Positions 1 through 64,000 of a stretch of DNA of 64,000 nt are shown here, piece after piece. Under the pieces are notes generated by a model that worked only from the letters and a program-made list of their open reading frames with translations, searched no databases and was not told where the DNA came from. A program made the position numbers and the translations under genes. The stretch's first letter is position 1; every line of letters begins with the position of its first letter. The stretch is from the IMG/VR virus record IMGVR_UViG_3300020048_000058; one strand, 5' to 3'. This DNA is from a virus.

Positions 1-4
1 AAGA

Positions 5-39
5 GAAAAGCCGGAAGGTTCTATCTTTTCCGGCTTTTC
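5..39. terminator. 12-bp inverted-repeat hairpin, terminator-like on either strand
   Basis: GAAAAGCCGGAA (5-16) is the exact reverse complement of TTCCGGCTTTTC (28-39), with an 11-nt loop. T-rich sequence follows the stem on both strands. Confidence 0.4.
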
Positions 40-72
40 TCAAAAAACATTACAACTCACCAAAAAGTTCTT

Positions 73-408
73 ATGTCTAATATAGCATTATCTGGCAATC
101 AAGATCATAATCAATCGAAATCTCCATTCGACTCCATCAAGCGTATTGACCGTGAAGGGCGCGAGTATTGGTTAGCACGGGAGTTAATGAGGCTATTAGG
201 GTATGGACAATGGAAAAGATTTTCTGATGCGATTCAACGGGCTATTGTGTCATGTCAGATCCAGGGAGAGTTGACGGAAAACCATTTTGCCGGAGCCGAC
301 AATCTGGTGAAACGCCCACAGGGAGGGGGAAGTAAACAAGAGGATTATAAATTATCTCGTTACGCAGCATATCTTATCGCCATGAACGGATTTAGTGCTA
401 TAATATAG
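73..408 (+). CDS. DinD-like (DNA-damage-inducible protein D family), N-terminal half only, truncated
   Basis: 111-aa ORF. The string EGREYWLARELMRLLGY..W..F..AI.RA...C......HF....V.....EDYKLSRYAAYLIAMNG follows the N-terminal half of E. coli-type DinD as I remember it (LSRYACYLVVQNGDP). The ORF stops right after the NG. The roughly 160-aa C-terminal half is missing. Confidence 0.55.
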   Translation: MSNIALSGNQDHNQSKSPFDSIKRIDREGREYWLARELMRLLGYGQWKRFSDAIQRAIVSCQIQGELTENHFAGADNLVKRPQGGGSKQEDYKLSRYAAYLIAMNGFSAII

Positions 409-430
409 CAGTCAGCTATCCTGGTGTTGT

Positions 431-1165
431 ATGTTTATCTATGCGTTAGTATGTCCTGTAACTGAAATAATTAGATACGTTGGAAAATCCAATAATCCCA
501 AAAGACGAGTAAGAAATCATATCAGAGAATTAAAATTAGCTGAAAAAACTGAGCAATACAACCACCGTCAATCTTGGCTTAAATCCTTAAAAGACAATGG
601 ATTAAGTCCAGTGTTGGTTATTCTTGAATCTGTTACAGAAGAAAATTGGCAAGAAAGGGAGATGTATTGGATTTCTTTCTATTTAAATTTAGGGTATAAA
701 TTGACTAACAGCACGTCAGGGGGTGATGGGGGTCTAAACCCATCTGAATTAACTCGCAAAAGAATGTCCGACAGAAAGAAAGGCAAGCCTTTATCTGTTG
801 AGCATAAAAAAAGAATGTCAGAATCTCAAAAGGCTCGCTACCAAGATCCAAATGAAAGATTAAAATCGTCGATTTATTCAAAAGAAATTAACTCTCGCCC
901 CAACGTCAAAGAGTTAAGAAAGGAATCTATGAAAAAAATCTGGAAAGACCCTGAGCATAGAGCTAAAAGGTCTTCAGCTATTTCCAGGGCAAAGCAAAAA
1001 TATATTTATACAATTATATACAGTGATGGAAGACAAGAAACTGTTTTAAATTTAAGAGAATGGTGTTCTTTAAATGGATACACATTACATTCAATGCAGC
1101 AAGTGGCTTCTGGAGGAAGAAAATCTTGTCATGGAATAAGAATATCTAGGGTAAAAAAAGAGTAA
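431..1165 (+). CDS. GIY-YIG homing endonuclease with NUMOD3-like basic repeats
   Basis: The N-terminus has FIY-x10-RYVG, then KRRVRNH, then EREMYWI and LTNSTSGG, which matches the GIY-YIG catalytic module order. The C-terminal half has repeated K-G-K-P-L-S-x-E-H-K-x-R-M-S-E-S-Q-K type motifs, as in I-TevI/Seg-type phage endonucleases. Confidence 0.75.
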   Translation: MFIYALVCPVTEIIRYVGKSNNPKRRVRNHIRELKLAEKTEQYNHRQSWLKSLKDNGLSPVLVILESVTEENWQEREMYWISFYLNLGYKLTNSTSGGDGGLNPSELTRKRMSDRKKGKPLSVEHKKRMSESQKARYQDPNERLKSSIYSKEINSRPNVKELRKESMKKIWKDPEHRAKRSSAISRAKQKYIYTIIYSDGRQETVLNLREWCSLNGYTLHSMQQVASGGRKSCHGIRISRVKKE

Positions 1166-1270
1166 AGCCAATCTACTTCGAGAATTATGGGCAAATCAGA
1201 AAGGCGATCGCCAATTACTCTTGGGCGAATAATTAACGGAATCCTATCTTAATTAAAGCCAAACACCAGA

Positions 1271-1300
1271 AAGGGTAGAGATTTAACCTCTACCCTTTTT
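1271..1300 (+). terminator. rho-independent terminator after the homing endonuclease gene
   Basis: Stem GGGTAGAG (1273-1280) pairs with CTCTACCC (1288-1295). The loop is ATTTAAC and TTTTT follows. Confidence 0.7.
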
Positions 1301-1444
1301 AATTGGCGATAATTGATTATTTCCTGCACAGCAAGCCGCAAGCTGTAAAAGTAAGTTCATTATCAGATTCTATACCCCCGAAAAGTTGTGAGTTCATCCG
1401 GCTTTCAGATCGCATTCCCTACACTTCCCAGTAAGATAGCTCCA

Positions 1445-4400
1445 CTAATTACGGGAGAGATTAACCATTTGCTGAATAACATTTTCTAATCTTGGCTCCA
1501 CTTGTTTCTTAATTGATTCCCCCACTTTTTGATCGCCGTTTACGGTAATTGGAATATTTATTGTTGGAGAGATTGTCGTCTGCCCTCTCTCCGTGGCTTG
1601 TTGCAACGCCCGTAAGAAGTCTGGGGGAATACTAGGGGACAAAACGGGAGACAGGGCAGAGGGAAGTTTGAGAGGATCGGTTAGTCGAGGACTGGGAGGC
1701 AAAGCGGAGGGAAGTTTGAGAACTCCGTTCTCCTTTCTCACCTCCATAAATTTATCAGACAGAACTGGAGTTTTAATAACAGGAGCCTCAATAACAGGAG
1801 CCTCAATAACAGGTGGGTCAATAACCGGAGTTTTAATAACAGGAGTTTCAATAACCGGAGTTTCAATAACCGGAGTTTCAATAACAGGTGGGTCAATAAC
1901 CGGAGTTTTAATAACAAGAGTTTCAATAACCGGAGTTTTAATAACAGGAGTTTCAATAACCGGAGTTTCAATAACAGGCGGGTCAATAACAGGCGGGTCA
2001 ATAACAGGAGTTTCAATAATAGGTGGGTTAATAACCGGTGGGTTAATAACAGGAGTTTCAATAATAGGTGGGTTAATAATAGGTGGGTTAATAACCGGAG
2101 TTTCAATAACAGGCGGGTCAATAATAGGTGGGTTAATAACAGGAGTTTCAATAATAGGTGGGTTAATAACAGGAGTTTCAAGAGGATCGGTTAATTTAGG
2201 GCTAAATGCCACAATAGGGGACGGGATGGGAGACAATGCAGAGGGAAGTTTGAGAGGATCTGTTAATTGAGGAGAAGGTGCTGATCCCCCTCCAAGTCCG
2301 CCAGTGAGTTTGTAGATTTCAGAAGATGCGCTACCTGTTGCACCAGAGAACTCCCCATCCCCTCTTATGCTCCGCATTGTTCCCTCTGCGGACATCCCTC
2401 CTGGCAATCTTCTGCTCCCTTTTAATCCACTTTCTCTGAGGGCTTGCTCTCCCGTCGCTGCGGCTCGACCCGTTAGATCGCTTACGCTGCCCACTTCAAA
2501 CCTATCAAGCACACTGGCTTTAATATCTGCAAAACGCTGCCGTTTTAATGATCTGTTACTGGTGTTGTTGGCCAAGTCCACCTGTGCCGAGCGAATGGCC
2601 CCTTGACTACGGAATTCCAACGCTTCTCTCTGGAGTTTGAAAACTTTTGACTGGTTAATGTCTTGTCTCCGTAATAAATCCAAGTTTTGCTCTTGGTAGC
2701 CAACGTTCTCTCCTGCTATATCTGCCGCTGTTTGCAGGTCGTCTAACTCTTCTGGAGTTGTTCTAGGATCTTTCTTGGCTGATTTAAGAGCATTATCAGC
2801 TTTTCTTTTTTCAACTTTCGCATCATTCAACGCCCTTTTAGCAGCTAGTTTATCCCGTTCTATTTCGATACCTTTCATTAATTGTTGGGATATCAGGCTT
2901 TGTTTATCAAATTCAGCTTGCTGGATTGCTGATTTTAATTTAATAGCCGAGATTAATTCAGCGAGTTGTTTTTTCTTCCGTTCAGAGCGTTCTCCTTGGA
3001 CTAAAGCATCTAATTCCCCTGAGTAAAAGCTACTAGCCGCGTCAAACACCCCTTTTTGTGCGTCCTGTAATTCCGAACGCATTTGAAGGGCTTTATTGAG
3101 AATATCGAATTTCCGACTCTGATTATCTAGTTCGTTATTCTGGCGTTTAATAGTGTTCTCATAGGCCTGTGCTTCCTTGTTTAATCCTGCTTCGTATTTC
3201 CTTACGTTTGCATCAATCAACTGCCCCTGAGCCTCAACCAACTGCAACTGGAGCTTGATTTTCTCGCCAGCATCCGTCTCTAAACTAATTTTGGTTTGTA
3301 ATGTTCTAATGGCTTGCTGTGCTATTGTTAGATCATATTCTTCCCCAAAAATCTTCCCTTGGTTTAGCAGGGTTTTTAAGGCAATTATTTCCTTAGTATT
3401 CTTAATCTCGGTTTCGGCAATCTCTAATGCTGCCCAGGCTTCTCGTTCTTCCCCGGTAGCTTTCTCTAGGGACAGTCTTAATTTGGCTTGTTTATTGACA
3501 TCTTTTTCTCGGCTAAGTTGAAATTGCAACTCCTGAACTTTATCGGTAGCACTTGAAGCCCCTTCTAGCTCCCTGAGTGCGTTACCACTATTAATCTGCT
3601 TTTCTATGCTTAATAATTGAGCATCATTCTCTTTGGCGATGTTCCCTAAAACGGTTTGAGTGTGGGCATCCCAGGCTTCCTTCTCGGCTTTCAACATCCC
3701 CAAGGATTGTTGGAGTTGTTCTTGTCTTAGCTTTCTGATTTCGGTTTGTCTGTTAGCCTCTAGTCGTGGGTCTGAGAGTGCGGGTTGAGCTTTTGTTGCC
3801 TCTAGTTTTTTAAACGTGTTATTGTATTCAGACTCAAGAGTTTTGAGGTTGTTTTTAACATTTTCCTCGTCAACTAGGTTTTGATCACCTCCAAATTCAT
3901 TAAACGACTTCTGAACTTCATTTTGTCTAATTAATTCAGCTTCTTTAACTAAATCAACAGTTTTTTTAAGTTGTTTTTCTAGTGCAGAAAGTTCTTGGTC
4001 GTAGCCATCCTTGATTGTTTTTTGACGCTGAACTTGGAGTTTTCCGATTTCGGCGTTGACAGCTTCTCGACCTTCTTTGTCAGTATCCGCTAACTTCTTT
4101 AATTTGTTCTGTTGTTGCCTGATTTGTTCATCTAACCCCTTGATTTGTAATTGTGATTTTTGGCTATTGTAGTTTTCCTCTGTGGATAGTCCTTGAGCAA
4201 GATATCCCTCGATGATTGACTGTTGCTCCTGAAAGTTTTTAACCAGTTCCTCGTTTTTTTTAGATCGTTCCTCTGCAACGACTTTAGTGATATCCGATTC
4301 TATTTTCTTAATTTCTTCCCCTGCTTTTCGGACTGCTTCAAGATTTCCAAAGGATTGTTGTTCAGACTGAATCCGTTGTTGTGCTGCCTTGCGTTCCTCT

Positions 4401-7072
4401 AATTCCTTAATTGTTAGTTCGGTGGTTAATCTCTCTGATTCTCTAATTCCTATCTCCCCATTCTTTTGTTGAGACTCTATTTCGGCTTTTTGTTTTGCGA
4501 TAGTATCGGATCGCTTTTTGCTTTCCTGCTCAATGACTTTAGTAATTGTTTCCTGTGCCTTGCGTTGAACCTCTTGATCTAACCTTGTATCATGGGCTAA
4601 TTGACGGAGTTTGCTAGTAACATCCCTATCAATCGTTTGCCCCATTTCTAATAGAGCCATGTTAAACTCAATAACCTCGGACGCTTTTTTCTTGAATACC
4701 TCCTGATCTCCAGATGGTTTTAGAATTGCATCCATAGCTTCATTTGCTTTTTTCTTTAACTGTTCTAACGCTGTTCCTAATACCGTTAAATCTTTTGGGG
4801 CAATAACCACGTTAGAGGAGGCTTGGGCTAATGCCGTTTTTAACTTTTCTAACTCGCCTATTTGAGATTGAATATTAGACTTGTTAGCATCCCCTTTGAC
4901 CGTTCTTTCTTGTTCTTTTAGTGCAGCTATCTGATCCTCGATAAGTCCAATTCTTAGCCGTGCCTGTGTTTGCAATTGCCGATTTTTCCTGTATTCTCCA
5001 TCCGTTAATCTAATACCTAATTTATCAGCTTCCTGTTGCTTTTTCTGAGCCACAGACAGTTTCTCAAGGGATTCAATAGCCAAATCCCCGTATTCCTCTG
5101 TTCGGGTTGCTAGTTCGGTTGTTGCCTTCGTAGAATCGTTTAAGGATTGACTATAAAGAACGAGTCCAACCCCTCCCAAAACCGCAGCCACAGCTAATAA
5201 AGGTGCTAATAGTGCTGCGGTTGATAGTACCAATCCTTTTATTGCAACACCCAATCCTCCGACCGTCAAAGTCCCCGCAGCCGCAGCCGATGACAATCCC
5301 AACAATGAACTCGCGGCACTCCCAGCACTTGCAGCCATCCCAGCCAAACCAAGGGAACTCAATACCCCCGACAAAATAAAAAATGCTGTGGTGGCACTAC
5401 CTACAACACTAGCCAATTGAATTTTGATGAAGGACAATATCGCAGGGATTAATTGGGCGTGGAAGGCGATCGCTAAACCAGTAACAACAACTGTTGAGGT
5501 AATTAAAGCGGACTGCCACGATCCAACCAGGATATTGACAACCTCACCTAAACCCCCGGCAACACCTCCGAGAACCTCCATCAAGGCTTTATTCTGAAGA
5601 ATAAATGTGTCAATTGCCTTAAACGCAGCAAAGGCGACAACCGCAACCCCGACACTCTTGAGGACATTCCCCAGTGCGGCGGTTGCAGCCGTGATTAGGG
5701 TCACAGATCCGGGTATCAGTCGGAGATTGGCGAATAATCGCGCCGCTCCTGTTGCACTAAAAACAGAAGCTCCCCCTAAACTTGTGAATGCTGCTGCCAA
5801 TCCCCACGCGTTCCTTGTTAACAACAGCAGTAGTTGCCCCACGCCCGGAAGGAGAATATTCCCCAAAACCCCGAAAGCGGAGGCAAGTAACTTGACCCCA
5901 AAAACGAGAGATTTAACCTGTAGAGCAACTACTAAAAACCCACCAGCTAGAGGTGCTATAGCCCCTGACAAAGCCGAAAATAGATTCAGTGCTGGACGCA
6001 ATACCGCCATTGTGAATCCCAGCCCTTGATTCAGTGCCTCCAATGCGTTCGCCAGAGAGGTAAATAAGAATAGGGGAACATCTTTAAAAACCGTCACTAC
6101 ATCCCCCAAGACGGTTTTAAAAATAGATTGAAAAGCTAGACCCGCGCGAAGGATCTGATCTGTAACCTTCCCTGATTCACCCACCAACATCTCAAGGTTC
6201 GTTTGTAAAAACTTATAGACTTCGTTTAGGGATTGAGTCAAAGGTGCTAATAGTTTTTCCCCCGATCTTTGTCCTATTAATTCAAACATTTCTTGAATAT
6301 TTGACGTTACCCCAGAAAAACTCTGTGCGGCTAATTTATTTCCAGCCCTAAACGCAGACAATCGTGTGGTTAATTCCTGAACTAAAGTCCCTTGAGCCTT
6401 CCACTTGGCAACCATCGCGTTAGTTATTCCTAACGATTTAGCCAAGATAGAATTCATGTCAATTGTTCCTAGGAAAATTGATTGAATCTCTTGTCTACTT
6501 TGATATAAAGGAACCTGTAATGTCCCCAAAGCGGCTGCAAAGTCAACGGTTAGACTCCGGGCATCGCTTAGGGTAGCCCCGATAGGTGTAGCTCCTTGTG
6601 CGACCTGTTGAAATATTGGGATTAATTGCTTTGACGTGACCCCAACTAGATCAATAGAATCAATCCTTAACTGTCTAATCTGATCATTTAAAGGTTGATT
6701 GAGAGCTAAGATAGCCTGGGTGGGATCTTTAATCACAAGCCCATTACTAATAATTTTTGAAGTTGCTGCCATCGTTGATGCGACCGATAGCAACTGCCCT
6801 TGTAGTTCGATAGTTTGTCCAATCAACAATTTAAACGGGCCGTTAGAAACCAACCCTCGAAGCGTTGACATCCCCTGCCCAAAGAATCCGATAACTGAGG
6901 TCGTTTGAACAATTGAGCTTGTCACTCCCCCAAAAGATTCACGGAATAAATCAAAAACCTGCAAAGGCTGACGTAGACCGAGGAGGCTTTCCCCTAGATC
7001 CCTGATTACATCGACAGCCTGGCTAGCGTTTGCTGTAATCGTAATGGTAGTCCCGCCAAATCCTGCCACCAT
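1445..7072 (-). CDS. tape-measure-like protein (alternatively an internal/ejection virion protein), 1875 aa
   Basis: Largest ORF of the virion block. It has an N-terminal alpha-helical region, then several Gly/Ala-rich hydrophobic segments (for example LLAPLLAVAAVLGGVGLVLY). About 900 aa of heptad-rich, charged, coiled-coil-like sequence follows, then a Pro-rich C-terminal repeat. The size, composition and position downstream of head and connector genes fit a tape-measure protein. No catalytic motif was seen. Confidence 0.6.
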   Translation of the reverse strand: MVAGFGGTTITITANASQAVDVIRDLGESLLGLRQPLQVFDLFRESFGGVTSSIVQTTSVIGFFGQGMSTLRGLVSNGPFKLLIGQTIELQGQLLSVASTMAATSKIISNGLVIKDPTQAILALNQPLNDQIRQLRIDSIDLVGVTSKQLIPIFQQVAQGATPIGATLSDARSLTVDFAAALGTLQVPLYQSRQEIQSIFLGTIDMNSILAKSLGITNAMVAKWKAQGTLVQELTTRLSAFRAGNKLAAQSFSGVTSNIQEMFELIGQRSGEKLLAPLTQSLNEVYKFLQTNLEMLVGESGKVTDQILRAGLAFQSIFKTVLGDVVTVFKDVPLFLFTSLANALEALNQGLGFTMAVLRPALNLFSALSGAIAPLAGGFLVVALQVKSLVFGVKLLASAFGVLGNILLPGVGQLLLLLTRNAWGLAAAFTSLGGASVFSATGAARLFANLRLIPGSVTLITAATAALGNVLKSVGVAVVAFAAFKAIDTFILQNKALMEVLGGVAGGLGEVVNILVGSWQSALITSTVVVTGLAIAFHAQLIPAILSFIKIQLASVVGSATTAFFILSGVLSSLGLAGMAASAGSAASSLLGLSSAAAAGTLTVGGLGVAIKGLVLSTAALLAPLLAVAAVLGGVGLVLYSQSLNDSTKATTELATRTEEYGDLAIESLEKLSVAQKKQQEADKLGIRLTDGEYRKNRQLQTQARLRIGLIEDQIAALKEQERTVKGDANKSNIQSQIGELEKLKTALAQASSNVVIAPKDLTVLGTALEQLKKKANEAMDAILKPSGDQEVFKKKASEVIEFNMALLEMGQTIDRDVTSKLRQLAHDTRLDQEVQRKAQETITKVIEQESKKRSDTIAKQKAEIESQQKNGEIGIRESERLTTELTIKELEERKAAQQRIQSEQQSFGNLEAVRKAGEEIKKIESDITKVVAEERSKKNEELVKNFQEQQSIIEGYLAQGLSTEENYNSQKSQLQIKGLDEQIRQQQNKLKKLADTDKEGREAVNAEIGKLQVQRQKTIKDGYDQELSALEKQLKKTVDLVKEAELIRQNEVQKSFNEFGGDQNLVDEENVKNNLKTLESEYNNTFKKLEATKAQPALSDPRLEANRQTEIRKLRQEQLQQSLGMLKAEKEAWDAHTQTVLGNIAKENDAQLLSIEKQINSGNALRELEGASSATDKVQELQFQLSREKDVNKQAKLRLSLEKATGEEREAWAALEIAETEIKNTKEIIALKTLLNQGKIFGEEYDLTIAQQAIRTLQTKISLETDAGEKIKLQLQLVEAQGQLIDANVRKYEAGLNKEAQAYENTIKRQNNELDNQSRKFDILNKALQMRSELQDAQKGVFDAASSFYSGELDALVQGERSERKKKQLAELISAIKLKSAIQQAEFDKQSLISQQLMKGIEIERDKLAAKRALNDAKVEKRKADNALKSAKKDPRTTPEELDDLQTAADIAGENVGYQEQNLDLLRRQDINQSKVFKLQREALEFRSQGAIRSAQVDLANNTSNRSLKRQRFADIKASVLDRFEVGSVSDLTGRAAATGEQALRESGLKGSRRLPGGMSAEGTMRSIRGDGEFSGATGSASSEIYKLTGGLGGGSAPSPQLTDPLKLPSALSPIPSPIVAFSPKLTDPLETPVINPPIIETPVINPPIIDPPVIETPVINPPIINPPIIETPVINPPVINPPIIETPVIDPPVIDPPVIETPVIETPVIKTPVIETLVIKTPVIDPPVIETPVIETPVIETPVIKTPVIDPPVIEAPVIEAPVIKTPVLSDKFMEVRKENGVLKLPSALPPSPRLTDPLKLPSALSPVLSPSIPPDFLRALQQATERGQTTISPTINIPITVNGDQKVGESIKKQVEPRLENVIQQMVNLSRN
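1760..2180 (-). repeat. 15-bp coding tandem repeat, about 28 units, encoding (T/P)P(V/I)I(E/N/D/K) pentapeptides
   Basis: The plus strand shows AATAACAGGAGTTTC-type 15-mers in tandem. The minus-strand translation is TPVINPPIIETPVINPPIIDPPVIE...APVIKTPVLS. The block is flanked on both sides by LTDPLKLPSALSP motifs. Confidence 0.9.
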
Positions 7073-7207
7073 CTAAAAATCCCCCTTTTCCTTGCTATGA
7101 TTAAGAGGCAGTTTTGATTAAATACTACGCATTGGTTTAATTGAATTGTAACAATAAAGCTCCAAGAATACCTGGGGCTTTATTGTTCTCTCTACTCGTT
7201 AGGGAAA

Positions 7208-7732
7208 TTAATTGATTGGAAACGAAGACATCTCAGCGTTTAATTGCTCTATCTGCTGTTTGATTTCCCGAAACCGTGATTCATTCAAGGACGAGGCGTT
7301 ATGGACATTTCCCTTAACCGACACTTGAATCCCCCCTAAAAGTAAAGCAATCTTCTGATCTCCAAATTGCTTCCCAATCTGGTCTGCGGCTTGTTTCAAT
7401 AGGGCAATCTTTTCTAGGATTTCAGTGGAGGATCTTTCTTCTGAAGGGAGAGCTTCAACTGCGGCAATCCGTTTGTCAATAACCGCCACTACTAATTTTG
7501 CCACAAAATCGACAATCTGATAAGTGTCAATCAATGGGTAAACATATCCCTCTGAGGAGTAGAAGAAATGTTCGGGGATTGAGGGACAGACGGCTTTTAA
7601 GGTGTTGCTAATTTTATTAAGCGACTCCGCGCTAGTGAATCCATCTTTTGTGCCTTCTATAGCCCAATTCAGCATAAAATCCACAGGTTTTTCCAGGGGA
7701 TACTCAACACCGTCCAATAAGATAGAAGCCAT
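7208..7732 (-). CDS. hypothetical protein; tail-assembly-chaperone position immediately upstream of the tape-measure-like gene
   Basis: 174-aa ORF. The function is suggested by synteny only. No slippery-site frameshift partner ORF was seen. Confidence 0.5.
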   Translation of the reverse strand: MASILLDGVEYPLEKPVDFMLNWAIEGTKDGFTSAESLNKISNTLKAVCPSIPEHFFYSSEGYVYPLIDTYQIVDFVAKLVVAVIDKRIAAVEALPSEERSSTEILEKIALLKQAADQIGKQFGDQKIALLLGGIQVSVKGNVHNASSLNESRFREIKQQIEQLNAEMSSFPIN

Positions 7733-7855
7733 ACATTTTAATCCTATAATTTCTTAACTATTCTATCAAAAAATTGGTATTATTGGAAAATTCAAACAAT
7801 TCACCAGAGAGGATGCGAAATTAGTGGGCTGTTTATTCTGATTGACCTATTAATT

Positions 7856-9433
7856 TCAGTTCCCTTGCCTAACTACAGAATAGATAAAATCAAACATTTC
7901 TGGATCGTTCTTAGCTAGGTAAATGGGGTTTCTGTACATTAATTCCAGTCCCATTGATAATACTTCTGTCCCGTAGGTATACACTTTCCCCATATAAGGA
8001 TGTAACCATTTATCAACTTTCGTTATTTCGCTTTTACTATAGCTCCGATTACCCGTCGCTTCTTTTAATGAAACGGCTGACTCCCCTGCGGTTCTTTTGT
8101 TGTAAAAATTCAACACTTTTCGACTAACTGTATTATTATTCCATTCAAGCCAATGCCCCATTTCATGTACTACCGTCGCTATAGAATTGTCGCCGGGAGC
8201 TATTACAACCCCTCCTGTATATTTCCCGTATTTTTCCTTTTTTTCCCTAAAAACTGGATCACCTCCAAAACTTCCAAAGTTCCCACCTGGATCAAACAAG
8301 CTTCTTATTTGATCAATATTGCCAGTGGAAACACTTGCCATAGAGGAAAAGCCATTTATGCCTACTAATTGAGAAAAAGCCTCAACACCTTTCTTGTAAA
8401 GAGCCTCTGATCCTTCGTCGCTTGCCTTGTAATAGACATCGACAACAATCGGGGAGTCAGATTTTACTATTTGTCTAGCTTCTTCCAATTTGTCTGATAC
8501 TGTCTTTTTGGCAGTTACAATCCGCTCCATTGTTGATTCCAGAAGAAAAGTTGCTTCCTCTGGGTTCTTTTTCGTTAGCTTGTTTACTCTCTTTTGTATT
8601 TGAGTCATCTCATCCAATAGACTTTCTATTGGTTTTTCCTCAAATAATGATACGGGCGTTTTTATCCCTTCAAATATTAACTCGTCACCAAAATCTTTTA
8701 TTAATTGCTCGCGCTTGTTTTTTGCTTCTGCCATCAATAATTTTTCTTGTTTAGCTTGCCTTTCTTCATAGGTTTCATAAAGATTAACCAGAGGAGGTGT
8801 CGTAACAATTTCCCTTGTTTTTTTCGTTTTATATTCTTCCCTTTTTCTTTGTACTTCCTCCCAGTTCTTTATTAACAAGGGTTCTGTTATTTTCTTGAGT
8901 TCATCAGCTTTTTTAAGAAATTCTTTTTCTTCTTCTGGTAAAACGCCTGATTTTATTGACCGTCTTAAATATTTCGCTCGTAATTCGTTTAATTTAAAAA
9001 GCCTGTCCTGAGAAAAATCGTCCTGAGCATTGGCTCTGCAACTTTTCTTGATATTGATACAGATACTTCCACAATTATAGGAAGTTGGCTTTACGCACTG
9101 TGCTTTCTCCCTTTTCGCTCCCCCTGCATCAATTCGGTAAGAATAACCTGCCGAGAAGTCTTCCCAATCCTTTAAATCAACACCCCGACTATCAATTCGA
9201 GGAGTAAATGGCTTATAAGTAACAGACCGCTTGTTAATCTCAAAGGAAAACACACGAGATCTGGTTAAGTCCCTAAACCGCCCTGTTATCTTTTCATTCT
9301 CCAGGGTTCCAGGATCGAAATCTAGCACAATGACCAGAGCATTATAGGCAAAAGGCATTGACAAGATTTGACCTATTGCCAATCTCATCTGAGCTTTTGT
9401 TGGAGCCGTGCTAGAGGTGAAAGATTGAACCAT
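7856..9433 (-). CDS. effector-family paralog: shared N-terminal module + 4-Cys motif + C-terminal HExxH metallopeptidase
   Basis: The N-terminus has APTKAQMRLAIGQILSMPFAYNALVIVLDFD...GRFRDLTRSRVFSFEI...YKPF...WEDFSAGYSYRID, followed by QCVKPTSYNCGSICINIKKSC. The C-terminus has VVHEMGHWLEW and the conserved tail KVDKWLHPYMGKVY...LSMGLELMYRNP...DPEMFDFIYSVVR. Confidence 0.8.
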   Translation of the reverse strand: MVQSFTSSTAPTKAQMRLAIGQILSMPFAYNALVIVLDFDPGTLENEKITGRFRDLTRSRVFSFEINKRSVTYKPFTPRIDSRGVDLKDWEDFSAGYSYRIDAGGAKREKAQCVKPTSYNCGSICINIKKSCRANAQDDFSQDRLFKLNELRAKYLRRSIKSGVLPEEEKEFLKKADELKKITEPLLIKNWEEVQRKREEYKTKKTREIVTTPPLVNLYETYEERQAKQEKLLMAEAKNKREQLIKDFGDELIFEGIKTPVSLFEEKPIESLLDEMTQIQKRVNKLTKKNPEEATFLLESTMERIVTAKKTVSDKLEEARQIVKSDSPIVVDVYYKASDEGSEALYKKGVEAFSQLVGINGFSSMASVSTGNIDQIRSLFDPGGNFGSFGGDPVFREKKEKYGKYTGGVVIAPGDNSIATVVHEMGHWLEWNNNTVSRKVLNFYNKRTAGESAVSLKEATGNRSYSKSEITKVDKWLHPYMGKVYTYGTEVLSMGLELMYRNPIYLAKNDPEMFDFIYSVVRQGN

Positions 9434-9441
9434 GATTTTAC

Positions 9442-9741
9442 TTAATAAACAATTTCAGACTCATCAACCACTTTCCCGTTAATTACCAAAGGAGGAGGAG
9501 CAATAGGTTGATCCATTACCGTCCCATCAAAGGTTTTTGCCAGTTCTGTTGCAATTAACCAATCGGGGTCGGGAGTTGCAGGGGAATTAAGCCAGAAGAA
9601 AGGCGAGTCCGGGTCTATGGCTGCTAGTTTCTCCATTGCTAAAACATTGTTCAGGATTGAGGCATAATGGGGCGTTGAGGATGTCCAAACTCCATTCTCA
9701 ATAACTGCCACTACACCATTGATTTTGACACGATAAGCCAT
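9442..9741 (-). CDS. hypothetical 99-aa protein wedged between two metallopeptidase paralogs
   Basis: The ORF is tightly packed, with a 1-nt gap to the upstream gene and an 8-nt gap to the downstream gene. No recognisable motif. Confidence 0.55.
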   Translation of the reverse strand: MAYRVKINGVVAVIENGVWTSSTPHYASILNNVLAMEKLAAIDPDSPFFWLNSPATPDPDWLIATELAKTFDGTVMDQPIAPPPLVINGKVVDESEIVY

Positions 9742-9742
9742 G

Positions 9743-10909
9743 TTAACCTCTTCTAACTACCGAATAGATAAAATCAAACATATCGGGATCTTGTTTAGCA
9801 AGTGCGACTGGATTCCTATACATTAATTCTAAACCCATTGAGAGAATTTCCGTTGACTTGTCAGGATAAACTTTTCCCATATAAGGACGCATCCATTTAT
9901 CAACCTTTGTTATTTCAGTATCTCCATACGATTTGATTCCGGTTGCGTCTCGCATTTTGACCGCTTTTTCTCCCTTTGTCCTGCGATTGTAAAACTCTAC
10001 AACTTCTTTCTTTATTTCTGGAACGGAGTATTCTATCCAGTGACTTAATTCGTGAATAACTGTACCAGGGTCATCATTCCCCATTGATACGGTTTTATCG
10101 GCACTATTGTAATAACTTCTCTTATCACCCTCTGGCAAGCCTTTAACCTTAACCTTACTCGTTAAACCAGGAATTGACACCATTAAAGACAGTGATTGAA
10201 TCCCCTCATCCCATCGGGATTTATTCTTTTTATCTTTTACTTCAATGTTAAGATTTGTAGGTAAGTCGACTTGAACTAATTTTCTAGCTTCACTTGAAAA
10301 CCTTTTGAAGTCTTCTGATGCAGCCTCTAATTCCCTTAATTTACCTTCACTTAAAATATCAGCTAATGGCGGGTTTGTTTTTAATAGTTTATCAATTTCT
10401 TTCTTTGTTCTTTTTATTAATTTGTCTAAGTATTTCTCTGGCTTTCCATCGTCAATAGCCTTTATAATAGCACTACCTTTGTGTTTAGAAGGATCAAATT
10501 TAGATATAAAATCCCCTGACATTTTATCTAATCGTCCTCTAACTTCTTTCGATTCTTCTAATAGCCTAACTTTTCTTTGTTCTGGGGTTTCTGGTTTATT
10601 TATTGGTTTCTCTTTAGCAAGCGAGGGAGTGTCGGGGGTGAAATCATTGATTGACTTCAAGTTATCGACACCAGGAGGAATAATAGGATTGGATTTAATA
10701 GCCTTTTCTTTTGCAGACCTTCTACTAATGGCAGTAGCATAATCAATTCCCATCGCTTTTAGCTTCTCAAGCCTATCCTTTGACCTAGAATCATTTGGAA
10801 CTATCCTGCAATTTTTCTTAACATTAATGCAAGATAGACCACAATTATAGGAAGTAGTCTTTACACATTGAGCTTTCTTTTCCCTCTTGTCTTCTCTATA
10901 TTTAATCAT
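9743..10909 (-). CDS. effector-family paralog lacking the N-terminal module: 4-Cys motif + HExxH metallopeptidase
   Basis: Starts MIKYREDKREKKAQCVKTTSYNCGLSCINVKKNC. It has VIHELSHWIEY and the same C-terminal tail (KVDKWMRPYMGKVY...LSMGLELMYRNP...DPDMFDFIYSVVRRG). Confidence 0.8.
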   Translation of the reverse strand: MIKYREDKREKKAQCVKTTSYNCGLSCINVKKNCRIVPNDSRSKDRLEKLKAMGIDYATAISRRSAKEKAIKSNPIIPPGVDNLKSINDFTPDTPSLAKEKPINKPETPEQRKVRLLEESKEVRGRLDKMSGDFISKFDPSKHKGSAIIKAIDDGKPEKYLDKLIKRTKKEIDKLLKTNPPLADILSEGKLRELEAASEDFKRFSSEARKLVQVDLPTNLNIEVKDKKNKSRWDEGIQSLSLMVSIPGLTSKVKVKGLPEGDKRSYYNSADKTVSMGNDDPGTVIHELSHWIEYSVPEIKKEVVEFYNRRTKGEKAVKMRDATGIKSYGDTEITKVDKWMRPYMGKVYPDKSTEILSMGLELMYRNPVALAKQDPDMFDFIYSVVRRG

Positions 10910-11991
10910 TTTCTCCTCACAACACTATAAATAAAGTCAAACATTTCAGGGTCATTCTTGGCTAGATAAGCAGGGTTTTCATACATCATTTCCATACCCA
11001 TTGAAAGGATTTCAGAGGCATTCTCGTATTCTTTACCCATATAAGGATGTAGCCATTTGTCCGTCCTCGTCTCCTCCTCCTCTCCATAAGCTGTGTTTCC
11101 CGTGACATCTCGAAGACTAACTAAATCCTCCCCTTTTGTTCGTTTTTTGTAAAAGTCCACAACCTCTTGCCTGATCCCCGGAACCTTTTCTTCTAACCAA
11201 TGACTCATCTCATGAACCACTGTACTAGAAGACTCAACCCCCATATATACATTATTGCTCCCCAAGTTGTAGAAACTCCGCCCCTGTGCTTCTGTAGGAG
11301 CGTCAACGATATTAATTGGGTCTTTTAAATCGGGGATGGAAACCATCCGAGAAAATGCTTCAACTCCTTCCTTGTGTGACGGGGAGCTTATTGAAGCGTT
11401 AATTTTGGTTGGGGAGTCTACCTCTATTAACTTTCTGGATTGAGTTAAAAAATCGGTAACTTCCTCTTTTATGACATCAAGCTTCTTATTCGCTTTTTGA
11501 GCTATCTCTTTTGCACCAGATGGGTTGATTTTGACGGCTTTGCTGATCTGTTTTTTGTAACCATTATGTATCTCCCAAAGTTTGACGTTAGGAGATGCCC
11601 ATCCTAGTACATTCGCAGTGGCTCCTTTTGTTTTCGACTTACCTTCAGATTCTCTAGATAATTTTAACAGTTGTTCTCGCTTACCTTTGGCTTCGGCTTG
11701 CAACCTTGCTTTACGCCTTGCGATGTTGATTTCATTACGGGATTCCCTTAATTCTTTGGCTTCGACTGCTCTCTTGCTTTCGATCACACTAATAAGTTTA
11801 TCGGCATTTCCCCCAAGTCTTTGAGCTTTTTTTGTACTGCTTTGAGCATAAAAAACAGCAAGTTTCTTTAACCTCTGAAGACGCGATCGCCCAAAAGATT
11901 CAGAAGGGACTTGCCGGCAATTTTTAGAGACGTTAATACAGGCGTTGCCACAGTTATAGGATGTTGGCTTTTCGCATTTGGGCTTCTTCAT
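10906..11991 (-). CDS. effector-family paralog lacking the N-terminal module: 4-Cys motif + HExxH metallopeptidase
   Basis: Starts MKKPKCEKPTSYNCGNACINVSKNC. It has VVHEMSHWLEE and the tail DKWLHPYMGKEY...LSMGMEMMYENP...DPEMFDFIYSVVRRK. Its stop overlaps the next start as ATGA. Confidence 0.8.
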   Translation of the reverse strand: MKKPKCEKPTSYNCGNACINVSKNCRQVPSESFGRSRLQRLKKLAVFYAQSSTKKAQRLGGNADKLISVIESKRAVEAKELRESRNEINIARRKARLQAEAKGKREQLLKLSRESEGKSKTKGATANVLGWASPNVKLWEIHNGYKKQISKAVKINPSGAKEIAQKANKKLDVIKEEVTDFLTQSRKLIEVDSPTKINASISSPSHKEGVEAFSRMVSIPDLKDPINIVDAPTEAQGRSFYNLGSNNVYMGVESSSTVVHEMSHWLEEKVPGIRQEVVDFYKKRTKGEDLVSLRDVTGNTAYGEEEETRTDKWLHPYMGKEYENASEILSMGMEMMYENPAYLAKNDPEMFDFIYSVVRRK

Positions 11992-12020
11992 TTCAGAACA
12001 TCACCACCGATCTAATTGGT

Positions 12021-12212
12021 TTATTTTATATTGATCTTTCTTTGAGACACCCCAGAGGTTTTATCTTTAGACTTGCCTTCTGCATTTAACTTGCTTTTCA
12101 ATGCCTTGACCTTGCGGGACGGGGCAGCAGATATCCCGTATTCAAGTTCAAGGTTATCAATTTCATCCATATCTACTAGGATTTCATCGTCTGTCTGAGG
12201 TTTGTTATTCAT
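12021..12212 (-). CDS. small hypothetical protein (63 aa) with a duplicated MNNKP start region
   Basis: The start codon and about 50 bp of upstream sequence are near-identical to the start region of ORF 12256..13656 (compare 12198-12247 with 13642-13692). The rest is acidic, then Lys-rich. Confidence 0.4.
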   Translation of the reverse strand: MNNKPQTDDEILVDMDEIDNLELEYGISAAPSRKVKALKSKLNAEGKSKDKTSGVSQRKINIK

Positions 12213-12255
12213 GTTTTTATTTTTAAATAGTGCCTATATTTTATCTTATTATATT

Positions 12256-13656
12256 TTATCCTAGTTTGGTTTTTTTCTCGTATTCCTTGACAAATGCCTT
12301 GGCTGATTTTTCTGACAGATGAAAATATTCAAGTTCATATCCATATTTAGCACCTTTTTCAATTCGTTTTTTAAACCCAACTGACTTATAAAACGGCACA
12401 GCACTTTCTAATGCCTCTAGTTTTATTTTCCCTTTAAATCCTCTTTTTACACTCTCTTGAATAGCATGATATATGATTTGTTTCCCCACTCCTTTTGTAT
12501 TGGTTATTATATTTGATGGATTAGTACCTAAATATTCTATATACATAGATTCTTTAGATCTATCGTTTCCTGTAAGGAAAAACCCCTGAGATTTCCCAGA
12601 TTCATCCTTTAAAAAAAACGCATCTTGTAATCCTGGCTTGGATTCTGTTGCCCAAGCTAGACCCTCCGCCACAGCATTTGAGTCATCAACTAAGTCTTTT
12701 TTTGCCTCCAGAACATCTCGCTCAATCACCTTGTTGCCATACTTTATAAGTTTATCATACGGGGACTGCTTTAATGCTTCCTCCGCAGTAGCAACGTACT
12801 TACTAGATTTATCAATCCATTCTTTTGCCGTTTTCTTTATCTCTTTCACGGATGCAATAGAAGGCGTTAATTTACCAACTTGTTGCCCTGGGGATTGCTG
12901 CTGTTTTTGTTTTTCTAGCTGTTTTTCTAGCTGTTTTTGTTTTTCTAGCTGTTTTTTTAGCTCCTCTTGTTTTTCTAACTCCTTTTGTTTTTCTAGCTCC
13001 CTTTGTTTTTCTAGCTCCCTTTGTTTTTCTCTTACCCTCTTGTCTCTTTGCCTTTCTCTTACACTCGAGAGTGCAAGAGAAATCTCCTTTTCTTCTTCAA
13101 GAAGATAGGACTTTCTTTCCTTTTGCTCCCCTGGCTTTATTCTGTCCAGTTTTTCGAGATACAGTTTTTTTAAATCGAGTAACTTATCAATCCGTTCCTT
13201 TGAAAAGTCATCATCAGCATCAGCACTGCAACTTTTCTTGATATTGATACAAATACTTCCACAATTGTAGGATGTAGGCTTTACACACTGGGCTTTCTTC
13301 CTTTTTACTCCCCCTGTATCAAAACGATAGGAATAACCCGACGAGAAATCTTCCCATACCTCAACATTCAAACCCGTGCTGTCAATTCGTGCCACGAAGG
13401 GTCGAGCCACGAAAGGTTTATAAACAACCGACTTCCTGTTTATCTCAAAACTAAACACACGGGCTCTAATAGCGTCCTTAAACCGCCCTGTTATCTTATC
13501 GCCGTTACTATCCCCTAAATCAAAATCAAGTACCATCACGGGCGAATTATAGGCAAATGGGAGCGATAACGTTTGAGCGATCGCCAGCCTCATTTGAGCC
13601 TCGGAAACCATAGCGTTTGGATTAATTTTCACTTCCATAGGAGGTTTGTTGTTCAT
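12256..13656 (-). CDS. effector-family paralog: N-terminal module + 4-Cys motif + (QRELEKQ)n coiled coil + C-terminal GNAT acetyltransferase
   Basis: N-terminal module: SEAQMRLAIAQTLSLPFAYNSPVMVLDFD...GRFKDAIRARVFSFEI. Cys motif: QCVKPTSYNCGSICINIKKSC. The C-terminus has the GNAT motif-A-like TKGVGKQIIYHAIQESVKRGFKGKIKLEALESAVPFYKSVGF. Confidence 0.8.
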   Translation of the reverse strand: MNNKPPMEVKINPNAMVSEAQMRLAIAQTLSLPFAYNSPVMVLDFDLGDSNGDKITGRFKDAIRARVFSFEINRKSVVYKPFVARPFVARIDSTGLNVEVWEDFSSGYSYRFDTGGVKRKKAQCVKPTSYNCGSICINIKKSCSADADDDFSKERIDKLLDLKKLYLEKLDRIKPGEQKERKSYLLEEEKEISLALSSVRERQRDKRVREKQRELEKQRELEKQKELEKQEELKKQLEKQKQLEKQLEKQKQQQSPGQQVGKLTPSIASVKEIKKTAKEWIDKSSKYVATAEEALKQSPYDKLIKYGNKVIERDVLEAKKDLVDDSNAVAEGLAWATESKPGLQDAFFLKDESGKSQGFFLTGNDRSKESMYIEYLGTNPSNIITNTKGVGKQIIYHAIQESVKRGFKGKIKLEALESAVPFYKSVGFKKRIEKGAKYGYELEYFHLSEKSAKAFVKEYEKKTKLG

Positions 13657-13677
13657 GTTCTTATCCTTAAATAGTGC

Positions 13678-14886
13678 CTATATTTTATCTTGTTTTAGTT
13701 TTTTCTCGTATTCCTTGACAAAGGCTTTAGCTGATTCTTCTGACAAATCGAAGTCCTCGGTGTATCCATCAACGCCTATTTTTGTTGTAAACCCAACTGA
13801 CTCATAAAAAGGTTCTGCGGAGGATAACGCATCTAGCTTTATTTTCCCTTTAAATCCTCGCTTCACACTCTCTTGAATAGCGTGGTATATGATTTGTTTT
13901 CCCACTCCTTTTGTATCGGTTATTATATTCGATGGATTAGTACCTAAAAATTCTATATACATAGATTCTTTAGATTTGTCATTTCCCGTAAGGAAAAAGC
14001 CTTGAGTTTTTCCAGATTCATCCTTCAAGAAAAACGTATCTTGTACTCCAGGCTCAGTTTCGCCAAACTCAATTGATTCTGCGGTCATACCTAGCCCAAA
14101 AGTTACTATCCTTGAGTCACCAACTAAACCTATTTTTTTCTCAAGAACCTTCCTTTCTATCCCTTGATTATTGCCATATTTTATGATTTCTCCAGGTGGA
14201 GACGCTTTTAACACTTTCTTTGCAATAGTGAGGTACTCCTCTGATTTGTCAAGCCATTCTTCTGTCGTTTTTAGCATTTCCTCTATAGATGCAACAGAAG
14301 GAGTTAACTTACCAACTTTTCGCACTGGAGGTTGTTGCTGTGCTTTAACTTCTTCCTGTTTAGCAGGTTTTTCCATTGGGGTCTCTGCTTTAGGCTTGGT
14401 TTGGGGCTTTTCTACAGTCGTTTTAGTCGTTTTTGCATAATCTTTCCCAACTACTTCTAACTTTTTAAGCCTATCTTTTATTGTGGGATCATCGGTTTTG
14501 ATTTTGCAACTTTTCATGATGTTGATACAGGCTTTCCCGCAGTTATAAGCCGTTGGTTTAACACACTGTGGCTTCTTATTGCCTCCTATCCCCGCATCTA
14601 CCCGATAGGAGTAGCCACTAGAGAACTCCTCCCAGTCATCTACGCTATCCATCCGTCCTGGGGTGTAAGGTTTAAAGGTTACTGACTGCCCTTTGATATT
14701 AAATGAAAAAATACGGGGACGGGTTGCATCCTTGAATTTGCCTTCAAACTCCCCTTGATCATTTACCGAAAAATCCAACATCACCACCGGAGCATTGTAG
14801 GCAAATGGTTGAGACAGAGTTTGGGCGATCGCCAACTTCATCTGTGGCTCGGTTGGCGTGGCATCTTTTCTAGTCGTTGAACTCAT
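13678..14886 (-). CDS. effector-family paralog: N-terminal module + 4-Cys motif + C-terminal GNAT acetyltransferase
   Basis: N-terminal module: TEPQMKLAIAQTLSQPFAYNAPVVMLDF...GKFKDATRPRIFSFNI. Cys motif: QCVKPTAYNCGKACINIMKSC. The C-terminal GNAT region is about 90 percent identical in the core to that of 12256..13656. Confidence 0.8.
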   Translation of the reverse strand: MSSTTRKDATPTEPQMKLAIAQTLSQPFAYNAPVVMLDFSVNDQGEFEGKFKDATRPRIFSFNIKGQSVTFKPYTPGRMDSVDDWEEFSSGYSYRVDAGIGGNKKPQCVKPTAYNCGKACINIMKSCKIKTDDPTIKDRLKKLEVVGKDYAKTTKTTVEKPQTKPKAETPMEKPAKQEEVKAQQQPPVRKVGKLTPSVASIEEMLKTTEEWLDKSEEYLTIAKKVLKASPPGEIIKYGNNQGIERKVLEKKIGLVGDSRIVTFGLGMTAESIEFGETEPGVQDTFFLKDESGKTQGFFLTGNDKSKESMYIEFLGTNPSNIITDTKGVGKQIIYHAIQESVKRGFKGKIKLDALSSAEPFYESVGFTTKIGVDGYTEDFDLSEESAKAFVKEYEKKLKQDKI

Positions 14887-14897
14887 GGTTAAATCTC

Positions 14898-17615
14898 CTA
14901 TACTTCCTCAGCTTCAACAATAATCCGTCCGTTTTCTTTTTTGACACTTTTAACTCGATGGCGAGTGTCTTTCAGCACCATAACTTCGTCTTCTTCTTTG
15001 ATATTGCTCAAATTCCTAATAGACGCACCTGACTTATTAATGGCTTTAATGACGACGGGATACCTTGGTTCATAAATATCGAAATCGTCGAAATCGTCCG
15101 AAAAATACTCTGCTGTTTCAAGGCTAGATGACCAAGAGGCGTGAGCACCTTGATTATCTAGCACTCCATCCTTGTCGCCGTTAGCCCAGTTTAAAGCCTC
15201 CTCTTTGGTTGCAAAATGAATCCCTCGGTAAACTTCGCCTTTGTATGGGGTTGAGTTCCTGACATAATTAGAGATCCGATTTGCATCTTCGTTTTCTTCC
15301 CCTGCTTTTTGATCGACTCGGATGTCACTGGAATCCCTTGTCCATTTATAGATGGCTGTAGTGGTGGCTGCTGCCTCCTTCTTAGAAATATTTACCCCTG
15401 CTTTTTCCAGTGCTTCACGATACTCATCGGGGGTTGAGGGCATGGATTCATGGTCGCCCTTCCCTACTAAATTAAGGTTTTTAGGTTTTTCTTCGGGTTG
15501 TTTAGGTGTTTTTTCTTGCTCAATACCATCAGAAGATTCAACCTCTTCTACCTGTGCATATATAACGCCACCTCTTTCCGTAAAACTTTTAATCTTGTGT
15601 CTAGTGTCTTTTAGGACAACAACCTCGTCTTGATCTTTAAAACGGGGATTGGCTAAATTACGAATAGACGCTCCCGACTTGTTCACAGCTTCAATAATAA
15701 CAGGTTGTGACCCCTTCCCGTACTGTCCATGACTGTGTGCGGAGAACCTTTCTGCGATTTCCTTTTTGGAACTCCATGATGCGTGGGCGTTTTGATTATC
15801 TAAAATCCCATCTTTATCACCTTTCAACCACTTCAGTGCTTCTTCTCTGGAGGATAAGTTTATCCCTCTATATATTTCGCCTTTGTATGGGGTTGAGTTT
15901 TTAACAAAACTTGCAATATCTTCTCCTTGCTGATTAAATTTTCCCGCTTTTTGATCGTTTCTAACTAGGTGGCTTGTATCAGTCCAGCCTGAAATAGACT
16001 GGACAACCCTTTGAGCTTCTTCTGGTGTTATTTCTCCCCCGGCTTTTGCTATTGCCTTCTGATATTCTTGGGCATTTTTTGGAACTCCCTTATGAGTCCC
16101 GTTACCCACTAATTTTGTGGATTGCTGTTTCTTGGCTTTAGGCGCTACTGTTTGCGGTTCTGGTTTTAATTCAGGAGTTGAAACAGGAGGGTTTTCTGTT
16201 TTGGCTTTAGATGTCGCTTCGGTAGCCTTTTTCTCGGATTCTTTTTGGGTTTTAGTTATTTCTGGTGACGGTTCAGGCGTTTTCTTTTCCTTGCCAGGAG
16301 AAACTTCTTCTGTCTCAACGATCAAAACACCATCTTCGTACACAACCTTTTTAACCCGATGGCGAGTGTCTTTGGCAACCACTACCTCATCTTCCGCGCC
16401 AATGTTGCTTAGGTTTTTGATGGAGGCACCCGACTTATTATTTGTTTTGATAATGACAGGTTGCGATGTAAAGTCGTTTACCGAATTGTTACCAGCAAAT
16501 CCTCTCGCTTTATCCCAATTAGAAGTCCAAGAAGCATGGGCATTCTGATTATCTAATATCCCATCCTTATCTCCCTTAGCCCAACTCAAAGCCTCATCTG
16601 TTGATCCAAAGGAGATGCCTCGGTAGATTTCACCCTTGAATGGCGTTGAACTCTTGACGTAATCAGTGATCCGGTCGGCAACGAGGCTGTATTTCCCTGC
16701 TTTTTGAGATTCTCTAATATAAGAGGCATCCTCTGTCCACTCTTTAACGGCTCCGGTAATCTTTATGGCATCGTCATAAGAGATGGGATTACCCGATGCT
16801 TTCATTGCTTCAAAGTACCCGTATGCGTCGCCAGGAACGGACTCATGATCCCCCTTTCCTACTAAATTAAGAGGCTTGGGTTCGTTTTCAGGTTCTTTAA
16901 GGGTTTCTGTTTGATCTTCACTCTTTACAGCTATTTTAGCAGCTTTCTTCCCTTCTTCAAAGTCAGATTCTTTCCCTTTTTTGCTAGGGGGAATTTCCTT
17001 TATTGTTTCTGGGATTTTATCTATTTCTGGTGGTTTTTCTACCTCTTTCTTGGTTTTTGTAGTTGATTTAGGATTGGATTTCTTGGCTTCTTTAGCGTAA
17101 TCAATACCAGCAGCTTTCAATTTCTCTAAACGATCCTTTGACTGAGCGTCATCGGGGTTTGATTTACAATTATTTTTAATATTTATACAGGCTTTCCCAC
17201 AATTATACGCTGTTGGCTTAACGCATTGAGGCTTTTTTTTGCCACCTACTCCTGCGTCAACACGGAAGCCATACCCTGCTGAAAATGCTTCCCATTCTTG
17301 GACATCTTCCTCTGATTCTAAGCTGTCCATTTTGCCAGGTTTATAAGGCTTATAGGCTACGGACTCCCCATCTAAAGTAAAGGAAAACACCCGTGGACGT
17401 GCCGCATCTTTAAATACTCCGGTAATATTCCCATTCTCGGCAACATCAAATTTAAGCACAACAACTGGGGCGTTGTAAACAAAATCCATTGACAAGGTTT
17501 GGGCAATAAGTAACCTCATTTGAGCTTCGGTTGGCGCAGTACCCTTGCCATCATCCCCAACTGATACTTCATCTTCGTCAACCCGATATAAAGAACTTGG
17601 TTTTGTTTTTAACAT
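14898..17615 (-). CDS. effector-family paralog: N-terminal module + 4-Cys motif + three tandem ADP-ribosyltransferase (R-S-E type) domains
   Basis: There are three ~200-aa repeats. Each has YRGI (Arg), AHASW(T/S)S (S-x-S) and (E/Q)DEV(V/M)V (Q/E-x-E), and each ends in VE(T/A)EEV. Before the repeats come the N-terminal module TEAQMRLLIAQTLSMDFVYNAPVVVLKFD and QCVKPTAYNCGKACINIKNNC. Confidence 0.8.
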   Translation of the reverse strand: MLKTKPSSLYRVDEDEVSVGDDGKGTAPTEAQMRLLIAQTLSMDFVYNAPVVVLKFDVAENGNITGVFKDAARPRVFSFTLDGESVAYKPYKPGKMDSLESEEDVQEWEAFSAGYGFRVDAGVGGKKKPQCVKPTAYNCGKACINIKNNCKSNPDDAQSKDRLEKLKAAGIDYAKEAKKSNPKSTTKTKKEVEKPPEIDKIPETIKEIPPSKKGKESDFEEGKKAAKIAVKSEDQTETLKEPENEPKPLNLVGKGDHESVPGDAYGYFEAMKASGNPISYDDAIKITGAVKEWTEDASYIRESQKAGKYSLVADRITDYVKSSTPFKGEIYRGISFGSTDEALSWAKGDKDGILDNQNAHASWTSNWDKARGFAGNNSVNDFTSQPVIIKTNNKSGASIKNLSNIGAEDEVVVAKDTRHRVKKVVYEDGVLIVETEEVSPGKEKKTPEPSPEITKTQKESEKKATEATSKAKTENPPVSTPELKPEPQTVAPKAKKQQSTKLVGNGTHKGVPKNAQEYQKAIAKAGGEITPEEAQRVVQSISGWTDTSHLVRNDQKAGKFNQQGEDIASFVKNSTPYKGEIYRGINLSSREEALKWLKGDKDGILDNQNAHASWSSKKEIAERFSAHSHGQYGKGSQPVIIEAVNKSGASIRNLANPRFKDQDEVVVLKDTRHKIKSFTERGGVIYAQVEEVESSDGIEQEKTPKQPEEKPKNLNLVGKGDHESMPSTPDEYREALEKAGVNISKKEAAATTTAIYKWTRDSSDIRVDQKAGEENEDANRISNYVRNSTPYKGEVYRGIHFATKEEALNWANGDKDGVLDNQGAHASWSSSLETAEYFSDDFDDFDIYEPRYPVVIKAINKSGASIRNLSNIKEEDEVMVLKDTRHRVKSVKKENGRIIVEAEEV

Positions 17616-17636
17616 GATTTTACTTTTTATAAATAG

Positions 17637-17732
17637 AAACCTTGTGAGCTAATCACAAATAAAAACCTTGTGAGTTAATCACAAATAAAAACCTTGTGAG
17701 TTAATCACAAGTAAAAACCTTGTGAGCTAATC
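17637..17732 (-). repeat. 26-bp tandem repeat x about 3.6, each unit carrying a TGTGA-N5-TCACA inverted repeat
   Basis: CCTTGTGAG(C/T)TAATCACAA(A/G)TAAAAA starts at 17640, 17666, 17692 and 17718. The last copy is the 3' end of ORF 17705..18124 (…SSQGFYL stop). The array lies directly upstream of the start of the triple-ART gene at 17615. Confidence 0.9.
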
Positions 17733-18124
17733 TTCTCAACTAACTCCATGTCCCACGTCACGATATTTTTAGTTAGTGAGACTAAGTTACAAACAACTCC
17801 ATCGGGAGGGTAAAATGTGGTGTCTGCTCCGACAATATAGTCAACCCCCTCACCCTTCAATTGTTCTTCTAAATAACGCCGTGAAATCCCTTTGACGGAA
17901 TAGGATTTAGTTATTCCCTCCACTGAGCTTAGATTTTCAATCCCTTCCTTAATCGGGAATTGATCTTGAATAACCGGAGATGGGGTAATCTCCAGATACT
18001 CGTAATCATTGCCCAATCTTGTGCGAACGACAAGGCTTCGAATATTGGGATTGCCAAATCCCCCCGCGAGAGGGGAGATCCGGTCTCTTAGGGCTATCAT
18101 TTGCTCAACAAAGGATTGACTCAT
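17705..18124 (-). CDS. hypothetical virion protein (head-tail connector region)
   Basis: 139-aa ORF, start-stop coupled to the upstream ORF. The call is by position only. Confidence 0.6.
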   Translation of the reverse strand: MSQSFVEQMIALRDRISPLAGGFGNPNIRSLVVRTRLGNDYEYLEITPSPVIQDQFPIKEGIENLSSVEGITKSYSVKGISRRYLEEQLKGEGVDYIVGADTTFYPPDGVVCNLVSLTKNIVTWDMELVEKISSQGFYL

Positions 18125-18306
18125 TTCTTCTCTTTGGGAGTATAAGCAGCCTGTGGGTGGTCTGGCTTGTCTAACTTCTTATTGATTTCCTGTAACTCAA
18201 CATAAATTGCTGCCATTGCTTGCAGTTCTGGCGAGGCAGGAGCCGCTATTCCAGCAGAAGTAACTCGACCATTATCAACGGTGAAATCAGGGAACTGTAC
18301 TTTCAT
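18121..18306 (-). CDS. small hypothetical protein (61 aa from the internal ATG)
   Basis: The tracked ORF 18121..18381 overlaps its neighbour by 79 nt. The internal MKVQFPDF start at 18306 forms an ATGA overlap with the stop of ORF 18303..18638, which makes it the more likely start. Confidence 0.5.
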   Translation of the reverse strand: MKVQFPDFTVDNGRVTSAGIAAPASPELQAMAAIYVELQEINKKLDKPDHPQAAYTPKEKK

Positions 18307-18638
18307 AAAACTAAAATAGGGGGAGTGAAGATAGTATTGCGGAGGTGGATATATTGCCTCCCGTAAGTTGTCAAAGACCAATCGTTCTCGGAGCCAGAAG
18401 GGGTAGAACTTCCTGGCCCGGATGCGATTCCCGTGACACTAGAGGCAATATCCGCCTGTTGAAACCAATCAATGCTGATTCGATGGGCAGCAATCAACAT
18501 AATTCCATCCGTTCTCTTGGGATCTGCCCAACCAGCACAGTAATTATTCTCGGCAAAGTTTAAACTGTATTGAATCACAGAAGATTCGACCACAGCGAAC
18601 TGAGGATAAACCGCTAAAAAATCGGAAGGGAGAACCAT
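18303..18638 (-). CDS. hypothetical virion protein (connector/adaptor position)
   Basis: 111-aa ORF in the packed head-completion gene string. Confidence 0.55.
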   Translation of the reverse strand: MVLPSDFLAVYPQFAVVESSVIQYSLNFAENNYCAGWADPKRTDGIMLIAAHRISIDWFQQADIASSVTGIASGPGSSTPSGSENDWSLTTYGRQYIHLRNTIFTPPILVL

Positions 18639-18641
18639 TTA

Positions 18642-19121
18642 TTACCCACGGATATTCATAGTATTAACCGATTTGATATTCTTGACTTGCTCCGCTATTG
18701 CCTTAGAAATAGCGGGACGATCTTCTCTTTTCTCGGATCGTTCTAACCAATCAATATCACTAGAATTGCGAATTAGATCTAGGGCATCTTTTTCAACATA
18801 ATCAAGGGTTGTTTCAGTAGGAAACTTCCCTTCCTCTAGGGTGGGAGAGATTACTCTGAATGCTCCGCAATTAACAAGCTGCAATCCGAGGGGATGCCGA
18901 ACAATATACTCATAGTCCTCGTCGGGAAGCTCCAAATTAGTCCCAGGCAGAATCCAACTCCCCCGTGTTTCCACCGCATCCAGGGAATTTTTCTTGGTTC
19001 CCCCACGATTAATAGGACGGGAAAAACGAATCGGCGAAGTGATAGCCTCCACTGATATTCCATAGGGAATGCGTGGATTGTGAGGATTTAGCTTTGGGTC
19101 AAAGATGATAGTTTTAGACAT
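18642..19121 (-). CDS. hypothetical virion protein immediately downstream of the capsid-like gene
   Basis: 159-aa ORF, 2 nt after the capsid-like ORF. Confidence 0.6.
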   Translation of the reverse strand: MSKTIIFDPKLNPHNPRIPYGISVEAITSPIRFSRPINRGGTKKNSLDAVETRGSWILPGTNLELPDEDYEYIVRHPLGLQLVNCGAFRVISPTLEEGKFPTETTLDYVEKDALDLIRNSSDIDWLERSEKREDRPAISKAIAEQVKNIKSVNTMNIRG

Positions 19122-19123
19122 TT

Positions 19124-20077
19124 TTATTCGGGCAATACTACAATGTGCATGGAGAATGGGCGTTTGAGGTCAATTCCCCCAAACTTAAACTTGGCACCAC
19201 GCCAGAAAGAATCAACACCAATGGGACGAGTATCAGTCCACTTTAATGGTTGATAAATCTTAGCAGAGACTTTTTTGGGATCTCGACGGAAAGCCTGAAT
19301 AAAGCGGGTAGGAGCCAAACCAATCGACTCTAAATATTCGGGAGCCATCTCGGACACCACACCGACTTCTTTGATGTTGGAGTTGACTTTTAAGAAGTGT
19401 TCTAACACCGTGCGATCTAATGCAGATGTGCCAATTTGAATGATATCCGAGGAGAGGTGTTCGTAAGTTTCCGAATCCATTAACAACGTGTCAGGCTTCT
19501 CTCGGTTATTGGTCAACCGAGTCGGAGCATTAACACAATCATTTAACACACTCAGCTTTTGCTGTGATGTTGCAGACCCGTTTAAAGGGAAGGGAGCATA
19601 AGACCGCAGGGCTTGGGGGTGATTCAAAAAACCGGGCATCCCTGTTTCTAAATCTCCGTTTGCCACCAACTGATTGATTTTTTGTTGTGCGGCTTCTTGA
19701 ATTGTCCAGATTTTGTCCTCCTCAATGCTCTCGCCCATTCGACTGACAGCCGCGATATCATCCTCGGAAACGCTATAACCTTGTCCCCATTTATGGATCG
19801 GCATCTTCATCTCGCCATAGACCAGTTCCACTTCGGGAAGGTCTGTGGTGTAGTTTCGGATTAATTTGAACTGCCCGACGTGACGGAGCCACCGATATCC
19901 CCAGGTTTTTGCCCAGGGCTTGTTTTGGATGTTGAGAGGGCAAATGACTCCAGCAGCGAAAGGATAGTCCGCAAGATCGAACTCCTTATCTACTTGAGCT
20001 TCTAAGTCCATCAGAGTGCCAAAGAACGTCCCGATTTCATCAGCATCCAACCTTGTAGTCCCGGAAAAGTTCATCAT
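19124..20077 (-). CDS. major capsid protein candidate (HK97-fold size class)
   Basis: 317 aa. It is the last gene of a scaffold/protease-like, decoration-like, capsid-like trio, and size and order are typical. I recall this trio (DUF1073-type portal, DUF2213, DUF2184-type capsid) from other phages. No search was run. Confidence 0.55.
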   Translation of the reverse strand: MMNFSGTTRLDADEIGTFFGTLMDLEAQVDKEFDLADYPFAAGVICPLNIQNKPWAKTWGYRWLRHVGQFKLIRNYTTDLPEVELVYGEMKMPIHKWGQGYSVSEDDIAAVSRMGESIEEDKIWTIQEAAQQKINQLVANGDLETGMPGFLNHPQALRSYAPFPLNGSATSQQKLSVLNDCVNAPTRLTNNREKPDTLLMDSETYEHLSSDIIQIGTSALDRTVLEHFLKVNSNIKEVGVVSEMAPEYLESIGLAPTRFIQAFRRDPKKVSAKIYQPLKWTDTRPIGVDSFWRGAKFKFGGIDLKRPFSMHIVVLPE

Positions 20078-20096
20078 AGTTTAAGTTCTTTCTATA

Positions 20097-20927
20097 TTAA
20101 GGAACATTGAAGCCGATTAAAACGCACACCGCGCCAGTGCTAGTGACCACAGGGGAACATTTGAACTCAGCCTTCGCGGAGATATTAATTGTACCACTTG
20201 TCACTTTTGTTGCTTTCCCCTCGTGTCCCGCAGCAACAGAGACGTAGACGGCATCATTGATTGTGATATCCGTCTCGACACATTCAACCCAGATCCCTGA
20301 CGATTCCCCCGTCCGGTCAACCACGTCCATCACATCCTGATAGGGGTAAGTTGTCCCACTATAGTTTGCACCTTGATAAATCAAAGGTTGCATTTCGATG
20401 TCTTTGACGATTCGAGTAATCCCTAGGATTACGTCAGTGGTAGCAGTAGGAAGTCCTGCAACTTTGGGGTCGGTTTCGGTGTTTGCTCTGGCAACAAACC
20501 GACCGAATGGTACGGGGAGAGGAATAATCATCGCCGTGGTTACAGTTGCCGTTAAACTAGCACCAGTAACTACCAGGATGTTCTCGATACCATATTCCAG
20601 TGCCGTGAATAGCACGTTATTCCCACTAACACTTGCAATCCCCCGTCGCCCAAAAGCAGGGTTTACTCGGATTGCATTCAATAAACCAGCTTGCAGTTCC
20701 GCTTGAGTAGCACTAGCATCGGTTGTAAAACGTGCCGTGCCTAGTCCATTGTTTAACCTGACGGTATATACAGTGCTAGAAGCAGGGGAGGCAGGAATCG
20801 CCAAAGTCCAGACCTCTTTAACAGCATTCTTTACAGAAACAAGGGCTTTGACTCTCGGAAAATTAATAGATCCCTCGCCCATGCCAGGAGTCGCCCGATC
20901 AAATTGAAGATTGTAGTTGTACCGCAT
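20097..20927 (-). CDS. capsid-associated structural protein (decoration-like)
   Basis: 276 aa, Ala/Thr/Val-rich and beta-rich in composition. It sits between the scaffold-like and capsid-like genes, and its start overlaps the upstream stop. Confidence 0.45.
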   Translation of the reverse strand: MRYNYNLQFDRATPGMGEGSINFPRVKALVSVKNAVKEVWTLAIPASPASSTVYTVRLNNGLGTARFTTDASATQAELQAGLLNAIRVNPAFGRRGIASVSGNNVLFTALEYGIENILVVTGASLTATVTTAMIIPLPVPFGRFVARANTETDPKVAGLPTATTDVILGITRIVKDIEMQPLIYQGANYSGTTYPYQDVMDVVDRTGESSGIWVECVETDITINDAVYVSVAAGHEGKATKVTSGTINISAKAEFKCSPVVTSTGAVCVLIGFNVP

Positions 20928-22480
20928 TATCTAGTAACCCCCATGCGTGTTTTTCCTATCGTTAAAGGCTGCTTATAGGCGTGCACCCGTCGTCTTTCCC
21001 CTTCGGTGAGTTCATCTCCGTAGGTAGATTGAGCAGGTCTTTTGAGTATCGAATCAAGGCGATGGGAGAACTCCTCTGAGTCTCCATCGTCTCCATCGTC
21101 TCTATCTTCTTCCTCCTCGTCATCCCCTTCTTCTTTATCACCTGGATCGGTAGAAGAAGAATCACGATTCTCCTGAACGTAGGCAAAAACCCCGTCTACA
21201 TAAGAATCGGATCGAAACGTCAAGTCCATATTGGGTTCGATTTCAGCTAACAAAGTGCGTTTGATGTCGCTAGTAGAGAAGCTACTATCAAACCGAGCGT
21301 CAGAGAACCCTGGCAACAAACTGTCGGCTTCCTTCCATATCGCCAAAAGATCCCCGACCGAATCACCCCGACAAGCACTCTCATCTTCATCGTTGCTATC
21401 AACACGAGGCTTGGACTTTTTTTTCTTTTTGGAAGTCGTAGTTTCTTCTTCCTCTGCAACACCCCATTCTTCCATCATTTCTTCTTCTTCATTGTCCTCC
21501 TCTTCCATCATTTCTTCTTCTTCCATCATTTCTTCTTCTTCGGGAGCAGGGGGCATCATTTTCTTTTTGCCTCCGTCAACGCGGACATACTGCCCCATGT
21601 CATTCCGGTAATAACCTAATTCACCAAGGACATTATCGGCATTGTCTACGATGATTTCCAGGTTATCTAACCGGAACTGGTAATTTTCCCGTGCGGCTTC
21701 TAGCTTCCGGTTCTCCCGACTCGTAGTATCAAACCGTGTAACAAGCGAATCGTGGCGCTCCTTTAATTCTTTCAATTCACGGAATCGAGTACCGCTAATA
21801 GAAGCGAAAGATTCAGGGATTCCTGAATACTCAACTCCATCGCATCTAACTATTGCCATACGCTGTTCATTATCTCCATTATCATTGGTTTTGTTAGGGT
21901 TACTAGGGTTTTCGACAGCTTGCCCTGCGACAGCTTGCCCAATCCCCGCAGCACTATCTAATCGGAGGCGAACATCTGCCCCTGCCCTTCCTCGGCTCGT
22001 CAAAGCCAAATGGTTGGCACGGACATTAATCTGTTCCCTGTCATAGTGTTGCCCATTCCACACCCCTTCCCCTTGCTTGATGTCGCAGGTATATCCAGCA
22101 GATAGTTGTTCCTTTTCCCTTGCATCAATTAGGGCGATCGCCTTAGCATCAAAAAACGACACCAAGCCTTTGATCACCCCTTCAGTCTTGTCATAACAAG
22201 CAGAAGAATCAGTCATCCCTACCGTATAATCCTTGTAGCTTTCGCTATTAAGAAGTCCAACATAGGGATGTTCTATCACCAGGGGGAGGAGTTTGAAACT
22301 CTCTACTGTGGCCAGTTCTGCATTGGTTTCCGGTCTCCTGAGTTCGTGGACTATGGAGCCATCAGGCTGACGATACTCCAACACCCCGTCACAACAAAAA
22401 GACCCCTCACAATGGAGACGACCATCCTCAGTTCTTATTACCCTAAATTTAGTTGGAGCATCGAGCCTGATTTCAACCAT
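20927..22480 (-). CDS. prohead scaffold/protease-like protein (DUF2213-like N-terminus) with an extreme acidic Met/Glu low-complexity core
   Basis: 517 aa. The N-terminal 170 aa (…EGSFCCDGVLEYRQPDG…LLPLVIEHP…LSAGYTCD…NHLALTSRGRAG) resembles the conserved phage DUF2213 family as I remember it. The middle has EEEEMMEEEEMMEEEDNEEEEMMEE followed by a KKKKKSK patch. Confidence 0.5.
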   Translation of the reverse strand: MVEIRLDAPTKFRVIRTEDGRLHCEGSFCCDGVLEYRQPDGSIVHELRRPETNAELATVESFKLLPLVIEHPYVGLLNSESYKDYTVGMTDSSACYDKTEGVIKGLVSFFDAKAIALIDAREKEQLSAGYTCDIKQGEGVWNGQHYDREQINVRANHLALTSRGRAGADVRLRLDSAAGIGQAVAGQAVENPSNPNKTNDNGDNEQRMAIVRCDGVEYSGIPESFASISGTRFRELKELKERHDSLVTRFDTTSRENRKLEAARENYQFRLDNLEIIVDNADNVLGELGYYRNDMGQYVRVDGGKKKMMPPAPEEEEMMEEEEMMEEEDNEEEEMMEEWGVAEEEETTTSKKKKKSKPRVDSNDEDESACRGDSVGDLLAIWKEADSLLPGFSDARFDSSFSTSDIKRTLLAEIEPNMDLTFRSDSYVDGVFAYVQENRDSSSTDPGDKEEGDDEEEEDRDDGDDGDSEEFSHRLDSILKRPAQSTYGDELTEGERRRVHAYKQPLTIGKTRMGVTR

Positions 22481-22612
22481 TTCTCAATACAAAAAACAAA
22501 TAATTCTTTTTAAATAATAACGCACCCTATCAGTCATTTGAAGATGGTGTAAAAAAATAATTTCTATACAAGAAAATAGACTAAAATTAAATCAATGATT
22601 TAGATATAAATA

Positions 22613-22987
22613 ATGACTATTACAAAAAGAGAGTACCCTTCTAAGAAAACGTTAGGATCTGGTGCATTGGCTCCCTATCGCGCTCTCGGTCGGTCAATTC
22701 GACGGGATCTTATAAATGCAAATCTTGGGATGATGGAATTTAGCGAGAAAAGTGGGTGGGACTGGCAGACAATTCGGAGGATTTTAATGGGGGAGCGGCG
22801 GACGGATTTTATAGAACTGTTGATTATTGCTTTGTTAATTTCTGAGGATCAATCGGAAACGGAAAGACTGATCCTCACCTGGACTAAGGAAACTTTGAAG
22901 ATTATTGAGGAAGGAATCCCCCAAGAAATTAACCCAGGTCTTGTCGATAATCTTGTCGAGATTAACGAAGAGAGCCCTTTAGAATAG
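22613..22987 (+). CDS. HTH (XRE/Cro-like) regulator candidate
   Basis: 124 aa. The segment LINANLGMMEFSEKSGWDWQTIRRILMGERR has a helix-turn-helix pattern. It is the only plus-strand gene in the block and diverges from the head operon. Confidence 0.45.
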   Translation: MTITKREYPSKKTLGSGALAPYRALGRSIRRDLINANLGMMEFSEKSGWDWQTIRRILMGERRTDFIELLIIALLISEDQSETERLILTWTKETLKIIEEGIPQEINPGLVDNLVEINEESPLE

Positions 22988-23381
22988 CAATAATCTCCTG
23001 ACGATTCCGTTGGCTTACTCCTAAAAATTGACGTTTAGGCATTTTCTTGGTGCCATTTTGCAAATAGGAGCCATAAGGTAATGGAGTCCCTACCTCAACC
23101 CTTCCTTTTTCAATCCGATATCGAATAGAAGATCGCAACAATCCTTGGCGTTGTAGTATTTGCATAATAAAACCCCGACTAGCCTTGTATTTAAGGGTTG
23201 ATGGGGCTAGGTGTTCCCATTTCTCCCCATAAGGACTCTGTTCCTTCTGGAAGTTCTCATCGGTTGATGCCACCATAAACTGCCCGACTTTATGCAGTTC
23301 AGGTGTGAGGTTCTGAAACTTTCTGATTAATTTATTGAGGTAATTTTGGACTTGGTTAGCAACGAATTTTAGGGATAGCAT
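22962..23381 (-). CDS. virion morphogenesis protein (Mu gpG / HK97 gp10-like)
   Basis: 139 aa. The segment SIRYRIEKGRVEVGTPLPYGSYLQNGTKKMPKRQFLGVS matches the family signature V.VGT..PYA..HQ.G....P.R.FLG as I remember it. Confidence 0.6.
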   Translation of the reverse strand: MLSLKFVANQVQNYLNKLIRKFQNLTPELHKVGQFMVASTDENFQKEQSPYGEKWEHLAPSTLKYKASRGFIMQILQRQGLLRSSIRYRIEKGRVEVGTPLPYGSYLQNGTKKMPKRQFLGVSQRNRQEIIAILKGSLR

Positions 23382-23403
23382 GGGGTTAAGAGTAGAATAT
23401 ATC
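23355..23403 (-). repeat. 49-bp direct repeat, copy 1 (promoter-proximal region + first 9 codons of the morphogenesis gene)
   Basis: GTTAGCAACGAATTTTAGGGATAGCATGGGGTTAAGAGTAGAATATATC. It recurs at 26978-27026 with 3 mismatches (GGGATAG versus GAGTTAG). Confidence 0.9.
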
Positions 23404-23465
23404 TGACTTCAGTATAACGAAACAAAAAAGGAGGCTTTAACACATGGAAACGTCCGAAACATCTA

Positions 23466-26400
23466 CTAACCTTGCGATCGCACCTCTTGAACTTTTATCG
23501 CCTTTTGTTTTATCGCCTTTTGTTTTATTGACTTTTGTTTTACTGCCTTCTGGGGTTGAGTAACTTCAGGCTTTAAGTCGTTAGGGGAACTATCAGAATC
23601 ATCTACTTTATAGCGTTTACCATCTCGGATGACGTGGGAAATCTCATCAAGAGTAGCCACACCTTCAACATCGTAAGGCTTCCCGTTTAAAGAGGTTCCT
23701 CTATTTCTAACTTTTACATTTTTAATATTAACTTTTAAAACTTCCCCTCCATCCGCAATTTTATAATCAGACGGATTACTCAATCTTTCTGAAACGTAAG
23801 ACTTAACAAAGAGTTTATCCCCAGGATTTAATGTTTTTCTTAAATCCTTGCTTGGTACACTTCCAGACAACGGCGGCGGAACATCCTTCGTTTTCATCAC
23901 GCCTTTTAATTTATCGTAATCCTTTTCGTAATCAGGGCTATCATAATATTCATGCTCTTTATAGCCTTTTTCTTTCATCTTATTAAGAACATAAACCCTC
24001 GCCTCTCCTTCTGTTTCATAGTCCCCTTTTATTGCTTTTTTTCGTCTCTCATTTATAAAGTCTTCATTATCAACAACAGGCTTAAATCTATCGACTTGCG
24101 ATTGATAATGACTTTCGTACCCTTTTGGAACAGTATTATTTTTTATTGCAGTCGAATATTCGTTATAATTATCTCTGTGAAAATCAGGAAGCCCCCGCAT
24201 TAATGCCATAGATACTTCTTCCTCTGCTCTTTTAGGATCTTTCGACTTAGCAATAATATCCTTATATTGCTGATCAACCGATTTCTCGGCTTTTTCTTTT
24301 GCATCTCTAGCATCCCGTGCAGCAACTTCTTCTTCTGCACCTTGTTTTGTCATCCCATACTGAGCCTGTACTATTCCAACTTTAACTGCGTGTAATTGTT
24401 CGTTATTTAGATCCTTGTTTTTTAAGTCTACTGATTTGATTAAATCAGTCATTTCTACTGCACTATTTTCAGCCTGTTTGAGTGTTTCATCCATCTCTCG
24501 ATAGCCGTATTTAAACGTATGGAATCGCAAGCCATTAGGAATATGTGTTACTGCATAGCCATCTATCGTGTCTGTCTGTTTTCCTGTCCACTGTTCTGCT
24601 CTATAGTTAGGGTGAATAGCTAAATCTCCCCTTGCCATAGCCTCTATCTTGGCTTCACCCGCCCCTGTTTGTATGGTTATTTCTGACTTTTTAAAACCCT
24701 TTTTCTCTAATCTTTTTACCAATAATTCCGGTACGGGTTTCATTTTTGATTCAGTTTTAATATTTTTAATATCTATTTTGCCACGATCACCAGGTTCCTC
24801 TACCCCTGTTGAATTTGGGGATGGTTTGGGTAGCTTTCCACTATCAATCATTGAATTGATATCGTCAATGTTAACGATTTGGGATTTGCCCTGAGTGATT
24901 TCTTTAACTAACCTTTTTGCTCTATTTTCTTTTTCTTTATCATTTTTAGCAAAAAGACTAAACGACATAGTACCATCGGATTTGTGCAGCGTGAGTTGTC
25001 TTTTTTCTCCATCATAACTGTCTGACACTTTTGCACCCACGATGACATCTTCCTTGCCATTAGATGATGTAACTTTCCAGGGAATACCAGTAACATCATT
25101 GTGAGCGGTTATATCCTCAGATTTGCCAGAGTAACGCCTTTTAGCATTCTCAGACCTCCATCCTTCAGACAATCCCATACCTTTTTCTAATTCAATTTTA
25201 TCGGGTTGTTTATTGTTATATTCCTGTTGTTCTTTAGTTGGCGAATTAGCTGAACGTTTCGCAATATAGTCAACTGTAGCAACATTTTTAAAATCTACAG
25301 CAACACGATAATCTGAGCTAGTTTTTTTAGTTTTTTTAACTAATTCCTCAGCCTCTAATAAAGCCTTTCCTTCTGGGGTGTTTGAATCTATAAACAACTT
25401 ATACCCCGCACCACCAAGGTATTCTCTATTAAGCGTGTATTTGGTTTCCCCTTTTTCGTACTGTTCCGCCAGAAAATCCGTAGCTTCTTTTTCAGTTAGT
25501 TTTTTTGACGTTCCGCCCTGTCTAGCTGACAGTTTTGGATCGTTTAATAGATACATCCCCCTGTCATGTTGCAATCTGTATCTCTCTTTTTCGTTAAGCA
25601 ATATCTGTCCAGACTTAACCTTTCCTATATCTGCGATCGCTCTTTCAGACATGGCGGAATTTGGGGATGGTTTAGGGTCTGATTTAGTTTCTAGCTTAGA
25701 TTTGTACTTATCAGATAGAAAATCTACGGCTTCTTTTTCTGTTAGCTTTTTCGCGTACAACCTCCCACCCTGTTGAACCGATATGTTTGGATTGCTTAAA
25801 CTAAATAGTTTATCGTTCCCTCCTGATGTTGACAATCTATATCCTTCTTTTGGATTAAGCAATATCTGTCCAGACTTGATTCTCTCTATATCTGAGATCG
25901 CTCTTTTGACTGCATCAGAATCGGGCGTCGGTTTTGCGATTGCTCTTTGTGCTACAGAGGGAATAGGGGCTGGCTTGGGTTCGGGTGTTGGTTTTGCGAT
26001 CGCCTCAACTTCCGGTGTCACCGTCACAACATCTGGTTTTGGTTGAGCTTTCTGCAACTTCTCAACCCGTGTCATCACATCATTGGCAAATTTTTCGGCT
26101 TGCTCTCTTTTCTTGAATCTATGACTCGGAGCCATGTTGCCATTTGGGGGTTCTCTCAGTACGTCCCCATTCTTATTGATAACTTGCCAACCCAAAACGG
26201 GATCGGCGGTTAATTTTAAATCTCTATAGGAATCAAGGTCGTCTGTTAGGTTAACTGATTTTTTGCCAATTTTTAAAGCGAGTTTTAACGGGGTGAGGGT
26301 ATATTTGTCTTCGGATGGCTGTTTTACAATGTCGGTGACGGGGACTTCTGTTTTATTGGGAATGGGGGTGACTTGCTTGATTTCTTCCGGTGGCTTTGGA

Positions 26401-26924
26401 GTTAACTTATTACCCTCTTGCTTCTTGGTTGGATCATCCTGAACGGCTTTAAATTTCCCTGCCATCGCCTTAACCTTGTCTATCTTTTCCTGAGATGGTT
26501 TATCGGTGGGATCTGATTTGCAGTTCTTATTCAACCCGATGCAAGCCTTCCCGCAGTTATAGGAGGTATTGCCACACTTAGGTTTTTCTTTCCTCTTGGT
26601 TTTAGCTGCGTCATACCGATAGGTGTACCCTTTAGAAAATTCTTCCCATGCCACTAGATCGATATCCGCGCTGTCTATTCTTTTCTGGGTAAACGGCTTA
26701 AAACTTATGGAGTCATCAATCTCAAATTCAAATATACGGAGTCGGGAAGCATCCTTAAATCTACCCTTGATCACATTCCTGTTGCCTACCTCAAAATCAA
26801 CGACAATTACGGGGGAGTTGTAAGCAAATGGAAGGGATAGGACTTGCGCGATCGCTAACTTCATCTGAACTTCGGTGGGAGCCGCGTTAGATTGGTTTAC
26901 TTTAATAGCGGGAGTTGTAATCAT
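23466..26924 (-). CDS. giant effector-family paralog (1152 aa): N-terminal module + 4-Cys motif + long multi-domain body of unknown function
   Basis: N-terminal module: APTEVQMKLAIAQVLSLPFAYNSPVIVVDFE...GRFKDASRLRIFEFEI. Cys motif: KCGNTSYNCGKACIGLNKNC. There is an internal ~80-aa duplicated domain (…IKSGQILLN.KE.YRL…KKLTEKEA.DFL…). The C-terminal ~330 aa is homologous to the C-terminus of 28299..31187 and ends in a KQK(S/A)IKQK repeat. Confidence 0.8.
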   Translation of the reverse strand: MITTPAIKVNQSNAAPTEVQMKLAIAQVLSLPFAYNSPVIVVDFEVGNRNVIKGRFKDASRLRIFEFEIDDSISFKPFTQKRIDSADIDLVAWEEFSKGYTYRYDAAKTKRKEKPKCGNTSYNCGKACIGLNKNCKSDPTDKPSQEKIDKVKAMAGKFKAVQDDPTKKQEGNKLTPKPPEEIKQVTPIPNKTEVPVTDIVKQPSEDKYTLTPLKLALKIGKKSVNLTDDLDSYRDLKLTADPVLGWQVINKNGDVLREPPNGNMAPSHRFKKREQAEKFANDVMTRVEKLQKAQPKPDVVTVTPEVEAIAKPTPEPKPAPIPSVAQRAIAKPTPDSDAVKRAISDIERIKSGQILLNPKEGYRLSTSGGNDKLFSLSNPNISVQQGGRLYAKKLTEKEAVDFLSDKYKSKLETKSDPKPSPNSAMSERAIADIGKVKSGQILLNEKERYRLQHDRGMYLLNDPKLSARQGGTSKKLTEKEATDFLAEQYEKGETKYTLNREYLGGAGYKLFIDSNTPEGKALLEAEELVKKTKKTSSDYRVAVDFKNVATVDYIAKRSANSPTKEQQEYNNKQPDKIELEKGMGLSEGWRSENAKRRYSGKSEDITAHNDVTGIPWKVTSSNGKEDVIVGAKVSDSYDGEKRQLTLHKSDGTMSFSLFAKNDKEKENRAKRLVKEITQGKSQIVNIDDINSMIDSGKLPKPSPNSTGVEEPGDRGKIDIKNIKTESKMKPVPELLVKRLEKKGFKKSEITIQTGAGEAKIEAMARGDLAIHPNYRAEQWTGKQTDTIDGYAVTHIPNGLRFHTFKYGYREMDETLKQAENSAVEMTDLIKSVDLKNKDLNNEQLHAVKVGIVQAQYGMTKQGAEEEVAARDARDAKEKAEKSVDQQYKDIIAKSKDPKRAEEEVSMALMRGLPDFHRDNYNEYSTAIKNNTVPKGYESHYQSQVDRFKPVVDNEDFINERRKKAIKGDYETEGEARVYVLNKMKEKGYKEHEYYDSPDYEKDYDKLKGVMKTKDVPPPLSGSVPSKDLRKTLNPGDKLFVKSYVSERLSNPSDYKIADGGEVLKVNIKNVKVRNRGTSLNGKPYDVEGVATLDEISHVIRDGKRYKVDDSDSSPNDLKPEVTQPQKAVKQKSIKQKAIKQKAIKVQEVRSQG

Positions 26925-26977
26925 AATATGAATTAATTTAATTTACTAATCTTCTTAGTTTACCAATCTTTGGAGCC

Positions 26978-27026
26978 GTTAGCAACGAATTTTAGAGTTA
27001 GCATGGGGTTAAGAGTAGAATATATC
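26978..27026 (-). repeat. 49-bp direct repeat, copy 2
   Basis: GTTAGCAACGAATTTTAGAGTTAGCATGGGGTTAAGAGTAGAATATATC. With copy 1 it brackets exactly the 1152-aa gene. Confidence 0.9.
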
Positions 27027-27056
27027 CCATACTAACCTGTTAAACAAATTTGATGT

Positions 27057-27584
27057 TTAGCCCTCTAACAGAAACTGCTCTTGTTCTCTGATTACTCTCC
27101 AATCATCGTTGTTTGCATCGAGGGCTTCTTGTAAGTCTTCCATAGTCCATTTACTATAGTGGACTATTTTCTCCAACAGAAAGTCCAACGATTGCCGGGT
27201 GAAGACTTTTTCCAATATGTCATCCAACCCCGTCTCGGCAAACGCAGCCAACAAAATAATGGAATCTTGATTATTGTTAACTACTGCATCCCATGTGATT
27301 AACTTCGTAAAGTCTCTGGATGAGATGGTCTTGCTTCGTGTCGCACCTCTGGCTATCTTAACCTCAGTGTCTTTTGTGCGACCTGTGAAACCCATACCCT
27401 GTAGCTCTTTGAGGGCTTTAGACTCCGTTTTCTGCAACCTGCCCAAATACTCTTTACCGTGTCCAATGGCAATACTCGCGCCACCAATTCCGATCCGTTT
27501 CTCCCCATCAGGGAACAAATAACAGTCAATATTTCTGTTGCCTAATACCATTTCGGCACGGATTGATCGTATAATGTCTGACAT
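27057..27584 (-). CDS. hypothetical protein, paralog of ORF 51382..51900
   Basis: 175 aa. It is alignable over its full length with the 172-aa ORF at 51382 (…YLFPDGEKRIGIGGASIAIGHGK versus YLLPDGEFRVGKVGAAIAVGYGK; …DWRVIREQEQFLL versus DWELIAEQERFLL). Confidence 0.7.
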   Translation of the reverse strand: MSDIIRSIRAEMVLGNRNIDCYLFPDGEKRIGIGGASIAIGHGKEYLGRLQKTESKALKELQGMGFTGRTKDTEVKIARGATRSKTISSRDFTKLITWDAVVNNNQDSIILLAAFAETGLDDILEKVFTRQSLDFLLEKIVHYSKWTMEDLQEALDANNDDWRVIREQEQFLLEG

Positions 27585-27618
27585 GGTGAACCATCTCCTT
27601 GAAAGCGTTGGTTTACAA

Positions 27619-27650
27619 GCCTCTCGTAGTGCGTAAACACCGCGAGAGGC
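27619..27650 (-). promoter_or_regulatory. conserved two-tier hairpin in the 5' leader of ORF 27057..27584
   Basis: On the minus strand the sequence reads GCCTCTCG-C-GGTG-TTTACG-CACT-A-CGAGAGGC. The same architecture, with compensatory changes, occurs at 51325-51354 upstream of the paralog. Confidence 0.6.
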
Positions 27651-27710
27651 AATTATTATTAAATTATATCATTTTTACTTTGGACGAACAGAAAATAAAT
27701 TTGTCCTTGA

Positions 27711-28360
27711 TTAAATTTCTTCGGTTTCTACATAGAATATGCCATTTTTCTCAGTAACACTCTTAACTTTGTGCTTGGCATCTTTTGAAACAATAACTTC
27801 CGATTCTTGAGGCTTTAGTCCTACATCCTTAATTGATACCCCGTCTTGTTTTTTGCCTTGATAATAACAGGATAAGCTCCTTCTACATATTGAGACAAAG
27901 ATGGATTTTCTTTGTAGCTAGCTTTTGAAAAATCATAAGCTACTTTGTCATCAGAAGTCCATGAAGCATGAGCTTTTTGGTTGTCTAAAACGCCGTTTTC
28001 ATCCCCTTTTAACCACGTCTCAACTTCTTCTCTACTATAGAAAAGAATCCCTCTACTTACATCCCCATCATAGGGTGTCATGCTTTTCATGAACCTATTG
28101 ATATTTTCCTCGTTTTTATTTGGCCTCCCATCTTTTTGATCGTCTCTGACCTCATCGGAGTCTGTGATCCATCTTTTGACTGATTTAATGATTTTCTCAG
28201 CCTCCTCTATAGTAATGTTTTCCCCTTTTTTAACCATCGCCTCGTAGTATTCTTGTGCGTTTTTAGGGGTTCCGTCGTGGGCTCCATCTCCTATTAATTT
28301 AGGAGTCTCTTTGACTATTTCCTCTTTCGGGACTAAAGGCGATTCTTGTGGCGATCGCAC
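27711..28360 (-). pseudogene. fourth ADP-ribosyltransferase domain, split over two frames and out of frame with the upstream 962-aa ORF
   Basis: ORF 27821..28360 carries VSRGI (Arg) and AHASWTS (S-x-S). The Q/E-x-E strand (PQESEVIVSKDAKHKVKSV…VETEEI stop at 27711) lies in another frame. The shifts map to short G-runs, at about 28360 (one extra G relative to the paralog at 23480) and about 27841-27844. Confidence 0.7.
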
Positions 28361-31187
28361 CCTCCTGAACTTTTATTGTTTTCTGTTTTACTGACTTTTG
28401 TTTTACTGACTTTTGTTTTACTGCTTTCTGGGATTTGAGGGCATCAGGCTTTAAGTCGTTAGGGGAACTATCAGAATCATCTACTTTGTAGCGCTTACCA
28501 TCTCGGATGACGTGGGTGATGTCTTTCATTGGAGTCTTAGACTCAAATGCGTTTTGTTGACCGCTATATTGCTTTTTAGCCACAACATTCGTGACAGCAA
28601 CCTTAGTTACTTCTCCCCCTTCCCTGATGTTGTACCCAGTAGGAATATTATTATTTCCCGAACTCCCCATAGAGCCATAGGTGTTTTCTTTCACCAACAA
28701 TTTATCCCCTGGGCTTAAAGTTTTCTTTAATTCACTGCGCGGGATATTGCCAGATAAAGGTGGGGGAAGTTCGTAATTATTCTTAATTATTGATTCTATT
28801 TTACTTCTTTTTTCGGTATATTCTGGGCTGTCGTAAAATTCATAACTGTTTTTATATTTCCCTTTCAATGACCCCATATAAGCCATTACTTCGGCTTCTG
28901 TTTCAAAGTCGCCATTGACTGCCTTCTGTCTTCTCTCGTTAAAGAATTGCTCTGCTTCAATAACGGGTTTATATTGATCAATATGTTCCTGATAACGTTT
29001 TTCATATCCTGGCGGGACTATTCCACTTGCCTGTGCTGCTAAATATCGCTCATAGGTTTGTTTTTTGTAATCCAAAGTGCCGGATAAAGCCTCTGCTATG
29101 GCTTCCTCTGTTCCCTTTGGATCTTTAGAACTGGCAATAATATCCTTATATTGTTGATCAGCCGATTTAACAGGGGGTTTGTCAGTCTTGGTTTTAGCGA
29201 TCACTCTTTGTGCTACAGCAGGAATAGGGGCTGACTTAGGTTCTGATAAAACAGATTCCGTTCCTCTCGATTCTCTTAACGCCTTAATTTCACCATCTAA
29301 GGAAGTTGCCCGACTTTCAGCATCTTTAATTTTGGTCTGTAATTTAGCTATTTCGCCCTTAGCACGATCTGAAGACTCTACAGCCTTTTTATCGTCTGCC
29401 AAATCTCTAATATCTTTGTTGATCTCATTAATCCTTGTCGGGATGGATACTGTCCTTTCTGGGAGATTAGATACTGGATTTCTGACTTCTACCATGTCAT
29501 TCGGGTTTCGCATCGTAAGGAGCCTAAGCTCATTATAATTATTGTCAATCGCCGTTTCACGAAATTGTTTTGAATTATTTAATATCACAGCCTCGTTATA
29601 AGATTTTTCTTGTTTTAGGCTATTTAACTCTTTTTGTACCCGTTGTTTTTTATCAAATAATTCATAGTCCTTGGCAACGGTTTTGTTAATACGTTGCATG
29701 ATTGGTCTAAAGTTGGGGTGAGCTTTTTCTAAGTTTTCTTGTGTTAACGGGTTGAGACTATCTGCTTTATTAAGAATCCTAGAAATAGATCCCGTAATCT
29801 TTTTGAATTCAACATTGCCACCACCACCTAATCTATCTAAATTATCCGTCATTTCCAACCATTCATTTAAGTTGATATCTTTAGGAATCCCTTCCCCTGA
29901 TTCTAATTTACTTACAACTTGCTTCCACTGCTCAAGATTTTTTGAGACGGCTTCTTTATCTTTTGATGCAATATTTGCCCGTGACTCTCTTACTAAACCA
30001 ACAATATCAAGTGTATTGTTAGATTCTGATTTAGCGATCGCATTCTTAGCTTCTGTTGGTGCGGGGGTTGGTTTGGGGTCTTCAGGTAGTGATAGACCTT
30101 TCCTTTTTCTTGACTCCTGAGCCCTTTCTTCAATCCGAGTATTTTCAAATTCTTCTGTAATTTTCTTTCTAGTCTCAGGGTCTAGTTTTCTAAGTCCTTT
30201 CTCTGTAACATTTTTAGATTCTAAAAAGTCAGACCATTTTTTGTCAGCATTAATTGTTGTTTGACTTGGTTCTTTTTTCTGATTTTTTAGTTGACCGCCT
30301 GACGAATTAATTTCAATTTGTTTCCCATTATTTAAAAGGTCGTTAATTCTTCCCCCTAATTCTTTATCAACAGATACAGCATTAGACCCTCCTAGTCCAA
30401 CAGCTTCTCTAAGTCCGTTAATTCTAGCTACAGCAGTGGCGTGGGGGATTTGATATAAATTAGCGATAGACCGAGATGATAAACCTTCTGCTTCATTTTT
30501 TAGTCCGTTTTGATACTGGTGGTATTTTTGATAAGCTGTTTCTGCTAAACTTTTATTCAACTCATTTTCCGCGATAGCTTTCTTTAGTGTATCGCGCATT
30601 TTATCTTCGTTCGCTAGTGTCGGTTTTGTTTCCGGTGGCTTTGGAGTTAATTTATTATCTTCTTGCTTCTTGGTTGGGTCATCCTGAACGGCTTTAAATT
30701 TCCCTGCTGCGGCTCTGAGTTTATCGACTTTTTCTTGGGAGGGTTTATCGGTGGGATCTGATTTGCAGTTTTTGTTCAACCCAATACAGGCTTTGCCACA
30801 ATTGTAGGAGGTATTGCCACACTTAGGTTTTTCCTTCCTAACGGTCTTAGCTACATCGAATCGGTAGCAATACCCCCTTGAGTAGTCTTCCCACGCCACA
30901 GGGTCAACGTCGATGCTGTCCGTTCGTTTCCAGGTAAACGGTTTGAAGGTAATGGAATCCCCAATCTCAAACTCAAAAACACGGGATCTAATGGCGTCCT
31001 TAAACCGTCCTTTGATGATGTTTTTGTTGCCTACTTCAAAATCCAGAACGATAACCGGAGAGTTGTAGGCAAATGGCATCGACAAGACTTGAGAAATACC
31101 AAGTTTCATCTGCACTTCTGTTGGGGCAGTATCAAGGCGGAGGGGTGTTTGATAACTTGAAATTGTGATCATGTTTTTAAAAATCAA
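28299..31187 (-). CDS. giant effector-family paralog (962 aa as tracked): N-terminal module + 4-Cys motif + long body, originally fused to the ART domain downstream
   Basis: N-terminal module: APTEVQMKLGISQVLSMPFAYNSPVIVLDFE...GRFKDAIRSRVFEFEI. Cys motif: KCGNTSYNCGKACIGLNKNC. The first ~185 aa and the last ~330 aa are homologous to 23466..26924. The middle is unrelated. Confidence 0.8.
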   Translation of the reverse strand: MIFKNMITISSYQTPLRLDTAPTEVQMKLGISQVLSMPFAYNSPVIVLDFEVGNKNIIKGRFKDAIRSRVFEFEIGDSITFKPFTWKRTDSIDVDPVAWEDYSRGYCYRFDVAKTVRKEKPKCGNTSYNCGKACIGLNKNCKSDPTDKPSQEKVDKLRAAAGKFKAVQDDPTKKQEDNKLTPKPPETKPTLANEDKMRDTLKKAIAENELNKSLAETAYQKYHQYQNGLKNEAEGLSSRSIANLYQIPHATAVARINGLREAVGLGGSNAVSVDKELGGRINDLLNNGKQIEINSSGGQLKNQKKEPSQTTINADKKWSDFLESKNVTEKGLRKLDPETRKKITEEFENTRIEERAQESRKRKGLSLPEDPKPTPAPTEAKNAIAKSESNNTLDIVGLVRESRANIASKDKEAVSKNLEQWKQVVSKLESGEGIPKDINLNEWLEMTDNLDRLGGGGNVEFKKITGSISRILNKADSLNPLTQENLEKAHPNFRPIMQRINKTVAKDYELFDKKQRVQKELNSLKQEKSYNEAVILNNSKQFRETAIDNNYNELRLLTMRNPNDMVEVRNPVSNLPERTVSIPTRINEINKDIRDLADDKKAVESSDRAKGEIAKLQTKIKDAESRATSLDGEIKALRESRGTESVLSEPKSAPIPAVAQRVIAKTKTDKPPVKSADQQYKDIIASSKDPKGTEEAIAEALSGTLDYKKQTYERYLAAQASGIVPPGYEKRYQEHIDQYKPVIEAEQFFNERRQKAVNGDFETEAEVMAYMGSLKGKYKNSYEFYDSPEYTEKRSKIESIIKNNYELPPPLSGNIPRSELKKTLSPGDKLLVKENTYGSMGSSGNNNIPTGYNIREGGEVTKVAVTNVVAKKQYSGQQNAFESKTPMKDITHVIRDGKRYKVDDSDSSPNDLKPDALKSQKAVKQKSVKQKSVKQKTIKVQEGAIATRIAFSPERGNSQRDS

Positions 31188-31240
31188 TTAATTCTAGTTT
31201 TTTGATTGGATCTGTTTTAGTTTACTTTTAAAATATTAAT

Positions 31241-32329
31241 CTAGTTCCACTGAAACAACTCTTCTCCTTTCTCCGTTACCGTGAATATTTTACCATTGGT
31301 TTTAAGATTTTCAAAATGACCATCTAATTGCTGTTGAGAAATTCCATTTTTTTTGGCATAATCACTTAACAACTTATTACGTTTAATTGCTACAACCCCC
31401 TGTAGTTCCTGTTTTCTTTTTTCTTCGTTATAAAATTCTTTAAAATCTTTCTCGAATTTAGTATAAGATATCTGTTTTTCTTTGATCGCTTTTTGTCCTG
31501 CACCCAAGTCTTTTGTTTTAGAAGATTTGGTTGCAGGTTGTTTTTTCTGCTCTTTGGGTGTCTGTCCTCCAGCCCAAGATAATAATTCTTCTCCTTTCTC
31601 CATTACTGAGAATATTTTTTTATTATCTTTTAATTTCTCGAAATAATCCTCTAACTGTTCACGGGGAACATTGTACTTCCTTTCGGCAATATCTAACATC
31701 TGCCGGCGTTTGATTGCTACAACACCTTTTAATTCTTGCTTCCTTTGCTCCTCAAAATAAAGGTCTTCAAAGTCGCTCTCAAAATTAGAGTAAGAAAGTT
31801 TCTTGTCCTTTGATTCAGAAACTTTTGGTTCCTTCTGTTTTTCTCCCCCTTTTTGCCCATCTTTAAAATCCTTCGCCAGAGACTTTAGTTTATCTATTCT
31901 ATCTTTTGAGTTAGCATCATCGGGGTTGCGCCTGCAATTTTTCTTAATATTTATACAAGATTTACCACAATTATAAGATGTGGGCTTCACGCACTGCGGC
32001 TTTTTTTTAGCCCCTCCGGGTGTATCAAAGCGAAAGCTATAACCAAGGGAAAAATCCTCCCATTCCTCCTCATTGTCCAGTCGCCCAATCTTAAAAGGGC
32101 TAAAACGGATATCGTCCAAAATCTCGAAGCTAAACACACGAGGACGATCAGCATCCTTAAACCGTCCCGTAATTTTACCATCATCACCCACCTCAAAGTC
32201 CAAAACAATAACCGGAGAATTATAAATTGATGGGAGGGATAGTGTTTGGGCGATCGCTAACCGCATCTGTTCCTTGGTAGGAGCAGCATCAAAGCTAGGG
32301 GGATTTTGACGGTTTAAGGTAGTGACCAT
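31241..32329 (-). CDS. effector-family paralog: N-terminal module + 4-Cys motif + two copies of an ~85-aa domain
   Basis: N-terminal module: APTKEQMRLAIAQTLSLPSIYNSPVIVLDFE...GRFKDADRPRVFSFEI. Cys motif: QCVKPTSYNCGKSCINIKKNC. Then come two repeats: LSYSNFESDFEDLYFEEQRKQELKGVVAIKRRQMLD…KIFSVMEKGEELLSW and ISYTKFEKDFKEFYNEEKRKQELQGVVAIKRNKLLS…KIFTVTEKGEELFQW. Confidence 0.8.
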   Translation of the reverse strand: MVTTLNRQNPPSFDAAPTKEQMRLAIAQTLSLPSIYNSPVIVLDFEVGDDGKITGRFKDADRPRVFSFEILDDIRFSPFKIGRLDNEEEWEDFSLGYSFRFDTPGGAKKKPQCVKPTSYNCGKSCINIKKNCRRNPDDANSKDRIDKLKSLAKDFKDGQKGGEKQKEPKVSESKDKKLSYSNFESDFEDLYFEEQRKQELKGVVAIKRRQMLDIAERKYNVPREQLEDYFEKLKDNKKIFSVMEKGEELLSWAGGQTPKEQKKQPATKSSKTKDLGAGQKAIKEKQISYTKFEKDFKEFYNEEKRKQELQGVVAIKRNKLLSDYAKKNGISQQQLDGHFENLKTNGKIFTVTEKGEELFQWN

Positions 32330-32381
32330 TGTTTTTGAGAATAGATTTACCGAGTCTTTCTGTACGGGTGCAGGTCGGGGT

Positions 32382-32606
32382 TTACCAGTCTTCCGGCCCT
32401 TGAGCTACAAAACGCTTGGCACGTTCTCGTTTTTCCTCTTCTGTCAAATCGTCATAACTTCTTTTTGGATATTTCTTAGCCATTCTTTTATCAAATTCCT
32501 GTAATGTCTCCCCTTCCCCTAAAGCATCCTCATCTTCGGATACAACAGCAGGAGGAACGGTTTTAATTTTTTTTTGTCCTTCAACAGCAGTTTTTTTGGC
32601 TTTCAT
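32382..32606 (-). CDS. small charged hypothetical protein
   Basis: 74-aa ORF, Lys/Glu-rich, with no motif. Confidence 0.45.
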   Translation of the reverse strand: MKAKKTAVEGQKKIKTVPPAVVSEDEDALGEGETLQEFDKRMAKKYPKRSYDDLTEEEKRERAKRFVAQGPEDW

Positions 32607-32656
32607 AATTGATTTTCGTTTTTAATGCTAATAGGTCTATTATACTTTGTTTTTGC

Positions 32657-32760
32657 TTAATTAAGTTTACTTCTACCAATATCAAAATGTGCTTGGGTGA
32701 TCGCTAATTTCGCCTGGATTTCTGTTGGCGGAGCATCAAATCTTAATTTTGTCCATAAAG
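32657..32760 (-). pseudogene. relic of the effector-family N-terminal module (no start codon, early stop)
   Basis: The minus-strand translation gives …RFDAPPTEIQAKLAITQAHFDIGRSKLN stop. The DNA (…TTGGGTGATCGCTAATTTCGCCTGGATTTCTGTTGGCGGAGCATC) aligns with the start of 31241..32329 (…TTGGGCGATCGCTAACCGCATCTGTTCCTTGGTAGGAGCAGCATC). Confidence 0.55.
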
Positions 32761-32833
32761 TACAGATGTCATCTTTTATACATAAATTTAGGGGGTTACT
32801 ACCTAAGCCTTGATTGACTTAGATAGTATAAGA

Positions 32834-33226
32834 TTAAACGTAAACACGGGAAGCAAACTCTAGCTCAATCGTGTCAAACAAGGTTTTCCCTGACACGGTA
32901 ATTGGGGCAGTGGGTGTCACTTTTCGCAAGTAAGCACTATAAATAATATAGCTTGCAAAAGCCATGTTCGCACCGACTGGCTGATTGTCGAGTAAATTTT
33001 GGACGTTTTGGGTTCTCTCGGATTCAAACGTATCAAGATCAGCGTCAACAGCACCCTGAATTGTTAGCGTCACGGATTTCTTTACAAGAGGGATGACCGC
33101 TATATCTCCCCCTTGATTTAATTTAACCTCAAGAGTTTCGTCGTCCCCGAACGAGATGTCTTCAGGCTTGAAGGCGTAATCCTTTCCGGCTCTTGTAATC
33201 TTGAAAAAACTAACAGGAATTGGCAT
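32834..33226 (-). CDS. hypothetical structural protein (130 aa)
   Basis: Well-delimited ORF with beta-rich composition. Its role is unknown (tube-like or connector-like by size only). Confidence 0.5.
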   Translation of the reverse strand: MPIPVSFFKITRAGKDYAFKPEDISFGDDETLEVKLNQGGDIAVIPLVKKSVTLTIQGAVDADLDTFESERTQNVQNLLDNQPVGANMAFASYIIYSAYLRKVTPTAPITVSGKTLFDTIELEFASRVYV

Positions 33227-33397
33227 GATAAAACCCTTCTGATCAGAAGTTATTACTATAATTTTAAAGTTAGATTCTTATAGATCAACGGGACTTTATA
33301 AAATAATTTCTATATAAGAAAATCACACCTTTTTTTATTTCATTGATTTCTTGATGAATAGACGGGAGGCAGACCGTTTTAGTGGGCCTGGGCATCC

Positions 33398-35296
33398 TTA
33401 TATCAAATCTTCTACATCTTGGCAATATTGGTTTAACTCCGTAGGATCGCACTTCTCTACTCCCCCAAAACGATCTAATCCTGCATGGTAGTAGTAGCAA
33501 TCGCGCACTTCTTTTGGGGAATCAAAGCCCAAAAAATACTTTGTTTCGTCAATCTCCCCTGTTGCTGTGTTAAGTTGCCGAACCTTCCAGAGACTTGGTG
33601 AGTTCGGGTTTTTGATGTAAACGTCGATTGCTTTCGCGTCCTCTGCGTGTCCGTAGCTGCGTCTAATATGCCCATACCCTGCCTTCATTGTTTTGTTATA
33701 GCGAAGATCCCCTTTGTCGTGAGTAACCCCAATAGATAGCCCGTGCCAATTAAGAACCCGTTTTATTGGGGTGTAAACAGCACTGTCCATTTGAGTTGTA
33801 GGTTCTTCGGTGGGTGAGGCAGCTTCCTCTCCTCCTAATGCCCCCATATCAAAACCACCGAGGGAGTTTGCTTGTTCTTCTGCTTTCTTCTTGGCTTCTT
33901 CCCATGCTTTTTGATCGATGTTAAACTCTGGCCACCAATCGGAGTTAGAAGGTACTGTCCGAGCTTCATCGGGCGTAATAAATCCGGCTTGAATCCCTGA
34001 AGCTAAGGCTTGAATGTCAGATGAGCGTCCAGAGCGAAGATCCTCAATGGTCATTCTCAAAATTGAGGGATACTGCCTTTGATAGTCGTCGGGGATTTTG
34101 CCTTTTGTGGGGCCGTCTTTGGCTAAGAAGATATAGCGATCAAGAATAGCCGCACTAGGATCTAAATTCTCTCCCTGGTACTCTGCTACCGAGTTAGCGT
34201 AGTTTATTTGGGTTTCCTTGCCATCACGCCCCAAACCCCCAGGGCTTTCCCCCCAAACTATCGTGTGAGGCATTCCAGAGGCTCCCGTAACCCCATCCTT
34301 TTGTACTTGCACAAGTGAATCCATCCCGGCGAGGGGACGGGCGTTCCAGTTGAATTGTTCACGGGAGTCATGGAGAACCATGCCATATAAATCAAACATT
34401 AATCGAATTGATTTCATGGTTTGCTTAATAGCTGCAATACTTTCTTCATCAGATGCCATCATCAGTTCCCGTAGCCCTTCAAAAGAATGCTGTAAAACCG
34501 ATTGGGTTTTAATCAATTCACCTACTGCATTGAGTCCATTTGTATAGTTTTTGTAATACTTCCAAACCTCGTCAAAGACACTCAACCCCCATCCATTATT
34601 GTAAGAAATCATCCAATCATCAGGCATTAATGTTCCATTAAACCGGAGGATTCGAGACCGATGAATAAGGCGATCATCCTGCTTAGAGTTTGTTTCGTTA
34701 AACAGTAATTTTTGTTTTATTTGTTGGTCAATTGTTAGGATTTCATAATGTTCAATATCATCAAGGTCAAATATACTCGCAGCCGTTCTCACCGAAGGAG
34801 CAACTTGCCATCGGTGACGAACAATTAACCCAGAAATTGATTTAATCTTGCCTTCGTTAACAGGCTCGGAATAATGTCTCCCGTCATTAATTTTGAGAAT
34901 AATAACTGTCCCGCCGTGAGAACGAGAGAACTGTAAGGCTTTTCTAAATTGTGATCTAGTTTTTAGTCTTTCGTGATAAGCATAGTAATCGCGGACTAAT
35001 TTAGAACCCACCTTACTAGAGAAATCATCCCCCAAGGATAACTGCCACATCTTTTGGGTTGACGAAGATGGAAGGCTCCACGCTATCCGCTTTAAGATCG
35101 CGTCCGCCAAGCAATTCTCGACCTGTTGTTGGGAGAAAGGTTGGATTCTTCCCGTTACAGGGAGAGGATTTCGCATCGAATTTGCGTCGGCACTCTCCGC
35201 CAACGCTTGCATCATGACGCGAGAGTCTTCCCGATAACGGTTCGCAGTCTCTGTGGTGGTTTCTTTTTTTGTTGTCTCGGATGATTGGGCGGTCAT
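33398..35296 (-). CDS. portal protein candidate with a ~130-aa C-terminal extension
   Basis: 632 aa, divergent from the terminase-containing plus-strand block. The size and overall pattern resemble DUF1073-type portals as I remember them. The C-terminal part (…GLSIGVTHDKGDLRYNKTMKAGYGHIRRSYGHAEDAKAIDVYI…) looks like a separate domain after an acidic linker. Confidence 0.55.
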   Translation of the reverse strand: MTAQSSETTKKETTTETANRYREDSRVMMQALAESADANSMRNPLPVTGRIQPFSQQQVENCLADAILKRIAWSLPSSSTQKMWQLSLGDDFSSKVGSKLVRDYYAYHERLKTRSQFRKALQFSRSHGGTVIILKINDGRHYSEPVNEGKIKSISGLIVRHRWQVAPSVRTAASIFDLDDIEHYEILTIDQQIKQKLLFNETNSKQDDRLIHRSRILRFNGTLMPDDWMISYNNGWGLSVFDEVWKYYKNYTNGLNAVGELIKTQSVLQHSFEGLRELMMASDEESIAAIKQTMKSIRLMFDLYGMVLHDSREQFNWNARPLAGMDSLVQVQKDGVTGASGMPHTIVWGESPGGLGRDGKETQINYANSVAEYQGENLDPSAAILDRYIFLAKDGPTKGKIPDDYQRQYPSILRMTIEDLRSGRSSDIQALASGIQAGFITPDEARTVPSNSDWWPEFNIDQKAWEEAKKKAEEQANSLGGFDMGALGGEEAASPTEEPTTQMDSAVYTPIKRVLNWHGLSIGVTHDKGDLRYNKTMKAGYGHIRRSYGHAEDAKAIDVYIKNPNSPSLWKVRQLNTATGEIDETKYFLGFDSPKEVRDCYYYHAGLDRFGGVEKCDPTELNQYCQDVEDLI

Positions 35297-35390
35297 TTTA
35301 TATTAAAGTTATTGGTATTTTTTTGCAGAATTATCTTCAATTTTAAGGCATAATTATAATATTGTTAATTTATATCTAATCTCAAAACCA

Positions 35391-36047
35391 ATGACTTCTT
35401 CAATTGGCTCAATCAGCTATCCCGCTTCCCAACCCGACCTGGTAGTGACAATCCCCTTCAAAAAGGTGCGGAAACAAATTACCGAAGGGGGAGTAGTAAA
35501 AGATGTGTTAGAGGCCTGGGCAGATTTTGGTGGTGCGGTATCTCAAGTGAATACCATCACCATCACAGCCGGGAGTACGGGAAATGATTACTTGATAGAC
35601 GTCAGTGATGGGACAAACGACGCTATTGTCTCCTACGTTCAACAATCGGGAGATACTGCCACCGTAATTGCAGCAAGACTTTTAGAGGAGATTAATGGGG
35701 TTCCTTCCGCATCTGCTTTGGTTTCGGGAACGGCATTGGCCAACGTTTTAACCATTACCTCTGACTTACCTGGGGTAACAATTACTTACGATGTAAGTGG
35801 GTCTACCACACCCGGAAATATTGTCGTGGCTCAAACTACAGCAGCTTCGGGAACCGCAAAAATGCGAAAAATAGGAGAGATAAAAACGTACTTCATTCTC
35901 CCTGTTGGTGGGCGGAATATTGCCGGGGTTTCACAAGTCGTTTTTTATGATGGTGCGAATCCTCCTGTTATTGCACGAACAGGCTCCGAAGCCAGCGCAA
36001 ATCACCCCACAAGTATGGAGGCGATCTCCGCTTCTGTTAATGGGTAA
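35391..36047 (+). CDS. hypothetical structural protein
   Basis: 218 aa, Thr/Ser/Ala/Gly-rich, first gene of the plus-strand virion block. Confidence 0.55.
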   Translation: MTSSIGSISYPASQPDLVVTIPFKKVRKQITEGGVVKDVLEAWADFGGAVSQVNTITITAGSTGNDYLIDVSDGTNDAIVSYVQQSGDTATVIAARLLEEINGVPSASALVSGTALANVLTITSDLPGVTITYDVSGSTTPGNIVVAQTTAASGTAKMRKIGEIKTYFILPVGGRNIAGVSQVVFYDGANPPVIARTGSEASANHPTSMEAISASVNG

Positions 36048-36681
36048 AGTTTGCCGAGCTTGGGTAAAAGAATCAGGAGGCGAGTTGTACACCCCTCCTG
36101 ATTTGGTGCTACCTTCTTTCATCAAGGTTGACGAAGAAAAAATCGAATTAAAATTAGCTGGTCATCCATTAGTTGCGGCATTGTGCAGAAAAAAACGATG
36201 GGCAATTACTCCCGAATTTCCAGACTTTACGCTCTTAGAGGCGAGGCTATCGGGGAATAGTGGGCAATTATCCCTCTCTGGTAATGCTTCAAAATACGAT
36301 ATTAAAATCCCTAAGCCAGATAGCGAGGCGATCGCTTATTACTTCCCAAACGCCGATAATAAATCGCCTCTAACAGTAGAATTAGTGGACAGGATTACGG
36401 GTCAATCTCAAATCGTGGTTGAAGAAGGTGGGAAAATCTATGCTTCTCCTAATCTTTCTGGGCAAACTGTAAAAATTAGGACGCAGGTGATTTACCGTGA
36501 AGCGACACAAGAGCTACAGGAACCCATAGAAAAGTTAGATGCTCATCTTGTCTTCAAAGAAGGGGAATCCTTAGATCGAAGATGGCGATATTTGGAGTTA
36601 AAACAATGTGAATTCGAGCCATTGTTTGGCAATAGAATCAAGTTAGTTAATTGGCAGGGTAGTCGGGAGGAGTGGCTTTAA
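36040..36681 (+). CDS. hypothetical protein (start taken at the MGKVCRAW ATG)
   Basis: The tracked ORF 35905..36681 overlaps the upstream gene by 143 nt. The in-frame ATG at 36040 overlaps only the upstream stop. Confidence 0.5.
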   Translation: MGKVCRAWVKESGGELYTPPDLVLPSFIKVDEEKIELKLAGHPLVAALCRKKRWAITPEFPDFTLLEARLSGNSGQLSLSGNASKYDIKIPKPDSEAIAYYFPNADNKSPLTVELVDRITGQSQIVVEEGGKIYASPNLSGQTVKIRTQVIYREATQELQEPIEKLDAHLVFKEGESLDRRWRYLELKQCEFEPLFGNRIKLVNWQGSREEWL

Positions 36682-37331
36682 TGTTACACTTCCGATTAAA
36701 TTATCAGACTGGGGATTTCGTCTTGGTTTTCCCTGTGCCTATTAGAGAGTCTAGGAAACTATCTGCATATCTTTTAGACTTACGAAAGTCCATTGCAGGG
36801 CTTCATATTTACCCAGAGGAAATGGATGATTACCTTTTCCCTCGGTTTCGTTATCATTATTTAAAAATAGCCCATTTTTTTGAGTTTGATCCTGACCAAT
36901 TAACTCAAGAATCACGCCATCATTTTTTTATAGCAACGGAGCCAATCACCTATCGTGGGCAGCTAATCCCAGGTTTAAGTTTACTAGAACAATTATTAGG
37001 TTATAAATATCCCGAAGAGGGAACAGACCCCAAGGTATTTCCCCAGGAACCCATTACAACGGGAGATTTAGCACTTGATATTATCGCGGATGCTATCTTA
37101 ATATTTAAAGTGGGAGGACTTGAGAATCATTACTCTTTAGACGATCTGGCAAAGCTGTGTAAACAAGCAAATGATAGACTGAAACAGGCGGAGGAGTTGG
37201 CAAAAGGGGAAACAACGGGTGGGGATGAGAACTTGGAAAACGAACCACTAGAGGATGATTTTGTTAAGGATAGGTCTAGGTTGTATCACTGGTTAATTAA
37301 TTTAGGGGTAACTGTTCCTATGGAGTTTTAG
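36681..37331 (+). CDS. hypothetical protein in the small-terminase position
   Basis: 216 aa counted from the ATG that overlaps the upstream TAA. It lies directly upstream of the large terminase. The function is guessed from position only. Confidence 0.4.
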   Translation: MLHFRLNYQTGDFVLVFPVPIRESRKLSAYLLDLRKSIAGLHIYPEEMDDYLFPRFRYHYLKIAHFFEFDPDQLTQESRHHFFIATEPITYRGQLIPGLSLLEQLLGYKYPEEGTDPKVFPQEPITTGDLALDIIADAILIFKVGGLENHYSLDDLAKLCKQANDRLKQAEELAKGETTGGDENLENEPLEDDFVKDRSRLYHWLINLGVTVPMEF

Positions 37332-37416
37332 GTACGGAGTTTTAAAATGGAAAGAATTGTTATATATCGTGAAACCAGACCATCTCCAAAGGGACGTATA
37401 AAAATTAAAATCACAA

Positions 37417-39045
37417 TTGGTTACACAGGGAGGATGGGTGACAAAACAAAGACAACATAGTGGCTATCCTTCGATCTTGGATAAGTTAGGATTTGTGGGG
37501 CAAAGTATTGCAAACTGGAACCCCTGGGAACCCAAGAGTGAACCGCAAAAAATGGCTCTGTCTTCTCCTGCTGACATTATCGGGTTTGGAGGGAGTGCAG
37601 GTGGGGGGAAAACCGCAATTATTCAGATTATGGCGGTGACACAACACCGGAAATCAATTGTTTTCCGACGAGAGTATCCTCGATTGCTGGATATTATCGA
37701 AAAATCACGACTACTGTTGCGGGGTAGTGGGGCTACTTACAACAGTAACGAAAAGCTATGGAGGAAGATACCAGGAAGGAGAACTCTAAAGTTTGGCGCG
37801 GCACAGTATGAAAGTGATATTGAAAATTGGCGAGGGATTGAGCACGATCTCAAGGCAATAGACGAGGTGACAGAATTCTCCCTTGAGCAATTTCTCTTTT
37901 TAACGGGTTGGTGCAGAAGTCCAGATCCCCATCAGAAATGTAGGGTAATCTTTACTTTTAACCCACCTAGCCAGGTAAGTGGGCGATGGATTATTGGGTA
38001 TCTTGCTCCCTGGCTTGATCCAAAATACGAATCTCAAACAGGGAGACACTTTGCCGAACCAGGTGAGTTACGTTGGTTCGTGGGGGTGAATGGGAAAGAC
38101 CAAGAAGTAGATGTTGATAGCTTTTATCTCACGATTGGCAAGGAAAACCACGAGGTTTCTTCTCTTGATCCTGTAAAGGTTGAAGGAAAACTCTATTATC
38201 CCAAACCCAAGAAGATCAGAATCGGAGATGAAGACTTAGAACCTCGTTCCCGCACATTTATTCGCGCGACACTAGACGATAATCCCTTCCTGAGAGATTC
38301 AGGGTATAGAGGGGTACTACAATCTCTCCCTGAACCTTTGCGATCGCAACTTCTCTATGGTGATATGACTATCGAGCCAGAGTCAGACCCCTATCAAGTT
38401 ATTCCTGGGGATTGGGTCACTTTGGCAATGCAGCGATGGGTTGACTATCCTCAAGTCTTAAAAATGTCCCATATTGGCGTGGATGTGGCACGGGGTGGGA
38501 TAGATAAGACGGTATTGGCTTTACGATGGGATAACTGGCTAGATAAACTCAGGGAATTTGATGGAAGCCAGACCCCAGACAGCAATATTGTCGCGCAGCA
38601 AATTGCCTCCTGTATGGCAAATACAGGGATAAAGGTACAAATTGACGTGATTGGGGTGGGTGCTGCGGTTCACGATACCTGCCGGGGGATGAAAATGCAC
38701 GTTATTCCCTTGAAAGGAAGTGAAGCCGCGAAGGATGGAAACGGCGAGTATTTAAAGGACAAAAGTGGGCTCTTAACCTTTGCCAATATGCGGACTTATT
38801 GGTATTGGAATCTGCGAGACTTATTAGATCCCAAAAATCAAATCCCGATCTCCTTACCTCCCGACGATCAATTAAAAGAAGAACTCTGTGCCTTCCGGTG
38901 GTGGGAAAGCGGGAAAACAATCATGATTACCAAAAAAGATGATATTAAAAGCATTATCGGGCGATCGCCTAACTTAGCCGATGCGGTATGCTATGCGTTC
39001 GCCAAAACTTACCGAGAAGGATTAGCCGATTGGATGAAAAAATAG
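37417..39045 (+). CDS. terL: terminase large subunit
   Basis: Walker A is GFGGSAGGGKTA and Walker B-like is LKAIDEVTEF. The C-terminal RNase-H-like nuclease part has IGVDVARGGIDKTVLAL. The start codon is uncertain: TTG at 37417 as tracked, with the next in-frame Met about 44 codons later. Confidence 0.85.
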   Translation: MVTQGGWVTKQRQHSGYPSILDKLGFVGQSIANWNPWEPKSEPQKMALSSPADIIGFGGSAGGGKTAIIQIMAVTQHRKSIVFRREYPRLLDIIEKSRLLLRGSGATYNSNEKLWRKIPGRRTLKFGAAQYESDIENWRGIEHDLKAIDEVTEFSLEQFLFLTGWCRSPDPHQKCRVIFTFNPPSQVSGRWIIGYLAPWLDPKYESQTGRHFAEPGELRWFVGVNGKDQEVDVDSFYLTIGKENHEVSSLDPVKVEGKLYYPKPKKIRIGDEDLEPRSRTFIRATLDDNPFLRDSGYRGVLQSLPEPLRSQLLYGDMTIEPESDPYQVIPGDWVTLAMQRWVDYPQVLKMSHIGVDVARGGIDKTVLALRWDNWLDKLREFDGSQTPDSNIVAQQIASCMANTGIKVQIDVIGVGAAVHDTCRGMKMHVIPLKGSEAAKDGNGEYLKDKSGLLTFANMRTYWYWNLRDLLDPKNQIPISLPPDDQLKEELCAFRWWESGKTIMITKKDDIKSIIGRSPNLADAVCYAFAKTYREGLADWMKK

Positions 39046-39047
39046 GT

Positions 39048-39464
39048 TCATAACCCAATAAAACAGTCAATTTGAAACGTGGAGATTGCTACCCAAAGCC
39101 GAGAAGAAGTCTGTTGCACCGTTGTAGCGTTAACTTCCCCTTTTAGCTGTACCTTTGCAGTTGAAAGCTCTAGCGCTCTAACAACCTCCTCGTTAATGGA
39201 GAATATCCCGTGTCTGGCATAGATAGCCTCGGTTGCCTTTTCGATCTCCGCATTTAAACGGGAGCTACAACCCATCGAAATCATCACGTTCCCCGTGAGA
39301 GATCCTAGATCGGATGTGTACCAATCTATCGCACCCGTCCGTTCCCCTACCATTAAGTCCCGCCCAAAGTCGAGGTCTTTTAAATAGAATGCTTTAAGAA
39401 ATGCTTGTTCAACTTGAGGGACAAACAATTCTATGGTCTGTTTTAATTCTTGGCGATAATTCAT
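39048..39464 (-). CDS. hypothetical protein, lone minus-strand gene inside the plus-strand block
   Basis: 138-aa ORF that fills the gap between terL and the next gene. Confidence 0.5.
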   Translation of the reverse strand: MNYRQELKQTIELFVPQVEQAFLKAFYLKDLDFGRDLMVGERTGAIDWYTSDLGSLTGNVMISMGCSSRLNAEIEKATEAIYARHGIFSINEEVVRALELSTAKVQLKGEVNATTVQQTSSRLWVAISTFQIDCFIGL

Positions 39465-39494
39465 GCAATAATATTGTTATTAGTCTTTAATTTT

Positions 39495-40214
39495 ATGTTC
39501 ACCCTCTCTAATTCTAACCTACCTGAAACAATCCTGAGTCCATTCAATCTATTGGCTCCTATTTTGTCTGCACAAGGAAGTCAGGTATTAGCTCCTTTGT
39601 TTCAAACTAAAACATTTCATAAATATCCTGGCGTTAACCCTTCCCCAATAGAGCTAACAACCCCTGATGCCATCTTTACCCTCTATAAAATAGACCTGCC
39701 TTTTTTAGCCGTTTTGCGAGTCGGGATAAACAATTTCATTCAAACTACTAACCCAGATAGATTGACTGGGCAGAGATTCTATTTAGAGAATACCACCGTC
39801 TATTTTGCGACCAATACCGTCCCCGATAGTATTAATTTAACCGTAGAATTTAACGCGCCTATCCCCAGGGTAATGTGTGAGTTGATAGTATCTGTTCCCT
39901 TGGGAATGATTGTATCTCAAGTTTTAAATAGAGGTGTCCCTCTTAGTTTTGGACAAGTAGGAGAGCGAATTGTGATCGATTGCTCTGATTCCTGCTGCCG
40001 GATTAGAGGAGGGGAAACTTTAGAGATGACAGGGCAATATACCGCACCCCAGAAGTTAATTGGTCAACTCAATGTCTTTGATATTGGGGAGGACTTAGGG
40101 TTTATCGACTATGTAGAATGGAGAGGTAGACGGTTCGTTGAACCGCAGGGGGAATTTGCTCCTGGTCAGTTTTTCTGGGATGATGCCATTCAATCTTTGA
40201 AACTAATCACTTGA
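39495..40214 (+). CDS. hypothetical structural protein
   Basis: The in-frame ATG (MFTLSNSN) at 39495 avoids overlap with the divergent gene. 239 aa. Confidence 0.5.
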   Translation: MFTLSNSNLPETILSPFNLLAPILSAQGSQVLAPLFQTKTFHKYPGVNPSPIELTTPDAIFTLYKIDLPFLAVLRVGINNFIQTTNPDRLTGQRFYLENTTVYFATNTVPDSINLTVEFNAPIPRVMCELIVSVPLGMIVSQVLNRGVPLSFGQVGERIVIDCSDSCCRIRGGETLEMTGQYTAPQKLIGQLNVFDIGEDLGFIDYVEWRGRRFVEPQGEFAPGQFFWDDAIQSLKLIT

Positions 40215-40218
40215 TACC

Positions 40219-42573
40219 ATGCCTATTGTTTCCCGTCGATTGTTTAAAAATAACATTGTCAAAAACCCTCCTAGCCTTCCAGTTCCGATAAAACTGGGAT
40301 CATTAACTGTTACAAAGAGTTTCCAAGATCATCCCAGTGCCTCAATTACCTATGAAGGGATTTTAGAAGAGGATATTAGCAGTTACGAACAGGTTTATGA
40401 ACCTTCTAGGAGTACAAGAATCAGTATAGACGGGATTCCATTTAGAGTCGCTCCCGATGGAGGCTATAGCTATGAAAGAACTGGATATTTATATAAAGGA
40501 ACCAAAAAAATAAATGTTTATACTGTCTCAATCAACCTAGAAGGATGGTGGAAGGTTTATTGTTCACGGTCGGTGAAAATTAAGCCTTTGGTTAATATGG
40601 CTACAGGGACATTATCAGCGAGTCGGTTGGCATCCAAAGCGGGTGTCAATCTGTCTGGCGGGTTTGACATCTTCCTTGATGAAGTTGGTGAAGACTCCAT
40701 GATGTCTCTGGATGATGTATTGGAGGAATATGCCTTAGTAGAGGGCTGTTACGTCCATTATGGGCAGTTTGTTGCGTTAAAAAACATCAATTCCGGCTCC
40801 TCTTATAGTTTTAGTTGGGAAGAACAACTATCGGACGGTTCTAACCAGCTAGGAGTTGCACCCTATTACAATGGAGCCGCGCTAACCTGGACTCCAAGGG
40901 AAAGCAACAAAGAGCAAGTTGACCCGAATGCACCCCCCGAATTCAAGGAAAAAGAACCCGAATTTAAAACTGAATATGAATATGACCAAGACGTAACAAA
41001 CCCACCAAGAGGAACAGCTATTTTAAGGAGTTTAGACAGCAACTTAGACCAATCTGGCCCTAAGAAAGTTAGGAGGACAACCTACTCAATTGACGGACAA
41101 ACAGACAGAGAAGTGATTGAAACATGGGGATTTGCTTATTACTTAAAAGATTTTCAAGAGACTCCAGATGGTTTTATGATATTAAGGCCTTGGCTATATT
41201 GGACATTAATCGAATTTCAGGAAACTCGTTATTATTATCAGGAGGTGGTTTCACCGATTTACACACTTGCTAAACCTCAAAACACACAAGAAATAAAGTA
41301 TGAATTAGTTGTGCATCCAGATTATGAAGATTATGTAGAAAGTGTGGGGTTTGATGGGATTAAGTTTAAGGCTTCAAAGGCTAAATATTTAACAAGTATT
41401 GTCACGTCTGGATGGAAATTAAGCCGATTTCAACAAGAAGAAATAGGAGGAGACACCGATACAAGTCAGATGGATGTAGATGATAATGGGAATATAATAG
41501 ATCCTTGGTGGAAAGTAGTTAAATTTCAAAAAATAAACAGGCAAGATGTAACCAACTTTTATCTAAAATCAATGCGCGCAGATTACGAACAGGATGCAGT
41601 TCCCTATAGCATTGAGTGGGTTTTTTGGGATGAAATGGACGAGCAGATGCAGCGAATGATGTTCTCAAAAGTTACACCCCCAAGAGAGGGTTCTAATCAA
41701 AGGTTGAAAGTGGGCTTAATTACTGCCGACATGGATTTTGTAGAGCCAATGCTGGCGTGGACAGAATCTAGGCAAGCGTCTTCGATTGCAACAATGGCTC
41801 ACCCTGACTCAACCGACGAAGATCCCCTCCCCGCTTTGGTAACGGGAGAAGAAAGCTATTATCAATCAATTTGGACTAAAAAGAACGACGAATATTCAAC
41901 CGAGAAAATAGTGGAGTTAACCGCATCGGGAGCCGGGTTTGTGGATGGGGTTGAGAATATTCGATATCGAGAGATTCAGGGTAGGCCACCAGAAGCTCAA
42001 TACAGGAAAACAACATGGGAGCAACAACAACCAAAAGCCACAACAACACTTACAATAACAAAGAGCACCGTAAAACGATATTTTGTCTACTCTGATTCAA
42101 TCCCTAAATGGGCATCAGAAGGGGGAGAAAGTCTAAGTTTTGGGGCTGCCTCTACACTTAGTCAAGCAGAAAAAGCAGCTAAAACTCAACTTACAATTAA
42201 CACCCTTCAAAGTACCCAAGAAACCCGGACAGTTAGCTGGCACTTCCCGAACATTGAGGGGGGAGATTTTTGCACTTTCAGTGGGGATAGATTTCGGGGG
42301 AGATTTAGGGTGTTGTCGGCTTCTTATACCCTGGAATATGACGGAAGCCAAAATGCCTATGGACTAGATCCAATCTGCAAAACGGACGGAACAAAGTTGA
42401 CACTGGGATTGTGGGACAGTCGCTCTATTCGTGTTGAGACAAGAAAAGATATTGTTCCGTCTAACGAAGGTTCAGATAACAACCAAGGAGAAGATCCAAA
42501 AGTAGACAATAATGCCACTATAATTACTTTAGGAGGGGTTTTGCCCTCAACTGTCCCCGGTCGGAGAAATTAA
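40219..42573 (+). CDS. large structural protein (784 aa), tail/baseplate or nozzle candidate
   Basis: Long ORF upstream of the fibre-like genes. No motif was recognised. Confidence 0.6.
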   Translation: MPIVSRRLFKNNIVKNPPSLPVPIKLGSLTVTKSFQDHPSASITYEGILEEDISSYEQVYEPSRSTRISIDGIPFRVAPDGGYSYERTGYLYKGTKKINVYTVSINLEGWWKVYCSRSVKIKPLVNMATGTLSASRLASKAGVNLSGGFDIFLDEVGEDSMMSLDDVLEEYALVEGCYVHYGQFVALKNINSGSSYSFSWEEQLSDGSNQLGVAPYYNGAALTWTPRESNKEQVDPNAPPEFKEKEPEFKTEYEYDQDVTNPPRGTAILRSLDSNLDQSGPKKVRRTTYSIDGQTDREVIETWGFAYYLKDFQETPDGFMILRPWLYWTLIEFQETRYYYQEVVSPIYTLAKPQNTQEIKYELVVHPDYEDYVESVGFDGIKFKASKAKYLTSIVTSGWKLSRFQQEEIGGDTDTSQMDVDDNGNIIDPWWKVVKFQKINRQDVTNFYLKSMRADYEQDAVPYSIEWVFWDEMDEQMQRMMFSKVTPPREGSNQRLKVGLITADMDFVEPMLAWTESRQASSIATMAHPDSTDEDPLPALVTGEESYYQSIWTKKNDEYSTEKIVELTASGAGFVDGVENIRYREIQGRPPEAQYRKTTWEQQQPKATTTLTITKSTVKRYFVYSDSIPKWASEGGESLSFGAASTLSQAEKAAKTQLTINTLQSTQETRTVSWHFPNIEGGDFCTFSGDRFRGRFRVLSASYTLEYDGSQNAYGLDPICKTDGTKLTLGLWDSRSIRVETRKDIVPSNEGSDNNQGEDPKVDNNATIITLGGVLPSTVPGRRN

Positions 42574-42575
42574 GA

Positions 42576-42749
42576 ATGTCATCCCCAAAAGAAAGAGAAT
42601 TAGCAGCTAAACTTTTAAGGATATTAAGCAATGGACAGCCAACTTGGAATATTTCAGGAAGTTCCATTACGGGCAGATATAGAGGGAAAACAGTAAGAGC
42701 AACAAACCAAACCAGAACGTTAAGGGAGTCAGTAGCATGGCGACGGTAA
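42576..42749 (+). CDS. small unlisted ORF (57 aa)
   Basis: The ATG at 42576 lies 2 nt after the stop of the 784-aa gene. Translation: MSSPKERELAAKLLRILSNGQPTWNISGSS…WRR stop at 42747-42749. It is below the size cutoff of the ORF track. Confidence 0.35.
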   Translation: MSSPKERELAAKLLRILSNGQPTWNISGSSITGRYRGKTVRATNQTRTLRESVAWRR

Positions 42750-42943
42750 ATCAAATCGCATCTCAGACTTTAAGTAGATTAAATGGTCGTAACAAATCAG
42801 TGTTAATTGGCAAGGCTTACCCCCTAGGGAATAGTGGATCTGTATTCTCTGGGATGGGTAAAAGTTTTGTAGCCAAAGGGGTGGTTACTGGTAAGGCGAT
42901 CGCCTTTAAGCACAATGGTAAATGGCAAGTTGTACAAGGTTAA
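42737..42943 (+). CDS. small hypothetical protein (68 aa)
   Basis: ORF ending …KWQVVQG stop. Its last 12 nt (GTACAAGGTTAA) seed the downstream 16-bp tandem repeat. Confidence 0.45.
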   Translation: MATVNQIASQTLSRLNGRNKSVLIGKAYPLGNSGSVFSGMGKSFVAKGVVTGKAIAFKHNGKWQVVQG

Positions 42944-43103
42944 ATGAGTACAAGGTTAAATGAGTACAAGGTTAAATGAGTACAAGGTTGAATGAGTACA
43001 AGGTTGAATGAGTACAAGGTTAAATGAGTACAAGGTTAAATGAGTACAAGGTTAAATGAGTACAAGGTTGAATGAGTACAAGGTTGAATGAGTACAAGGT
43101 TAA
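42944..43103 (+). repeat. 16-bp tandem repeat x10 (ATGAGTACAAGGTT[A/G]A) immediately upstream of the fibre-like gene
   Basis: Ten exact units start at 42944 and every 16 bp thereafter. The only variable base gives the pattern A A G G A A A G G A, so there is an 80-bp higher-order period. Each unit has AAGG, 5 nt, then ATG. The real start at 43107 follows the last unit. Confidence 0.95.
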
Positions 43104-43106
43104 AAT

Positions 43107-44834
43107 ATGCTGACTTACGCTGGTATTCCCTCTCAAATTCCTGCTCCGGTTGTCTCGGTAATTTCGGGAAGCCTAACGGGTTCGGTAGCAGGATCTCTAT
43201 ATTGGCAGATGCGGAACCGCCAAGGATTTAACCTGTATTCCCCACCAACCGCCATTAGTTTAACAACAGGTCAAGGGTTGACTGTAATTGTGCCTGACTG
43301 TAATTGTGATGGGTATGATCCGGTCTCCTATGTGTTGTCATTCTCCCCGACAAATACCTATTTTGCTGCTTACGTGATCGCTACTTACTCGGCTTCAGAC
43401 ACTTTACCTGGAACGTTAACAATTAACAAAAATGAATATTTTGTCACTCAAAGAAGTGTGGCAAATACATCCCAAATCCCTGCCAACAAAATCAATGGGA
43501 TGCGGGTTTACGTTGACGAATGGGGAGAAATCAGGGAATGGCAAGACGGTCAATGGTTAAAAGTTTATCCCCAGGAATTCCAAACCTTAATTACATCGAC
43601 TCGCTCAGTAAACGGCTGTGATAGGTTGCTTTCTGATTTCACGGATGAGCAAAAAGAAATTATTATCCGTCCCGATTATGCGGTTGACAGAAGTTACTCG
43701 GAACCCGTCAAGTTTTGGCTCAGGAATGAAACGACATCTCCCTATTTTGCAGGGAGATCCATATCAGTAGGGATATCGTGGGGAGATACGGACTTAACTG
43801 ATCTGTTTTTTGGTGCGGGTGCGGTCAATTTGACATTTTTAGGATACGTTAACTTAACTAATGGATCTCTGGACACCTCCGCGTCAGGCGGTGGGGAGAT
43901 GACGGGAATTAATCAAAGAATTACTTATACCAACAACAATTCGGGATTGATCTTGGAGAAAGATTTGCCACCAGGATATGCCTATCTAGTTGCTGTCGAG
44001 ATTCAGGTTGACGTGGCAAGTTTAGGGGGGAGAGTAGCTGAGAATGCCCAGATAGAGGTCAGCTTGTCAATTGGGGAACGGGTTGGCTACTATTCGGGTG
44101 TAGCTGCAATCATTGGCAATTTAATTAGTGCGGGGTTGGATCTACGTCGAATTGTCCCTGATACGGGTTTAAGCGCGATCGCCTTATCGGGATCGGGAAT
44201 TGTCAATGGGCGATCATTTATTGGAGTAGGAGAGCGTGGGGTCTTTGGTTTAGTTGCCAACGCTGCCAATCAAATCGTTGCTATTAACGGGAATGGGACT
44301 TGTTTCGCAGTTTCGGAGTTAGGATCGGGTCAAGTATTGAGGGCTAAAGTCGGGACATTAAATGGTTGTGGAAAAGCAATTGTGGCAGGGAGTGTAACGT
44401 TAAGCCCTTCAACACAATTACAGGTTGAACTAACGCATCCCGCAAATATCAGATCCGACTATCTTGATGTCATTGCAGGAAATTCAAAAGGGAATTTCAA
44501 TGCAACAGATATATGGATCTGGATAGGGGGAAATAAGTTTAGCACTCCAGTGCAGTTAGGCGAAGCAACTCAAACTATTGTCTTAACTGGATCAGGAGGA
44601 GAGGCAACTACTGTTCCTAATTCGGAACTGGGATTGTACAGCCCTGTAATTAACTCTGTAGCTGCCGTCAGTGGGGCTTCAGGCTTCGCTAGTGGGAGTT
44701 ATTTGGTCACAGTCGCATATTACTACACAAACACTGTGACAGCCATTTCTCACCAAGGGATTTTAGAGATGGATTCTGATATTTTGAGTTTTATTGAAAA
44801 CTCGGCTAAAAAATATGCCTTAGTCTTAGGATAA
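43107..44834 (+). CDS. tail fibre/spike-like structural protein (575 aa)
   Basis: Large Gly/Ser/Thr/Asn-rich ORF in the distal structural block. Assignment is by composition and position. Confidence 0.5.
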   Translation: MLTYAGIPSQIPAPVVSVISGSLTGSVAGSLYWQMRNRQGFNLYSPPTAISLTTGQGLTVIVPDCNCDGYDPVSYVLSFSPTNTYFAAYVIATYSASDTLPGTLTINKNEYFVTQRSVANTSQIPANKINGMRVYVDEWGEIREWQDGQWLKVYPQEFQTLITSTRSVNGCDRLLSDFTDEQKEIIIRPDYAVDRSYSEPVKFWLRNETTSPYFAGRSISVGISWGDTDLTDLFFGAGAVNLTFLGYVNLTNGSLDTSASGGGEMTGINQRITYTNNNSGLILEKDLPPGYAYLVAVEIQVDVASLGGRVAENAQIEVSLSIGERVGYYSGVAAIIGNLISAGLDLRRIVPDTGLSAIALSGSGIVNGRSFIGVGERGVFGLVANAANQIVAINGNGTCFAVSELGSGQVLRAKVGTLNGCGKAIVAGSVTLSPSTQLQVELTHPANIRSDYLDVIAGNSKGNFNATDIWIWIGGNKFSTPVQLGEATQTIVLTGSGGEATTVPNSELGLYSPVINSVAAVSGASGFASGSYLVTVAYYYTNTVTAISHQGILEMDSDILSFIENSAKKYALVLG

Positions 44835-44938
44835 TTTTAAAAAATATGCTTTAGTCCTGGGGTGAATTTTCTTAAATTAAAAATGCAATCAATAAAAGAG
44901 GGGTTAAAATTAATTATAAATCCTTCTGTTTTTAAAAG

Positions 44939-45394
44939 ATGCCTGATATTAGTACACAGCAAACGGAGGCGGCTGCTTTAATTAAAGAGCAAATAGAGGC
45001 CCTGGAGAACCCGGCACAGACACTTCCCTACTGGGAGATTTATCGTGCTATCTCAAACGACGGGGGATCTGCGGATGTTTCCACACTTGCCAAAGAAGCA
45101 ACACTTGGTGCGATCAACGCAAAACTTCCATCTTTATCAAGTGGTAGAGTCCCAGTCTCTTTACCAACAATAACAGCCGAGTTAGATTGTAGATTGCTAA
45201 CAACAAATACAACAATTGCAACTGGTAGTTATTTCATTTATTTAAAGGTACTCGTAGGGGATGTAACTATTAATGGATTAACATTTTCATCCGGTGAAAA
45301 TCTAAACTTTGAAGCCATTAATAATGTTCTATACCCCGCCATTGAGTTAGTAATTTCTAATGGTAAATCAGTCCGATTAGTGAGAGGATATTAA
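44939..45394 (+). CDS. hypothetical protein between the two fibre-like genes (151 aa)
   Basis: ORF with a good intergenic gap. A chaperone or adaptor role is possible by position. Confidence 0.5.
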   Translation: MPDISTQQTEAAALIKEQIEALENPAQTLPYWEIYRAISNDGGSADVSTLAKEATLGAINAKLPSLSSGRVPVSLPTITAELDCRLLTTNTTIATGSYFIYLKVLVGDVTINGLTFSSGENLNFEAINNVLYPAIELVISNGKSVRLVRGY

Positions 45395-45395
45395 C

Positions 45396-47090
45396 ATGGG
45401 AATGTTTTCGGATATTGATTATTCTTTGATTGTTTTGCAATTAGAGAAGGCAATGGCTAATGGTGTGGCTACCTTGGATTCAAATACTAAGGTTCCTAAA
45501 GCTCAGATTAGTTTAACCGCTTCTGATGTTGGTGCGATCGCGTCTACTGGCAACGAAGTTTTAACAAGTTTAAACGCCGCGTCTGGCACAATTTCATCTG
45601 GGCTTTTACCGTCTTATGTTGATGATGTCCTGAGTTATACAAACCTTGCCGGGTTCCCAGGTACTGGCGAAGCTGGAAAGATTTACGTTGCAGAAGATTC
45701 CAATAAAGTTTACCGATGGTCGGGTTCTGTTTATGTTGAGATATCGAGTTCTGCTACTGCGGGAGAGGCTTTAAAACTAACCACGCCACGGACAATTGAA
45801 GCGACGGGAGATGCAAGTTATTCGGCATCTTTTGATGGTTCAACCAATGTTACAAGTGCGATAACACTGGCAACGGTCAATAATAATACTGGTTCTTTCG
45901 GTAGCGCTAGTTCAATTCCTGCTATTACTGTCAATGCTAAGGGTCAAGTAACTGCGGTTTCAACTAACAGTATCGGGAATGAATTAATTGCATTACAATC
46001 TTTAGCTGACACCCCAGGATTTTTAAAGAAAACTGGTAACGGGACTTATTCTATTGATGTTAATTCCTATCTTTCATTGGCAGGTGGGACTATCACGGGG
46101 GACTTGATTTCAACTAGCGCAACGGCATCAACATCAACAACTACAGGGGCTTTAAGGGTCGCTAGTTTAGGGGTTACGGGTGCTATTTTTGCTGGTACTG
46201 TTAGTGCCAATTCTTACAATTTGATTCCTATTTGGAGAGGAGAGGGAAACATAGGCACAAATACAGTAACAGGAGTTAGTGCGCTTTTGTCCAATACAAC
46301 AGGAGGGAATTTATCTGCCTTTGGAGTTAATTCGCTTCTGTCCAATACCACAGGATGGAATTTATCTGCCTTTGGAGTTAATTCGCTTCTGTCCAATACC
46401 ACAGGATGGAATTTATCTGCCTTTGGAGCTTTTTCGCTTCAGTCCAATACAACAGGAGGGAATTTATCTGCTTTTGGAGTTAGTGCCGGACGCTTTATTT
46501 CCGATGGCGTTACGGGGCTAACAATATCAAATAACTCTTGTTTCTTCGGCATGAACACCAAAGGAACCCAGAACGCAACCAATGAGAACGTATTTGGCTA
46601 CAACGCCACCGGAAACGGCTCAAACACCGTAACAATTGGTGATTCAAATATTACCAATACCTACCTAAGAGGTGTGATATCAACTAATTCCACAACACCT
46701 TCAACCTCTCCCACCACGGGAGCTAGTGTAATTCCTGGGGGTCAAGGGGTTCAGGGAAATCAATATGTTGGGGGTTTTAGTTCTTTGGGTGGGGACGCAA
46801 GTCATCCAGGGATTAAGATTAAGGTGCTAACGGGAACTACGGCAGCAACACAAGGGGGGGGTGTAGGAATAGCTCATGGAATAGCTGATATAAACAAAAT
46901 AATTTCAGTTAATCTTTGGGTGAATACAGGTCAGGGGTTGGGGTTATTTGCACCCCCTAATTATACAAATGGAGCCATCCAATATAATTTTATGCTTTAT
47001 GGGGGTCATATTTCTGTAGAAAATCACCCATCAAACAGTTACAACCTTTTGTCAAAACCAGTCACAATAACAATAATTTACACGGCATAA
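45396..47090 (+). CDS. tail fibre protein candidate with 17-aa tandem repeats
   Basis: 564 aa. The N-terminus (…ANGVATLDSNTKVPKAQI…) and the G-x-rich repeats (LLSNTTGGNLSAFGVNS x4) are typical of phage fibre shafts. Confidence 0.6.
   Translation: MGMFSDIDYSLIVLQLEKAMANGVATLDSNTKVPKAQISLTASDVGAIASTGNEVLTSLNAASGTISSGLLPSYVDDVLSYTNLAGFPGTGEAGKIYVAEDSNKVYRWSGSVYVEISSSATAGEALKLTTPRTIEATGDASYSASFDGSTNVTSAITLATVNNNTGSFGSASSIPAITVNAKGQVTAVSTNSIGNELIALQSLADTPGFLKKTGNGTYSIDVNSYLSLAGGTITGDLISTSATASTSTTTGALRVASLGVTGAIFAGTVSANSYNLIPIWRGEGNIGTNTVTGVSALLSNTTGGNLSAFGVNSLLSNTTGWNLSAFGVNSLLSNTTGWNLSAFGAFSLQSNTTGGNLSAFGVSAGRFISDGVTGLTISNNSCFFGMNTKGTQNATNENVFGYNATGNGSNTVTIGDSNITNTYLRGVISTNSTTPSTSPTTGASVIPGGQGVQGNQYVGGFSSLGGDASHPGIKIKVLTGTTAATQGGGVGIAHGIADINKIISVNLWVNTGQGLGLFAPPNYTNGAIQYNFMLYGGHISVENHPSNSYNLLSKPVTITIIYTA
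46275..46478 (+). repeat. 51-bp coding tandem repeat x4 inside the fibre gene
   Basis: The units are VSALLSNTTGGNLSAFG, VNSLLSNTTGWNLSAFG, VNSLLSNTTGWNLSAFG and AFSLQSNTTGGNLSAFG. Units 2 and 3 are identical at the DNA level. Confidence 0.9.
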
Positions 47091-47094
47091 AATC

Positions 47095-47430
47095 ATGACT
47101 ATTGAGAAAAAAGACCATTTTTTTGTATTGCAAAGCCAACAGATTCCCGTGAGTGGGATTTTATTGGATGTTGTAATTGAATTGTGTCACCAATATTCAA
47201 TTGTTGACACGGAAACTGGAGAAGTTTTGGGGACAAGTCCAGGTGAAGGTATCTTAAATTTGGGAACACCCAATGAATTAGAAGTCGAGTTTCCTGGATT
47301 TTCAGAGCGGATGGAATGGATAAAAATTGCTTTGGTTACTAAGGCAATGGGAATAATAGCCACCAGAAAAGCTGCGGAATTAGCTGCAATTGAAGCGTCA
47401 AAAAACAACCCAATAACACCAATAGAATGA
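47095..47430 (+). CDS. hypothetical protein (111 aa)
   Basis: ORF 4 nt after the fibre gene. Its stop overlaps the next start. Confidence 0.5.
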   Translation: MTIEKKDHFFVLQSQQIPVSGILLDVVIELCHQYSIVDTETGEVLGTSPGEGILNLGTPNELEVEFPGFSERMEWIKIALVTKAMGIIATRKAAELAAIEASKNNPITPIE

Positions 47431-47804
47431 TATCAATTTTCTCGCTCCCGTTTAATCAGTCCGGTTATGCTTTCTTGCTTTTCTTTGCCGGACTGATTTC
47501 TATTATTAATGGATTTTCCTTGATATTCGATAACCGAAAGTTGAATCAATACTTGTCATCTACTCTGTTGATAAATAACGGATTGATGTTGATATTTGAT
47601 GGTTTTTATAGGCTTGGGCATTACAAATTCGGTTATATTAAAATAACCACTTTGGTTATCCAGGTTTTTATCAGTTTTTTATCATTACTATTAATTTGGT
47701 CATATCACCATGAACAGAATGAACAGAACACGCACATCGCAAAACGGGAAAAAGGTTCAGGATGGGGATTTTTTAGATTTAAAAAACCTACCAGAAGGGA
47801 ATAA
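47427..47804 (+). CDS. small membrane protein, holin-like topology
   Basis: 125 aa, three hydrophobic segments and a highly basic C-terminal tail (KREKGSGWGFFRFKKPTRRE). Confidence 0.4.
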   Translation: MISIFSLPFNQSGYAFLLFFAGLISIINGFSLIFDNRKLNQYLSSTLLINNGLMLIFDGFYRLGHYKFGYIKITTLVIQVFISFLSLLLIWSYHHEQNEQNTHIAKREKGSGWGFFRFKKPTRRE

Positions 47805-47859
47805 ATATTGCAACATCCCACGCCCCCTTTTTAAGTTGAGATATTTAGAGCAGGCGTTA

Positions 47860-48246
47860 ATGTTCAATCATCACTTTTTTGTGATGATTTTGGTAGGCAT
47901 ATCTAGTAGTGTCTTTGGCCCACTGAAAACACCTATTATTTGGATTAATGCAAACATTGATTTTTTTAACGCCTTCTTTTTTGGCGTGGGAGTCAGTGGC
48001 GTTATTTGTTGGACTTTTGTTTATAAACTCAAGAAAGAGTTTCGTAGAGAAGTTAGTGATTTTGCCTGGACTGGGTGTTACATTCTACTGAACATTTGCC
48101 ACATATTATCGGTGGTTTTTGTTATCGGATTTTTTCTTAGTGTGGGGATTAAACAAAGCGGTCAGATTTCCTCTTTGGCTTGCGGTATCTTTTCTTCTAT
48201 GTTGATAGGAATTATATTAAGTATTAAATATGCCTACAAATCTTGA
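47860..48246 (+). CDS. membrane protein (about 4 hydrophobic segments)
   Basis: The start is taken at the MFNHHFF ATG (47860) to avoid the 95-nt overlap of the tracked ORF 47710..48246. Confidence 0.45.
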   Translation: MFNHHFFVMILVGISSSVFGPLKTPIIWINANIDFFNAFFFGVGVSGVICWTFVYKLKKEFRREVSDFAWTGCYILLNICHILSVVFVIGFFLSVGIKQSGQISSLACGIFSSMLIGIILSIKYAYKS

Positions 48247-48698
48247 TTGCGAGGGTAATTACAATGTTAATGTCTTACATTTTCCAATTCCAACAATCAA
48301 GCAGCATCCCAGTGCCAGCAGACCAAAGCATCCAGGCTATATTGGGATTTTTTGGTATTCTATTGAGTGGTAGCAGCGTCATTGGAATCGCCGTTAATAG
48401 AATCTTTGACGCTAAAAATATCAAGATAATGGTGGAACTTCAGAGTGAAATCAAGTCCCTTCAAAGGGAGGCGAAATATAGGGAGAATGATTTAAGCAGA
48501 CTTGAAACTGAGAATAACGAACTCAAGGAAAAGATAGCCGCGTTACAGGAGAAAGCTAACTCTAAATTTTCTGAACAGCTAGTCAATATACAGGAGAAAT
48601 ATCAGCATCTGGCAACGGAACATCAAAAAGCTATTGCAACAATAAAGAAGCTAAAGGGGGCATCTACCAATACAAGTAACGACGGCAATCAAACCTGA
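48243..48698 (+). CDS. single-pass membrane protein with a coiled-coil C-terminus
   Basis: 151 aa. One hydrophobic segment (ILGFFGILLSGSSVIGIAV) is followed by a heptad-rich region (LQREAKYRENDLSRLETENNELKEKIAALQEK). Confidence 0.5.
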   Translation: MIARVITMLMSYIFQFQQSSSIPVPADQSIQAILGFFGILLSGSSVIGIAVNRIFDAKNIKIMVELQSEIKSLQREAKYRENDLSRLETENNELKEKIAALQEKANSKFSEQLVNIQEKYQHLATEHQKAIATIKKLKGASTNTSNDGNQT

Positions 48699-48780
48699 GA
48701 CAATCTCTTACACGGAAGGGCATTAGATTGTATTTAATGCAACATCAACACCAACACCAACATAGGAATCTTATTGATTA

Positions 48781-48825
48781 TTGGGTTATTTTTATTAGTG
48801 AAGATATTGGGCTTGTATTATAATA
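48781..48825 (+). promoter_or_regulatory. repeated promoter-like element, copy 1 (TATAAT at 48819-48824)
   Basis: TTGGGTTATTTTTATTAGTGAAGATATTGGGCTTGTATTATAATA. It recurs at 50216-50260 with 2 mismatches. Both copies lie upstream of plus-strand genes. Confidence 0.5.
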
Positions 48826-48864
48826 TTAATAGGCAATTGTAAATCTCGAAACAGTAACAACAAT

Positions 48865-49494
48865 ATGACTGAAGACGCTCTAAGAAAAACATGGGAACAT
48901 ATTGATTTAGTTGTCCGACTGCTAACCTCGGCTCAGATTGAGTTGATGAAAAGAGCAGTCACCCATGATAGAAGTAAGTTATCATCCCCTGAGTGGGAAA
49001 TGTTTGCAGAGATTACTCATAAATTAGAGGGATTAACTTATGGTTCCCCTGAATATGAAAAACAAAGAAAGGAAATGTTAAATAGTGCGCTAGGGCATCA
49101 CTATGAACATAATAGACATCACCCTGAGTTTTTTGAGTCAAGAAAACCTAGCAATGTTATTAACAATCATATTCTTACAACCCAATGGGCTATAAAGAAT
49201 GGCTGTATAATGCCTGATGATATTTTTGGGTATGAGCAGGTTGAAAATTATCTGATTCAAAAGCAAAATGAGCATCAAAGCTCAATAAATAACATGAACC
49301 TTTTTGACATACTTGAGATGTTGATTGATTGGGTTGCAGCTTGTAATCGTCATGCTGATGGGGATATAAACAAAAGCATTGAGATAAACACGAAAAGATT
49401 CAATTTATCTCCACAATTGGTAAACATCTTTAAAAATACAATTCCCTCTATTAAGGATGGATTTGAGGATTTACATACGCAAAAAGATATTTAA
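48865..49494 (+). CDS. hypothetical protein with a His-rich HD-like metal-binding pattern
   Basis: 209 aa. It has H..V…, HDRSK, then GHHYEHNRHHPEFF. It may be a metal-dependent hydrolase; the family was not identified. Confidence 0.4.
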   Translation: MTEDALRKTWEHIDLVVRLLTSAQIELMKRAVTHDRSKLSSPEWEMFAEITHKLEGLTYGSPEYEKQRKEMLNSALGHHYEHNRHHPEFFESRKPSNVINNHILTTQWAIKNGCIMPDDIFGYEQVENYLIQKQNEHQSSINNMNLFDILEMLIDWVAACNRHADGDINKSIEINTKRFNLSPQLVNIFKNTIPSIKDGFEDLHTQKDI

Positions 49495-49501
49495 TATTAC
49501 T

Positions 49502-49521
49502 GGGGCTGCAAAGCCCTTTTT
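49502..49521 (+). terminator. rho-independent terminator
   Basis: Stem GGGCT (49503-49507) pairs with AGCCC (49512-49516) around the loop GCAA. TTTTT follows. Confidence 0.55.
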
Positions 49522-49524
49522 ATT

Positions 49525-49752
49525 ATGAATAATTCAACTAAAATTAAACTGATTGCATTGAATAGAGGTGTCACGGCATCCGAGGAAACTTTCACGATTA
49601 AGGAATTGAAAGTTAAGTATCCTAAACAATGGCTACAATCTCGTAATGATTATCCTGTTTTTATTAATTCGTGTATGGACAAATGGATATCAGAACAGGT
49701 AGAATTACAGGTAGAATTGAAGTGGAATGTTGTTACTTTTGAGGTGGGATGA
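49525..49752 (+). CDS. hypothetical protein (75 aa)
   Basis: ORF; its stop overlaps the next start. Confidence 0.45.
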   Translation: MNNSTKIKLIALNRGVTASEETFTIKELKVKYPKQWLQSRNDYPVFINSCMDKWISEQVELQVELKWNVVTFEVG

Positions 49753-50177
49753 TGGATACGGAAGCATTAAAAAATTTAATAACCGAGTACGAGAATGCTA
49801 CGGATTCAGGGTACAAGATGAGATTAGCTAATCAGATGAACGACATTATTAAAAAAGATATCTGGGAACTTCAAGGAAAAATTAGAGAGGAAATGATGTT
49901 GCGAATGCAAACAAAAACAGAACAATTAAATAATTTAATAGCCAAAACAACGGGAGAAAATACCCAATATGGTTATTGGTATATTGAGTTCAGAGGTCGG
50001 TCTGGGTGGTGGGCGGTTTCTGGTATCCCTGTTAGTTTTGGAGAGAATGGAACATACCTCGGTAAGTCTTATATTGATGCTGTCAGGTCAATTAAAGAAT
50101 TGTTTCCAGGAAGAAAACCTTTGGTTTCAGCAATGGTTAATGATGAAATAGGGTGCTATAATAATGATGCACACTGA
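49749..50177 (+). CDS. hypothetical protein (142 aa)
   Basis: ORF translationally coupled to the upstream ORF. Confidence 0.5.
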   Translation: MMDTEALKNLITEYENATDSGYKMRLANQMNDIIKKDIWELQGKIREEMMLRMQTKTEQLNNLIAKTTGENTQYGYWYIEFRGRSGWWAVSGIPVSFGENGTYLGKSYIDAVRSIKELFPGRKPLVSAMVNDEIGCYNNDAH

Positions 50178-50215
50178 TAAAATTGGACGACACTAACCCG
50201 ATGATTTATTAATTG

Positions 50216-50260
50216 TTGGGTTATTTTTATTGGTGAAGATATTGGGTTTGTATTATAATA
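50216..50260 (+). promoter_or_regulatory. repeated promoter-like element, copy 2 (TATAAT at 50254-50259)
   Basis: TTGGGTTATTTTTATTGGTGAAGATATTGGGTTTGTATTATAATA. It ends 11 bp before the methyltransferase ATG. Confidence 0.5.
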
Positions 50261-50270
50261 TAAATAGACA

Positions 50271-51284
50271 ATGGCAACTAATATTATTATGCTAAATCAA
50301 ATTATTCATGGGGATTGTTTTGAGGTAATGAAAGATATTCCTGACAATTCTATTAATTTAATTTGCACCGATCCGCCATATTTTAAAGTTAAAAAAGACA
50401 GTTGGGATAGACAATGGGATAAACCCGAACACTTCTTAGAATGGATAGACAGGGCGGCGGAGCAATGGCAAAGAGTCTTAAAACCTAATGGATCATTATA
50501 TTGTTTTGCCAGTCCCAAAATGTCTGCTAGGGTTGAGGTTAAGTTGGGAGAAAGGTTAAATATAATTAATCGAGTCACTTGGCAAAAACCACCATTCTCA
50601 ACTAAGGCGGAAATGTTTGTTAAAGAGGATTTAAGGAGATTCTTCCCTACTTCAGAATCAATAATATTCTGTGAACACTACGGAGCAGAAAAAAGGGGGG
50701 TTGTTGGGGAGTTTCTAAGAGCTAGGAGATTAAAGGCACAAACAACTTGCGATGCCATAGAAAAAACATTAGGATATATAGATAGCAAAGGAAGGGGGTC
50801 TCGGCTTTTCTATAGATGGGAGACTGGCGACTCCTTGCCGACTAGCGAAGATTTTTGCAACGCACTAAAAGCACTTAGAGATACTCGTCCGCTTGAGGAA
50901 ATTAAGCGGGAATACGAAGAATTACGCCGTCCATTCAACGTAACTGCCAATGTTCCCTATACAGATGTTTGGACGTTTCCAACAGTATCAGCTTACAAAG
51001 GAAAGCACCCATGCGAGAAGCCATTAGAGCTAATTAAGCACATTATAAAGTCATCAAGCCGTGAGGGTGATTTAGTTTTAGATCCGTTTTGCGGTAGTGG
51101 CACGACGGCAGTAGCCTGCAAAGAATTAAATCGTAATTATATTTGTATTGAAAAGGAAAAGGAATATTTTGATATAGCTTGTGATCGCATCTCCCAGCCT
51201 AGAGAATATTCAGAAACAGAGTTAGAAATTATGGAATTAAATAAACCGGAATTTGAACAATTAAGTTTGTTGGATTTGGTTTGA
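50271..51284 (+). CDS. DNA N6-adenine (N6/N4 class, beta-type) methyltransferase
   Basis: Motif IV is LICTDPPYF near the N-terminus. Motif I is LDPFCGSGTTAVAC near the C-terminus. This IV-then-I order is typical of beta-class amino-methyltransferases. Confidence 0.85.
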   Translation: MATNIIMLNQIIHGDCFEVMKDIPDNSINLICTDPPYFKVKKDSWDRQWDKPEHFLEWIDRAAEQWQRVLKPNGSLYCFASPKMSARVEVKLGERLNIINRVTWQKPPFSTKAEMFVKEDLRRFFPTSESIIFCEHYGAEKRGVVGEFLRARRLKAQTTCDAIEKTLGYIDSKGRGSRLFYRWETGDSLPTSEDFCNALKALRDTRPLEEIKREYEELRRPFNVTANVPYTDVWTFPTVSAYKGKHPCEKPLELIKHIIKSSSREGDLVLDPFCGSGTTAVACKELNRNYICIEKEKEYFDIACDRISQPREYSETELEIMELNKPEFEQLSLLDLV

Positions 51285-51324
51285 GGATTTGGACATCACC
51301 AAAAAATAAGATACAATTAATAAA

Positions 51325-51354
51325 TCCCCTCGCGGTACGGAAATACCCAGGGGA
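51325..51354 (+). promoter_or_regulatory. conserved two-tier hairpin in the 5' leader of ORF 51382..51900
   Basis: TCCCCT-CGC-GGTA-CGGAAA-TACC-C-AGGGGA. It shares the linear core CTCGCGGT and the stem architecture with 27619-27650. Confidence 0.6.
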
Positions 51355-51381
51355 GGTAACCATTAATTAGGAAATAGCCAC

Positions 51382-51900
51382 ATGAATAATATTATCAGAG
51401 CCGAGCGTGCAACTGTCAAGTTTTGTGAGGGTGTCGAAGTTGACGGGTATTTGTTGCCAGATGGTGAGTTTAGGGTTGGGAAGGTCGGAGCCGCGATCGC
51501 CGTGGGGTACGGAAAAGACTGGGTAGGACAACTCAAGGGAAAACCACTAAAAGCCTTGCAGGATAAGGGGTTCACCGGGTCTGAAAAACCTGTGCAGCTA
51601 AACTCTATCAATGGCGGTGGGACTGAAGCAAAAACACTTAGTCTCCTTGACTTCAGAAAATTAATTGTTTTTGCAGCAAAGAAGGAAAGACCTGAAGCCG
51701 AGGCGTTACTGGATGCTATTGTCGATGTGTCACTTGAGGATTATTTTAGAATAGCGTTTGGACAGCAAACATTAACCCTAGAGGAAAAGCGCGACAAATT
51801 TTTCAAAGCCTATTCAGCGACCATTGACTGGCTCACAGAAGACCGATCTGACTGGGAACTGATAGCTGAACAGGAAAGGTTTTTACTGAGTCTGAACTAA
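51382..51900 (+). CDS. hypothetical protein, paralog of ORF 27057..27584
   Basis: 172 aa, with full-length similarity to the 175-aa ORF at 27057. Confidence 0.7.
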   Translation: MNNIIRAERATVKFCEGVEVDGYLLPDGEFRVGKVGAAIAVGYGKDWVGQLKGKPLKALQDKGFTGSEKPVQLNSINGGGTEAKTLSLLDFRKLIVFAAKKERPEAEALLDAIVDVSLEDYFRIAFGQQTLTLEEKRDKFFKAYSATIDWLTEDRSDWELIAEQERFLLSLN

Positions 51901-51911
51901 TCAAAAAAAAA

Positions 51912-51931
51912 CCCTCTAAATATTTAGAGGG
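51912..51931. terminator. perfect 20-bp palindrome between convergent genes, bidirectional terminator
   Basis: CCCTCTAAATATTTAGAGGG. An A9 run precedes it, which gives a U-run for the minus-strand transcript. Confidence 0.65.
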
Positions 51932-51938
51932 TTAAAAA

Positions 51939-52130
51939 TTAGAATAATTTTGAACAATCCTTGCATTTCATTCGGCGGCGACCGTGTTCGGTGTAACCGT
52001 ATTTGACTATCCTATGGCTACCACACCGGGGGCAACCGTCACCAACAATCAGGGCTTTTGCAAAAAAAGACAGCCTAACACCTCTGATGGGTTGGCAGAA
52101 TTGCGGACTAGCGCACCCGGAGCTAGGCAA
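51939..52130 (-). CDS. small zinc-ribbon protein (start uncertain)
   Basis: The C-terminal CPRCGSHRIVKYGYTEHGRRRMKCKDCSKLF is a CxxC…CxxC ribbon resembling InsA/ISXO2-type transposase zinc ribbons. The tracked start overlaps the upstream gene by 82 nt. Confidence 0.4.
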   Translation of the reverse strand: MPSSGCASPQFCQPIRGVRLSFFAKALIVGDGCPRCGSHRIVKYGYTEHGRRRMKCKDCSKLF

Positions 52131-52429
52131 TCAGTCCGGTTCACTTTAACGGCGGCTGCTGCTACCAGTCCCGACACTACATAATAAACATCGGGAGACG
52201 CAGGGGGGAGTCCCTCAATCTCGCCATATTGAACGCTTTGGACTGGAATACCTAAAATGGGTTCGGCTTCGGTATTCCCCATCGCCACGCGGGGGATGAT
52301 TCCCGATGGGGGCAGGGTGAACAATGCGATCACGGATTCAGCCGTGAACTGTTTGGTTTTAGGATCTTGAGTTACCCCTTCTTTTGAACAGATGACGATT
52401 TGTACGTTAGTGGCGTTGATGATTTTCAT
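52049..52429 (-). CDS. hypothetical protein (126 aa)
   Basis: ORF with a plausible start and no recognised motif. Confidence 0.5.
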   Translation of the reverse strand: MKIINATNVQIVICSKEGVTQDPKTKQFTAESVIALFTLPPSGIIPRVAMGNTEAEPILGIPVQSVQYGEIEGLPPASPDVYYVVSGLVAAAAVKVNRTDCLAPGALVRNSANPSEVLGCLFLQKP

Positions 52430-52474
52430 TTGATTTTTTCCTTAGAATAATGTGTCAATGCGACTGCAAATGGG

Positions 52475-53278
52475 TCATATCAGGTCACATTTTCCTACCA
52501 TTTTGTTTCCGCAAGGGAAATCCGCGCAAACGGACTGGTAAACGGGGTTTTTAGTCCCGAAAGCCTTTGTTACAAGCCCCTGCCCATATACAGGGTGATT
52601 GACAATGTCACCGACCTTTAACAGCCCTTCAACGGGTTTATCTAAATTGTCAAGGTATTCTTTGACAACCTTGATTGCCTCTCCATAGAGGTGTTTTCGT
52701 TGGTCTGTGTAGACCTTCTCGGTTTTTTCCGATGGCAAGTCTAACACTGCCAAATCGGTCACAGAATATTCTGTGGTTTCTCCATAGCCTGTCTCATAAG
52801 CCACTGTTGTGGCACTGGGAAATTTAGGCTTCCCTTCCACAGCTTCCCCGAATTGATTTACGGCTTTGGTTGCCATATAGGTGATTGCCACCTGAAATTC
52901 GTCAGCCACAAAATGGGCTTTGGGGCCAGAAACTTCGCCCCATTGAGAAGCACCGCCACGCATTCCATCGGGGGATTCTTTACGACGGGCGGGAGTCGCA
53001 GTTTTTTTGTGGCTACCTGTTAATTTTTGACAGGTAATAATTTCCTGTCTTTGTTCGTGGGTGACAACCCATTCCAGTTTTGTCACCCGAACTCCGTTCG
53101 GTAACGCAGCAACAAATCCGATTGGGTTAAACCCATCGTTGCCGTTGTAGACAACTCCATTGTTGTCTACAACAAAGCCTTTTTGCAGGGTTAAGGCGTC
53201 ACGACTGATGCTGTTGTTCCATTTCCATTCAGGGGTTTTTTTAGTGACTTTGGTTTTTGCTGTGGTTGCGGTTGTCAT
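52475..53278 (-). CDS. hypothetical protein (267 aa)
   Basis: ORF; function unknown. Confidence 0.55.
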   Translation of the reverse strand: MTTATTAKTKVTKKTPEWKWNNSISRDALTLQKGFVVDNNGVVYNGNDGFNPIGFVAALPNGVRVTKLEWVVTHEQRQEIITCQKLTGSHKKTATPARRKESPDGMRGGASQWGEVSGPKAHFVADEFQVAITYMATKAVNQFGEAVEGKPKFPSATTVAYETGYGETTEYSVTDLAVLDLPSEKTEKVYTDQRKHLYGEAIKVVKEYLDNLDKPVEGLLKVGDIVNHPVYGQGLVTKAFGTKNPVYQSVCADFPCGNKMVGKCDLI

Positions 53279-53372
53279 GGTGCTTGCTCCGTGTGTTGCT
53301 TGCTCCTGTCTACATTTCTAATACTACACAAAATATCAACAGGTGTCAACAGGTAAAGCAAACTATTTTAGA

Positions 53373-53416
53373 TTTTGTATCCCCCTGATACAAAACGATT
53401 GTTTTTTTGATATAAT
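53373..53416 (+). promoter_or_regulatory. 9-bp inverted repeat (TTTTGTATC-N5-GATACAAAA) followed by TATAAT, upstream of nblA-tmk
   Basis: The palindrome arms lie at 53373-53381 and 53387-53395. TATAAT is at 53411-53416. The right arm sits where a -35 box would be. Confidence 0.4.
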
Positions 53417-53497
53417 ATATATAGAATCAATTTTCTATAGTATTGCAATGTCCAGAAGTAATATAGTCCATAATCAACTAATCAAAAGAGTAAAACA

Positions 53498-53662
53498 ATG
53501 GAACCCGTACAATTAACGATGGAGCAACAATTCAAACTCGCAGTAATCAGGCAAAATGTTGACAGCCTAACCTTGGAACAAGCCAAGGAACACATTATCG
53601 AATTGGTCATACAGAGTATGATTAAGGATGATTTGATTAAAAATTGGATGAGGATGAAATGA
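53498..53662 (+). CDS. nblA: NblA-like phycobilisome degradation protein (54 aa, not in the ORF track)
   Basis: The translation is MEPVQLTMEQQFKLAVIRQNVDSLTLEQAKEHIIELVIQSMIKDDLIKNWMRMK. It fits the NblA pattern L(S/T)LEQQF…(M/L)S.(E/D)QAK…L…QM as in cyanobacterial NblA. Its stop overlaps the tmk ATG. Confidence 0.7.
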   Translation: MEPVQLTMEQQFKLAVIRQNVDSLTLEQAKEHIIELVIQSMIKDDLIKNWMRMK

Positions 53663-54264
53663 GTAAATTAATTGTATTTGAAGGCATTGACCGCAGTGGC
53701 AAAACCACTCAGATGTCCAGACTCAAGGAATACTTAGAAGCGACAACTAGCTTGGCTGTGTGGGCTACCAGAGAACCCTATGGAGAAGATTGCAGGAATA
53801 AGATTAAAACCGTCAACCTAAGTCCCCAGGAACAGCTAGATTTGATTCTTGAAGACAGGCGGGTGCATTGTCATTACATTCGGGAAAAGATGGGAGAATT
53901 TGATATTGTTTTATGCGATCGCTTCACCCCCTCTACACTCGCCTATCAAGGTTACGGCCACGGGATTGACCCTGATATCCTTATCAAAGCTAATGAAGCC
54001 GTCACGGGGGGACTAACACCCGATATGGTGATTATTTTCGATCTACCAATTCGGGCGGCTGTGGCGAGATTAGAGAATAGACCCCTTGATGCAATTGAAA
54101 GAAATATCTTGTTTTTGGAGAGGGTGAGGTGGGGTTATTTGGACATTGCCAAAAGATACAAATACCACCTGATTAATTCCAATCAGTCATCTGAGTTGGT
54201 GTTTAGCAAGGTGGTAAATCAGGTGTTACGGGCCCTGGAAATTGAGAGCTTGGTTAAGATATAA
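53659..54264 (+). CDS. tmk: thymidylate kinase
   Basis: The P-loop is LIVFEGIDRSGKTTQ. The DR(F)..S..AYQG motif is present as CDRFTPSTLAYQGYG. The start is taken at the ATG at 53659 rather than the tracked TTG at 53644. Confidence 0.85.
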   Translation: MSKLIVFEGIDRSGKTTQMSRLKEYLEATTSLAVWATREPYGEDCRNKIKTVNLSPQEQLDLILEDRRVHCHYIREKMGEFDIVLCDRFTPSTLAYQGYGHGIDPDILIKANEAVTGGLTPDMVIIFDLPIRAAVARLENRPLDAIERNILFLERVRWGYLDIAKRYKYHLINSNQSSELVFSKVVNQVLRALEIESLVKI

Positions 54265-54268
54265 ATAA

Positions 54269-54297
54269 AGCAGGGTATTTTGCAACCCTGCTTTTTC
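54269..54297 (+). terminator. rho-independent terminator after tmk
   Basis: AGCAGGGT (54269-54276) pairs with ACCCTGCT (54285-54292). A T-run follows. Confidence 0.75.
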
Positions 54298-54403
54298 TTC
54301 CCCTACAAACTCAGGGAATTGGTTGTAGAATCGTGTCAATGCTTCCAACTTATTTGGAGCGTCTAAATAGCATTTGTTTCATCTTTTTGATAATGGGTGT
54401 GGT

Positions 54404-55291
54404 TTAATCGACACAAGCGCATAGCTTGTTATTCTCTCCAGCTTCAATAAGTGCTTTTTCCATCGGGGTTAATGTTCCAACATCTCCCCAAGCGTATTTA
54501 GTCCGCCCCAAACCTTTCAAAGACCTTAGATCGGCATTTTGTTCCATATCTACTGCCCTTTGATATAGTTCGGGGTGTTTTTCCTTTAGTTCAATAATCT
54601 CGCTAATTTTCCGGTTTGGGCAAAAGAAACAAGATGATTTTGAAGGAACTGGGAGATTAACGGATCTAATTAGAGCATTGCAGTTTTCTTGGTTTAGACC
54701 CCAGTCAATTAAGGGGTATTCTTGTCTGATTCCCTCAAAAAGAAAGTCTCTCGTTGATCCGGTTTTGTCTAGCAACCTAGATAATTCTCCCGTATGTATT
54801 CCGATTAATTGGCGTGGGGTAGAGGTGATTTGTTTTTCCTTGCAATAAATTTTTATCCGCTTATGAACTGGTTGAACCTTCCACTTCATTGAACAAGTTG
54901 AATATCCATAGGCTTTGCTGGGTAACATATTTTTAGTTAAGCATTCTTCTTCAAGATTTGAGTAATCAAACTTTTGTCGTGATGTTCCCATCTGTTTATA
55001 TTTCACCCATTCAATCCCAGGGAATCCTTCTACTAAAAGCCAATTAGAAAAAGTCTCTACCCATTCGTAGGTTTCCGGTAGCTCCGCCCCCGTGTCAGCA
55101 AACAAGATTAAATCGGGTTTAATCCCTTTCAGAATCATTGCTATCAACATGGCGGTGCTATTGGTTCCCCCACCATAGGAAACAACGATAGGAGAGTTTG
55201 GATCGGGTGCGGGTCTATTCTTTAAAATCCAAATAGGGTCTTTAGCCTGAACATCAACATGATCACCAAATAAATCCAATTGAGTTGTCAT
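54404..55291 (-). CDS. PAPS-reductase/PP-loop family protein
   Basis: 295 aa. The N-terminal PP-loop-like VVSYGGGTNSTAMLI and the C-terminal Cys cluster (SSCFFCPN… LCACVD) are typical of phage PAPS-reductase-like proteins. Confidence 0.65.
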   Translation of the reverse strand: MTTQLDLFGDHVDVQAKDPIWILKNRPAPDPNSPIVVSYGGGTNSTAMLIAMILKGIKPDLILFADTGAELPETYEWVETFSNWLLVEGFPGIEWVKYKQMGTSRQKFDYSNLEEECLTKNMLPSKAYGYSTCSMKWKVQPVHKRIKIYCKEKQITSTPRQLIGIHTGELSRLLDKTGSTRDFLFEGIRQEYPLIDWGLNQENCNALIRSVNLPVPSKSSCFFCPNRKISEIIELKEKHPELYQRAVDMEQNADLRSLKGLGRTKYAWGDVGTLTPMEKALIEAGENNKLCACVD

Positions 55292-55471
55292 ATAGCAATC
55301 CTATTTGAGTTGTAGGGATAAATGAGCCTGAAACTGGTTAACTGTTTACCAACAAACTACATCGGTAAATGGGGATTATTCACCATCTGGAAATAAATCT
55401 GGCAACGACGGGCGGTGGATCGTGGATCTAAAAAAGCCGAATCCCTTACAGAATCCGGCTTTTACCTCTAT

Positions 55472-55517
55472 CGGAGCGATAGGATTTGAACCTGCGCCCC
55501 CTACCACCCCAATGTAG
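55472..55517 (-). other. tRNA-like 3' fragment (anticodon-arm-like + T-arm + acceptor 3' strand), not a complete tRNA
   Basis: The minus strand reads CTACA-TTGGGGT-GGTAG-GGGGC-GCAGG-TTCAAAT-CCTAT-CGCTCCG. The T-loop GGTTCAAATCC is canonical, but the T-stem has one mismatch and one wobble pair. I could not find a matching 5' acceptor strand or D-arm upstream. Confidence 0.35.
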
Positions 55518-55587
55518 TATCGGTATTGTTTAATCCTTATATAGTAGGACTTTTGGAAGTTTGGGAACTTGAGATCCCAATTGTTGA

Positions 55588-55845
55588 TCAATCAAATGCT
55601 CTTGATTCCCAATATTGTTTCGCAGCTTCCCACTGTTCAGAAGTAGCAGCGACATGAACCTGATGCCCAATATCACTCTTGGCTTTATGATGGTAGGCGA
55701 TACAATTAGTCGGAAACCAAGTATCTGCATATTCCGCCATAATTTGAATAACCTCTAGCCCGAACCCGTGGGGGTCATACGATGCTTTATTGTCTGCTTT
55801 TCCTTTAGACTGAAAAAATCGAGCGTGTAGTAGTTTCTCATTCAT
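55588..55845 (-). CDS. hypothetical protein (85 aa from MNEKLLH)
   Basis: The internal ATG at 55845 abuts the stop of the upstream ORF. The tracked start would overlap that ORF. Confidence 0.45.
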   Translation of the reverse strand: MNEKLLHARFFQSKGKADNKASYDPHGFGLEVIQIMAEYADTWFPTNCIAYHHKAKSDIGHQVHVAATSEQWEAAKQYWESRAFD

Positions 55846-56054
55846 AAAGTTTCTACTTCCACAACTTGCGCTTTCCATCCCTTACGGGTCAATGCCAGAG
55901 CGTCTCTCGCCGCAACTTCGTTATCTTTGTATGTGATAAATTCGTCATCAGGATGGACGGCAATAAAGTCCGCGCCCGTACCTCCTGCATACAAACCTTC
56001 TGTGACTTGATCGTTGTAACGATTCCATAGCTTCACCGCAAATTTTAGTGCCAT
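55842..56054 (-). CDS. hypothetical protein (70 aa from MALKFAV)
   Basis: The ATG at 56054 is preceded by AAGGA. The tracked start at 56132 is TTG. Confidence 0.45.
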   Translation of the reverse strand: MALKFAVKLWNRYNDQVTEGLYAGGTGADFIAVHPDDEFITYKDNEVAARDALALTRKGWKAQVVEVETL

Positions 56055-56135
56055 TGTTTTGTCCTTAATGCTTAATGTCGTTAACTTTTTGCGCGGATTT
56101 AAGGCGTCGCGCCCAGCCAAAAACAATACCAAGAC

Positions 56136-56519
56136 TTAGTTTCCTACAAGAGTAAAGCCGTAAGTCCGTGCCAACTCTTTGGGAGTGCCACTGTCAACAA
56201 CCAAATGATTGCGATAATAAACATAGGTCTTTGTCGGAGTTTCTTGGATTAAATGCGTGCGAGTATCATCTTCCCAGTAGTTAAATTTCTTGTTGGCAGT
56301 CAGTCCATGTGTAAGATTCATTGATGCGTCCCAAATTGTTAACTGTATTGGTTTCTCCACAACCGCCACCGCTTTCAGGGCTTCCAACCGACCTTCAAGT
56401 TGAGTCAATTCAAAAGCCCACTTCCGAACTAAAGACCGGACGCGGGCAAACTTGACTATTAAACTGTTCAGTTGAGAAATTCTTTTAGAAAGTTGGTCGG
56501 CGGTTGTGGAGTTTTTCAT
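56136..56519 (-). CDS. hypothetical protein (127 aa)
   Basis: ORF with a coiled-coil N-terminus. Confidence 0.5.
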   Translation of the reverse strand: MKNSTTADQLSKRISQLNSLIVKFARVRSLVRKWAFELTQLEGRLEALKAVAVVEKPIQLTIWDASMNLTHGLTANKKFNYWEDDTRTHLIQETPTKTYVYYRNHLVVDSGTPKELARTYGFTLVGN

Positions 56520-56590
56520 GTTTTACGCCCGATTTGACGGCGGCGTCCCTGTTTTGCTTATACTAAATATTGTAGCTACAAAATCAAAAT

Positions 56591-56746
56591 ATGTCAACCC
56601 CTAAATCAAAAAAACTTTTCAACCGCCCAACCGTTGTCAGGGTGAGGCTTTCAGAAGTTGAGAGGGAGAGGATAGAGGCGATCGCATCTTCAAGAAATCT
56701 ATCCCTCTCGGAATTGATAAGGTATTGGATCAATAATAGAGGATGA
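56591..56746 (+). CDS. ribbon-helix-helix (CopG/MobC-like) small DNA-binding protein, 51 aa, not in the ORF track
   Basis: The translation is MSTPKSKKLFNRPTVVRVRLSEVERERIEAIASSRNLSLSELIRYWINNRG. It has the beta-strand (VVRVRLS), helix and SLSELIR pattern of RHH regulators. Confidence 0.55.
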   Translation: MSTPKSKKLFNRPTVVRVRLSEVERERIEAIASSRNLSLSELIRYWINNRG

Positions 56747-56779
56747 CGATACAGCTTTCCTTATTCCAGAAAGCAGAAA

Positions 56780-57499
56780 TTAGGGAGCAAGCCGAGCTTT
56801 CCCTAATCTATTTTTTTCATACCAAGCTGAAATCTCAGGAACCCAATCCTGAGTATGGGCCCACATCATTTCAGAGAGTTTTTGAATCTCTAACTGGGCA
56901 TCTTTTTTAAATCTTAAATCGAGAAAATGTAACAGTGAACGCAGGTTACAAGACATAACAAAATGCTGTCTGAAATCGAACGGGATTAAACCTCTAGCGT
57001 GTTCTTCTGACATTCCATTTAAGATATTATTTTTATACATTTCACAAGCATCTAAACAATATCTTAAATGGAAATCTCTTTCAAAATGAGAATATTTATA
57101 TTTTTTCCCTTGGCGGTCAACATATTCACCAACGGGTCTTAGGTAAAATACATCCTCAATATCACGTTTACCATCAACAACATCAATTATTCTTTGACCT
57201 GAATAACGCATCGACTCAACGCTAAAACTCATTATCCTGTGTCGCGTTGCTTGCTGCATTACACTGTGAGGGAAATAGCCAACATTAAATACTATGTAAG
57301 CTGTTTCGGCACAACTCCAATGCCCTCTATCACCTGCTAATAATCTTTTAACTGCTATCTCGCCACACTCTTTTTCTGGGGGGATTTTATCAATGCCTTC
57401 AAACACATAATTCTCGCTATAACATTGATGCAATGCCAGATAAATCATCTGTTGGGGATTAGCTGTTTTTGATAAAACCTCAACCTTGAATTTGTCCAT
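56780..57499 (-). CDS. thyX: flavin-dependent thymidylate synthase ThyX
   Basis: The ThyX signature is present as QQATRHRIMSFSVESMRYS (RHR…S…S.RY). The start is taken at MDKFKVEVL (ATG 57499), which is preceded by GAGGAGG. Confidence 0.9.
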   Translation of the reverse strand: MDKFKVEVLSKTANPQQMIYLALHQCYSENYVFEGIDKIPPEKECGEIAVKRLLAGDRGHWSCAETAYIVFNVGYFPHSVMQQATRHRIMSFSVESMRYSGQRIIDVVDGKRDIEDVFYLRPVGEYVDRQGKKYKYSHFERDFHLRYCLDACEMYKNNILNGMSEEHARGLIPFDFRQHFVMSCNLRSLLHFLDLRFKKDAQLEIQKLSEMMWAHTQDWVPEISAWYEKNRLGKARLAP

Positions 57500-57546
57500 T
57501 AGCCTCCTCTTTTGTGCATCTTTAGTCAAGAAACAATGCAATCGTT

Positions 57547-58314
57547 ATTTCAATCCATAAAATAGGCAATCGTCTATTGCGGGATGGATACTTAAATCAT
57601 CATCAACTAAACAGGGATGTTTCAATCCATAAAATAGGCAATCGTCTATTGCGGGTTTAAACGGGGAACCCAATTGTTTTTAGTCAGGATGTTTCAATCC
57701 ATAAAATAGGCAATCGTCTATTGCGGGTTTTGCTAAGTCGGAATGGTAATTAGCATCAAAATCGTTTCAATCCATAAAATAGGCAATCGTCTATTGCGGG
57801 TTCCCTTTACTTTTAAACTGATAATAGCTATCAGGGTTTCAATCCATAAAATAGGCAATCGTCTATTGCGGGAAAAAGCATACGATACAGCTATAAAAGA
57901 AGGTTATCTATTAGTTTCAATCCATAAAATAGGCAATCGTCTATTGCGGGAAAACCCCTGCATAGGCTTTTCTACCATAGAACGGTTTCAATCCATAAAA
58001 TAGGCAATCGTCTATTGCGAGATCAAAGCCATTAAGAATAGGATAAAAAACATCCAAGTTTCAATCCATAAAATAGGCAATCGTCTATTGCGGGTTTGGG
58101 TCTATCTGTTGGGTTACGACCGGGGGATTAGTGTTTCAATCCATAAAATAGGCAATCGTCTATTGCGGGTTCCGTTTACTCTGGGAACCATTCAAGGCAT
58201 CATTGTTTCAATCCATAAAATAGGCAATCGTCTATTGCGGGTTTATAACCATGTTCTGGGGATGATGCCAGAAGAAGGTTTCAATCCATAAAATAGGCAA
58301 TCGTCTATTGCGGG
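57547..58314 (-). CRISPR. CRISPR array, 11 repeats of 37 bp, 10 spacers of 34-41 bp
   Basis: The repeat on the plus strand is GTTTCAATCCATAAAATAGGCAATCGTCTATTGCGGG. Repeats start at 57547, 57619, 57691, 57764, 57836, 57914, 57985, 58058, 58133, 58205 and 58278. Repeat 1 has A for G at position 1, and repeat 7 ends GCGAG. The spacers are unique. I assign the minus strand for three reasons: the degenerate repeat is distal to the nuclease gene, the nuclease gene is on the minus strand, and in that orientation the repeat ends GGATTGAAAC next to the spacer. Confidence 0.95.
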
Positions 58315-58333
58315 AGCTTAATCCGCAATTGTT

Positions 58334-60007
58334 TCAGGCGTTTCTATCGAAATCACCTAAGCTCATTCGATTTATTATAGCATGAGTTTTGGCGGTTTCG
58401 GCAACTAAAAAATCGTGAACCCCGTTTTTAAACAAATCATCTGGAATTGTTATGGTGTCTGACTTTTTGGTTTTTTTCTTGGTTGCCTTTTTAGAAGAGC
58501 TAGGGGTTGCCGAATTTTTATTAATCAGGAATTTATACCAGAAATTATCGGACAATTCCACACCTTGATTGATTGCCATTTGAGCTAAACCTTTTAACTT
58601 AATGTTCTGTCCTGAGTTGACATCACGAGCAACGGTATAACCACAATTAGAGCATTTGTGAGTGCGTTGAGATAGCTTTTTCTTCTCTTGATGTCCACAC
58701 TTCGCACAACATAAAGTAGTTCCCCAATTATCAACCCGAATCACTAATTTTCCGTGTTCCTTTGCTTTGGTTTCTAATAAATCAATAGCTTGACCAATAG
58801 CTACGTCACTCCCTGTTCTGTTACTTCCTCGTTTGCGTTTTTGATTATTTTTATCGTAGATAACTGTACCATTTTCGGCAACCACTGGATTTCCTTCTGT
58901 GTCTAATTTTGCCTTGGCTTTAGCTTTTCGGTAGACGTTGGCGGGTTTGTAATCCTCAACAAAAATCACGTCAAACCAATTGATTAAATTGGTAGAATGC
59001 CAGTGATTGAATGATCGGCGGTGACGGGCGATTTTCTCATGAAGTTTAGCAATTTTATTATTGAGTTTCTCCCAATTCTTAGTTTTCCCCTCGTTCATTC
59101 GATACTTGCGAGATAATTGTTGCTGCATTTTCCTTAGACGTTTTAGCGATCGCTTTAAAGGTTGTGCAGCCTCAATAGTATGACCATTATCCAATGCCAT
59201 AACAAACTGATGTCCGGGGTCAATTCCACAACATAACCCTGTCTTCTTGGCTTGCTTGACAGGGACGGACGCAGTTAATTGTACATACCACCCCGACGCT
59301 TTTTTGCAAATTTTCATCGGGTTAAAATCGCAACCATACCACCGTTTATCAAATCCAATTACCTCGATATAACCCAATTTTGGAATATTGATCTTACTGT
59401 CCTTAACACCTAGATCCTTAGCGTTGTAATGGATTAAAGTCATTACCTTATCTTTAGCTGTTTTGAAACGTGGACGGCTGTGGCGACCCGCTAGAAATCC
59501 CTCCCAAGCCTTTGATAGTTCATGCGCTACACCTTGAATGAATTTTGCCGGGCAATCGGTGAAATTAACTTTTCGCTCCTCACCTCTAACTAAATAAGTC
59601 ACAATCCGATCCTTGTGGTGCTGATGTCCAAATACCTTTAGGAACCCGTATAGTACCGACTTTTTAGAATCCAGTGAGTCAATAATAGGGCTATTTTCAT
59701 CAATGGCGACGGGATGGATTAACCCCCTTTTCTTCTCGACTCGCTCAATCCCCATCTTCCAATCTGGGATCTCAATTCGTACCCATTGCTTGAGCTTGCG
59801 GTCGTATCGTTGCAGGGGAGTTGCAGGGACGTTAGACTTTGACAGTTTATCGTAAGGGTTCCACTCGTTAAATTCCTCTATCAGTCCTAATGAGCGATTC
59901 CAAACCCACTTACAAACTAGCATCCAATCTTCTAGGGTTCGCTCTTGTTCTGAAGATAGAATGAGTTTAAACTCCTTTGTTCGCACATTTTCGCTAAAAT
60001 TAGACAT
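58334..60007 (-). CDS. compact TnpB-like / Cas12-type RuvC nuclease (557 aa) adjacent to the CRISPR array
   Basis: The N-terminus KEFKLILSSEQERTLEDWMLVCKWVWNRSL follows the TnpB/OrfB pattern. RuvC-I is CCGIDPGHQF, RuvC-II is IFVEDYKP and RuvC-III is VARDVNSGQNIK. The zinc finger is CCAKCGH…HKCSNCGY. A ~95-aa Lys-rich C-terminal extension follows RuvC-III. Confidence 0.8.
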   Translation of the reverse strand: MSNFSENVRTKEFKLILSSEQERTLEDWMLVCKWVWNRSLGLIEEFNEWNPYDKLSKSNVPATPLQRYDRKLKQWVRIEIPDWKMGIERVEKKRGLIHPVAIDENSPIIDSLDSKKSVLYGFLKVFGHQHHKDRIVTYLVRGEERKVNFTDCPAKFIQGVAHELSKAWEGFLAGRHSRPRFKTAKDKVMTLIHYNAKDLGVKDSKINIPKLGYIEVIGFDKRWYGCDFNPMKICKKASGWYVQLTASVPVKQAKKTGLCCGIDPGHQFVMALDNGHTIEAAQPLKRSLKRLRKMQQQLSRKYRMNEGKTKNWEKLNNKIAKLHEKIARHRRSFNHWHSTNLINWFDVIFVEDYKPANVYRKAKAKAKLDTEGNPVVAENGTVIYDKNNQKRKRGSNRTGSDVAIGQAIDLLETKAKEHGKLVIRVDNWGTTLCCAKCGHQEKKKLSQRTHKCSNCGYTVARDVNSGQNIKLKGLAQMAINQGVELSDNFWYKFLINKNSATPSSSKKATKKKTKKSDTITIPDDLFKNGVHDFLVAETAKTHAIINRMSLGDFDRNA

Positions 60008-60008
60008 A

Positions 60009-60028
60009 CCTATTTAAGAAATTGAAAC
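60009..60028 (-). ncRNA. anti-repeat-like element (candidate 3' end of a tracrRNA, or part of the nuclease mRNA leader)
   Basis: The minus strand reads GTTTCAATTTCTTAAATAGG, which matches the first 20 nt of the plus-orientation repeat at 16 of 20 positions. As RNA it would pair with the spacer-proximal CCUAUUUUAUGGAUUGAAAC of a minus-strand crRNA at 18 of 20 positions (16 Watson-Crick, 2 G-U). It ends 1 nt before the nuclease ATG. Confidence 0.5.
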
Positions 60029-60195
60029 GTATGTATTGACATTTCCATTATATACAACTATAGTGGAATCACCGACGTTTAGATCGGCAAGCCAAAAGCT
60101 GCCCTTGGAGCCGAAAGGATTAACGATTAGGCGATGAAGAGGGAATATTCTCTAGCCAGATATGGTTAGCAATTTTAAAAATAGGTAATCAACTT

Positions 60196-60217
60196 AAAGG
60201 GGCTCCGGCCCCTTTTT
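60196..60217. terminator. bidirectional terminator hairpin separating the methyltransferase operon from the nuclease locus
   Basis: AAAGGGGC (60196-60203) pairs with GCCCCTTT (60208-60215) around the loop TCCG. T-runs or A-runs lie on both sides. Confidence 0.65.
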
Positions 60218-60229
60218 AGTAGACTCCAT

Positions 60230-60664
60230 CTATTTTTGAAACCGAAATAAAGAGTCAGCCTTGACAATCTCAATCTCAACACAAAGGGCTTTCAATCTCT
60301 CAAAAGCCACCACCGGATCGGCTTCAAAATCAACTGGACTAGATCCGGTCATCGGAGCGTCGGACACCGCCCCCAATGGCTCAAAGGCACGGGATTTGTT
60401 ATTCCAAAAAAACACTCTGTTAATATGTCGCTCTATTGCTTCCGGTGTTTCGAGAAAACAATAGATAAGTCCTGCGACAATAGCCTGCCTGACATCGGTT
60501 CTGAATCGCCTTTTATCGAGTTTAATTGTCCATAATTCAGATAGAAATTCCTCGTCGGTTTCTACATCATACCAAAGGCACTCACAGGAAAATGTATGTA
60601 GGTCGTTGTCGTGAATCTTTGGGGTAGTTTGAAAGCCTTTTTTAGCGAGTTTAGTTGTTTTCAT
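60230..60664 (-). CDS. hypothetical protein (144 aa)
   Basis: ORF overlapping the 3' end of the C5-methyltransferase gene by 14 nt. Confidence 0.55.
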   Translation of the reverse strand: MKTTKLAKKGFQTTPKIHDNDLHTFSCECLWYDVETDEEFLSELWTIKLDKRRFRTDVRQAIVAGLIYCFLETPEAIERHINRVFFWNNKSRAFEPLGAVSDAPMTGSSPVDFEADPVVAFERLKALCVEIEIVKADSLFRFQK

Positions 60665-61694
60665 GGTTAATTGATTTTAAGATTGCCAGACCTAATTCTT
60701 TAGCCAACAACGGGGGGACGGCATTCCCGATGATTTGCTGAGTCAGGGTTTTTGATTCTGAGAATTTGTAATCATCGGGAAAAGTTTGCAGCCGTGCCGT
60801 CGCCCGTTGGTTGATTCGTTTAATTTGACTTCCCTGTACGATGTCCGCCCAATGGGTAGAGACACCCGCCATAGCTCTAATTGTTGGACAAGGCTTGTTT
60901 TGTGGAGTCGGTAAAATATTCTTGATACAGGCTCCCGCACGGGGGATTAACAAAACGGGTGAATGGGAATTACAGTGACCCGATACGATAGTAAAACTTG
61001 GATCGTTTGACTCCCGAACTGTAGCCTGTCTAATGAGTTGTTTACCAATATCAATTAAGGCTTTTTCTGGCAAATAACCCAGTTCATTCAGTCGTTTAAT
61101 CTGCCAGTCTGCAAGTTCGCAGTCCTGCATTTCTGGGATTAAATCACTAATGGCTTGATACCATCCCTTTTTAGGTTTTGATTCGGGGAAATAGGGGAGG
61201 GGTTCTGAATTTTTAACTGCCCACATAATCAACCGTTTCCGATTTTGGGGAACCCCATAATCCGCCGCGTCTAAAATTAACCAATGATAGCGATATCCGT
61301 TACGGATCAATGATTGTAGGATTTTCTCAAAAGTTGGTGATTTTGAATATCCTGGGACGTTTTCAAGAATCACCCATCGAGGGGATAATATGGCAATATA
61401 ATCACAGCAATAAAGCCCCGCATCTTTATCTTTATGGTCAGGAATATCACCCCGCCGTGCGTTTGAATATTGTTGACAGGGGGGACTCATCCAAAGTAGA
61501 TCAACCCGCTCCATGAGATGAGTGCGAATTTCGCCAACACAAGAGTTGAATACTTTGGTATTGGGAAAATTTAATCGTGCTACTTCTGCAATTTTAGGAT
61601 CTCGCTCAATCCCCCAAATGGACTTAAAACCTGCGGCTTCTAACCCCTTATCTGCACCGCCTCCGCCCATGAATAATGTTGCGAATGTTGGCAT
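60651..61694 (-). CDS. DNA (cytosine-5)-methyltransferase
   Basis: Motif I is FATLFMGGGGADKG, motif IV is MSPPCQQYS, motif VI is ILENVPG, motif VIII is QNRKRL and motif X is GNAVPPLL. Confidence 0.9.
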   Translation of the reverse strand: MPTFATLFMGGGGADKGLEAAGFKSIWGIERDPKIAEVARLNFPNTKVFNSCVGEIRTHLMERVDLLWMSPPCQQYSNARRGDIPDHKDKDAGLYCCDYIAILSPRWVILENVPGYSKSPTFEKILQSLIRNGYRYHWLILDAADYGVPQNRKRLIMWAVKNSEPLPYFPESKPKKGWYQAISDLIPEMQDCELADWQIKRLNELGYLPEKALIDIGKQLIRQATVRESNDPSFTIVSGHCNSHSPVLLIPRAGACIKNILPTPQNKPCPTIRAMAGVSTHWADIVQGSQIKRINQRATARLQTFPDDYKFSESKTLTQQIIGNAVPPLLAKELGLAILKSINHENN

Positions 61695-62263
61695 TAGAAA
61701 CCCTCCTCAACAATTGTTAAGCCACAGCCGGGAAGTAATAAATTAGGATCGTTTGATGAACTCAACACCACCATTCCAGAGGGTAAGCATTCTTTTACAG
61801 TGAGGATTACATTGCCAAAATTCTTGTCTGTAGTTTTGACATGATCGCCTTTCTGGAAAGCGTAATTTCCGAGGGGGATTTGTTCCCCTTTGACCATCTG
61901 AATAAATAGTTTTATCTTGTCCGAGTTAAGAGATTCAGTTCCTTTTGCCCACTGAATCTTGATTTTATTTCCCCGGCACATAATCACCCGCCCGATGTAA
62001 CGGCTATCCTTTTTTAGTTGCACAATATCAGTTTTTTTGTAGGGGGATGAATCGGAAATCTCCTCAAAGTCTAGGGTTTCTGATCTGTGCCAACTTCCGG
62101 TTTTTTCGTTAGTTACTTGACAGGTTTGTTTTAATACATTGAAACTTTCAACTCGCCATGCTGTACCTCCTATTAGATAAGATGGGCGGCGTTTATGTGG
62201 GTCAATCTCTACCCACTCACCAACTTTTAAAACTCTTTCAAATATCTTGGTTGTTGCGGTCAT
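61694..62263 (-). CDS. hypothetical protein (189 aa)
   Basis: The ORF ends where the methyltransferase gene starts. It may contain repeated small beta-barrel-like segments; its function is unknown. Confidence 0.5.
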   Translation of the reverse strand: MTATTKIFERVLKVGEWVEIDPHKRRPSYLIGGTAWRVESFNVLKQTCQVTNEKTGSWHRSETLDFEEISDSSPYKKTDIVQLKKDSRYIGRVIMCRGNKIKIQWAKGTESLNSDKIKLFIQMVKGEQIPLGNYAFQKGDHVKTTDKNFGNVILTVKECLPSGMVVLSSSNDPNLLLPGCGLTIVEEGF

Positions 62264-62283
62264 GTTATTGATTCCTTACGTTT

Positions 62284-62478
62284 TTAAAAGTTGAAAAGAT
62301 TTTTCAGCTTAACTCTTTTTTGTCTATCAAGAGGGTTTCCAGTCCGATAAACAATCTCAATAGTTGTAAATCGAAACTCACAAACTGGGCATTTTCGTCT
62401 TCGGGTTTCCCCTACTTGTCGATCCTTTCTCGTAGCTAAAACGGATGTTTTATTGTGCTTACATTTGGGGCAATCCAT
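62284..62478 (-). CDS. NrdR-like zinc-ribbon protein lacking the ATP-cone
   Basis: MDCPKCKHNKTSVLATRKDRQVGETRRRKCPVCEFRFTTIE matches the NrdR N-terminal ribbon (M.CP.C…T.V.D(S/T)R……RRRR.C..C..RFTT.E). The protein is only 64 aa. Confidence 0.6.
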   Translation of the reverse strand: MDCPKCKHNKTSVLATRKDRQVGETRRRKCPVCEFRFTTIEIVYRTGNPLDRQKRVKLKNLFNF

Positions 62479-62481
62479 ATC

Positions 62482-63792
62482 CTAATAAGACCTCGCCATA
62501 TTCTTGAACTGAGTAAACTGGGAATCAAATAATAACTTAACCGTTCCGGTGGGGCCGTTGCGATGTTTGGTTAAAATAATTTCAGCTACCCCTGCTTCTG
62601 AACTGTTGGGATTATAGTAATCATCTCGGTAAATCATCATTATCAAATCCGCGTCCTGTTCCGTTGATCCCGATTCTCTCAAGTCGGACATCATTGGGCG
62701 TTTATTAGTACGAGATTCAACACTTCGATTTAACTGAGATAAGACAATAACAGGGACGTTTAAATCTTTTGCCATTCCCTTTAATCCCCGTGTAATTCTT
62801 GACAATTCCTGCACACGGTTATCGCTTCCCCCATCCATTAATTGCAGATAATCTATTAGGATTAAGCCTAATCCATCGTTTTCGGCTTGCAGTTTTTGAG
62901 CTTTTTTCTTAATTTCATTGACCGTAGGGTTCGATGTGTCATCAATATAAATCGGCAATTCTGCTAACTTGCTAATCGCCTCTGTTAACGGCTCCCATTC
63001 TTCCTGTTGGATATTTCCCGACCGCAGCCGAGTCGATTCGATTTTTGCTTCACCCGCTAACAACCTTTGGACTAACTGACCTTTGGACATTTCTAAACTG
63101 AACACCGCAACGGGTAGCCCTTTTTTAGCGATCTTAAAACCGAACTGGACTGCTAAGGCTGTTTTGCCCATTGACGGTCTACCAGCCACAATAATTAAGT
63201 CCGACCGTTGAAAACCCCCAGTCATTGCATCCAAATCATAAAATCCAGAGGGAACACCGGGCGGGATTTTACTTTCACTCCGATCTTCTATTTCTTGAAA
63301 GGCATCGATCAGGGTTTCACCAATCGAAACTAAATCCTCTGAGGATTTGCCCTGGGAAATATTGGCAATTTGTTCTTCTGATTTTTGAATTACAGTTTCT
63401 AAAGGTTGACTGGTATCTTCTGCTAGTTTGATAATTTCGTAAGCAGATTCAATCAGGTTTCTTCGGGTTTGTTTATCCGAGATTAATAGACCGTATTGAT
63501 CAATATTAACCGCCGAAACGGTAGACTCGACAAGTTGGGTTAATCCTAATTGTCCTCCGACTTTGTCAAGTAATTTATGATCGGATAACCAAGTTGTGAC
63601 GGTCATCAAATCCGTGGGTTTTCCCTCAGAATGCAGGGTTAATACTGCCTTGTAAATCGTTTGATGCGATCGCAGGGAGAATGATTCAGGTTGCAACATT
63701 TCTGCAACTCGACCAATGGCTTCTGGGTCTAATAGAATCCCCCCTAAAACGGCTTGTTCTGCCTCGACATTTTCCATGATTACTGTTTCCAT
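62482..63792 (-). CDS. dnaB: replicative DNA helicase DnaB
   Basis: The N-terminus AEQAVLGGILLDPEAI is DnaB-like. Walker A is GRPSMGKTALAV, Walker B is LILIDYLQLM, and SQLNRSVESR is present. Confidence 0.9.
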   Translation of the reverse strand: METVIMENVEAEQAVLGGILLDPEAIGRVAEMLQPESFSLRSHQTIYKAVLTLHSEGKPTDLMTVTTWLSDHKLLDKVGGQLGLTQLVESTVSAVNIDQYGLLISDKQTRRNLIESAYEIIKLAEDTSQPLETVIQKSEEQIANISQGKSSEDLVSIGETLIDAFQEIEDRSESKIPPGVPSGFYDLDAMTGGFQRSDLIIVAGRPSMGKTALAVQFGFKIAKKGLPVAVFSLEMSKGQLVQRLLAGEAKIESTRLRSGNIQQEEWEPLTEAISKLAELPIYIDDTSNPTVNEIKKKAQKLQAENDGLGLILIDYLQLMDGGSDNRVQELSRITRGLKGMAKDLNVPVIVLSQLNRSVESRTNKRPMMSDLRESGSTEQDADLIMMIYRDDYYNPNSSEAGVAEIILTKHRNGPTGTVKLLFDSQFTQFKNMARSY

Positions 63793-63793
63793 T

Positions 63794-64000
63794 ATTTCGC
63801 TCCGTTTAAGTTTTTACTCATTTTTGTGGCGATCAAATCATTCAGAAGTTGTTGATTTTTTAATTTTTGTTCCTCTGAAAGCTGCGGCTTGAGTCCATCG
63901 GGTTTGAACTCGATTTGTTCAGGGGGAATCACCATGACAGGGCGGTTAAATTCCTTGGGCGCTTTTCGGTACGCTTGCCAGTGGGTCTTAAAATCGAAGT
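63794..64000 (-). CDS. 3' end of an upstream gene that continues beyond the window
   Basis: The open minus-strand frame reads …HWQAYRKAPKEFNRPVMVIPPEQIEFKPDGLKPQLSEEQKLKNQQLLNDLIATKMSKNLNGAK stop. The stop lies next to the dnaB start. Confidence 0.4.

Follow-up and report, generated by a model that had tools for sequence, protein, structure and literature searches.

Predicted back-to-back tracrRNA and nuclease units with a repeat-like leader element at a phage-borne, TnpB-derived type V locus

The window analyzed here, a 64,000-nt stretch of viral DNA (IMG/VR record IMGVR_UViG_3300020048_000058), contains a nuclease open reading frame (ORF) and a CRISPR array on its minus strand, with a 190-nt noncoding gap in front of the nuclease start codon. 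The coding features were as follows.

57548..58314, minus strand: CRISPR array, 11 repeats of 37 nt and 10 spacers of 34 to 41 nt
58334..60007, minus strand: nuclease ORF, 557 aa, TnpB-derived type V effector, C2c8/V-U2-like

The array begins 19 nt past the nuclease stop codon, and on the nuclease (minus) strand each repeat reads CCCGCAATAGACGATTGCCTATTTTATGGATTGAAAC and is followed by its spacer. The 19 nt separating the stop codon from the first repeat showed neither a promoter nor a terminator, and the array is therefore probably cotranscribed with the nuclease gene. Searches for spacer targets in the window, in approximately 110 fetched loci, and in 50,697 phage records returned none.

The nuclease was predicted to contain the Pfam domains OrfB_IS605 and Cas12f1-like TNB, with an intact RuvC triad (D263 in GIDPG, E351 in FVEDY, and D462 in ARDVN) and intact zinc-ribbon cysteines (CxxC pairs at 434 and 452). 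ISDra2 TnpB was the best solved relative (E = 2e-20), and the protein passed the guided_TnpB model. The best NCBIfam model was V_cas_c2c8 (NF038192), with a score of 302.2 bits that falls below the curated cut-off of 350; homologs with 26 to 36% identity to the nuclease bear the C2c8 name, and the protein is best described as C2c8-like, short of the cut-off of the curated V-U2 (C2c8) model. The D-E-D RuvC domain and TNB were accompanied by a further attribute of a type V effector, namely, a stable association with an array whose guides lie 3' of the repeat. The array was located 3' of the gene and in the same orientation in 11 of the 12 homolog loci with enough downstream DNA, and such arrays stood beside homologs ranging from 28% to 99% identity. 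Neighboring genes were annotated as thyX, a C5 DNA methylase gene, and DnaB. Because the flank of the locus resembles Planktothrix phage PaV-LD, approximately 20 near-identical copies of the locus are found on IMG/VR viral contigs, and the protein matches the domains and models listed above, the locus is identified as a phage-borne, TnpB-derived mini type V system of a PaV-LD-like cyanophage. The first-pass annotation had named the protein a small type V or TnpB-like effector, in agreement with the Pfam domains, the ISDra2 TnpB match, and the C2c8 model; a need for a tracrRNA is suggested by the putative RNA described below. The same annotation had also proposed a transposon-derived origin from inverted repeat-like sequences flanking the gene. 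The TnpB-derived protein is in keeping with that origin only in a general sense; the flanking inverted copies are copies of the CRISPR repeat rather than insertion sequence (IS) ends, and neither tnpA nor transposon ends were seen in the neighboring ORFs scanned with Pfam.

The 190-nt gap was recognizably conserved in loci encoding proteins only 31 to 45% identical. Read on the nuclease strand, it consists of a bidirectional terminator, a pseudo-repeat, a hairpin, a conserved core, a TATAAT..GTCAA segment, a repeat-like sequence termed element A, and the ATG, in this order. The following features were assigned in and beside it.

60009..60028, minus strand: element A, an inverted degenerate copy of the spacer-proximal 3' half of the repeat, in the presumed nuclease 5' untranslated region (5'UTR)
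60036..60064, plus strand: predicted tracrRNA promoter, TTGACA-17 nt-TATAGT, 11/12 sigma-70 match
60047..60052, minus strand: predicted nuclease -10 box TATAAT, read from the sequences, within the spacer of the divergent tracrRNA promoter
60065..60193, plus strand: putative tracrRNA scaffold, ~125 nt, covariance-model match of 134 bits, predicted start near 60071
60072-75/60084-87, plus strand: scaffold helix P1
60077..60080, plus strand: anti-repeat 1, the P1 loop sequence GUUU, which complements the final 4 nt of the repeat (AAAC)
60088-92/60098-101, plus strand: scaffold helix P2
60102-06/60139-43, plus strand: scaffold helix P3a
60110-12/60130-32, plus strand: scaffold helix P3b
60152-58/60163-69, plus strand: scaffold helix P5
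60170..60190, plus strand: anti-repeat 2 (element B), CAATTTTAAAAATAGGTAATC, starting directly after P5 and predicted to pair with repeat positions 13-33/34
60196..60217, plus strand: intrinsic terminator AAAGGGGCTCCGGCCCCTTTTT, bidirectional, with the better T-run on the plus strand

The pseudo-repeat is a second repeat-derived element that the first-pass annotation had missed. It is a direct repeat copy on the nuclease strand at 60165-60190 (60190 to 60165 reads GATTACCTATTTTTAAAATTGCTAAC) and, at the far end of the gap, it copies the own repeat of each locus. The hairpin showed compensatory changes across loci (CCAGTC/GACTGG, CCATCC/GGATGG, TGAGC/GCTCA, and others). The GTCAA motif of the nuclease strand is part of the TTGACA of a promoter read on the plus strand, which was the best sigma-70 match in 3.3 kb and was present at the same place, with 10 to 11 of 12 matching positions, in most related loci. 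The terminator hairpin at 60196-60217, reported previously, is present; an automatic scan missed it because the scan prolongs the stem into the T-run. Intrinsic terminators were also found at the other end of the scaffold in those related loci in which the scaffold lies upstream of the gene and in antisense. The promoter and terminator, both predicted and both conserved, are sequence-based indications that the plus-strand RNA may form a unit of its own. No Rfam family matched this RNA, even at E values of up to 1.

The strand of the putative RNA was examined in nine close variants, whose curated alignment comprised five helices and 23 pairs. Read on the plus strand, 99.5% of the alignment cells were paired, both sides had changed in 10 of the 23 pairs, and 14 G-U cells were counted versus 1 A-C cell. 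Extension to 13 distinct sequences left 98% of cells able to pair, with compensatory changes in 18/23 pairs, and 26 distinct members together gave 468 Watson-Crick, 57 G-U, and 5 A-C cells. Since a G-U pair turns into A-C on the opposite strand, the 57-to-5 excess indicates that the functional RNA lies on the strand of the model, which in the window is the plus strand. RNAalifold energies also favored the plus strand (-27.0 versus -22.5 kcal/mol). The plus-strand assignment is further supported by the promoter and terminators conserved across lineages and by relatives in which the scaffold has a sense, omega-RNA-like position. An alignment of all lineages with MAFFT was too poor outside the core helix, and the curated close-clade alignment and covariance-model alignments were used instead. 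Covariance models built from the curated alignments recovered the RNA in approximately 25 lineages, with E values that are rough for home-made models. Alignments fitted by a covariance model lean towards the structure of that model, a bias on which neither the promoter nor the excess of G-U over A-C nor the covariation of the loop described below depends.

The first-pass annotation had proposed a candidate tracrRNA on the minus strand, an RNA of ~190 nt that would begin at the terminator, end at 60009, and carry its 3' anti-repeat in element A. The complementarity of element A to the repeat at 18 of 20 positions agrees with this placement, as does a lower fold z-score for the minus strand (-2.97 versus -2.07), driven by a long-range stem between element A and the pseudo-repeat. 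Two small observations point the same way: a variant shared by L015-17 has one A-C on the plus strand, equal to a G-U on the minus strand, and a possible fifth P1 pair in the window, read by eye, favors the minus strand. Against these stand the G-U/A-C counts and the alifold energies, on which a minus-strand tracrRNA was rejected. In addition, only the terminator of the neighboring gene lies upstream on that strand, with no minus-strand promoter found to drive such an RNA; the P1 loop sequence would become AAAC, which is not complementary to the end of the repeat; and in relatives with the scaffold in sense, the anti-repeat follows P5, the equivalent of which in the window is element B, not element A. 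We consider the minus-strand arrangement highly improbable. The earlier placement of a tracrRNA in this interval thus stood as to location, a length of ~150 nt, and a main anti-repeat at the 3' end, but not as to strand or to the anti-repeat, the role of which would fall to element B (60170-60190) with the loop at 60077-60080. Element A lies upstream of the -35 box of the tracrRNA promoter and therefore outside the tracrRNA.

Pairing of element B with the repeat of its own locus was predicted in 10 of 10 lineages tested, with energies between -18 and -25 kcal/mol. The register was constant in these ten lineages, with element B starting right after P5 and ending at repeat position 33-34. The first four bases of the P1 loop are complementary to the four repeat bases that element B leaves free, and loop and repeat end covaried in each of the 11 lineages that carry an array next to the gene (GUUU/AAAC, CUUU/AAAG, and CUUC or CUUU/GAAG), a contact as expected for a pseudoknot. 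Covariation was not strict, as the array repeat of L014 has diverged in its middle while elements A and B are unchanged. The plus-strand RNA therefore combines anti-repeats that covary with the repeat and a conserved structured scaffold on its own strand, both expected of a tracrRNA, and it is called a tracrRNA because its features are those that a split omega RNA should show. Most likely, the gap holds a plus-strand tracrRNA gene divergent from the nuclease gene, with strand, starts, and processing predicted from sequence.

Under a different explanation, the nuclease would work with crRNA only, and the plus-strand RNA would either be regulatory, as an antisense or small RNA, or be a guide-less remnant of an omega RNA. 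The link between the RNA and the nuclease is drawn from sequence, and some TnpB-derived effectors, such as Cas12n, are reported to be tracrRNA-free (PMC12721324). This explanation is quite improbable. Covariation with the repeat is seen in two distinct stretches of the RNA, in a register that corresponds to the pseudoknot and stem of the omega RNA; the scaffold stays next to the gene in approximately 25 lineages whatever its position; and the nuclease is a small protein nearest to ISDra2 TnpB, for which a scaffold of ~116 nt is required.

Positions of the scaffold differed among relatives of the nuclease. In L034, the scaffold is in sense within the 3' end of the nuclease ORF and is followed by the anti-repeat and then the array, with the stop codon in the first repeat. 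Eleven more loci carried it in sense just past the end of the protein match and without a promoter. This downstream or ORF-end sense position is recognizable as the omega-RNA position of TnpB. One lineage (L044) had the scaffold upstream in sense, and in the clade of the window and seven other lineages it was upstream and inverted, and equipped with a separate promoter and terminator. A single protein family thus includes scaffolds in the ORF 3' end, downstream, upstream in sense, and upstream in antisense with a promoter, a natural series for a tracrRNA gene becoming independent. The predicted RNA of the window, with a scaffold that is upstream, antisense, and guide-less, is classed as a homolog, not a member, of the IS200/IS605 TnpB omega RNAs, each of which is one RNA that overlaps the tnpB 3' end, is fused to its guide, and belongs to a transposon bounded by LE and RE.

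In the omega RNA of ISDra2, positions -5 to -3 by the guide make a pseudoknot with positions -103 to -105, which lie close to the 5' end, and a guide-adjacent stem comes after it; the equivalents in Cas12f are two repeat:anti-repeat contacts, R:AR-1 (pseudoknot) and R:AR-2 (PMC10097598). The putative RNA of the window resembles the ISDra2 omega RNA in its scaffold of >100 nt, its predicted pseudoknot with a loop at the 5' end, and its guide-adjacent stem, and the overlap of the scaffold with the ORF 3' end in sense is shared by relatives of the L034 type. Unlike the ISDra2 omega RNA, it would be split into crRNA and tracrRNA, with guides from an 11-repeat array, and its scaffold lies outside the ORF, upstream and inverted, with its own promoter and terminator.

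The combination of a compact TnpB-like nuclease, a CRISPR array, and a putative tracrRNA from a split omega RNA is shared with TranC and Cas12f. TranC (transposon-CRISPR intermediate) proteins are TnpB-to-Cas12 intermediates with split guide RNAs (PDB names; bioRxiv 10.64898/2026.03.27.714800). Protein similarity of the nuclease to LaTranC and Cas12f was weak (E = 1e-4 to 1e-11) and confined to the C-terminal part, and the tracrRNA of TranC and Cas12f is looked for at the gene 3' end or in the stretch that separates effector gene and array (bioRxiv 10.64898/2026.03.27.714800), whereas that of the window is upstream and divergent. A TranC-like anti-repeat, lying either in the last part of the window ORF or between gene and array, was also considered, but an ungapped complementarity scan and both covariance models came up empty there.

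A parallel in setting is the phage-borne V-U2 system of cyanophage vB_AphaS-CL131, the single phage isolate with such a system, for which the authors reported no tracrRNA (PMC6293099). Like V-U2 (C2c8) systems, including that of CL131, the locus in the window has a cyanobacterial or cyanophage setting and an effector with an array and no other cas genes. The CL131 homolog of the nuclease is 30% identical to it, and a sense anti-repeat, CCAACTACATTACATCCTCCG, was found between gene and array in CL131, unlike the upstream-antisense layout of the window clade. Phage-borne V-U2 systems and TranC split-guide intermediates are already known. No published guide-RNA architecture was found for V-U2/C2c8-like effectors, which are among the few named type V groups of which this can be said. 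Apparently new here are an explicit two-contact tracrRNA model for a C2c8-like clade, the relocation of the tracrRNA into a divergent unit with its own promoter, and an extra anti-repeat on the nuclease leader.

Taken as a whole, 60009-60217 is likely to comprise back-to-back units, with a two-contact plus-strand tracrRNA on one side and a nuclease transcript with element A in its leader on the other. The strong promoter at 60036-60064 would drive a tracrRNA of ~150 nt, from about 60071 to 60217, which may be a relocated and inverted descendant of a TnpB omega-RNA scaffold. Element B (60170-90) would form a duplex of ~21 bp with repeat positions 13-34, and the loop GUUU (60077-80) would pair with the four guide-adjacent bases at the repeat end. 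These two contacts would rebuild the guide-pseudoknot-stem architecture recognized by TnpB and Cas12f nucleases, and the 557-aa nuclease with crRNA and tracrRNA would cut spacer-matching DNA, presumably that of competing phages or other mobile elements. A weak promoter consisting of a -10 box only and overlapping the tracrRNA promoter would start the nuclease-array transcript. The model provides a testable guide design for the nuclease, namely, a ~125-nt tracrRNA with a crRNA made of the last 22 to 25 nt of the repeat plus the spacer, and the two tracrRNA-crRNA contacts are open to compensatory mutation.

On the minus strand, positions 60028 to 60009 have the sequence GTTTCAATTTCTTAAATAGG, after which come a single T and the ATG at 60007. 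Rereading of the sequence bore out the description of element A as an inverted repeat copy 1 nt from the ATG, identical to the plus-strand repeat start (GTTTCAATCCATAAAATAGG) at 16/20 positions with one exact 8-mer and one exact 7-mer. As RNA, element A can form 16 Watson-Crick and 2 G-U pairs with the last 20 nt of the repeat, which reproduces the 18/20 pairing with the spacer-proximal repeat half noted at first. Predicted RNAduplex energies for element A with the repeat (-17.5 to -18.9 kcal/mol) were far outside those for shuffled partners (approximately -7 ± 2.4 kcal/mol). A repeat search paired this arm with every array repeat. Away from the array, nothing but element A matched the half-repeat at 16 or more of 20 positions on either strand of the 64-kb window, where dinucleotide shuffles gave an expectation of 0.19 for matches of this quality. 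The nuclease strand carries a TAnAAT box (60052 to 60047 in the window) that stands beside the GTCAA motif in nearly all lineages, with no good -35 box found for this nuclease promoter. The box would place the mRNA start near 60040, so that element A would make up almost the entire predicted 5'UTR of ~30 nt.

Element A-like sequences within 45 nt of the start codon were significant in 8/11 lineages of the upstream-antisense layout, compared with 0/7 loci of other layouts, and were weak or absent in L046, L023, and L048. Element A tracks the own repeat of each lineage, but it is unchanged in L014. Element A starts with G/C-UUUC, which matches the very 3' end of the repeat, including the C/G switch; since this start is absent from the pseudo-repeat, element A tracks the repeat itself.

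Two accounts of element A were weighed against each other. In the first, it would pair with repeats that are free of tracrRNA, either on the same nuclease-array transcript or on free pre-crRNA, and thereby either block the start codon or give rise to a site for RNase III. We regard this pairing role as plausible, at somewhat less than an even chance. The autoregulatory leader that the first-pass annotation had offered as an alternative is likewise plausible: element A is located in the presumed 5'UTR, keeps to within about 20 nt of the ATG, and tracks the repeat of each lineage. In the second, which is nearly as likely though in itself rather doubtful, element A is a functionless scar of recombination or gene conversion left by the upstream move of the cassette and kept array-like through occasional conversion. 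A scar would fit the restriction of element A-like sequences to loci with the upstream-antisense cassette, the arrangement of elements A and B as inverted repeats flanking the promoter and scaffold, and the loss of element A in 3 of the 11 lineages. Other repeat copies have also landed at the element A site, with a second, full-length inverted repeat copy gained in L037 and a direct copy in L039, and the element of L014 did not follow the change in its repeat. Three observations speak against a scar. A neutral 20-mer should not persist beside an ATG down to 36% protein identity in intergenic DNA that is otherwise unalignable; element A keeps within 0 to 19 nt of the ATG while lying anywhere from 7 to 35 nt away from the -35 box; and the first base of element A covaries with the last base of the repeat.

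The symmetrical layout of the gap (repeat-like copy, promoter, scaffold, and anti-repeat) could also belong to an invertible cassette bounded by elements A and B. Flipping would let the promoter drive the scaffold, the element A anti-repeat, and the nuclease and array as one operon, and elements A and B would be the alternate anti-repeats of an expression switch. Such a switch would explain why repeat complementarity is kept at both ends; a short palindromic promoter module is inverted and duplicated in L036, and orientation varies between lineages, as in the sense arrangement of L044. The observed junction was found on 14 viral contigs and a flipped junction on 0, approximately 30 close contigs were all in one orientation, the arms are only 20 nt long and ~75% alike, and a Pfam scan of the neighboring ORFs detected no recombinase gene beside the locus. 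An invertible cassette is accordingly very unlikely.

Three further candidate explanations of element A were tried and set aside. Pairing in cis with the pseudo-repeat is unlikely, as the first 5 to 7 bases of element A match the 3' end of the repeat and are absent from the pseudo-repeat. An origin as a relic of an IS left end was unsupported, the loci with an omega-like layout being without element A. A hairpin around element A that would sequester the start codon was checked by eye in L014 and L018 and proved not to be conserved.

If the pairing role holds, element A would act as one continuous anti-repeat over the same repeat bases that element B and the loop contact, and its pairing would tie nuclease synthesis to guide-RNA status. 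More specifically, the nuclease mRNA could carry in element A an operator that senses guide RNA and competes with the tracrRNA for the same 22 bases in each repeat; this proposal is tentative and on balance unlikely. Were it true, translation or stability of the nuclease message would depend on the occupancy of the repeats by tracrRNA, an RNA-only feedback loop of a kind undescribed for class 2 systems. A functional leader anti-repeat would, in any case, be a new way to tune the effector level to the guide-RNA supply. The Cas9 tracr-L and CreR RNAs are self-regulating guide-RNA mimics, which act by guiding the effector to the DNA of the cas promoter. Element A is similar to these in being a degenerate repeat-derived sequence at a cas promoter or 5'UTR that could couple expression to guide-RNA status, and it differs in having no guide part and in the proposed RNA-RNA pairing on the mRNA leader.

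As a separate observation, the limitation of element A to the upstream-antisense layout fits a by-product of rearrangement as well as it fits a function.

Among phages with 94 to 99% identity, the CRISPR repeat came in two variants with different middle portions, GACGATTGCCTATTTTATGG and GGTGATTATCTGGTTTAAGG (positions 4967-6116 of the L013 phage locus versus the arrays of the window and of the L014 locus). These variants are apparently mixed inside one array. The tracrRNA anti-repeat was constant among these phages. Approximately 20 close contigs carried 113 distinct spacers, despite which cas1 and cas2 were absent from the locus.

The start of the nuclease gene was a landing site of additional repeat copies in relatives, at the loci L037 and L038 (approximately 2355-2500; homologue P0005) and L039 and L055 (before the ATG). 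In L037, an inverted, near full-length repeat copy stood in place of the first codons and produced a new N terminus (MALNQ...), and in L039 a full direct repeat copy and one partial copy preceded the nuclease ATG. The palindromic promoter module (TTGACATTTCCATTATAT) was duplicated in tandem and inverted relative to the window at approximately 2410-2500 of L036, the locus of homologue P0004; in this arrangement, the strong -35 box faces the nuclease gene rather than the tracrRNA.

In Aphanizomenon phage CL131 (MG209611.1), a sense anti-repeat, CCAACTACATTACATCCTCCG, was located at approximately 3990-4010 of the locus, between the array and the annotated "transposase," and was preceded by a hairpin with GAGATGAA. 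The paper describing the CL131 genome gives the tracrRNA as absent (PMC6293099). In L034 (5380-5660), the nuclease ORF spanned the entire omega-like scaffold and the anti-repeat and stopped at a TAG within the first CRISPR repeat, so that the guide-RNA scaffold encodes the C-terminal ~70 residues of the nuclease.

The array of the window lies within an operon-like series of minus-strand genes (57541-57583 region), in which the following ORF starts ~7 nt past the degenerate final repeat:

56780-57541, minus strand, thyX ORF with a TTG start

The array has no terminator 3' of it, and its transcripts may therefore read through into thyX.

Elsewhere in the window, the broad tracrRNA covariance model (R2) gave a weak, probably chance match at 15333-15484 on the minus strand (14 bits, E = 0.93). 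Four strong tandem repeats had no relation to the CRISPR locus:

42932-43104, 16 nt x 10.8, 97% identity
1763-2181, 45 nt x 8.9
46272-46482, 51 nt x 4.1
17631-17732, 26 nt x 3.9

Among the nuclease homologues, four with 41 to 45% identity (P0007, P0008, P0009, and P0011) carried G followed by D or E at the RuvC-II position (FVGD, FLGE, and FLGD) in place of the usual glutamate motif VED/FED (alignment A1), a sequence change suggesting that the catalytic site may be shifted or altered. In L041 and L042 (1-406), the contig with the C2c8-like gene also encodes, ~2 kb upstream of that gene and in divergent orientation, a second, longer OrfB_IS605/TNB protein of 664 aa.
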